Positions 1 through 64,000 of a stretch of 64,000 nt of DNA are shown piece by piece. How positions within the stretch are numbered: the first letter of the stretch is position 1; each line of letters starts with the position of its first letter. The position numbers and the translations under genes were made by a program. The stretch comes from the human T2T-CHM13v2.0 reference genome, Homo sapiens, in NCBI RefSeq assembly GCF_009914755.1, contig NC_060941.1; one strand, written 5' to 3'. Under the pieces are notes generated by a model. That model was not told the origin of the DNA, made no database searches, and saw only the letters and a list, made by a program, of their open reading frames with translations.

Positions 1-791
1 CATGTATTTACTTTCACCCAGAAATTCTATAGTGGTGATTGGGTAGGGGCCTAAAAGGAATGCTGGTAATGTTCTGGGTCATAGATACAGGTAGGTAAAC
101 TCTGTAATAATTTACTGTAGGCACTGTTTTGTATTTATGTAGTATCCAATGAAAATGTAATGAAATTTGGGCCAGAAGGCAGAAAGAACTCCTGGGTACA
201 CACTCACTACCTTAGTCCCCCTGAGGTTTAAATAATTAAAAGTGTCTGTTTCATCCTTGCCTTTAAGAAAACTCTCCCTGCTGATAACTGAGCAGATCAA
301 AGATCTAAAGGTTGTGGTGGAGAAGGGTCATGGAGTTGATTACCCCCAATAAAAACAAAAAGAAAAACTTGGTTTTTTTTAAGCTGAAAAAGGAGGATGG
401 AAAAGTATAGTGGGCAGGCATAGTAAAATCACTACAGTCTACTGCATTCCTGAAAGGAGAAGCTTGTGAGGACTCACCCCTTACCCCTATAACCTGCTGT
501 GGTGATTTCATTACCCATAGCTACTTAAATCAATGAGTATATCATATTCAAAAGCTGAAGGGAGAATGTTTCAGCTTGGGAGTGTAGTAAAAGAATTCCC
601 AGTCCTCTCTTTGGTTCCATAAATATATCACCTTGTTCTATTAAAGCACTTGGATGTGATTTTTAAATATGCCCAACAAAATGCCATCAGTTGATTTCTC
701 TAACTAATAAAGAAAATGTTCAAGAGTTGGTAGTAAATTCTTGGTGATTATGCCATTAGAATCAGAGTACATCGTTTGTAAGAAATCCTCA

Positions 792-1100
<309 letters not shown>

Positions 1101-1724
1101 TTATGCTCAGCAAAAGCAGCAGCTCTTCGCTACTTAGCAATTAATTTGCCCTAGGTGAAACCGATTCCTGTTCTAATTCCACACTGGAATTCTGTTCATT
1201 ATTTACATTTTTTTTAAATGGAAGCATGATTCATATCTCAATTTACCTAGTTCCTTACACAATATTTATTAGCCAGCATTTAGAACTGGTTACCCTTTCA
1301 GATCAGATAAAGATTATTGGGTACACTCTCTGGCGGCCTTTGAGCTGATTTAAATATTGTTGCCACACGGTTCTAGATACTGATATTAGTTGATTGGCTT
1401 CCTATGCACAAGCACTCCTCAGTTACTTACATAATTGAATTAAACACTTTGTATATGTTGGAGCTACTGCTTTTGTTATATAAGCCTGCTTGCCTTTTCA
1501 CCTACTGTCTCCCAACTTTAACTATGGTATTTCCACATGGGCTGGATTTTTTTGTTTTTGTCCAAAGCAGGCAAGCGAGAAGTAGAAGTGAAGAAGAGTT
1601 TGATGGTCTTGCCAATTTCCTTGCTTCATCATGAATCTCCTTAAGCTTCAAATTACAGGCTGTTGAGAAAGCCACAAAAGTAGACAGTGCCAAGACACTA
1701 AGACTAGAGTATGTGAGAGTGTAC

Positions 1725-2330
1725 CATTCATTCATTCATTCATTCAATAAATACTTACTGAGCACCTACTGTGGGCCAGATTCTATTCAAGGTACTAACA
1801 TTACAGTGAACATGAACAACAAAGACCCTGATTTTACAAGATATTCCAGTGAGGAAGACACATTAAAAACAACAAACAAATAGATACATTTATATTAAGA
1901 AAAATAAAACAGGGTCAGGGACAGAAAGTAGCAGAGACTGATATTTTAGACATGGTGGTCAGGGAAGTCTTCTTTAGGGAGGTAATATTGAAGCAGCAAT
2001 TGAATTAAGTGAGAATGATAGCTGGACACTACAGGCAAAGGAAACAGAATGAATGCAAAAGCCCCGGGCTGGGAATGTGTTTAGAATGCTCAGTAGTGTA
2101 CAGCAAGGAAGGCACTCTGGCTGAAACTCACTAAGTGGGAGAATCCTACAAAAAGAGGTTGAAGATGTAGTCACGGGCCAGGGCATTTAGGGCTTGTAGA
2201 ATATGTGTAGAAAAATTCACATTTTGAATTTTATTCTAAACGTGAGGGGAGGCTATTGGAAAGTTTTAAGCAGTGAATTAACATGATCAGGGTACCTTCG
2301 GACACCAATGGCTAGGTGGAGAACAGGCTA
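1725..2330 (-). mobile_element. L2 3' fragment (probably continues at about 4350-4700)
   Basis: (CATT)n tail followed by AATACTTACTGAGCACCTACTGTG, a typical L2 3' end. Confidence 0.75.
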
Positions 2331-2831
2331 CAACAAAGTGTTATCAGAGTCCAGTCACGAAAGATAAACTATCTAGTTATTTCATGCAGAGGGAATTTTA
2401 AGAGTAATAGATGTCAAAAAGAATAATGGGGTGACATCATAGATAAAAAAGCTGCTAAAAATACCCTTAGCTGGAACCAATGGAACTGCACCAGCTTCTG
2501 TGCCATTTGGAGACACTATCACTTTCATCCTCTGTCTACTAGAGAGGTGCCACCTTGACCATGGAAGGAATTCCTAGAGTAAAGAATAATCCCTCCTCCA
2601 CTTTCACTATAGAAATGGCCAGCAACTGCCACACGATTGAATCCAGAAGCAGTAAGTTACTCTCCACCTCCTGCCTTCTGATTTCCTTATAGTGCCCCCT
2701 ACTGGCAGAAGCCAGCGGGCACGAGAGCCTGGGAAATGGGGTTCACACACTCTAGGTCCCTGCAGTAGAGTATAAAAGGGCAAGTGTAGAACTGAGAAAT
2801 AACAATCTCTAGAGTCAAGAGTAGAAGCAGG

Positions 2832-3141
2832 GGGCCGGCGAGGTGGCTCACACATCTGTAATCCCAGCACTTCGGGAGGCTGAGGGAGGGGGATCACTTG
2901 AGCCCAGGAGTCGGAGACCAGCCTGGGCAACATCGCAAGCCCTCATCTCTACAAAAAATACAAAAAAATTTAGCCAGGCATGGTGACACATACCTGTAGT
3001 CCCAGCTACTTGGGAGGTGGAGGTGGGAGGATCACTTGAGCCTGGGAGCTGGAGGCTGCAGTGAGCCATGATCATGGCCACTGCACTCCAGCCTGGGTGA
3101 CAAGAGTGACACCTTGTCTAAAAAAAAAAAAAAAAAAAAAC
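2832..3141 (+). repeat. AluJ-like
   Basis: Full dimer; TSD AGAGTAGAAGCAGGG. Confidence 0.88.
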
Positions 3142-3183
3142 CCGAAAGAGTAGAAGCAGGGAAACCATCAGGATGCCCGGCCT

Positions 3184-3866
3184 GTTTTTTCTTTTTCATT
3201 TTTTTCCCCTCAGCTGTGGTAATTTAGCCAATTCAAAGACCTTGTTCTCCATAATTTCAACTTTCCTTCAGATTTGACCAAGTCAAGTAGAGCTGGTCAA
3301 ACCCAATGGGAAAAAGACCAAAACAACAACAGAAACAAACAAAGAAACAGTTAAGCAAAAGAAATGATCGCACAATTTGTATTATTGAGCGCTCTAATGG
3401 TAAGGAGAAATTAAGACCAGCTGGTTGTTAATCTTAACTTTAGTCACCAAGGAGAGTTTCCAAGACAAAACTCCAATTCAGGTGCTTACCTAGGAATAGG
3501 GTCCAGGCTCAAGACTGCTCTTTACCATTTTAGAAGGAGAAAAAAAACTCAGACTCACCTTCCCTGCTGGAAGCCAGATGAAATTCCAGAAAGGAGTTGC
3601 CTCCCCTCCATCGTCATGGAGGCAGGAAAACGCACCTTCTTTGTTGGGAGTAAGTAAAACTGCAGACAAAGAGGTGTACAGCAAAATAAACTTTAGATCT
3701 CAACCAAATTTTGGGACATCAGGGATTCTCTGGAGTGGGGTGCTCCCAGGCCTCAGCAAATTGTCCTGTTTGAGCAATAAAAATAGCCCAAGCTGGTACC
3801 AAGCACTGATAGATTTGTCAAAGGTCAGGGCCACCTCCACTGAGTCACTTCCTTTGGCTGCCAGCT
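3184..3866 (-). mobile_element. ERV1 (MER4-group) internal 5' leader remnant following the LTR
   Basis: PBS-like TGGCAGCCAAAGG directly after the LTR; strong donors AAG|GTGAGT (about 3558) and TAG|GTAAGC (about 3489). Confidence 0.6.
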
Positions 3867-4345
3867 TGTAAACCAAAACCAGCTCTCAATCAATTTGGAA
3901 GTTTATTTTGCCAAGGTTAAGGACATGCTTGGGAGGGAGGTCTGTGCCTTTATCTAAAGATGATTTTGAGGGCTTCAATATTTAAAAGGGAGGAGCGGGC
4001 TGGAGGGGAAAGAGGGAGAACATGGTCATTACTGAATCCACACATTGCACAAATAGAAAAAGGAACAGGCGGGGGAATAGTCAATTATGTATTTGCCTCC
4101 TGCTGTGTAAATCAGCACTTCAGTAAGATAAGGTGAGGACAGAGCAGCTACCTGTGGGGACATTTAACCTTTTATCTGTAGCTATCTGCTTAGGGACATA
4201 GAGAAAGGCAGTTTCTTGCATGACTCAGCTTTTTGCTTAATTTTTTCCTTTTGGCATAGTGAATTGAGCTCCCACGGTTTTTGTTGTTTTGTACATAAGT
4301 GGAGAGTTCATTTGGGCCAGGGCCCCGAGTTATTTTCTTTTCACA
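3867..4345 (-). mobile_element. MER4-group ERV1 LTR
   Basis: TGTGAAAAGAAAATAA...TTTACA termini on - strand; MER4-like internal motifs. Confidence 0.75.
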
Positions 4346-4699
4346 AATATACCCTTTAGAGTTCAGAGGAAAGGCTGGGATTAGAGCCTTCTGTGAGCAC
4401 TATTCATGGGATTACATGAGGGAGTGGCTGTGAAAAGAGGGCCCCGGACTAAGCCCTGGGCACCTGAACAAGTGAGAGGTCAGGAAGGGGAGAAAAATCC
4501 AGCAAAGGAACCCCAGAGGACCCGGCCAGTGAGCTAAAAAGAAAAGTGCAGAAGAGTGCAGGGAAATGGTAAAGAAAAGAAAGCTTTCCACAAGACAGGA
4601 CCGATCAGCTGAGCCAACTGCTGCTGAGTACAGTGATGAGAGCTGAAGTCTCTCGCCCGAAAGGCAATAAGGCGGGAGGGGGAAACCTGAGGGCAGCGG

Positions 4700-5884
<1,185 letters not shown>

Positions 5885-6113
5885 TAAAGCCAAAGTTCCC
5901 GCAGACTTTCCCGGTCCTCTAGCACTCAGAAGGGCATATGTTACCTAGCTTCTGTGGTTCCTTTTCTGCCTTTTCTATTCTTGTCCATTTTTCTGTTACA
6001 TTTGTGGTTCTTTTCCTTATGATGTGTAGGAACTCTTTGTATATTCTGGATTTAAGTAATTTGTCAGTTTACTGTATTGTGGATACTTTCTTTGGGTTTC
6101 TTTCTTTTTTTTT

Positions 6114-6204
6114 AAGCCAAATTTAGCAGTGGGAGAGTTGCATACCAACTTGAATAACAGTAATATTAATAAGTTCTGAATAACCCATTACCATCAGACC
6201 AGCC
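6114..6204 (-). pseudogene. Y4 RNA (hY4) retropseudogene in ALDH3A2 intron 1
   Basis: Reverse complement GGCTGGTCTGATGGTAATGGGTTATTCAGAACTTATTAA...CCCACTGCTAAATTTGGCTT plus A tail matches hY4; degenerate 16-bp TSD at 6091-6106 and 6205-6220. Confidence 0.9.
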
Positions 6205-6320
6205 TCTGGGTCTATTTCTTGTCTTTTAGCTTTGTTTATGGTTTCTTTGTTAGACAGAGTTTTGTTTTTAAGTTATAGTTGCAGTCAAATTTTTCTTCAT
6301 AACTTTGTGTATTATTAGGT

Positions 6321-7368
<1,048 letters not shown>

Positions 7369-8160
7369 CTATCATCTTGTTTTTACTTTTTATCTGCATT
7401 ACATGTGTAGCAAGGCTTTGCTCTGGGTTTGTGATTTTTCCCTTCCCCACAATCCCCTCAATCAAAGATTATTTTAATAAGTCGTAATAGTGGTAGTACT
7501 AGTAGCAACTATGAAATTTCTTTTAGAGTACTTTTGGTGGAAAGGGGCTGTGATATTAAATAAACAAGATGGGGTAATTAAGATTCCAAAAAGTCTGTGT
7601 CATTTAATCATACTTGAAGAACTAAATGTTTGTGTGAGTATGTGTGTATATAGGATGACTCAAGAAATACAATAAGTTCCCTGTCCTCAAGAGTTTTAAA
7701 CTTGACTGGGAAACAGAACATACACAGATGAAATGTGAGTGATAGTTATAAACCAGTGTGTTAAGGATGAATATTAAGATGCAGGTCAAAAGCATGATTG
7801 CTGTAATATATAAAGTGTGTTCAGAGCAGACCTTTATTGCTCAAGGAAATCTTCCTGAAAGAGGTAATATTTAAGCCTGGCTTTTAAAGGGTGTGGATTA
7901 CTAAAGAAGGATTTACTAATGGTATTCGACTAGTGTTACTACTCCCTGAAATAATCTTTGATTTTTTTAAAAGAAATATATTAGAGAATTAGCAAGCCCT
8001 TACCAGGGGCGTGAAGGGTGCAAAAGGAGTCTGAATGGCAAACAGCTAGTCTGATAATGCCAGTTGTTGTCACTACAGGTGTACCTGGTGTGAGTGTTCT
8101 GACATTCAGGGCCAAGTGTATCATACTTACTCTGCAAGATTAACTGTGATTCTCTTATAA

Positions 8161-8427
<267 letters not shown>

Positions 8428-9132
8428 TAGGGAGGCTTATTTTCTCATATTAATTGGAAATTAAGGATAGTGGCTAATTAAATACATTTACTTGGTGATT
8501 TGCCTTTGTTTACACCACCAGTGTACTGAGAATTCATACATACCATACATATTTTTAAATGGGCTGCTGAGGAGATTTGTGTGGCTATGTTTTGAAGCAC
8601 CTGGGGAATGAACCTGTGGGAGTGTAAAGATGTGTGAGTCAGCAGGCCCAGGAGTTTGGAGTCAGGCATCCATGTTCTAATATGGTTTCAGTTGCTGGCT
8701 CTGGCTTCGGATGAACCATTTGATTCTGTCTGACCAGTTTCTTCATTCAAATAAAGACTATGAGAGTAATGCTAGCTTGGGTATATAGCAAATGCCAGGA
8801 GATTAATTTCTCACTTTGCAGGATCCAGATAGAGAGATGTATGTTGAAATGGCTCACTTGCCCAATAATTCCAGGGCAGAGAGGACAATCTAAGGGCAGA
8901 AGTGGGAGAAAAGCGATAGAAAGCTGGAGGAGTGGGAAAGGCTGCTGGAACCCATTGTCAGTGACCTGAAGATGAGGACAGCTAAGGAGTTAGCCTTAGA
9001 AGAGAAAGTGAGATGAGCTCTTATGCTAATTATGAGGATATGCAGCATTGAGAGCTGCAGAAATAATTGGGAGTACCTAGCCTGTTCTTCCCACTGAACA
9101 TCATTTTGGTAGCTATTAAAGTTAAATATTAG

Positions 9133-9261
<129 letters not shown>

Positions 9262-9656
9262 TGACTCATCTCCAACATATGTGTTTACTGTGGAAAACAC
9301 ACATTTTATTTTCTTGCTATTGCATGTTATTGCTGGCCGGGGACCCAATTGCAGTCTCTTTAAGCCTTCAACAGTTGGCTTAGCAAAAGAAGTTCGGTTC
9401 CAAAATACACGGAGTGTATTTTGTGTGGAGTCACCCAGCTCTTGGGGTTACACAATATATGTAGGCCCATGGCTTCATGCCAAACAGATTCTGTTTGTCT
9501 GGGATTTGGGGTTAATTTTTGAGCTAACATGATTTTAGGTGTTTTCATTTAATGGATTATTTAATGAGGGACTGGTACTGTGCTGGGTGCTGACATATTT
9601 CTGTTACTAACAATCTCTTTTGTTCTAACAAAATGTACTTTTCTGTGATTATATAA

Positions 9657-11493
<1,837 letters not shown>

Positions 11494-12929
11494 TATAAGA
11501 GTACTTCTGCTTTCAAAAAAGACATGTCTGTGGCATGAAAACATGCCACACATACACAAAAAGTGCCCTCCTGAACTAGAGGGCAGATCCTCACACTGAC
11601 TTAACATGCTGGCATTTAAGAATATCAAGAACTGAATAAAGAAAATGATCTGCCCAACTGCGGGTAGTTCATCTGTCTGAGTCAGAGGTTCTTATGCCTT
11701 CCTGGGGAGGAAGTTATGATGCCGCGAAGAAATTGGCACTGCTGAGTTCTACATGCAGTTGCTACAGGGAGGAGTCTTCATTTAGCTTTAAGCGAAATAC
11801 AGCTTAAAAATATCTTACCTGTATTCTGTACATCAACTTGTGATGGATTGAGGCCAGTTCTGGTTCTTGGAATGATATTTTTCTCTTTGTTAGAGCCATT
11901 TTGTTCTAATAGCTGTGATGATCCAATCAAGAAAGATGAAATGGAAGACAGTGAGATGTCAAGGATTGAATAGGACGTAGAACCAGAAGATAGAGGTTGA
12001 AGGTACCGCTTTGCCCCTGACCAGGGGTAAATTCTTCAATAACTGACTCTGTCCGGATAAGGAGGATAATAATGCTCTACCAGCTTCAGTTACCGTGTTA
12101 GGGGATCAATAATATATGCTATGTAGATTAAGCCATAGAAAAGTTAAAGCTTGAAACATTTGTTGGGCAGCTGAACCATGAAGTGAATGAAATTAATTCG
12201 CCTTCAAGTGGAAACATGAGATCCACAAGCCAGCTTTTACTTCACACTTCCACCTTGGAGTCTTGAATACCTCTCTGTCTTCCTTGCTTGCCATCTGTTC
12301 TCTTACTTTTGATGCTGTTATTGTCCAAGATGTTCTCTCTTAGAATAGCTGGTAATGATAGCACAATGCATAGATGGGCTCAGTCCACAGAAGCTACGTG
12401 AATTCTCCCAGTAACAGATGAGGAAATTGAGGCTCAGAGATGTTCAGTAGCTTGCCTAAGGTTGCATAAGCTAGTGAGTGGCAGAGCCCAGATTCAAACC
12501 AGATACACTTCAAAAGCAAGCGCTCTCAGCTACTGTGCCGGATATACCATTCATTCAGAATAGCGTGGGCTAAGCCCACTCTGTGTTGTGAGACAGAGAA
12601 CATTCAGACTAAGACATGCATGACCTGTCCTGTGGGAGCCACTCTTCACCAGAGGCACTTCTGCACACACCCGCGTCTCATGCATTTTCCCTGGTCAAAT
12701 TCAACCATTTGTTCTCCTTAGTGTCTTTGTTGCTGAGCTCATGTAAAAAAACACTGGAGTCTCCAGATTAGTTCTATGTGGGTTCATGCTTCCCAGATGC
12801 CATCGGACTGTGTGTTCTCCTCTTGTCCTTGGTCAGTTCCCTCTCCCATCCCTCACAGGGACTGGTCTTGACACTCTCTGGGTTTTACTGAATGTTACAT
12901 GTTTATGTTGAAGAGATTGCTGATGTTAG

Positions 12930-13190
<261 letters not shown>

Positions 13191-14318
13191 TGAGTCTGGC
13201 TCTCTGATTTTCTGAGGTTTTCCCAGCACAATGGAGACTTTTCCTGACAATGTTACTCTTTGTACTTGAACCCCATACCTTATGGCTCCAAGATACATTA
13301 TTAAGCTTTGGTGGTTGATGTCCTCAAGAGTAACAGGAGTCTTTCACTGTCTCTTGGCGCCACTGTCAAAAATGGTGAGCTGTAAGTCCTGACATCATGT
13401 GGTTGTCCTTAGGAATTTTAAAAAAGTTATATCTGTTCTCAAGATTACAGCTAGATCTAGCAAGAAATTTTAACGTTCTTCTGGCCAGTGATCTGTGAAG
13501 TACATAATCCAAAGTATTGTGTGTGCCTAATAAAATCTTTAAATGCCCATTTGAGAGGGTATTATGCTGATATCTTAACTGAGATCCTTTGTGGGCAAAA
13601 CAAGTGTTCCTCATTTTTTAACTGTGAATAACATCTTGCATCTGAAAATTAGAAAATAAGAGGTTTCAGGTTCTCTCTGCTAAATCCGGTTTAGCTACTA
13701 AGAAGTGCCAAATCATAGAACTGACTCTGTGCTCTGGGTGGTGTGGCTTTCTCTGCCCTTCAGAGATTCCAGGTCAGGGTTCCAGGTTGGCTTCCTAAGT
13801 AGAAATCCATTTGTCAAAACCAGACACCCTCAGTTAGTGAATGTTTAGGGCATGGGTTTCTGCCCATGCATAGGAAAGGTCTTCCCAAGTGGGGCAGGGC
13901 TCCACAAAGAGGAGGATGGCCTTGGAGGCTGGCTGACATCCTGCTTTATACCTGAACATCTTGCAGGCAGAGCCAAAAGCCACAACCAGGAGAGTCTGTA
14001 CCGAACTCTGGTCATCCAGGACTTTCCTTTGGCTGGACTGGAAGAGGGGAAAGGACATTGGGAGGCTGTTTCTCCTCTTTTCCTGCAGCAGGCAATGGCT
14101 TCACTGTTTACCAAGTACTGTTTGCCGTGAGCTGGCCTGAGAACTTCCCTGCTATGTAAAATATTCCACCTCATTTGGAAAATACTTTCTAAGTTCCAAA
14201 CAACTGATTTAGAAATGAGTTTTTAACTTTTTTATAAAAATTGCCAGATAAATATATGAATCTATTTTAGTTGCAAGACATTCAAACAACACAATGTAAC
14301 AAATGAATATTTGACTGA

Positions 14319-14495
<177 letters not shown>

Positions 14496-15056
14496 TGATT
14501 CCACTGATTTTAATAAGATAAGGAGTCAAATTAACTATTCGCAGGCAGCATCCCCATTTGTTTCTCCCTTCAGGAAAATTTCAAAATCATATGTGACTCA
14601 GTGAACTTATTGACTAATATGAAAATGCTATGTGTACCATAGAATATATGCTGGGAGCAAGGTTGCATTGGTGTTAAATCTACTTAAACTGTCTAGTTGA
14701 TTTGTTGATGATTAGTTGTGGCATATACTTTTTTTAAAAAAGTTAAATAATCGTGTGTCCGTGGTTTTGAGGGAATGTTGCCAACCCTTTAGGTATAATC
14801 AGAGAGACTCTTTGGCATATTGGCCATTGCTGCTGAAGGTTATCAGTTTTTGTGTATGTAGAGGGCCTAGGGTGGCCAGTAGTTTGGAGGAGTGACTTAA
14901 TTAAATAACTACTTACAGTATACCCTTTATATAATTAACAATCTTTCAGCGTGTTTAAAGTAAATATTTGCAGTGAGGGAACCAAGGAAGACTGCATGTA
15001 GAGTCCTAAGCCAAGACTTGAAGAAATATAGGATTTAAGTTGGTAGAAAGGAATGG

Positions 15057-16497
<1,441 letters not shown>

Positions 16498-17741
16498 TCA
16501 GGACAATAGTTCACTATGTGTTCCAGGCAGAGTAACTTGGGGGATGAGGTGCTAGGGTCTTGACATGGAAATTGGACTATCATTTTTAGTCATAGGACTA
16601 AAAATGGATCCAGATGAGCACATGAAGGGAGAGTTGCCCAGATTCAGGGTATGTGGGAAGAGAGAGTGGTTAAAGATACTTGTGAGATTGAAAATATTTG
16701 GGAATTGGAGAATGCTTAGTTGAGTGTGGTGATGAATTCAATTTCAAAGGAATAAGGGCCTCTGCCTCCCTTTGAGGCATTTATACTCTTAACACAGTGG
16801 TTCTCAAGCTACATGTTACCCTAGTGAGCCATTTAAAAACAAGTTTGCAAGCCTTACCCTCCAAAGATTCAGCTCGTCTGAGGCCTCCAGGTGATTCTAT
16901 GATGCATTCAGCATTGAAAACTACTGTTGGTGACTCTCGAGTCAGAGCCCAGGCACATGCATTTTAGCAAGCTGCACCAGTGATTCCGACCACCCAGACT
17001 TGAGAATTGCTCTTGGTAGAGGTTGGATGAACAATGTTCATTTTGATTTGGGATGAAATTGGGAACTCTCACAAGGCTTTGAAGTGATGCAGCAATTCAG
17101 TAATTTTGTTTGTTTTACTAAGTAAATATTGATTGTATGATTATTGACGTTCTTTTACCTTGGTAATTTACCAAAGCTGTATTTTGATCCTTCGGGTGGT
17201 TTCACCATCATGTGTAAGTGGTGGAAATACCAGTTCAAAGAAGACCAAAACAACAAAGTGGAGCAAAGATTGGCAAATGGTTTCTGTAAAGGGCTAGATG
17301 GTAAATATTTCAGGCTTTGCAGATGTTAGGGTCTCTGCTGTAACTACCGAACTTACTGTAGGGGGAAAGCAGGCACAGCCAATGTGCTAACAAATAGGCA
17401 ACTCTGATGCAGAGCAAGACTTCTTTCCCCAGCCTGCTCCCACTGTCAGCCCCAGGAGGTGAAGGCCTGTGGGTGGACTCTAAGAGATCCATAAGAACCT
17501 TTGGAACTATGGACAATGACAGATCTCTGTGTGTGTGCATGCTTTATTTTCTGGTCCTCGACCTGCCAAAAAGCTGAAACTTGCTACTATCATACTACTG
17601 TTAAATTACTTGAGGGGTGGGGTGTTAGATTCTGTGAGGATATAAAACCAGATTGATTTTGGGGCATGGCTGGATTTTGTACTTACTGAAATTGAATTGT
17701 GGGTCTTTGTGACATTTATATACTCCTGTTGTTTTAAATAG

Positions 17742-17936
<195 letters not shown>

Positions 17937-19459
17937 TGACACTACTTATTAACACTAGATAAACTATTAAATATATAGCATTTAATTGTTAAAGTACTAA
18001 ATCCTGCTTTCTGGTATACTGTACCTGTAGCTTTTGTTATAAACTATTTAAAATGTCTGTGTTTCTGTGTATTGAATGATGCCACCAGCGTTGCTCCAGT
18101 TGTTCATATTTACACATAACTCCTTTTTTCCTCCTAACAATCCTGAGAAGCAGAATAGAACTTGATGTAATTATCTGTAGTTTGTGGATGGGAAAACAGC
18201 ACAAAGAAGGAAATAGCTTGGCCACTATTCCACAATTAACCAGTGACGGTACCATTCCAGAAATAATGTTTTGGTCCATCATGCTTGACCTTATTATTTG
18301 TGTACCTTCTTTGTGCTTTTTCTTCTTTGCCTTGAATATGTATTACTTTGAATGTTAAGCACATTTTTCTACAGTAACATATAAGGTGACAGAAAAATTA
18401 GACACATTTTGCTGGCAAAGAAGCTGCACCACCTAGCTTTACTTATCCCCTTTATCAGATAAGATGCTATAAGTCACCAAAAAAAAAAAAATCAACTTTA
18501 AAAAAAAAAACTTAAAAATGAAATAATAAGCAGAATTGATTCTCTTATAATTAGCAGTCCCGAGGTTCTCCTGAGCTAGATAATTCAGTGGCCCCGTGGT
18601 ACCATCAAAAAACCCTGATTCTTTGTACTAGGATGCAAAAGAAAACAATCCTTGTGCCTTCTATCTCTCTTGGTGGCAGCCCAGATTGAATTGGGGAATA
18701 CATCTGTAGAAAAAAGAGAAAACAGACTCTACTTGTTTCACCTCTCTGTTCTCCCATCCTCAGCATGTCCACATTGCCTATTTCTAGGCTAATGAATGGT
18801 AAGAGGAAGGGGCTATCCTGATTAGCTTATAGACTAATTAGGACTTTCCCCTGACTTCGAGCTGGGATCATCTTACCTGAGCATGGCTATGCAGAGGAAG
18901 TAGACACTCAGCCCAAATTGTTTCTCTGACCTGAGGAAGATGTGGGCAATGGATTTGGAGTGGCAGTTTATATACCCCCTGGAAGTGGTGCTGCAAGAAG
19001 CTGTCCCCAGCCACATTGCCAAGATAACCTATTAGAAACTGGGGGTAAAGGAAAAGTGCCAACTTGTTATTGTCAGATGACTTCTCTTTTGGTTGACGAG
19101 CCAGTTTCTTACTTACAGCATCTTTTGGAGTACTGCTAGTTGGTGACTTACATTGGCAGCAGATGCTGGGACACTTTGTCTAGCCTCCCCAGCATCTGTT
19201 TCACCCTCCTTTCTTGTGCCTCTTCCCCATGGTAGATGGAACAGTGGACTAAGGTTTAGGGAATTTTGACCATTTAAGTCTGTTTTCTTAATCTGTCTAA
19301 CAGAGTTATAATAAAGGTTAATGAGATCATATATATGAAAGCACTCGAGTTAAGAAAAATAGTATTGATTTGATTCACAGAGGAGCTGTCTTTGCTCCTA
19401 GAAAGACCTGTCCATTCGAGACCAGCCTGACCCAACATGGAGAAACCTCATCTCTACTA

Positions 19460-19618
<159 letters not shown>

Positions 19619-19877
19619 TCAAAAAAAAAACCTGTCCACAGAAAAATGTTAAGTATAATCTACAGTTAAATACATGCATGGCTGTGAACAGGGTTCAATG
19701 TGAAAAAGATATATTTGAGTGTGTATCGTTCCCTTGGTTTGCACAAGTATCCGCAGGGTTGTGATTCACAGGCTTTGGAGACATTGAGTATGTGCACAGT
19801 TCATCCACGTGCTCAGGATTTTTCAATAGATATGACTTGGGTGGGAGAGGGAAAGGCATGGATAAGTGACCCAATGA

Positions 19878-20135
<258 letters not shown>

Positions 20136-21520
20136 TAGTTAGCATAAGCAACTGTCAAGAGTCATGTTCCTTCTTTGCTGTAAAACAATGCAAAAAACAA
20201 TGTGAAACAATGATGGTTTCTTTTGTGTCATGTCAGAGTCCATCCACTAAGTGAGGTTGTGTTCCGAGGTTGCTGTCTTGGTTAATGAGACTCTGGGGTT
20301 ATCACAGCATCCATTCCCCTCCTCCCTCGGGTTAGATCTGAGTCTGCAGGGTTGAGTGTCACAAGGTTTTTGATTCACAAACATCTCCTGTATAATTGGA
20401 AGACTTATATGTGCCAGCATTAAATGCTTTTCTGATGTTAATCCACAGGGCATTGCTGAATAACAGCCTGCACAAAATGGCATTCACACCCACTGTGTGG
20501 GACAAAGACCCCGACACTGTCACATAAATGGTTGTGATATGATGGATTTTAGTTTCTAACATGACGCTAGCTTCTTGTTAGAGTGGTGGAACTGCATCAC
20601 CTGGTTGAGCAGTTCTGCCACTTTCTGCATGGCTCACTCATTCATGTCACTAGGTGACCAGCCGCTACTAAGAGACCATGGCCCAAATGTTTTCTGGAGA
20701 GCTTCTGATGGTAATGTATAGATAGTCATGTGACAGCTTTTGGAGCTTGTGAGACTATTGAGATACAGATAGCTACAGGTATTTGAAGTGAGACCAAATG
20801 TGTGGGGCTCAGTAAAGACTGGGTTATTAACAAAACAATGGTTTGACATTTAAAACCATGGATAATGTGGGCAGGAAGGAACCCTGAAGCCGAAAGTAGG
20901 CTGGCCAGGGTATAAGTCAGGTGTGGAGCACTTCCCAGCAGTGGGTCACCCGAGGTCACTATAGTCCAGACTTGACGTTTGCCATGAACAATTGTCAAGG
21001 GCTTGCTGGCACCCAAGGGTAAATGACGTTTACTAGTCAAGTGTTCTTGTGCTTTTCTGAGCCTTAGGCCAAACAACCATTTATTTCTTAAAAAATAGGA
21101 TGCTAAATCTAAAGTCTTAAATATTTTTACATTTCATAAAGACTAAATAATACCTATTAATCATGTGTTATAATTTAAAGCAGAGATAAGAAAGAAATAA
21201 TAACAGTTTTTAAAGCTGGAATATAGTCTAAGCTGTCCCCTTTTAAAGAGTCTTTTGCTGCTGTGTTGGGGAGTACAACTCCAGGTTGTGGCTGAGTAGG
21301 CCCAGAGGTTTGGAGCTGCCTCCTTTTGTGCACTAGATGTGTGTCTGAGAAGTTGGGTATCAGTCACTTTGCTAAATTAACCAGTTGAGATTGTTTGTCT
21401 ATCTGGCATGGTGTCCCCAAACTCGAGAATTTTCACTGACACAAAGCCAGAATGTGCATGCTTTGAGCACATAACTGAGCACACAGCCCTCTGTGTGGTG
21501 GGGCCATGAGTGTTCCCTAA

Positions 21521-21763
<243 letters not shown>

Positions 21764-21989
21764 TGATTGTCCTCTCCTGAGGGAGACCTTTTCCTGGTCA
21801 CCCAGTTGACTGGTTTTCCTGCTTCCCCACCCACCCCTCCAGCATAGGGCAAATGTCTTGTCACTCTCTTTCTGTCAGCAGCACTGACTGACCACAGCTT
21901 TGTTCACTTCGTTGATTTTGTTATCCTGCCACATTTAGGAGATTTGGGAACCAAGAATCAGGTCTCAAATTAATTAAGAAGATCTCTCT

Positions 21990-21991
<2 letters not shown>

Positions 21992-22031
<40 letters not shown>

Positions 22032-22034
22032 TGT
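21992..22034. repeat. (GT)n microsatellite, one interruption
   Basis: Read directly. Confidence 0.95.
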
Positions 22035-23084
22035 TTAATGAAGTAGCAAATGAAAGGTTCGGAATACCAGGGACAGAAGGTAGAGGGGTTTTCTAATGTG
22101 CCTTTGTTTTCTGCTCAGTTCTTACCTGCATTGTTCCCCAGCCCTTTGTTGGGAGGAGCAGCCTCTCCTTGAATTGTTTTGTGATTTGAGTAAAACGGGA
22201 CTCCCCCTGTTCTAGAGAGGATGGGCAGAAAGAAATTCATTCCAAGTGAAGCTTTGTGGACATAGCCTGATCCTTGCTTTTCCCTTTAGAACATGACCTG
22301 CCTGCCTCTCCCACATGTGAGATGACTGACTCAGCTTTTTATTTCTCCTTTGGGACCTAGGCTAGGTGGGCTTTTCTACTCTCTACTAGAGCTATTACAA
22401 AATAGCCGATATGTAAACATTCTCATAACAAAAACCCAACCAGAAAAGCCACTGTCTTAAAGCCCTGTTCTATCCTCTCCCTTTGTAATACCGTCCTAAG
22501 TCAGTTGCTCCATGGGATGCGATGGCCCAGTTTGGCAGGACCATCTGTTCCTGGTTAAGGAAACCTTGTCCTATGACCAAGGAGCCTTGACCTATATAGC
22601 CACAGGTCCTTGTCTAGGAGGTAAACATATTGCCAGCACCCAGCACAGTGACTGACATGAGTGAGGGACAGGCGGGAAGAGGCCAATTGGTAGGTATTGC
22701 CAGATCCAAATTGGAAATGGTGGTGGCTTGTAGAGGGTGGTAGCAGGGGAGATAGTGGAAAGGGAAGGGGGTATTTTTGGGATCAAGCAGCAGGATTGGC
22801 TGATGGAGTGAATGTTGGAGGAGGGGGTGAATGAGAGAGGATGACTCCTGGGATTTTGGCTGGAGTAAGTAATAGTTTTGTAGCCCAAATGCTTAAAAGA
22901 TTGGACTCTGTTGTCTCTGTTCCTCAGCTCACCACATAGGATCCTGGCATCCACTGTGCTAGTGCAGTAATCAACTCGGTAATTGTTCCATATGGTGTCT
23001 CCACTGCCCTCTAATTGCAAATCTAAGTGACTTGGGTTCAGTCCCTGTCCTACTTGACAAGATAGCCTGTGGCATCATTGACTA

Positions 23085-27479
<4,395 letters not shown>

Positions 27480-28290
27480 CCCTCCCTCATTCTTTACCCT
27501 CCCTCAGAGTTAGGGTTTCTCATGGTCTTGTCCTTGGGTCTCTTCTCACACCAGGCCTGCTTCATGAATGATTCCTTCCTGCAGCCTGGCCTTGGTAAAC
27601 TGCTCCCTGGCCTCTGGTCACCTGTGTCTTATATCACACATGCCATTCCCTCTGCCCAGCTCACACTGCTCCGCTTTGTGCCTGTCAGTCTGTTGTACAC
27701 ACAATGAATTAGAGAAATGAAACTGTCACAGAGCATGGCTTTGTGGAGGGCAGAGATTTACACTTGCTTATTATCATCCAGCTGTGCAACCTTGTTGCCC
27801 TGTCTTACTTTCCACAGGCTTTGAGAAAGCAAGTGGGTGTGTGGGGCCATGGATGAATGAAGCCACATGGGATGGTGGGAAGAGAGCACATATAGCATTT
27901 AGAGTCTGATCCAGGTTCGGGTTCTGGCTTTGCCACTTAGCAGCCGTGTGACCCTGGGCAGGTTAACTGACCCTGTAAGCTCCCTTTCCCTCTCTGGAAA
28001 TGAGGCTGCTGATAATTCACCAAGTGGGATTGTGGTGAGAATTATCTTAAGAGAATGATTTAACTCTTAGCACAGTCCCTGGCATAAATGAGAGCCACAG
28101 CTCTAGAAGAGGTGCAAGTCCTTGTCTTGCTCATGGAAAGCATCCTGTTTGACAGGGAAATTGACTTTTCCAGGGAAGTTGGTAAGGACTTCCTGAAAAG
28201 AGATACTTCAGCTGGCAGAGATGTTCAGTGGGGTTCCCAGGCAGCAGGGAGTGCATGTGAGCTTTCCCGGTCGTTGTTAGACAGAAGTAG

Positions 28291-28593
<303 letters not shown>

Positions 28594-29380
28594 TGAGTGC
28601 CATTCAGTCTGGTCCTGGCCTGATGGCTGCCAGATGCATATTCTAGCAGGACTCTACATTAACTTGTAGAGTCTAAGACAGGGTCAGTGAACCACAGCCT
28701 GCTGGCCAGCTACCCGTTTTTGTCACTGAAGTTATTGGAACACAGCCACACCCACTTGTTTAATCATCCACAGCTGCTTTCATGGGACAGTGACAGAGCT
28801 GAGTAGTTGCAACAGAGGCTGAATGGCCCTCAGAGCCTAAATTATTACAGAAAAGTTTGCTGATCTCTGGTCTAAGAGATTAAAACAGCGTAGAACTTGA
28901 TTGCAGAATTCTGAGCTGTCTGATCAAAGGGTTAGCCCTTTGATCCTTTTGGTATTGGACTTTCCTTGTCACTTACAGCTTTGTTCTTGAATGTGCATGA
29001 AATCAGCTTACCACAGAGGTGAAGGCAAGAACTCTGGTACAACAGCTTTGGTGAGGGATATTTTATTAGGCTTGAGTTTTTTTCCTCCAAAGTTCACTAC
29101 CTGATAAAGTTTATCTTTGGTGATTAGTCATTATAGGGATGGGCTTGCAAAGAGGCCCTCATGATAGCTGCCTTCTCAAAGCAGTTTGCGTATTTTGAGA
29201 TGAAAGAGGAAATCCGTAATTAAAGTTAAGATGGAATGAGGAAGGCAATTGTGTCTGTGGTGCCCTCAGCCGTTCAACTGAGGATATAACATTGAAAATA
29301 TTGACCATATCAGTGAAGAATGGGCTTGGAAAAGGCAATGGTAATAGTTGTGTTTATGTTTTGTTTAAAATTTGAAAGGG

Positions 29381-30360
<980 letters not shown>

Positions 30361-32176
30361 TGTTTAACTTACTTATCTCTAGACATTTTGGACCTGGGCC
30401 CAGAGTATCAGGGTGTTAAAACTCCACTTATCCACAATTTTAAAAGGGTGAAGTGACTTGCTAGGAATCTAAGAGAAGTGTGCAGAGGCAATGGCTTAGC
30501 TGCGTCCAGGTGAAGCATACATCATTTCTTGGAAAAGGGCAGCTGAGTGTGAGCCTCATTTCTCTTCCCCTTCTACTCAGCTCTCCTGGGGGAGGTGCCA
30601 GCTGACTAATTCAGACTTGTCACCATCTAGGCACTGAACTCTTTATGTCATAATTTAAGAATATGTTTTTTAAATCACTAAGTAGTTTTGATTTGTTTTC
30701 ATTTTTAAAAAAAGGTTTGACTTTGGAATTCATGGCAGCAAATGTCGTGAAATCAAGGTGTAGTATACAATTTAGGGGCTACTTTCTTTGCCTTCCTGAG
30801 GCTGGAGGTGTGGTCGGAAGCTTACTTGGGTCTCTGGTCAATATCTGTCTCTTTTGTTCTTTTCCCAAGACCTCGGTTCCTCAGTTTGATAATGCATCTT
30901 GGTAGGATAGAATATTTTAGCCTCATGGAAAATACGGAGGCCCAGGCTGAGTCTGCATTCTCCAATCTTACCAAACCCCCAAGAAGCCTCCCTCAGGTGC
31001 AGTGCAGTGTGCCAGGCAGGTTCGAGTTCCCAAAGGGTTTGGCAGGCATGTTTCTCTGTGAGGGTCTAGAGAAGCAGCAATATATAAAAGAAGCAGCAAT
31101 ATATAAAACCTTTAGCAGAAACAAAAAAATGTGGTTTGATTCCTGGCTCAATGAACTTGGGCAAGGCCTTTTCTGAGCTCTTTCTTGGGCCTCAGCTTGC
31201 TCATCTACAGGGTGAGGGAGTAGGTGTCAGTGATTCCCCAGGCCACTTTCAACCCTTCCGCTCAATTCTCATTACTAATAGTTGTTAATATTTCTTTGGA
31301 TTCAATCTGGAACTAGGTAGAGATTTGGTTTTCTTTTCCACTTTGCTGCTTTTCTGCTCCTTTCTGAGCTTTTAATCCTCTTTTTATCAAATTACCTTTT
31401 ATTTAAAATAAATGACTTTGAATCTGTACTGTATATTTACCTGAATAGTCTATTTATTGTAATTACATTTTTCTGAAATGGCTTTTATGTACTTAATAGT
31501 TTCCTTATTTTGTTACACTCTTGGATTTTATTTTATTAATTACCTTACTAGAATTAGAAGGGATTTAGAGCAGAAGTATTGTACACAAAGTAAAGTTCCA
31601 ATAAAGCTTATAAGCTACAGAAGGCATTGTGGGAGATGTGGGTTTTAAAAGGTCGAGAAACATAAGAGGTTAATGTTGATAAATTTCATTAGGCCTTTGA
31701 CAACTAAATATGACATTTGAACCTTGAGATTGCAGCAGCCCTTCCTCAGTCTTCAATAGGAAGGATTAAATTCAGTACTACTTTTGAATTTTAGAAACAA
31801 AATTGTATACCAGTTTTTGAATTCCATGTAGAGACTTCAGCTTCCTACTGAAAATGCTAGGATAATAAGTTAGTACTCTCATCTTCTGTCTCTACTCTGA
31901 CATTAGCTAGTTGACAGTGGACAGAATATAGCCTTCATTATCACGTTGTCTTACTCTTATTGTTATTGTTGTTTTTTGAGGAAGGGCATAATCCTTTGGC
32001 CTAAACCGTGCTTCCTAGGCTTCCTAGGGATATGTAGTCCTTTTTTGTACAATGCATGTAGAGTCTCTTCAGACAGGAGGTGTCTGAGTCCCAGTGCTGA
32101 GCTTGTGTTGCAAGGCTGGTTGTGGGTAGGTTTTTAAAGCAGCTGAGTAAACTGAATCCTTTTTTCCTCTCTCCAG

Positions 32177-32191
32177 GCAGAATATTACTGA
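32177..32191 (+). CDS. ALDH3A2: ALDH3A2 exon 10 coding part (AEYY*); total 485 aa
   Basis: Long polypyrimidine tract and CCAG acceptor; GCA GAA TAT TAC TGA. Confidence 0.97.
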   Translation, partial: AEYY

Positions 32192-34215
32192 AGAATGATC
32201 CTGTTCAACCTCCTAGTGCCTCTACTGAATTATTCCTCTTTTAAATGGTTAATGAACCAATAATTTTTAAATCATACCAAAAATAGTAAGAAAATATGCA
32301 AACACTCTGTGATCAAACTTAAAAGTCATTGCCATTCATCATTAATAAAAGTTGCCATTTCAACTACGTCCCAACATTCCCTAATAGGGTATTCAGGGAA
32401 CCTGTCTTAAATTGTGCTTATCTAAATCTTGGAACTTTGAGCTAGGGGAGGAGAATGTATTAGACTAAATACAAACTGCGGGGTTGTAAGGGAGTCTCAG
32501 AACCTCACTGAATCCTTCACTCCAGTTAATGGCACTGCTCACTTCCTGCCTCTGCTGCCACCATCACTGTGTGAAGCTTTCAAGAGCTTGGTACTTCCCA
32601 GGGCTACCGGCAGTCCTCTGTAGTCCAGAGAGGTGAGATTAGATCTTCTTGGTTCCCTGTGAGGTTTCAGGCACTAAAACTCTATGTGGGGAAGGGAGGG
32701 GTTACTCCTCCTCCAATGGGACTCAAGGACTTGACCTCCAGGAGTAGGCCCCTGGTCAGAAGTGCCATCTCACCAGTGGTCTTCATTCTTCCTCATTCAT
32801 TCTTTATCATCCTGTGTTCTGTTTAGTTGCAACAATCTCTTGTGACTAATGTCACTCAAAGCATCTTGTAAATCCTAGGGCTTCCTGGAAGTTAGTTGCC
32901 AAAGTCATGCAAGCATCACCTGTCATTCTTGTGTTGGAGTTATAGAATTCTACATCTTATAAAACCTAACTGGCATTTAAAAAATACTGTGGCCGGGCGT
33001 GGTGGCTCATGCCTGTAATCCCAGCACTTTGGGAGGCCGAGGTGGGAGGATTGCTTGAGTCCAGGAATTTGAGACCAGCCTGGACAACACAGTGAGACCT
33101 CATCTCTATCAAAAAATAAAAATTAGCTAGATGTGGTGGCATGAGCCTGTGTTCCCAGCTGCTTAGGAGGCTGAAGCAGGAGGATTGATTGAGCCTGCGA
33201 GGCCAAGGCTGCAGCAGGCTGTGATTGCACCACTGCACTTCAGCTTGGGCAACAGAGCAAGACCCTGTCTCCGAAACAAATAAAAAATACTGTAATAAAA
33301 GTACTTATAAACATACTAATCCTCTTTCAGGACCCTAAAGTTGCAGGTTAGTAGGTCTTCAAGGACAAATCTGTAAGTTTCTTATTTCTGTAGTGCAAGT
33401 AAAATTTCACTTTTTGAAACTATAGAGAGATCCCTTTCTGATTAGCCTACAGAACTTAAAGTGAGGGAACCATTTCCTCTCACAGACAAAGAGGCCTGGG
33501 ATATTAGGACTTTGGGGTTTGAGAGCATCATGGGGCAGACAGATGGTGGATGGTCTGGACAAGAAGCGAGTAAGCCACTGCGGTTGGTCATACTGAAGGG
33601 AATTGATGGCAAGAGGATCCCCTGAGCAAGTCAGAAGTTACTCTCATCAGTCGTTCATGGTCACAACCTGAGGTACTCTGCTGAGTGGGCAAGGCTGAAG
33701 AAGAGGCCTGTGGAATGCAGCATTACCTGCTGGACAGAGCAGGGCAGGCAGTTCTATGCCTTGGAGCTCCTGACTGCAGGGACTCTGTCCCCACACTCAA
33801 AAAGACTCAGCTCACTCAATGAGAGAATGTGATTTACTTTATAGAACGTATAATCAACTTTGTTGAATAATTTGTTCTATTAAGGCTGTCTAAAGTATGT
33901 GATGTCTTCATCATAGTATGAAGTGTTGAAAATTAATAACGAGCCTAGTTTAGGAAAAAGCTGCTTAAAACTGTGGCTCTAAGAGAGTAATCATAAAATA
34001 CCTTAGATAAAATTGCACTATGGAATTTTCATTGAGTATGTTTAAATTATTGGCTTGTCTACTAATACACATCTGCTTCAAAATGAACATATTTCATAAA
34101 ATTGGCATCAATTTTAATGACGCTCCTGGTATGGAACCTCAGATATACCCTATTGGAGACAATCCTTTGATCATAAATTCTCCCCAACTATAAATCATTT
34201 TATGTCTTTATCATA
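32192..34215 (+). other. ALDH3A2: ALDH3A2 3' UTR with alternative polyA signals (AATAAA 32344-32349, AATAAA 33294-33299, distal TATAAA 34189-34194); contains a sense Alu
   Basis: Hexamers seen directly; GU/U-rich tract follows about 34215; the distal end is approximate. Confidence 0.7.
32991..33287 (+). repeat. Alu in the ALDH3A2 3' UTR
   Basis: Full dimer; TSD TAAAAAATACTGT. Confidence 0.9.
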
Positions 34216-34934
34216 GATGGTATTTGTCAACTTTTTTTTTCTCATTTTAAAATTCTTAGCTGAGAAGATTTTCTCAAACTTTATGTTCTGCTGTGTGTGT
34301 TGGGGGTGGTGGTTAGTAGCTATAGTAAATAGGTTTTTCCAGTGGCATCCTCCTACCCCCAGTTGCTGATCTAGAACAAGTGTTTCTGTAAGCATATTTG
34401 TAGAACACTAATCCCGCAAGATTTTACACAAAAAAATGGTCCTGCCACCAGTCCTGTATACCACTGGCTTGTAAAGCACATCAGCAAACTAAAGGACCCA
34501 GGTCATTTGGAACCTCTGAAGTGCTAGTGTGTGCAGCTCCCAGACTTCCTTGACCGCGGAGCCGTTTACCTTAATACCTGTTAACCATGGACCACACTTG
34601 GGCAAACAGTGGCATAGAGTCTGGAATTGCTTCCATGATGACTTTGCTGTGCTCTGTTCCTACTTGTTTTGTGCCCTTATTTATATCATGTCACTACTAG
34701 AAGAAAAAGTTCAGTAAGAACAAGTATTTCTCAAAGTCTGTGATAAGTGAAAATGCTGATGGAATGAAAGAACTGTAGAAAAGGGGAAGAAGGGTGTATG
34801 GACAGCCACTGCCCTGGTCAGGGTCTCACAGCACCTGCATCTGCCAGGAGCACACGGGTTGTCTGGACAGGGCCCACTGGTCCCCTTCTCAGAGCTTCAC
34901 AGAGGCTTTATGACAGACTTGAGCAGCAGGCTGT

Positions 34935-35304
34935 GCCCAGGAAATGTGTAATCTTTAATATAACAGTGGTTTTTGTGATTTTATCTGCAGTGTCCCATTT
35001 GAAGCCATTTACATTATTAATAATAGTGACAATCCCTGGACTCTGACTCGTGCAGTTGGCTGATGTCTTCTGTAGAGCAGTCCAAGTCACAGAAGAAAAC
35101 TCCAGCTTGACCAGAACAGAATTGTCAAGTCTGTTCAGACCCCTCTGAGTGTCACCACAAGGAATCAGCCAAAGTTCTTTTTTTGAGGAGTGGTTCAAAG
35201 TGTCCACCTGCACTAGACCCCATTGGTGTTTTTGCAGGGCAGACCGTGGTGTGTTTGCATACTGGGGACAGCCACTCCTGGCTTTCTATTTCCAAGCTTC
35301 TTTG
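34935..35304 (-). other. SLC47A2: SLC47A2 3' UTR with ATTAAA polyA signal (34959-34954)
   Basis: TTTAAT on + strand at 34954-34959; cleavage site approximate. Confidence 0.7.
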
Positions 35305-35525
35305 CTAGTGCCTGGTGGCTAGGATCCTGACCGTGAGCCCCACCATCAGTGTGGCTGACGCCGCCCCCAGAGCAGCCCCACGGCGGATGACCAGCTGTTT
35401 CACTGATAGTCTGCTGGTAGGAGCTGAAAGGGCGTGGGCCTCCTCTGGAGTCCTGAAGAAGTCCACGTGGCACTCAGACCTTGAATACGTTGTCAAGGTA
35501 ATGCCAGGGGAACTGCCTGTAGCCA
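35305..35525 (-). CDS. SLC47A2: MATE2 terminal exon (exon 17), VATGSSPG...VRILATRH*
   Basis: TTCCGCAG acceptor on - strand, TAG at 35307-35305; hydrophobic C-terminal helix; known MATE2-K C-terminus. Confidence 0.96.
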
Positions 35526-36570
35526 CTGCGGAAGCAAACAGGAGCAAACTCAGCAGGTCAGGGGTCAGAGGGAGAGCTTTGGCCTTGGAATCGGGAAACC
35601 TAGGTTAACCACCTGGCTGTGTTTGTTACACCTCACAAGGGACGATGCCTATACAGTAGAAAAATAACTGCTTTATCTACTTTACAAGCAAGATCAGAGG
35701 AGGAGATATGCAGGAAAGCATCTTAAACTGTGAATTTCACGTGCAGATAATGCTTACTACTAGGATCTCATGAGGAGTGTTCTTGTCAACGCTTGGCCCT
35801 GTGATGATCTGTGGCTTCAAAAGCACGTGGGAAACACAATTAATCATGTCTTACCGTATTCTCTCATGACAACTTACGCTCCCAGAGTTTTAGCTGGCTC
35901 ACTACTGCCCTGATCAAGGATTAGCCCAGGATGGATGAGGTCATGGAGACATCATCTGTGTGAGCTTTGGGCCATGTGCACACACGCCTGGCACTCAGGA
36001 CCAGCCCTGGGGCAGAGCTGGGGCCATCACTTCATGACATGGACACTGGGCACAAACCAGAGAGATGTTTGTCTGCCTGATGGGGTGGAGAGAGGTAGAT
36101 AGCAGGTGCCCCCCCAAAGCCAATGAGTCAAGCCAGGCTGGCTGACAAGCCAGGCTCCCCACAAGTTAAAAGTTGGCCTTCCGTCTTGAGCAGAGTTCAG
36201 TGGGGGAGATCATGGGCTCTTGAATCTGACGGGTTGATGCGCAGATCTTATGTCTGGCCTTTACAAGTTGTGGGATGAGGGAGGAAATACCTAAGTTCTT
36301 TCAGCCTCACTTCCTCATCTGAAAATGGGCATACATCTAGTTGCCTCTCAAGGCCAAAGACTTGGTGTGGGGCCTGGTACTTGCATGCCTGCTAGACAAT
36401 AGATGTTGTTGTCTTCCTGGTGCTTAGGACATCATTTTCATAATAATGGGAAGAAAAATAGCTTGGGCTTGTACAATTTCCAATTGCATGAGGCACAGAG
36501 GGCAGACAAGAGCAACATGCCACTGACATTTATATGTGTACCAAAGTAGAAGCAGCGGTGACAGTATTAC

Positions 36571-36658
36571 CTGAAGATAGGACTGCTTTCTCAGGCCCAG
36601 GTCTGGTTGCAGTGCTCTCTGCTCTCTGCTGCTGCTGCCGGCCTGAATGTTTCTTAGC
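36571..36658 (-). CDS. SLC47A2: SLC47A2 exon 16 (AKKHSGRQQQQRAESTATRPGPEKAVLSS)
   Basis: TTTAG acceptor, CAG|GTAATA donor, 88 nt, phase matches neighbours. Confidence 0.95.
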
Positions 36659-36813
36659 CTAAAGGAGAAAGAACTCAATTGGGTCAACCTGCCAGCTCAA
36701 CAGTTCACCCCTTCACTGCTAGCCTCGCATTCTCTGTTTTTAAAACATTGCAAGCTGAAGCAGCATATATGCATGTATTCATAGTCATGGGGCTTTTAGA
36801 AAGTATCATTTTA

Positions 36814-37113
<300 letters not shown>

Positions 37114-37644
37114 TCATTTTAAATATCTGTTTATCCAGCATCTTAAGTGTCAGGATGACTTTTTCTGTGCACAAAGGCAAAACCACACCCTGATAGGATT
37201 CAGGGTCTTTGAGAGAACACTGCTTCTGTGCTCTGCTTGCAGACTTGAGTTGTGCCTTTGCTGTGCCTGAGATGCAAAGGCTGCCCTGCCCTGTTTAAAA
37301 AGGACATCAAAGAGGATGGTGGGCAGGGTGATTTTATGACCCCTTCCAAAGTCAAGGCACACGCTCGGGGGTTCATCTGGGTTCAGACTAGTTTGAGTTC
37401 TTTGCGTTTGTTTGGTTTTCCACAGATGGGGCTGTCTAAGGAAGGTTTTTGGTTTTGTTTCTGTTTATAACTGCAGAGCATGCTTCTTATACTGGCCAAT
37501 TACAGTGACAGGAGCCACTGTTGAGGCTCAGGTGGCCCCTCTGTAATCCCCCACAAAACACCTGCAGCACGCCTGTAATCCCAGCACTTTGGGAGGCCAA
37601 GGTGGGCGGATCACGAGGTCAGGAGATCGAGACCATCCTGGCTA

Positions 37645-37968
<324 letters not shown>

Positions 37969-37985
37969 TCAGCTGACCCACTTAC

Positions 37986-38080
37986 CTCCTCTGCAGCAAG
38001 CTTCCAGTCCAGCCGGGCAGTATAAGCAACAAAGGCAGCAGTTGCCAGGAAGACACAGGCCAGCATGCCCAGCCAGAGGC
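37986..38080 (-). CDS. SLC47A2: SLC47A2 exon 15 (GLWLGMLACV...LDWKLAAEE)
   Basis: CTCCAG acceptor, GAG|GTAAGT donor, 95 nt; GLWxG MATE motif. Confidence 0.96.
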
Positions 38081-38156
38081 CTGGAGGAGACAAGTGATGA
38101 TGGGAACAATGTCCGACGACCACCCAGGCCTCTCCCGACTTCCTCACACCACATAC

Positions 38157-38289
38157 CCATGATTCTCATTCTGACCACAAAGGTCAGAAGGATGCCCAGT
38201 GGTAGGCCGATGATGTAATATGTGATGGCATTCACAGCGGCACCAAAGGCCTGCTTCCCAGTTCCTCTCAGAACTCCGCCATAGACACA
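38157..38289 (-). CDS. SLC47A2: SLC47A2 exon 14 (CVYGGVLRGTGKQ...YYIIGLPLG...MRIMG)
   Basis: CCTAG acceptor, G|GTATGT donor, 133 nt; GVLRGxGxQ MATE motif; the following intron is 76 nt. Confidence 0.96.
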
Positions 38290-38634
38290 CTAGGAGGGGA
38301 GACAGAAATGGGCAAGAGTCAGGATGATGAGACTAAGAGCAGGTGTCATGCAGCAGGCACTGTGCTAAGCCATTCGCATGGCATTGCTTCACTGAGTTCT
38401 CACAGCACTGGATGGGTGCCCTTATCTCCCTTTCTTCCCTGAGGGTGGCTGTCCAAGACAGGTCAGATCACTTGTCCATGTTACACAGAAGTAACTGTGT
38501 TTTGAACACAACCCTACAGTACTCAGGCTTCACTGCCACACCATATGGCCTCCCTAGAAAGTAAAGGTAGAATTGGTGGCCAGCAACCAGTTGGTCTGGG
38601 AGACTGGACTAACTTCACATGATACAGAGGTGGT

Positions 38635-38947
38635 GTGTTGGTTTCCTGTGGCTACTGTAGCAAATTACTGCAAATATTGTGGCTTAAAATAACATAAATT
38701 TGGGCCGGGCATGGTGGCTCATGCCTGTAATCCCAGCACTTTAGGAGGCTGAGGAGGGCAGATCACTTGAGGTCAGGAGTTCAAGACCAGCCTGGCTAAA
38801 ATGGTGAAACCCCATCTCTAAAAATACAAAAATTAGCCAGGCAAGGTGGCACTGTAATCCCAGCTACTTGGGAGGCTAAGGCACGAGAATTGCTTGAACC
38901 TAGGATGCACCACTGCACTCTAGCCTGGGCGACAGAGCGAGACTTGG

Positions 38948-38986
<39 letters not shown>

Positions 38987-39372
38987 TTTATTATTTTATT
39001 TTACAGTTCTGGAGGTTAGAAGTTTGAATTGGGTCTCACTGTGCCAAAATCAAGAGCTTGTTCCTTCTGAAGGCCCTAGTTGAGAATGTGTCTCTGCTTT
39101 TTCTAGCTTCTAGAATTCCTTCTGTATTCATTGGCTGGTGGCCCCACATCACTCTAACCTCTGCTTCCAGCCTCACATCTCCTCTGACTCTCCTGCCTCC
39201 CTCTTCTAAGGACCCTTGTATTTACATTGGGCCCACTTGGATGACCCAGGATAATCCCCCTATCTCCAGATTCTTAATCACACCTGCAAAGTCCCATTTG
39301 CCTTGAAACACTCACAGGTTCTGGGGATTATGATGTGGACGTTGAAACTTGGGGGCCATTATTTTGCCTACC
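38635..39372 (-). mobile_element. MLT1-type MaLR LTR interrupted by an Alu with a (CA)18 tail (38949-38984)
   Basis: MLT1-like motifs (TTACAGTTCTGGAGG...CCCAGGATAATC). Confidence 0.65.
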
Positions 39373-41428
39373 ATGCATGGCAAACAGTGGTTGTTAGCTT
39401 ATTCCATATGAGACAAGCAGCCCTCACCCACTGCTGTCTGTGATTATGTCTCATCTCAAAGATGAGAATTGCTCTGGAAAAAGTACTGTTTATTTCATTA
39501 GTCTCATTTTCCCAACGTGATTCCAGATCTTCTGAACTACAGGCACAGCTCATCCTTGGTCAGGATTATTGGCCAATAGATATTTGGTTATTTTTATTTT
39601 GTTCCTGTGAGAGGTGGGGAGTATTTTGTGGTTTGTACACATTTGAACAAAGAGGTAATGCACTGGGGTTAGGAGATGTATGCCTCTTGAACTTTGTAAT
39701 ATGGTATGTATATTTCTGGTTATTATATGTCATGGCATGATCTTTTTTGGCTAAAGACTTCTCCCAAATTATGATTGATGTACCCTGGACCAGTGTTTCT
39801 CAAATGGGGATGACAAATTCTGGGATGTTTTTGTTGTGACAACTGTGGGGGTGTGGTGGGGGAAAGTGTTACAGCATCTAGTGGGTAGAGACCAAGGATG
39901 CTGCTAAACATCCTACAATGCCCAGGGGACCGCCCTCCCCCCACCAAACAAAGAGTTATCTGGTCTAAAGTGCCAGTAGTGCTGAGGTTGAGAAACTCTG
40001 ATTTAGAGTATTGTGAATTAAAGTGGCAATTTCAGTGGCAGGAAGGGCCAGTGGCTTTGCTAGCCTGAGGTTGTGGGCCTGTTTGGGAGAAGCCATCGAC
40101 CAGTGGACTAGGCAGGGATTTAAGAGGGAGTTTGATGAGGTAAAACAGCCAAGGGAATGGGGAGGTACTGGTAAGTTCTCTACATATCCCAAGCTGACCA
40201 GAGGCTGTGCATATGGTGTAGCAGAGACCAAGCCTCCCACATGTTCCTGGACAATGGAGCCTGTCCACATGGGCTGAAGAGACCCGTAGTACCCAGAAGA
40301 AAGTAAAAGCCAGGACTCACTTGAAAACAGCTGGAACTCTGAATACGTCTCTAGCCCACACATGGATCTGTCAGCAGAGAATGGAAGCTTTGCTAGCTAT
40401 CAGAGGTGTTGAACACAGTCTCTGACCAGTAATTGGCTGAACACTAAGCTCTGCAGACATTTTTAATCCTAGAAAGAACATTTTAAACTAGAAAGCTAGA
40501 CTTAAAAAAATAAGAACAAGGGGGAAAAAACTGAGCAAGAGACATCAGCAGCTGTACATTGTAGAGGAGACAGGAGTCACAGAATCAGTCTAAGCAAGTT
40601 ACTTAACCAACACAATGACATTCCTTGGGTCTCACATGCAGCATTCTCCAGGATAGACCTGCGGTAGGCCACAAAACAAATCTCAATAAACTAAACTTAA
40701 AACAATCTTTTTTAAGAGATGGAGTCTTGCTATGTTACCCTGGCTGGTCTTGAACTCCTAGGCTCAAGTAGTGCTCTCATCTCAGTCTCCTGAGTACCTG
40801 GGACTACAGGCACATTCCATCATGCCTGGCAAATTTTGAAAGACTGAATTCATACAAAGTATGTTCTCTGGCCACAACAGAATTAAATTAGAGATGCCTG
40901 CCAGAAATAAAACCCCAAATATTTGGAAATTAAATGCACTTCTAAACCATAAGTCAAAGAATAAATCACATGAGAAATTTAAAAATATTTCAAACTTGAA
41001 AATTTTGATGAACATCAAAATTTATTAGATGCAACTAAGGCAATGCTTAGAGGGAAATGTACAGCTTCAAATGCCTATATTGGAAAGGGAGAAAGGTCTC
41101 GAATCAATGACCTACTATTCTACCCTAAGAAGCTAGTAAAGAAGAACAAACTATACCTAAATGAAGTAAAAGGATAAGAATGTAAAAGATTAGTGTGGGC
41201 CAGGCATGGTGGCTCACACCTGTAATCCCAGCACTTTGGGAGGCCAAGGCAGGAGGACTGCTTGAGGCCAGGAGTTAGAGACCAGCTTGGGCAATATAGC
41301 AAGACTCTTTCTACAAAAAAAAAAAAAAAATTAAAAGTTAAAAAATAAATAGATAAAAGATTAGTGTGAAATCATTGAAATAAACAGCAGAAGACTAAAA
41401 CATGCATCTATTAAAAAAACTACTTTTC

Positions 41429-42443
41429 GCCCTCTCCCTCTCCCTCTCCCTCCCGCTCTTGCTCTCGCTCTCCATCTCCCTCTTTCTACGGTCTCCCTCT
41501 CTTGCGGAGCCTGGACTGTACTGCCATGATCTCGGTTCACTGCAACCTCCCTGCCTCAGGCTCCGGTGATTCTCCTGCCCCGGCCTGCCGAGTGCCTGGG
41601 ATTCCAGGCACGCGCTGCCACTCCTGACTGGTTTTTGTATTTTTGGTGGAGATGGGGTTTCGCCGTGTTGACCGGGCTGGCCTCCAGCTCCTAGCCTCGG
41701 GTGAAGTGCCCGCCTCGGCCTCCTGAGGTGCTGGGATTGCAGACGGAGTCTCGCTCACTCAATGCTCAATGTTGCCCAGGCTGGAGTGCAGTGGCGTGAT
41801 CTCGGCTTGCTACAACCTCCATCTCCCAGCTGCCTGCCTTGGCCTCCCAAAGTGCTAAGATTACAGCCTCTGCCCGCCCGCCACCCCATCTAGGAAGTGA
41901 GCAGCGTCTCTGCTTGGCTGCCCATCGTCTGGGATGTGAGGAGCCCCTGTGCCTGGCCACCCCATCTGGGAAGTGAGGCGCGCCTCTGCCTGGCTGCCAC
42001 CACGTCTAGGAAGTGAGGAGCGTCTCTGCCTGGCCGCCCATCATCTGGGATGTGAGGAGCCCCTCTGCCTGGCCGCCCCGTCTGGGAAGTGAGGAGTGCC
42101 TCTGCCCAGTCGCCCCATCTGGGAGGTGAGGAGCGCCTCTGCCTGGCCGCCCCGTCTGGGAGGGTTAAATGGATTAAGGGCGGTGCAAGATGTGCTTTGT
42201 TAAACAGATGCTTGAAGGCAGCATGCTCATTAAGAGTCATCACCACTCCCTAATCTCAAGTACCCAGGGACACAAACAGGGCCGAAGGCCGCAGGGACCT
42301 CTGCCTAGGAAAACCAGAGACCTTTGTTCTGGTGTTTATCTGCTGGCCTTCTCTCCACTATTATCCTATGACCCTGCCACATCCCCCTCTCTGAGAAACA
42401 CCCAAAAATGATCAATAAATACTAAATAAATAAATAAATAAAT
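41429..42443 (+). mobile_element. SVA retrotransposon (old, SVA_A-like), about 1.0 kb, internally deleted
   Basis: (CCCTCT)n head, antisense Alu-like domain, short VNTR at about 41867-42162, 3' part of SINE-R, AATAAA at 42414, TSD AAACTACTTTTC at 41417-41428 and 42444-42455. Confidence 0.92.
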
Positions 42444-42679
42444 AAACTACTTTTCAAGACATAGTGTAAGATATAAATAGAAACAACAAAGTTAAGAAAC
42501 AGCAGGGGATGAAGTTAAAGTTTTTCTTAATTTTCTCTGCTTGTTTGTTTTTGCAATCAGTATTTAGTTGTCACTAGTTTAAAAATAATGGATTATTGGC
42601 CAGGCACAGTGGCTGATGTCTGTAATCCCAGCACTTTGGGAGGCAAAAGCAAAAGACCTCACCTGAGGTCAGGAGTTCA

Positions 42680-42922
<243 letters not shown>

Positions 42923-44476
42923 TCAAAAACCTACAAAAGATACACAAAAAATAAAAAGTATACTACCAGAGAAAATCACCTTCACAAAAAGGAAGACAAG
43001 AAGAAAGGAAGAGAAGACCACCAAACCATAAAATAAATAATAAAATGGCAGGACTGAGTCCTAACTTATCAATAATAACATCGAATGTAAATGAACTAAA
43101 AACTCTCTAGTCAAAAGACATAGAGTGGCTCAATGGATAAAAAACAAAACCCAATGATCTGTTGCCTACAAGATGCACACTTCACCTACAAAGACACACA
43201 TAGACTGAAAATAAAGAGATGGAAAAAGATATTGCATGCAAATTGAAACCAAAAGTGATCAGGAGTAGTTTATACTTAGATAAAATAGATTTCAAGACCA
43301 AAACTGTAAAAAGAGACAAGGTCATTGTATAACGATAAAGGGGGTCAGTTCAGCAAGAGAATATCACATTTATAAATATATATGTACCCAACACTGGAGA
43401 ACCCAGATATATAAAGCAGATGTTATTAGAACTAAAGAGAGAAATATATTTCAATACAATAATAGCTAGAGATTTCAACATCCCACTTGCAACACTGGAC
43501 AGATCATCCAGACAGAAGGTCAACATAGAAACATTGGACTTAATCTGCCCTAGAGACTAAATAGACCTAATAGATATTTACAAAAGATTTCATTCAGCTG
43601 CTGCAGAATACACATTCTTCTCCTCAACATATGGATCATTCTCAAGGACAGACCATATTTGAGTCACAAAACAAGTCTTAAAAAATTCAGAAAAAATTGA
43701 AATCCTATCAGGTATTTTCTCTGACCACAGTGAAATAAAACTGGAAATCAATAACAAGAGGAATTTTGGAAACTATACAAACACATGGAAATTAATATGC
43801 TCCTGAATGACCAGTGGGTCAATGAAGAAATTAAGGAAATTTTTAAAATTTCTTGAAACAAATGATAATGGAAACAACATATCAAAACGTATGTCATACA
43901 ATGAAAGCAGTACTAAGAGAGTTTATAGGAATAAACACCTACGTCAAAAAGTGGAAAAACATCTAATAAATAACCTAATGATGCATCTTAAAGAACTAGA
44001 AAAGCAAGAGAAAACCAAACCCAAAATTAGTAGTCTGTGTCCTGTGAGGCCAGCCAGAAACATAGAAAAGCAAGAGCAAACCAAACCCAAAATTAGTAGA
44101 AGAAAAGAAAGAATAAAGGTCAGAGCAGAAATAAGTTAAATGGAAACAGACCAAAAAAATACAAAAGATCAATGAAATGAAAAGTTGTTTTTTTGAAAAA
44201 ATAAACAAAATAGACAAAGCTTTAGCCAGATGAAGGAAAAAAAGAGAAAAGATCCAGATAAAATCAGAAGTGAAAAAGGAGACATAACTAATACCAAGAA
44301 ATGCAAAGGATTGTTAAACGTTACTATGAGCAACTGTATACCAATAAATTGGAAAACCTAGAACTGGATAAATTCCTAGACACATACAACCTACCAAAAT
44401 GCAACCATGAACAAATCTGAAACCTGAACAGACTAATAACAAATAATGAGATTGAAGCTGTAATAATAAGTCTCCT

Positions 44477-44511
44477 ATCACTTCTCAGCCTTTTGGCTAA
44501 GATCAAGTGTA
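44477..44511 (+). pseudogene. 5' fragment of U2 snRNA (tailless retropseudogene) inside L1
   Basis: ATCACTTCTCAGCCTTTTGGCTAAGATCAAGTGTA equals U2 nt 1-35 with two CpG decays; 16-bp TSD at 44461-44476 and 44510-44525. Confidence 0.92.
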
Positions 44512-47500
44512 ATCATAAGTCTCCTAGCAAGCAAAAGCCCAGGACCCAATGACTTCACTGCTTAATTTTACTAAACACTTAAAGAACCAATACCAGTCCT
44601 ATTAAATCTGTTCAAAAAAATAAAGGAGGGAGGAATATTTCCAAACTCATTCTATAATGAGGCCAGTATTATCTTGATACCAAAACCAAAGACACATCAA
44701 AAAAAAGAAAACTACAGACCAGTATCCCTGATAAACATTGATACAAAAATTCTCAACAAAAATACTAGCATACCAAATTTATCATGACCAAGTGGGATTT
44801 ATCTCTGGGATATAAGGATGGTTCATCATATGCAAACCAATCAGTATGATACATCATATCAAGAGAATTAAGGACAAAAACCATATGATTTCAATTGATG
44901 CTGAAAAGCATTTGATGAAATTCAACATCCCTTCATGATTAAAAAAAAAAACTCAAAAAAACTGGGTATAGGAGGAACATTAACACAATAAAAGCCTTAT
45001 ACAACAGACCCACAGCTAGTATCATACCAAACGGGAGAATTGGAAGCCTTCCCTCTAAGATCTAGAACAGGACAAGGATACCCACTTTCACCACTGTTAT
45101 TCAAAATAGTACTGGAAGTCCTAGCTAGAGCAGACAAGAGAAAGAAAGTGCATCCAGATTGAAAAGGAAATCAAATTATCCTTGTTCGCAGGTGATATCA
45201 TCTTTTTTGTTTGTTTGTTTTGTTTTTGGAGATGGAGTCTCGCTCTGTTGCCCAGGCTGGAGGGTTCAGGGACTTCTCTGCCTCATCCTCCCAAGTAGCT
45301 GGGATTACACTGCACTGCCTGCACTACAAAGCCTGGCTAATTTTTGTATTTTTTTTAGTAGAAACAAGGTTTCACCATGTTGGCCAGGCTAGTCTTGAAC
45401 TCCTGACTTCAAATGATCTGTTCACCTCGGCCTCCCAAAATGCTGGGATTACAGGCGTGAGTCACTGTGCCCCGCTGGTGATATCTTTTTTTTTTTTTTT
45501 AAGAGAGAGGGTCTCGCTGTGTCATCCAGACTGGAGTGCAATGGTGCATTCACAGCTTACTGCAGCCTTGACCTCTTGAGCTCAAGCAGTCCTCCCACCT
45601 CAGCCTCTCAAGTAGTTAGGACTACAGGCATGCACCACCATACCTGGTTACTTTTTTATTTTAGTAGAGATGTACCACCATTCCTGGCTAACTTAAAAAT
45701 CTTTTTGGAGAGATAGGGTCTCACTGTGTTGCCCAGGCTGGTCTCAAACTCCTGGCCTCAAGCAGTCCTCCTGCCTCAGCCTCCCAAAATGCTGGGATTA
45801 CAGTTGTGAGCCACCATGTCTGGCCCAGATGATAGGATCTTATATTTGGAAAAACCTAAAGACCCCCACCAAACAACTATTTGAACTGATAAATCCAACA
45901 AATCAACATACAAAAATCAGTAGCATTTCTGTATGCCAACAGCAAACAATCTGAAAAATCAAGAGAGTATTCCCATTTACAATAGCTACAAGTAAAATAC
46001 TTAGGAATAAACTTAATCAAAGAAATGAAAGATGGCCAGGCACGCTGGCTTATGCCTGTAATCCTAGCACTTTGGGAGTCCAAGGTGAGTGGGTCTCTTG
46101 AGACCAGGAGTTCAAGACCAGCCTGGGCAACATGGCGAAACCCTGTCTCCACAAAAAATACAAAAATTATCTGGGTGTGGTGACATGCACCCATGGTCCC
46201 AGCTACTCAGGAGGCTGAAGTGAGAGGATCACCTGAGCTCAGGAGGTCAAGGCTGCAGTAAGCCATGATCATGCCACTGCACTCCAGCCTAAGTGACAGA
46301 GTGAGACCTTGTCTCAAAAAAAAAAAAAAAGAAAAAGAAATGAATGATCCCTACAATGAAAACTATAAAACATTGATGCAACAAATTGAAGAGGACACAC
46401 AAAAAATGGATATTCTATGTTCATGGATTGGAAGAATTAATATTGTTAAAACGTTCATACTACCCAAAGCATTCTACAGATTCAATGTAATCCCTATTAA
46501 GATACCAATGATGTTCCTCACAGAAATAGAAAAAATAATACTGAAATTTATATGGAACCACAAAAGACTCAGAATAGCTAAAGCCATCCTGAGCAAAAAG
46601 AACAAAACTGGAGGAATGACATTACCTAACTTCAAATTATACTACAGAGCTGTAGTAACCAAAACAGCATAGTACTGGCATAAAAATAGACACACAGACT
46701 AATGGAACGGAATAGAGAACCCAGAAGTAAATCCATGCATCTACAGTGAACTCATTTTTGACAAAGGTGCCAAGAACATACATGGGGGAAAGGACAGTCT
46801 CTTCAATAAATAATGCCAGGAAAACTGGATATTCATACGTAGAAGAATGAAGCTAGACCCCTATCTCTCACCGTATACAAAAATCAATTCAAAATGGACT
46901 AAAGACTTGAACTGAAGACCTCAAACCATGAAACTACTAGAAGAAGAACTTTGGGAAAACTCTCCAGGAAATTGATCTGGGCAAAGATTTCTTGAATAAT
47001 ACCCCCAAAGCACAAGCAGCCAAGGCAAAAATGGATAAATGAGATCACATCAAGTTAAAAAGCTTCTGTACAGCAAAGGAAACAATCAACAAAGTGAAGA
47101 AACCACCCACAGAATGGGAGAAGATATTTGCAAACTATCAATCTGATGAGAGATTAATAACCAGAATATATAAGGAGCTCAAACAACTCTATAGAAAAAA
47201 ATCTAATCCGATTTAAAAATGGACAGAAATAGAAAAAATAATCCTAAAATGTATAAGATCTGAATAGGCATTTCTCAAAAGAAGACATACAAATGGCAAA
47301 CATATATGAAAAGATGCCCAACATCACTGATCGTTAGAGAAATGCACATCAAAACTACAATGAGATATCATCTCACCCCAGTTAAAATGGCTTCTATTCA
47401 AAAGGCAGGCACTAATGGATGCTAGGGAGGACATGAAGAAAAGGGAACCCCCCTTGGCCGGGCACGGTGGCTCACGGCCTGTAATCCCAGCACCTTGGGG

Positions 47501-47626
47501 GGTCGAGGTGGGCGGATCACCTGAGGTCGGGAGTTCTAAACCAGCCTGACCAACATGGAGAAACCCCTTCTCTACTAAAAAAAATACAAAATTAGCTGGG
47601 CGTAGTGGTGCATGCCTATAATCCTA

Positions 47627-47788
<162 letters not shown>

Positions 47789-48585
47789 TTAGTACAGCCA
47801 CTGTGGAGAACAGTATGGAAGTTCCTCACAAAACTAAGAACTACCACGTGATCCAGCAATCCTGCTAGGTATATACTCAAAAGAAAGGAAATTAGTATAG
47901 CGAAGAGATACCTGCACTCCCATATTTATTGCACTATTCACAATAGCCGAGATTTGCAAGCAACCTAAGTATCCATGAACAGATGAATGGATGAAGAAAA
48001 TGTGGCACGTATATACAATGGAGTACTAGTCAGCCATAAAAAGGAATAGGATCCTGTCACTTGCAACAACATGCATGGACCTGGAGGAAATTATGTTAGG
48101 TGAAATAAGCCAGGCACAGAAAGCCAGACTTTGTACATTCTCACTCGTTTGTAGGAGACATAAATTAAAACAATTGAACTCATGGAGATAGTGAATAGAA
48201 TGATGGTTACTAGAGGCTGGGATGGATAGTGGGAGAGGGAATGGGGATGGTTAATGGGTACAAAAATGTAGTTAGATAGAATGAATAAGATCTAGCATTT
48301 GACAGCACAACAGCGTAATTATAGGCAACAATAATTTATTATACATTTTAAAATAAAAGTATAATTGGATTGATTGTAGCACAAAGAAATGATTAATGCT
48401 TGAGGTGATGAAAACCCCATTTATCCTGATTATTAGGCATTGCATGCCTTATCAAAATATCTCATGTACCCCATAAATATATACATCTAATATGTACCTA
48501 TTAAGATAAATAAACAACCAGAGAAAATTAATAAAAACAAAAGTTAGTTCTTAAGATCCATAAAATTGGCTGGCGCAGTGGCTCA

Positions 48586-49044
<459 letters not shown>

Positions 49045-49548
49045 TTAAACAATTAAGGTGAAGTGAGTAAATTCCTAGAAAGGCACAAATTACTGAAACT
49101 AACTTAACAAGAAATAGGAAATCTGAATAGACCTATACCAAGTAAATAGATTGAATTTATAATTTAAACTCTTCTGACAAAAGCCAAAGCCCACATGACC
49201 TTACCGATGAATTGTATTCAATATTTAAACAAGAAATAATGTCAGTTCTTCACAAACTCTTTTAGAAAGTACTGGAGGAGAGAATACTTCCAAACTCATT
49301 CTGTAAAGCCAATGTTACCCTTACACAAAAGCCAGATCAAGATAACAAAAAATAAAAATTACAAATGTTCCTCATGAACACAGACTCAGAATTTTTAACA
49401 AAATATTAGCAAACCAAATTTAGTAATATACAGAAAATATATACACCATGATCAAGAGAGGTTTATCCGGGCCAGGCGCAGTGGCTCATGCTTCTGATCC
49501 CAGCACTTTGGGAGGCCGAGGCAGGTGGATCACGAGGTCAGGAGATCA

Positions 49549-49796
<248 letters not shown>

Positions 49797-50172
49797 TCAA
49801 TTAATACAAAACAGCATATTAATAAAGAACAATTAATGCAAAACACCATATTAATAAAGAACAAAACCACATGATTATCTCAATAGAAGCAGAAAAAGCA
49901 TTCCGCAAAATCTAGCACCCAATTATGAGATATCTCAACAAACTAGGAATTAGAAGGGATCTTTCTCAACTTGAAAAAGGGCATTTAGGGAAATGCTACA
50001 GATAAAATTTAACACAGAAAGACTGAATACTTCGAATACTTTCCCCTTAATAGTGGAATCAAGGCTCAGATGTATGCTCTTTACACTTGGATTCAACATT
50101 GTACTGGAGAGCTGGGCACAGTGGCTTACACCTGTAAACCCAGCACTTTGGGAGGCTGAGGAGGGTGGATCA

Positions 50173-50481
<309 letters not shown>

Positions 50482-51273
50482 CTATTCACAGATGACATGA
50501 TCCTACATGTAGAAAATCTTAAGGAGCTCAGACACACAAACTATTAGAACAAGGTCACAGGATAAAGGATCAATAATCAAAAAATCAATTGATTTTTTAT
50601 AAACATGAACAATCTAAAATGAAATTAAGAAAACAATTTCATTCACAGTAGCATCCAAAGAATAAAATTCTTTGGGATAAATTTAACAAAAGAAGTATAA
50701 GATTTGTCCATTGAAGACTATAAAACATTGCCGAGATAAAGAAGTTCTAAATAACTAGAGACATTCTGTGCCCATGGATTGGAGGCCTCAATATTGTTAA
50801 GATGACAGTTCTGTCCAAATTGATCTATAGATTCAACACAATTCTTTTCAAAATCTCAGCATGCTTTTTAGTAGGAATTGATAAGCTGATTCTAAAATAC
50901 ATACAAAAATGCAAAGGACCTAAAAGAGTCAAAAGAGTTTGGGGACAGAAAAGAACAGTTGGTATATTAATAGTACCTGATTACAAAACTCCCTGTAAAG
51001 CTACAGTAATTAAGACTGTCACAATGGCATAGCATAGACATAAATCAATGGAACGGAATTGTGAATTCAGAAGTAAACCACTACATTTATGGTCAGTTGA
51101 TTTTCAACTGTGTTTCCAAGAAACTTAGTACTGGAGAAATGAGTCTTTCATGTGCTAACAAATGGTGCCAGGACAATTGGATATCCATATGTAAAAAATG
51201 AATTTAAACCCTTACCTCATATTATACACAAAAATGAACTAAAAATGGATCAGAGGCCAGGCGCTGTGGCTCA

Positions 51274-51561
<288 letters not shown>

Positions 51562-52301
51562 CTAAATGTAAGAAAGACTTAACATTAAAACTTTTTAAAG
51601 AAAACAGAGGAGAAAATCTTTGTGACCTTGGGTTAGGCAGAGTTCTTATATATAAAATAGCAAAAGCATGAGCCATAAAAGAAATTAAGAAATTGGACTA
51701 CATTGAAAGTGAAAACTTTTGCAACTCAAAAGATACCATTAAGAAAATGATTCAGTTAGACAGGAAGAAAAAGTTTAAGAGACCTACTGTACAACATGTT
51801 AACTATTGTATACTTGAAAATTGGTAATAGTATATTTTAAATGTTCTCACCACAAGAAAATTAGAATTATGTAAGGTAATGCATATGTTAATTAGCTTGA
51901 TTTAGCCATTTCACAATGTCTAAACATAGTGAAATGTTTACATATATACAAACATAGTGGCTGGGTGCATTGGCTCATGCCTGTAATCCCAGCACTTTGG
52001 GAGGCTGAGGTGGGAGAATGGTCTGAGCCCAGGAGTTCTGTAGTGAGCTATGATGGTGCCAACTGCACTCCAGCCTGGGCAACAGAGTGAGACCTGTCTT
52101 AAAAAAAAAACAAAGAACAAAAAAAAAAAACAGCAAAAAAAAAAAAAAGAAAAAATGTATACCATAAATATATTTATCTGTGAATTTAAAAAATAAAATT
52201 TAATTTAAAAAGATAAGCCACAGCCTGGGTTTGCAAATCATAAAGCTTGATAAAGGACTTGTATCCAGAATATATAAAGAACTCTTATAACTAATAATAA
52301 A

Positions 52302-54147
<1,846 letters not shown>

Positions 54148-57100
54148 TTAGCAAGCAAATACAACCAGCTACCAAATATTATATTTTCATATTTTTAAAA
54201 TTTGTTTTATTTATTTTGTAGATTGAGACAGGGCCTTGCTCTGTCACCCAGCCCAGAGTGCAGTGATGCAGTCATAGCTCACTGCAGCCTTGAACTTCTG
54301 GGCACAAGCTATCCTCCCACCTCAGCCTCCCTAGTAGCTGGGACTACAGATATGCACCACTATGCCCAGCTTTTTTTTTTTTTTTTAATGTTTTGTAGAG
54401 ATGGTATCTTGCCATGTCACCAAGGCTGGTCTTGACCTCCCGGGCTCAAGCCAACCTCTTTCTTTAGCCTCCCAAAGTGATGGTTTTATAGACTTGAGTC
54501 ATCACACCTAGCCTACTTAATTTTTAAAATGGGCAAAAGACTAAAATAGAAATTTCACTGAAGGCTACATATGAATGAATGATAAACACACAAAAAGGGG
54601 CTCGTCATTAGAGAAATGCACACTGAGACCACAGTGACATAGTAGCATATCCCCACTGGGATGGCTGCAACAAGAAAGGAAAAGCCATCCAGCAGCTTGT
54701 TTTGTAGATATTGACAAACTGATTCTAAAGCTTATGTAGAAAGGGAAAAGACTCAAAACGCAACATTTACAAAGAAAAGCGATGTTGGAGGAGTGATACT
54801 ACCCAATTTCGAGAATTACTATAAAGCTGCAGTGATCAAGACAGCATGGTAAAGTTGTCCACAAGGTCTTGTCTGTTGCATTATAGTCAACCCTAATGTC
54901 TATTAAATGGCTACTGTGTTTCAGACACTTTCATACATGTTAGCTCAGTTACTTCTCGTATCAGTACTTTTTTTATTATTTATTTTTTTGAGACAGAGTC
55001 TTGCTCTGTCATCCAAGCTGGAGTACAGTGGCGCAATATTGGCTTACTGCAACCTCCACCTCCCGGCTTCAAGCAATTCTCATGCTCAGCCACTGGAGTA
55101 CCTGGGATTACAGACATGTGCCACCATGCTTGGCTAATTTTTGTATTTTTTGTAGAGACAGGTTTCGCCATGTTGGCCAGGCTGGTCTTGAACTCCTGAC
55201 CTCAAGTGAGGACCTCCTTTGCCTCAGCCTCCCAAAGTCCAGGGATTACAAGCATGAGCCACTGCACCCAGCCTTGTATCAATACTTTATGTCAGGGTTG
55301 ATTAAAAAAAATTCTTTTAATTTTGATAAAATACACATAAAATGTGCTGTCTTAAATGTTTTTAAGTGTACAGGTCAGCAGTGTTAAGTATATAGCCAGC
55401 CCTCCATACCCACAGCTTCTGCATCCGTGGATGCAACCAGCCATGGATCAAAAATATTTGAAAAACAATAATACAACAATAAAAAAATAAACAGCATAGC
55501 AACTGTTACATAGCTTTTACATTGTACTAGGAATTATAAGTAATCTAGAGATGATTTAAACTCATAGGAGGATGGGCATAGGTTATAGGCAAATTCTCTG
55601 CCGTTTTATATCAGGAACTTGAGCATCTGTGGATTTTGGTACCTTGCGGGGTCCTGGAACCAATTGCCCAAGGATACCTAGGAATGATTCTATTGGTGAA
55701 AGAATAGACAAAAAAGATCACTGGAATGGAAGAGAGAGCCCAGAAATAGACCCATACAAATACAGTCAACTGATTTTGACAAAGGAGCAAAGGCAACTGG
55801 AGAAAGCCTAGTTTTTTTTTTCCAAGAAATGGTACTGGAACAACTGGACATCCACATACAAAATAATGAATTTAGATATCCTGTTTTACAAAAGTTAAAA
55901 CCACAGACATAAAAGCAACATGCAAAAGTATAAAACTCCTACAAAATAATAGAAAATTTAGGTGAATTTGGGTTACACCGTGACTTTTTAAAATTTTTTA
56001 TTTTACTTTATTTTTAGAGATGGGGGTCTCACTCTGTTGCCCAGGCTGGAGTGCAGTGGTATAATCATAGCTGACTATAGCCTTGGACTGTTGGGCTCAA
56101 GCAATCCTCCTGCCTCAGCCTCCCAAGTAGCGAAGACTATAGGTGTGTGCCAACCCCGCCTCCCCGCCGACCCCCTCCCCCAGCTAATTTTTAAAAACTT
56201 TTGTAGAGATAGGGTCTCCCTATGTTGCCCAGGCTGGTCTCAAACTCCTTGGTTGAAATGATCCTCCCACCTCAGCCTCCCAAAGTGCTGGGATTACCAG
56301 CACTGGTATGCTGGCATGAGCTCTACTGCACCTGGCTGGCAGTTTCTTAAAAAGCTAAAAATAAAGTTATCATTTGACTTAACAGTTCAACTCCCAGAAC
56401 TCTACTAAAAGAAATGAAAACAAATCCACACAAAGACTTCCACGTGAACATTCTAAACAGCATTATTGATGATAGCAAAAACTAGAAACAACCCAAATGT
56501 CCATCCACTGATGAATGGATAAACAAAGGCAGTATTTCCATACAATGGAACTACTCGGTAATAAAAGGAATGAAGCAGTGACGCATGCTGCAGCATTGAT
56601 GAACCTCAAAAACAGTATGCTAAGGAGAAGCAGCCAGACACAGGACTGCATATCATAAGACCCTACTTATATGAAATTGTTCATACAGACAGAAAGCAAT
56701 GCAGTGGATTGCCCAGGGCAGGAGATGGGAGCAGGGATTAACTACAAAACAGTCTCCAGGAAATTCTGCGGGGTGATGGAAAACTAGATGGTGGTGATGG
56801 TTACATAACTCCAAATTCATTTAAAATCACTGAGTTGTATACTTATATATGAATTTTATCATATGTAAATTATAACTCACTAAAAGTTTACAAAATATAA
56901 AAATAAGGCTCATGGAAAATGTAAATTAAGAAAAAACCGACTAGCCAGGAGGAAAAATGATGGGCTGCACATACACAAGCCCTCAGGCCCTGGTAACTGT
57001 TCTCTGTAAACCTGACTCGGAGTTTCTTGGTAGCCAAGTGACTAGAGAACTACTGCCCCCTGGAAGGGGAGGCATACTTAATTTCTTAAGAAATGCTGGG

Positions 57101-57215
57101 CCAGGTGCCATGGCTTATGCCTGTAATCCTAGCACTTTGGGGGCCAAGGCAGGAGGACTGCTTAAGCCCAGGAGCTCAAGACTAGCCTGGACAACATGGC
57201 AAGATTCCATCTCTA

Positions 57216-57380
<165 letters not shown>

Positions 57381-57521
57381 TCAAAAAAAAAAAAAAAAAA
57401 GCAAAGCTATTCCTAGCTTTCAATTTCAAGAATGATTTCTCAGGTGTGGTCTCACCCAGACACTAGAGAAAAAGTATGAATAGTGTCTTTTAACAGTATC
57501 CAGGCCAGGTGCGGTGGCTCA

Positions 57522-57851
<330 letters not shown>

Positions 57852-58317
57852 TCATTTAATGTTCCTTGATAAAGGCCACAAATATGATGCCAGAACACAG
57901 CCCAGAGAGGGAATTTCTGCTGAGGCTAAGAACATGTGGCCCGAGCTTGTCGCTTTCTGAATGCCCGGCTATATTCAAAAATAAATCCTAGAATAGTTAG
58001 CGAACTGGATGGAGTACACAGAGGCCTTTGGAAATATCCTCCATAAATATGATTTCTTTCAGTAGATTTGTAATGAGTTGGTAATTATTATGCAAGTGTT
58101 TTTTCCCCAGGTAGGGAAAGGGCTGGAATGCGCCAGTATTGCTAAGTAAGGGCATATCCTTCTGCAGAGCTATGGGAATGTATGCAAGGGGTGTGTTCCT
58201 GAAGAATTCACGTAACTCCAGATGCAAAGTAGGAGAGCTATGAGTTCAAATTCTGCTTATTAAGCAAGAGTTTAGTGTTTTGGGTTTTGTTGTTTTCTTG
58301 TGTTTTTAAAAAATCAT

Positions 58318-58742
58318 AGCTGGGCACAGTAGTTCATGCCTATTGTCCCAGCACTTTGGGAGGCTGATATGGGAGGATCACTTGAGCCCAGGAGTTCAAG
58401 GCCAGCCAGGGCTTGGAAGATAAACCTGGCAGCTCCCGAGGCCAGCCATGCCTCCACCATGCCAGCCTTCCTCTGGCCCAGGCTAGTGACTCAGGCCAAC
58501 GTTGGAAGGCCCACCAGGAGAGGATTCCACCTATCATAGTGTGACCCTGTCTCTACAAAAAATACGAAAATTTAAAAATTAGCTGGATGTGGTGGCATGC
58601 ACCTGTAGTCCCAGCTACTCAGGAGGCTGAGGTGAGAGGATCACTTGAGCTCAGGAGGTTGAGGCTGCAGTGAGCCATGATCGCACTGCTGCACTCCAGC
58701 CTGGGTGACAAAGCGAGACCCTGTCTCAAAAAAAAAAAAAAA
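58318..58742 (+). repeat. AluJ-like element carrying a 125-bp non-Alu insert (58410-58534)
   Basis: Alu left arm interrupted between ...CCAGGGC and CATAGTG...; the insert is about 94% identical to 60564-60688. Confidence 0.92.
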
Positions 58743-59223
58743 TTACATAATTCAAATCTGTGTTAAATGACACCTGTCCTTTAGTGATCAAAGGAGCAGA
58801 AAGTCCAGTTCCTTCTGTGTTCTGGGTGGGCTCGTTCCCTTGTAGAAATGTCCCTCTGTGCTGGCAACAGGATATGGTTGCCATTCAGCTCCTGGCCAGC
58901 CTGGGGCACAGGTCAATGTCATGGTCCCAGCTCATGAGGAATCCGGAAGAAAAAGATTTGTGGCTTTACACTGCTGCAATTTTTCAGTTCTTTGCTAATC
59001 TGCATTCACTTTTGAGCTCGTGTAAATTGCAGAAGAAGAGGGAAGTCACTGTTTGAAATAAGAATGGAACTATTATCAGCAAATACTTTGGGCACTTACT
59101 ATACAGTTAGCCCTTCATGTGTATTAACAAGTTCATCCTCACAGCCCTGCGAGGTCCTGGGGAGGGCACAAGTACATAAATCATGTCCCAGGGAGTCAGG
59201 CTTTGGATCAAAGTGGTACTTAC

Positions 59224-59293
59224 ACAGATGGCCTCAAACACGTGAAAGACACTATAAACCGGCAAGACCTGGCTCACCAGGGCAATGACATCT
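59224..59293 (-). CDS. SLC47A2: SLC47A2 exon 13 (EDVIALVSQVLPVYSVFHVFEAIC)
   Basis: CTGCAG acceptor, TGT|GTAAGT donor, 70 nt. Confidence 0.95.
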
Positions 59294-59710
59294 CTGCAGA
59301 AGAAATGAGAAAGCATTAAGACACAGATGTATCCTTTGAGACCCATTTATATCCCTTCTATTCCACACCCCACCCCCACAAGAAAAAGCTTTGGAATAGA
59401 GGTAGTTGCCCCACACAAATGTAACTGGCACTGCTAGCCCAGAGTTTTCTGTGTCTGTGGGTCACACCTAAAACTTCAGAAGAGCCCCCACAATTTTGGA
59501 CTGCCCTTCAATTAGCCTCTTGTCTATGGACAGGCACTAAAGGCCTGGGGTGGATAGACAGAAGTTGGCTTCCTCTCAGTGAGAGCCAAGCCTGGGCTCT
59601 TCCTGCTTCCTTTGGGCCCAGCACTGAGCCAGGAATGTGATAAATCTGAGGACACACTGGGAACCACTTTGACATTTTCCAAGAGTCAGCACAGAAAACT
59701 GATTACCTAC

Positions 59711-59786
59711 TCATCATTGGTAAAAATATGCCCCAGCTGATTTTTCAGGATGCTTATCAGGGTGCCCAGGACCAGGGAAATGCCAA
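59711..59786 (-). CDS. SLC47A2: SLC47A2 exon 12 (VGISLVLGTLISILKNQLGHIFTNDE)
   Basis: TTCCAG acceptor, GA|GTAGGT donor, 76 nt; IFTND motif. Confidence 0.95.
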
Positions 59787-60688
59787 CTGGAAGAGACAAA
59801 AGGTGCAGCAATGACAGACCCCAAGCCAGGAAGCACCCTTGCTCAGATCAGCAAAGGGCTGGCCCCTATGTCAGTGCAAGTCAGCCCAGCCCTCTGCAAC
59901 CAGGTGCCTTTTGTCACAGGCCTTCATGTCCCCCGCATCTGAGGCGTTCATTTGGGCTAGACAGTCTTGTAGGAAGGGCAGTGTGGAAAATGCTTCCACT
60001 CCAGTGGTTCTCAGAGTGGGCGGCACGCTGGCGCAGCAGCATTAGCATCACGTGGGAACTTGTTAGAAACAGATTCTCAGACCCTGCCTCCGACCTGCTG
60101 AACCAAAGCCTGCTGGTGAGGCCCAGCAATCTGTGACCAGCCCTCCAAGGGGATTCCAGCGCAGGCTACAGCCTAAGAACCACTGCTTTCTACAGGGAAG
60201 CCGGTCTGAGCCTTCCAGTCTCAGAAAGCACAGCCATGATGTCAGAGGACATGAGTGGCTCCTTCTCCAGAGTGGGTTGGCAGCTGCCAAGCTCATGGGG
60301 GTGCTGGGAGGGCCAGGCCTGCAGAAGGACTCTGGACAGCTGGAAGGAGAGTGCTGGGCAGGAAGGGCCGTCAAAGAGTCAGGGTTTGCTCTAAGGTAAG
60401 TGGTAGAAGCCAGCTGTCTCCAGAAGAGTCCCAGAATCACAGCAGCAGGGAAGGAGTGAGTGGGGATGGGGAGAAAGTGGTGGGAGGGACGCCTGCTGCT
60501 CAGGGAGGGGCAGCTGTCAGCTTATCAGCAGAGGCTGACCTGGGTCAGATGGCAGGTCCAGCAGGCTTGGAAGATAAACCTGGCAGCTCCCGAGGCCAGC
60601 CCTGCCTCCAGCATGCCAGCCTTCCTGTGGCCCAGGCTGGTGACTCAGGCCAACGTTTGAAGGCCCACCAGGAGAGGACTCCACCTAC

Positions 60689-60797
60689 CTATGCTGAGCA
60701 CGCCCGAGACGGCCGAGCGCTTGGCCTGCACAGTATCCGCAGCCCCCAGAGCCATCCCCACTCGGACACAGACCCCGATGCTGAGCCCCAAGGGAAT
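60689..60797 (-). CDS. SLC47A2: SLC47A2 exon 11 (IPLGLSIGVCVRVGMALGA...SGVLSI)
   Basis: CCCAG acceptor, TAG|GTAGGT donor, 109 nt; VRVGxxLGA MATE motif. Confidence 0.96.
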
Positions 60798-61256
60798 CTG
60801 GGATCAAAGATAAGAAAGCACTGTCAGTGGGCCCACCCTCCAACCCCTGAAGTCCTGAGCCAGCCTGGGCCAAGAGGGACGTGAGCGGGAAGGCAGAGCA
60901 GATCTCAGGCATGCAGTGTAAGAGGCACGTCACATTCTTGCTGCTGACAATGAGGCAGGGAGGGCTGGGGCTGGGAGAAGGGTGGGGGTACCCCCAGTGA
61001 CACAGCCAGTCCCACCACCACCTGCGCCATCAGAAGCAGCACAGGCAGGCGGGCCTTGCAACCGAAATCACTGTGTTGTCCAAATCAAATGAGTAAACAG
61101 ATTTTAAAGAGGTGACTGTGGTCTTAGTCCCAGAAAAGCTCCCTGTAAGAAAAAAGATATTTCAGCAGAAACCACTTGTAAAAATAAGAATCTCTAAATT
61201 GATTTTGTAATGTAGATTTTTGTGACTCCTTTGCTTAAAGCTGGGGTCAGGGATAA

Positions 61257-61664
<408 letters not shown>

Positions 61665-62054
61665 TGAACTCCTGGCTTTGTGATCCGCCCTCAGCCTCCC
61701 AAAGTACTGGGATTACACACGTGAGCCACTGCGCCCAGCCTGGAATGTGCATTTTTAAAGAAAATCCAAAAATAAGATTGTGATGTGAAATCTCCCAATT
61801 TTAAAATGATACTAATTAATTTTTAAAATTCCAACATCTGTGAGTGAAATATCACCCTTGGTCGTCAGGTTGTGGGCACCTGTGTGTGAGTCCTGGCGTA
61901 AGCTGAGCAGGGTCTGGACCTGGTGGGCACGAGAGGCCCGGGGAGGGTCCTTCGGGAGACAGAGATAGCTTCAGGTGACAGCCTGCCCCCCTCCTATGAC
62001 ACCTCCAGCCATCAGGTGGGGGATGTGGGGAAGGCACCCCTGCAGGAGCCTTAC

Positions 62055-62122
62055 CATGTAGGTCACAGTGGCCACCTCGTAGATGACAGCCTGGGCAGAG
62101 AGATCCACCACACTGAGCAGCC
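62055..62122 (-). CDS. SLC47A2: SLC47A2 exon 10 (GLLSVVDLSAQAVIYEVATVTYM)
   Basis: TCTCTAG acceptor, ATG|GTAAGG donor, 68 nt. Confidence 0.95.
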
Positions 62123-62383
62123 CTAGAGAAGAGGCCCGCCGTGAGTCCGGCCCGCAGCCCCAGACACCCAGACCCTGCGCCGACAGGACGCTGCTTTGCT
62201 TTGGGGACTCAGGGGCTTTTTTTTTTTTTCTTCCTTGAGACAGGGTCTCACTCTGTCGCTTGAGCTGGAGTGCAGTGGCGCAATTATAGCTCACTGCAGC
62301 CTCCACCTCCTGGCTTAGGTGATCCTCCCACCTCAGGCCCCCAAGTAGCTGGGACTACAGGTGGTGCCACCACACCCAGCTAA

Positions 62384-62506
<123 letters not shown>

Positions 62507-63145
62507 TGAGCCCGGCTGATTTTGAAGGGCAGATTGGTAACAATGACAACAAAAAGACATTCCTGCCTGGCCTTCAGCCTGTTAGGAAAATTCTGCCCAG
62601 TGCCCCGGAGGCCCCTGCAGGCTTCCCTGTGTGGTCTGTCTTTCCAGATGAACTCAGGGTGGCAGTGTGAGGGAGGGGACAGAGAACAGGACCAGGGTCC
62701 GGCAACTCGAGTTCGGTTCTTGGCCCTCCCACTGATTTTCTATTTGTGGAGTTCCTGTGTTCTTGGGGCCCCGTTTTCTCATCTGCAAATGCGGGGCAGG
62801 GCAGGGGTTCTCACATTCAGGCTGCCTGGAGTCCTCACTTCACCGAGTGCTCTAATGAGCACACACAAGGCAGCAGGTGGGAGCCTCACACTGGCAAGCC
62901 TGGACCTCTGCTCACACCCGCAAACCAACTGAATCTCTCACTCCTCCGTGCCTCAGCCACCTCCCACGGGCACCTGCTCTGCCTGGCCCATGCTGGGATT
63001 CAGGCACAAAAGGCCCAAGTCTGCCTCCTGGATGCTCACAGCCTACTGGGGAGGCAGACCAGCAACAGACGGATCAGCCCCGCTGGGCAGTGGTGTTCTC
63101 TGGGTCCAAGCCTGAGGGCCTGGCCAGTGAAGCTGGAAGGGGGCT

Positions 63146-63230
63146 GGTGAGCTGCCATCCTGGGGAGGGGGCTTCTGGGATGGGTGAGCCGCCATCCTGG
63201 GGAGGGGGCTTCTGGGCTGGGTGAGCCGCC
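63146..63230. repeat. 37-bp G-rich tandem repeat (about 2.3 copies) in SLC47A2 intron 9
   Basis: GGTGAGCYGCCATCCTGGGGAGGGGGCTTCTGGGMTG units start at 63146, 63183 and 63220. Confidence 0.9.
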
Positions 63231-63266
63231 CACACGCCATTGCGCCCCCCATCCTCTTCCACGTAC

Positions 63267-63380
63267 CCATGAGGAAGCTCCCGATCTCATAGGCCCACCA
63301 CTCAACACAGATCATGAGCATGCTGGGGACAGCCAGGGAGAAGAAGGGGCCCCAGTCCTGCAGGCACTGGCTGGACCAAC
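63267..63380 (-). CDS. SLC47A2: SLC47A2 exon 9 (GWSSQCLQDW...MLMICVEWWAYEIGSFLMG)
   Basis: TTTCCAG acceptor, G|GTACGT donor, 114 nt; EWWxxE MATE motif. Earlier exons lie beyond the window. Confidence 0.96.
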
Positions 63381-64000
63381 CTGGAAACAGAGGCCCCATG
63401 AGCTGACAGCCTGCCCTGCTTGCCCACCTCATTCCTGCTCCCCACTGCCAGGAGGCCCCTAAACCCCTTTGGCTCTTCCTGCTCTGGGGCTTAGCAGGCT
63501 CAGGCACTGGGCATTTTGCAGAGGGAATGCAGCTGGTCTAGAGCTGGTGTTGGGGCCTACGGAGGAGGAGGATGCAGGAACAGGGCACCAGGCTCACCTG
63601 GCCAGTCCACGGTGTGGCCCCAGGGCTCAGGGCATGGGTGTTGGTCCCCACTCCACCACCCACCACTCTGCAGGCTCCATTTCCATCTGAAAACCCCAGG
63701 CCTTATAGCTGCCCTGCCTCCCTGGGGAGTTTTCAGAGGCGGCATGAGATCAAGGATGCTGAAGGGAAACACACCACAGGTGCACTGGGCAAGCTTGGAA
63801 GGGGCTCAGCCAGGGCCCTGCCCCACATGAGGCCCCAGGGGCCTGCAGAGCTGTTCCTGAAATGCCTGGCAGGAGAAGGTCCTTGTATGGGATTGGCTCT
63901 CAAGAGGCAGAAAAGGACAGGCAGGCCCCTACACGCCTGCTGTTTCAGCAAATTACTTAACCTCCGTCTGTCATAATCTCCTCTTTGTAAAATGGGGCTA

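What the first reader, a model, noticed from the sequence alone, without database searches (positions are those of the whole stretch)
58410..58534. 125-bp copy of the 5' end of SLC47A2 intron 11 pasted into an Alu, ending at the splice donor: possible repair templated by an excised intron RNA
Seen: 58410-58534 aligns without gaps to 60564-60688 in the same orientation (7 differences in 125 nt), about 2.15 kb away. It sits inside an Alu left arm and replaces about 2 nt of ...GGGC(AA)CATAG. There is no TSD and no polyA. The left junction shares GGC, extending imperfectly to CCAGC-AGGC. The right end stops within 1 nt of the exon 11/intron 11 boundary (60688|60689) and includes no exon sequence. 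Inference: a broken + strand 3' end annealed by microhomology to the - strand intron RNA and was reverse-transcribed (L1 ORF2p or Pol theta) until it ran off the intron's 5' end. Both the polarity and the stopping point fit this, whereas DNA template switching has no reason to stop at a 5' splice site. The copied donor now reads ATAGGT instead of GTAGGT. An intact donor behind an antisense Alu could have created a cryptic Alu exon.
Basis: partly seen in the sequence, partly recalled or inferred. Interest (0 to 1): 0.85.

Follow-up and report, generated by a model that had tools for sequence, protein, structure and literature searches.

The report
Break-repair patch copied from nearby intron
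An old DNA break inside an Alu repeat in the SLC47A2 gene was patched with a 125-base copy of sequence lying 2 kb away, a known kind of repair scar whose end happens to fall at a splice site.

Summary
Window 58410-58534 is a gapless copy (118 of 125 identical) of 60564-60688, the first 125 nt of SLC47A2 intron 11. It lies inside an Alu. About 2 nt of Alu are lost, and there is no target-site duplication and no poly(A). The left junction has 3 nt of microhomology and the right junction 0-1 nt. Source and copy are the only two matches in the T2T genome. The copy ends within 1 nt of the exon 11/intron 11 boundary.

Every feature tested fits a described class, the proximal "repair-mediated duplications" of Pace et al. 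2009. These are 824 human inserts of at least 50 bp inside transposable elements, with the donor under 5 kb away, median length 147 bp, and junctions showing microhomology, deletion and filler.

The polarity does fit. But a chance endpoint within 1 nt of a 5' splice site costs about 0.08-0.14% per genic donor. That predicts roughly 0.2-1 such case per genome from DNA-templated events alone. No RNA-specific mark is present, and I found no evidence of germline expression.

Verdict: a new member of a known kind. The template was DNA with probability about 0.65 and intron RNA about 0.3. Primate orthologues and a genome-wide endpoint test would decide.

The parts
58410..58534 (.). Inserted patch (acceptor copy): 125 nt copied from the 5' end of SLC47A2 intron 11. 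On the gene (minus) strand it begins ATAGGT at 58534.
   Evidence: 118 of 125 identical, no gaps; only two copies in the genome; exactly the unmasked gap between two masked Alu pieces.
60564..60688 (-). Donor: the first 125 nt of intron 11 (intron 59787-60688 on the minus strand), non-repeat sequence continuous with exon 11.
   Evidence: annotation; unmasked; no other part of intron 11 or exon 11 is copied anywhere at high identity.
58319..58412 (+). Host Alu, the part of the left arm before the break. Its last 3 bases (GGC, 58410-58412) are shared with the donor (60564-60566).
   Evidence: alignment with other window Alus; Rfam 7SL-type match 58319-58435.
58535..58742 (+). Host Alu, the rest of the left arm, the right arm and the A tail (58728-58742). 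About 2 nt of Alu are absent between the two parts.
   Evidence: Rfam 7SL-type match 58582-58729, E 2.6e-13; masked 58535-58755.
58410..58412 (.). Left junction: 3-nt microhomology GGC, with an imperfect extension (9 of 11 aligned, 2-nt gap) between the Alu end and the donor flank 60555-60566. This is the likely priming or annealing junction.
   Evidence: alignment; anchored score 6; 249 of 19126 positions within 5 kb, both strands, score as high, other Alus included.
58534..58535 (.). Right junction. 58534 (T) mismatches donor 60688 (C). It is either a later substitution or a 1-nt filler. 58535 (C) is ambiguous between the Alu and the last exon base. Homology here is 0-1 nt.
60689..60797 (-). 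SLC47A2 exon 11 (NM_001099646.3). Its 3' end at 60689 abuts the donor, and the 5' splice site reads ...ATAG|GTAGGT on the gene strand.
   Evidence: annotation; sequence.

Best explanation
This is a scar of double-strand break repair, a proximal 'repair-mediated duplication'. A break occurred in the left arm of an Alu lying in intron 13 of SLC47A2, some tens of millions of years ago.

The plus-strand 3' end on the left side (ending ...CCAGCCAGGGC) paired by microhomology with complementary sequence 2.15 kb away on the same chromosome, or on the sister chromatid. It was extended for about 122-125 nt and then came off the template. It was joined to the other broken end with little or no homology, and about 2 nt of Alu were lost.

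The template was most likely the minus DNA strand of intron 11, in the manner of synthesis-dependent strand annealing or polymerase-theta-type end joining. The stop at the exon 11/intron 11 boundary is then a coincidence.

Shown: the copy, its uniqueness, the junction anatomy, and the asymmetry of homology. Inferred: the break, the direction of synthesis, and the nature of the template.
For: Anatomy: searches show a gapless 125-nt copy, about 2 nt of Alu lost, no target-site duplication or poly(A), GGC microhomology on the left and 0-1 nt on the right.

Uniqueness: searches found 2 matches in the genome, source and copy. Masking: one search shows the insert is exactly the unmasked gap in the Alu.

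Match to the published class: Pace et al. 2009 (PMC2671141; Results parts 1-2 and section 14 read). They report 824 human inserts of at least 50 bp inside TEs with a single donor under 5 kb away. Of the 1,136 duplicons in their full set, 753 were under 3 kb apart. The proximal inserts had mean length 162 bp, median 147 bp, maximum 619 bp. None of the 39 inspected proximal cases had a poly(A/T) tail. Junction types MH+Del (9 of 39) and MH+Del+Filler (10 of 39) were the commonest. Microhomology ranged 2-9 nt, deletions 1-15 nt and filler 1-68 nt. Every value here falls within those ranges.

Donors in that set are mostly outside genes: 522 of 824 are not in the genic rows of Table 2 (my subtraction). 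So RNA from an intron is not needed for the class.

Chance of the endpoint: one search gives 0.0008-0.0014 per genic donor, hence 0.24-0.42 expected among about 302 genic donors.

Age: 5.8% corrected divergence gives about 26 My (95% range 10-57), using the 2.2e-9 per year pairwise rate that Pace et al. apply. This falls in the period when they find most such events.
Against: A DNA template gives no reason for synthesis to stop within 1 nt of a 5' splice site. For this one event the coincidence has a probability near 0.1-0.2% (5-7 annotated donors within 5 kb).

The polarity inferred from the junction homologies is exactly the one that an RNA run-off needs.

4 of the 7 differences are transversions. 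This could hint at error-prone copying, but it is not significant (binomial P = 0.17).

I could not see Table S1 of Pace et al. because supplements are closed. So I cannot say whether this locus is in their list, or whether other listed donors end at splice sites.
Confidence: 0.65

Rival explanations
1. One reading: the template was SLC47A2 intron 11 RNA, as an excised and debranched intron, a lariat, or a 5'-cleaved splicing intermediate. The broken plus-strand 3' end annealed to the RNA 125 nt from its 5' end. A reverse-transcribing polymerase (L1 ORF2p or polymerase theta) extended it until it ran off at the intron's first nucleotide. The blunt product was then joined to the other end.
For: The endpoint is at 60687-60689, against the intron's first base 60688. 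The homology-rich junction is on the side where priming must occur, and the homology-poor junction is at the run-off side.

The break site lies in the same transcription unit, 2.15 kb downstream in the direction of transcription. Intron 11 RNA would be made and released close by; this is inference.

RNA-derived patches at breaks without target-site duplication or poly(A) are described as class 2 templated sequence insertions. There, reverse-transcriptase inhibitors lowered their frequency more than three-fold, and intronic sequences are among the templates (PMC5110952, parts 1-2 read).

A 2026 screen lists the lariat debranching enzyme DBR1 as an unexpected modulator of theta-mediated end joining outcomes (PMC13269935, passages). 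That is a lead only.
Against: This is a single coincidence, with an expected chance count of about 0.2-1 per genome.

No RNA-only signature is present. There is no exon-exon joint, no branch read-through, and the terminal base does not even match.

The 125-nt RNA has no unusual fold (z = +0.71) and matches no Rfam family, so there is no sign of a stable small RNA.

The papers I opened describe expression in kidney, brain ciliated cells and seminal vesicle, with none showing germ-cell expression (passages only, no expression atlas consulted).

The class as a whole has mostly non-genic donors. Some donors in it cross exon/intron borders (4 partial exon/intron and 2 intron/exon/intron), which excised introns cannot template.
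Confidence: 0.3
2. An L1-endonuclease-driven, target-primed retro-insertion of a piece of SLC47A2 pre-mRNA (class 1 templated insertion, or a retrocopy fragment).
For: The insert is transcribed sequence from a gene. L1 ORF2p can act on other RNAs, as stated in PMC5110952.
Against: There is no target-site duplication; about 2 nt are lost instead. There is no poly(A) or poly(T) at either end. The target is not of the TTTT/A type. None of the 39 inspected proximal events in Pace et al. had such tails.
Confidence: 0.02
3. This is not an insertion event at all. It could be chance similarity, a low-copy dispersed repeat present at both places, or the intron segment being the copy and the Alu-embedded segment the original.
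For: Nothing positive. I considered it because intron 11 does hold an old dispersed repeat elsewhere, at about 59986-60189.
Against: The match has E 1.9e-48 and the genome holds 2 matches. The source stretch is unmasked and joins a coding exon at a working splice site. The other copy splits an Alu whose two parts are otherwise contiguous.
Confidence: 0.01

Closest known systems
Proximal repair-mediated duplications (RDs) of Pace, Sen, Batzer and Feschotte 2009 (PMC2671141). Related to them are the short local 'doublets' of Thomas et al. 2004, as cited there.
   Same: An insert of at least 50 bp splits a transposable element. There is a single donor on the same chromosome under 5 kb away (here 2,154 nt). 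The length of 125 nt is close to their median of 147. There is no poly(A). Microhomology of 3 nt, a small deletion of about 2 nt and a possible 1-nt filler are present. The donor is intronic, as are 278 of their 824. The age falls in the catarrhine range, where they find most events.
   Different: Nothing in the anatomy differs. The one peculiarity is that the donor's end coincides with a 5' splice site. I could not check whether this locus is already in their Table S1, because supplements are closed.
Class 2 templated sequence insertions and polymorphisms (Onozawa and Aplan; review PMC5110952)
   Same: A patch at a break, with no target-site duplication, no poly(A), and with micro-deletion and microhomology. 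Intronic sequences are among the templates, and an RNA origin is argued for the class.
   Different: Those inserts are defined as coming from distant regions, often other chromosomes. This one comes from 2 kb away in cis. RNA origin is not shown here.
Endonuclease-independent L1 insertion at breaks (Morrish et al. 2002, as summarised in PMC5110952)
   Same: Reverse transcription primed from a broken DNA end, lacking target-site duplication and poly(A). It is the mechanism that the RNA reading borrows.
   Different: There the template is L1 RNA. Here it would be a spliceosomal intron fragment, and no L1 sequence is involved.
Polymerase-theta templated insertions (TINS) in theta-mediated end joining (PMC13269935, passages)
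   Same: Microhomology-primed copying followed by rejoining.
   Different: In the passage I saw, the TINS templates lie within the flanks of the break itself. That they are usually far shorter than this insert is my recollection and comes from no call. This insert is 125 nt, copied from 2.15 kb away.
Retrohoming of linear group II intron RNA, completed by end joining (PMC3280974; search listing and start of abstract only)
   Same: It concerns linear intron RNAs and ligase 4-dependent and -independent joining (title and start of abstract). My recollection, from no call here, is that the cDNA reaches the 5' end of the intron RNA and is then attached to DNA by end joining. That would make it the nearest known analogue of the proposed run-off step.
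   Different: It involves a mobile ribozyme intron with its own reverse transcriptase, inserted by reverse splicing. It is not a spliceosomal intron used as a passive patch.

Membership tests
Proximal repair-mediated duplication (Pace et al. 2009) | An insert of at least 50 bp interrupts one transposable element, whose two fragments are contiguous in the element (within 30 positions) | tested here: met
   The masked pieces 58273-58410 and 58535-58755 flank a 124-125-nt unmasked gap. Against 7 of 7 other window Alus, the two parts are contiguous apart from about 2 nt.
Proximal repair-mediated duplication (Pace et al. 2009) | The inserted sequence is found at exactly one other place in the genome | tested here: met
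   One search found 2 matches at E<=10, the source and the copy. One search agrees. Closed regions are not shown.
Proximal repair-mediated duplication (Pace et al. 2009) | The donor is on the same chromosome, more than 50 bp and less than 5 kb from the acceptor | tested here: met
   The offset is 2,154 nt, in the same orientation.
Proximal repair-mediated duplication (Pace et al. 2009) | No poly(A/T) tract of 5 nt or more at an insert end. The junctions show microhomology (2-9 nt), deletion (1-15 nt) and/or filler (1-68 nt) | tested here: met
   GGC microhomology, about 2 nt deleted, a possible 1-nt filler (58534), and no A or T run at either junction.
Proximal repair-mediated duplication (Pace et al. 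2009) | An empty, uninterrupted site in an outgroup species | not testable with these tools
Class 2 templated sequence insertion (Onozawa and Aplan) | No target-site duplication, no poly(A), no cryptic poly(A) signal; end-joining marks at the junctions | tested here: met
Class 2 templated sequence insertion (Onozawa and Aplan) | [quoted passage not shown] | tested here: not met
   The donor is 2.15 kb away in cis.
L1 target-primed retro-insertion (class 1 insertion or retrocopy) | A target-site duplication of at least 5 bp, a poly(A) tail, and a TTTT/A-type target | tested here: not met
   There is a loss of about 2 nt instead of a duplication, no tail, and the target lies in a G+C-rich Alu stretch.
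   The endpoint is 60687-60689 against the intron start 60688. The left junction is in the top 1.3% for homology, and the right has 0-1 nt. A DNA template can also produce this by chance.
   No spliced joint or read-through is present in the insert. The enrichment could not be tested: one search showed that a chr17 survey is out of reach within the 2-Mb fetch limit.
   The papers found name kidney, brain ciliated cells and seminal vesicle. No expression atlas is available here. An hESC enhancer mark lies at 62981-64256.

The most novel reading that the evidence does not exclude
The patch was reverse-transcribed from intron 11 RNA that had just been released by splicing, or cleaved at its 5' splice site, at the site of transcription. 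Synthesis ran off at the intron's first nucleotide. This locus would then be a fixed germline fossil showing that spliceosomal intron RNA can template the repair of a chromosome break in cis. Part of the 'proximal duplication' class in genes would then be RNA-templated.
Probability: 0.3. Interest if true: 0.75.

Novelty: new member of a known kind. Interest (0 to 1): 0.35.

Why it matters
As it stands, this is one more example of a known repair scar in a non-coding part of a drug-transporter gene, and it has no visible consequence. The copied splice donor is inactive (ATAGGT).

Its value is as a pointer. If endpoints of such local duplications pile up at 5' splice sites in the polarity seen here, that would be natural, germline evidence that excised or nascent intron RNA templates break repair in primates. 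So far this has been argued mainly from reporter systems and from distant insertions.

The test is purely computational and can be done on existing primate assemblies. A working copy of a real splice donor placed behind an antisense Alu could also have created a new exon, which shows how such patches can seed exonisation.

Tried and rejected
Dispersed repeat or chance match: rejected. The genome holds 2 matches, and the pair is the only strong non-repeat self-match in the window.

A stable small RNA as the source (miRNA, snoRNA or similar): rejected. No Rfam family matches the donor at E<=1. The 125-nt RNA folds no better than shuffles (z = +0.71; 148 of 200 shuffles fold at least as well).

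A larger event involving more of intron 11 or exon 11: not found. With 59787-60797 as query, the only other high-identity match is the known copy. 40 of 427 first-look candidates were scored. The rest of the listed matches fall in query positions 200-403 at 72-83% identity and belong to an old dispersed repeat.

Error-prone copying read from the substitution pattern: 3 transitions and 4 transversions, not significant (P = 0.17).

Mini-survey of chr17 for similar split-Alu inserts, to test for endpoint enrichment: abandoned. There are 29,174 gaps of 50-650 nt between listed repeats. Of these, 1,532 have flanking pieces summing to Alu length, and 702 of those lie in genes. The filter does not even catch the present case. 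Only about 2 Mb can be fetched, in which under one true event is expected from the published density.

Germline expression: the searches gave only kidney, brain ciliated-cell and seminal vesicle statements (passages), which settles nothing.

Literature on inserts ending at spliceosomal 5' splice sites: searches returned no paper describing this. That covers only the held open-access library and those terms.

Primate orthologues: no tool here holds them.

Full report
**1. The observation**

Reading the two stretches and aligning them confirms the finding. Window 58410-58534 matches 60564-60688 without gaps at a constant offset of 2,154 nt, in the same orientation. A script lists 7 mismatches in 125, at 58448, 58457, 58473, 58485, 58504, 58525 and 58534. 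Three are transitions and four are transversions, and none lies at a CpG.

A search of the whole T2T genome with the 125-mer at E<=10 gives 2 matches: the source (100%) and the copy (95%, E 1.9e-48) (matches in closed regions are not shown). After masking the annotated repeats, this pair is by far the strongest self-similarity in the 64-kb window (E 4e-50; the next is 6e-10). The match is real and is not a dispersed repeat.

**2. The setting**

The reference's repeat masking covers 58273-58410 and 58535-58755 and leaves exactly the insert unmasked. The donor stretch is unmasked. Rfam's SRP/7SL model, which picks up Alu arms, matches 58319-58435 and 58582-58729. BLAST of 58300-58760 against the window finds dozens of Alu copies. 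Their matches stop at 58410-58412 and resume at 58535-58536, with only 2-4 nt between the two pieces in the other copies.

A direct alignment with seven other Alu copies of the window, taken as they stand, shows that 7 of 7 carry two more bases (AA) between the GG[GCT]C and the CATAG-like stretch. So about 2 nt of Alu are absent at the junction. There is no target-site duplication, and neither end of the insert carries an A or T run.

In RefSeq, exon 11 of NM_001099646.3 is 60689-60797 on the minus strand and intron 11 is 59787-60688, 902 nt. The donor is thus the first 125 nt of intron 11. The copy lies in intron 13, about 690 nt past exon 13, within the long terminal exon of one predicted transcript (XM_054315168.1, 56438-59048).

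**3. The junctions**

On the left, the Alu end and the donor flank share GGC, with an imperfect extension: CCAGCCAGGGC against CCAGC--AGGC. I scored the broken Alu end against every position within 5 kb on both strands, anchored at the 3' end. The real donor position scores 6, and 249 of 19,126 positions (1.3%) score as high, with other Alu copies heading the list.

On the right there is next to no homology. The last base of the insert (58534, T) does not match the donor (60688, C). The next base (58535, C) equals both the last exon base (60689) and the base the Alu would have there. Beyond it the sequences are unrelated.

Firm homology ends at 60687. 'No exon sequence' means 0 or 1 exon base.

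The asymmetry, with homology on the left and almost none on the right, suggests that the left plus-strand 3' end primed the synthesis, which ran rightwards. This is inference.

**4. What it is**

Every tested feature fits a described class. Pace, Sen, Batzer and Feschotte (2009, PMC2671141; I read Results parts 1-2, section 14 and term passages) searched the human genome for transposable elements split by inserts of at least 50 bp that occur at only one other place.

- Of 1,136 such cases, 824 had the donor within 5 kb and 753 within 3 kb.
- The proximal inserts had a mean of 162 bp, a median of 147 bp and a maximum of 619 bp.
- None of the 39 inspected proximal cases had a poly(A/T) tail.
- Their junctions showed microhomology (2-9 nt), deletions (1-15 nt) and filler (1-68 nt). 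MH+Del (9 of 39) and MH+Del+Filler (10 of 39) were the commonest types.
- The authors attribute them to synthesis-dependent strand annealing at breaks. They link them to the short local 'doublets' of Thomas et al. 2004 (as cited in their section 14).

The present case has a 125-nt insert, a donor 2,154 nt away, 3 nt of microhomology, about 2 nt deleted, possibly 1 nt of filler, and an intronic donor (278 of their 824 are intronic). It is an ordinary member by every criterion I could test. The empty site in an outgroup could not be tested. Whether the locus is in their Table S1 I could not see, because supplements are closed.

**5. Age**

The corrected divergence is 5.8% (7 of 125), or 5.0% if the terminal base is set aside (6 of 124). 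With the pairwise rate of 2.2e-9 per year that Pace et al. apply, this gives about 26 My or 23 My. Poisson 95% ranges are 10-57 and 8-52 My. That places the event around the catarrhine stem, the period in which those authors count the most events. Without primate sequences this remains an estimate.

**6. DNA or RNA template**

The minus DNA strand and the intron RNA have the same sequence, so the product cannot tell them apart. Only the endpoint speaks for RNA. I estimated how much chance can supply.

- On chr17 the select transcripts give 10,849 distinct 5' splice sites in 40.56 Mb of genic DNA. The chance that a given end of a genic donor falls in a 3-nt window at a 5' splice site is therefore 0.0008.
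- For SLC47A2 the figure is 0.00125-0.0014. There are 5 (select) to 7 (all transcripts) annotated donors within 5 kb of the break.
- Table 2 of Pace et al. lists about 302 donors in genic categories (278 intron, 11 + 5 UTR, 4 partial exon/intron, 2 exon, 2 intron/exon/intron).
- The expected number of chance hits of this exact geometry is thus 0.24-0.42 among TE-embedded events. It is roughly twice that for the whole genome, if TEs make up the 40-45% the authors state.
- From general knowledge, chr17 is gene-dense, so these figures are probably on the high side.

One such case somewhere in the genome is therefore affordable under DNA templating alone. For this single event, however, the coincidence is a 0.1-0.2% matter.

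*Against RNA.* 522 of 824 donors in the published class lie outside the genic rows (my subtraction), so the class does not need transcripts. Some donors cross exon/intron borders. There is no spliced joint or branch read-through here. The terminal base mismatches. The RNA has no special fold (z = +0.71) and matches no Rfam family. The papers I opened name kidney, brain ciliated cells and seminal vesicle for SLC47A2, not germ cells (passages).

*For RNA.* The polarity fits. The break lies 2.15 kb downstream in the same transcription unit, where intron 11 RNA would be released (inference). There is published evidence that break patches without target-site duplication or poly(A) can derive from RNA, with intronic templates among them (Onozawa and Aplan 2016, PMC5110952, parts 1-2 read). 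Transcript RNA can also guide end joining in human cells (Jeon et al. 2024, PMC11390984, abstract only). A 2026 genome-wide screen lists the lariat debranching enzyme DBR1 as an unexpected modulator of theta-mediated end joining outcomes (PMC13269935, passages). That is a lead, not evidence.

Weighing these, I put DNA templating at about 0.65, intron-RNA templating at about 0.3, and everything else at about 0.05. The split depends mostly on an unknown: what share of genic proximal duplications is RNA-templated.

**7. Other readings**

An L1-endonuclease retro-insertion is contradicted by the junctions: there is no duplication, no tail and no T-rich target. Chance similarity, or a reversed direction of copying, is contradicted by the uniqueness of the pair, by the donor's continuity with a coding exon at a working splice site, and by the split Alu.

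**8. Consequence**

On the gene strand the copy begins ATAGGT where the donor has GTAGGT. It lies downstream of the antisense right arm of the Alu. The idea that an intact copied donor could have made an Alu exon is reasonable from general knowledge of Alu exonisation, but I did not test it. The chance that one of 7 substitutions hits the GT pair is about 11% by my own arithmetic, so nothing points to selection. 58534 may also never have been a copy of the G at all.

**9. Novelty and literature**

The kind is known. This instance I could not find named in print. Searches of the held library returned no paper that describes break-repair inserts ending at spliceosomal 5' splice sites. That covers only open-access papers and those terms.

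The nearest analogue of the proposed run-off step may be the retrohoming of linear group II intron RNA completed by end joining (PMC3280974). I saw only its search listing and the start of its abstract; the run-off detail is my recollection.

**10. Verdict**

The finding is a new member of a known kind, with modest interest. Its main worth is the clean genome-wide test it suggests.

Noticed in passing
window 59986-60189 (inside SLC47A2 intron 11): This stretch matches 38 listed loci on many chromosomes at 72-83% identity (40 of 427 candidates scored). It is therefore an old interspersed repeat, yet it is not in the list of masked repeats of 100 bases or more. The same stretch gives a weak Rfam mir-544 match (60042-60120, E 0.28) and an inverted self-match to 6375-6443.
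   Followed up: partly
window 43997-44033 and 44063-44099: A 37-nt direct duplicate at 97% identity, with copies 66 nt apart. It is a small local duplication of unknown origin.
   Followed up: no
window 45206-45262, 53041-53097, 55994-56057: Three short stretches that are 82-87% alike, in mixed orientation. They are probably fragments of an unmasked short repeat.
   Followed up: no
window 58400-58407, 58440-58447 and 60594-60601: The 8-mer ggccagcc just left of the break in the Alu recurs exactly 30 nt inside the donor and its copy. The donor is rich in CCAGC-type motifs that resemble the broken end, which may have helped the choice of donor.
   Followed up: no
window 58580-58631 and 58648-58707: There are sub-threshold Rfam matches to mir-1268 and mir-3135 in the right arm of the host Alu (bits 42.7 and 37.7, against gathering scores of 83 and 80). 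From general knowledge, I take these families to be Alu-derived and do not read the matches as miRNA genes.
   Followed up: no
window 62981-64000: RefSeq lists H3K27ac-H3K4me1 hESC enhancer features at 62981-63618 and from 63619 onwards. This hints that the locus is open in pluripotent cells, which bears weakly on whether SLC47A2 RNA could exist in early embryos.
   Followed up: no
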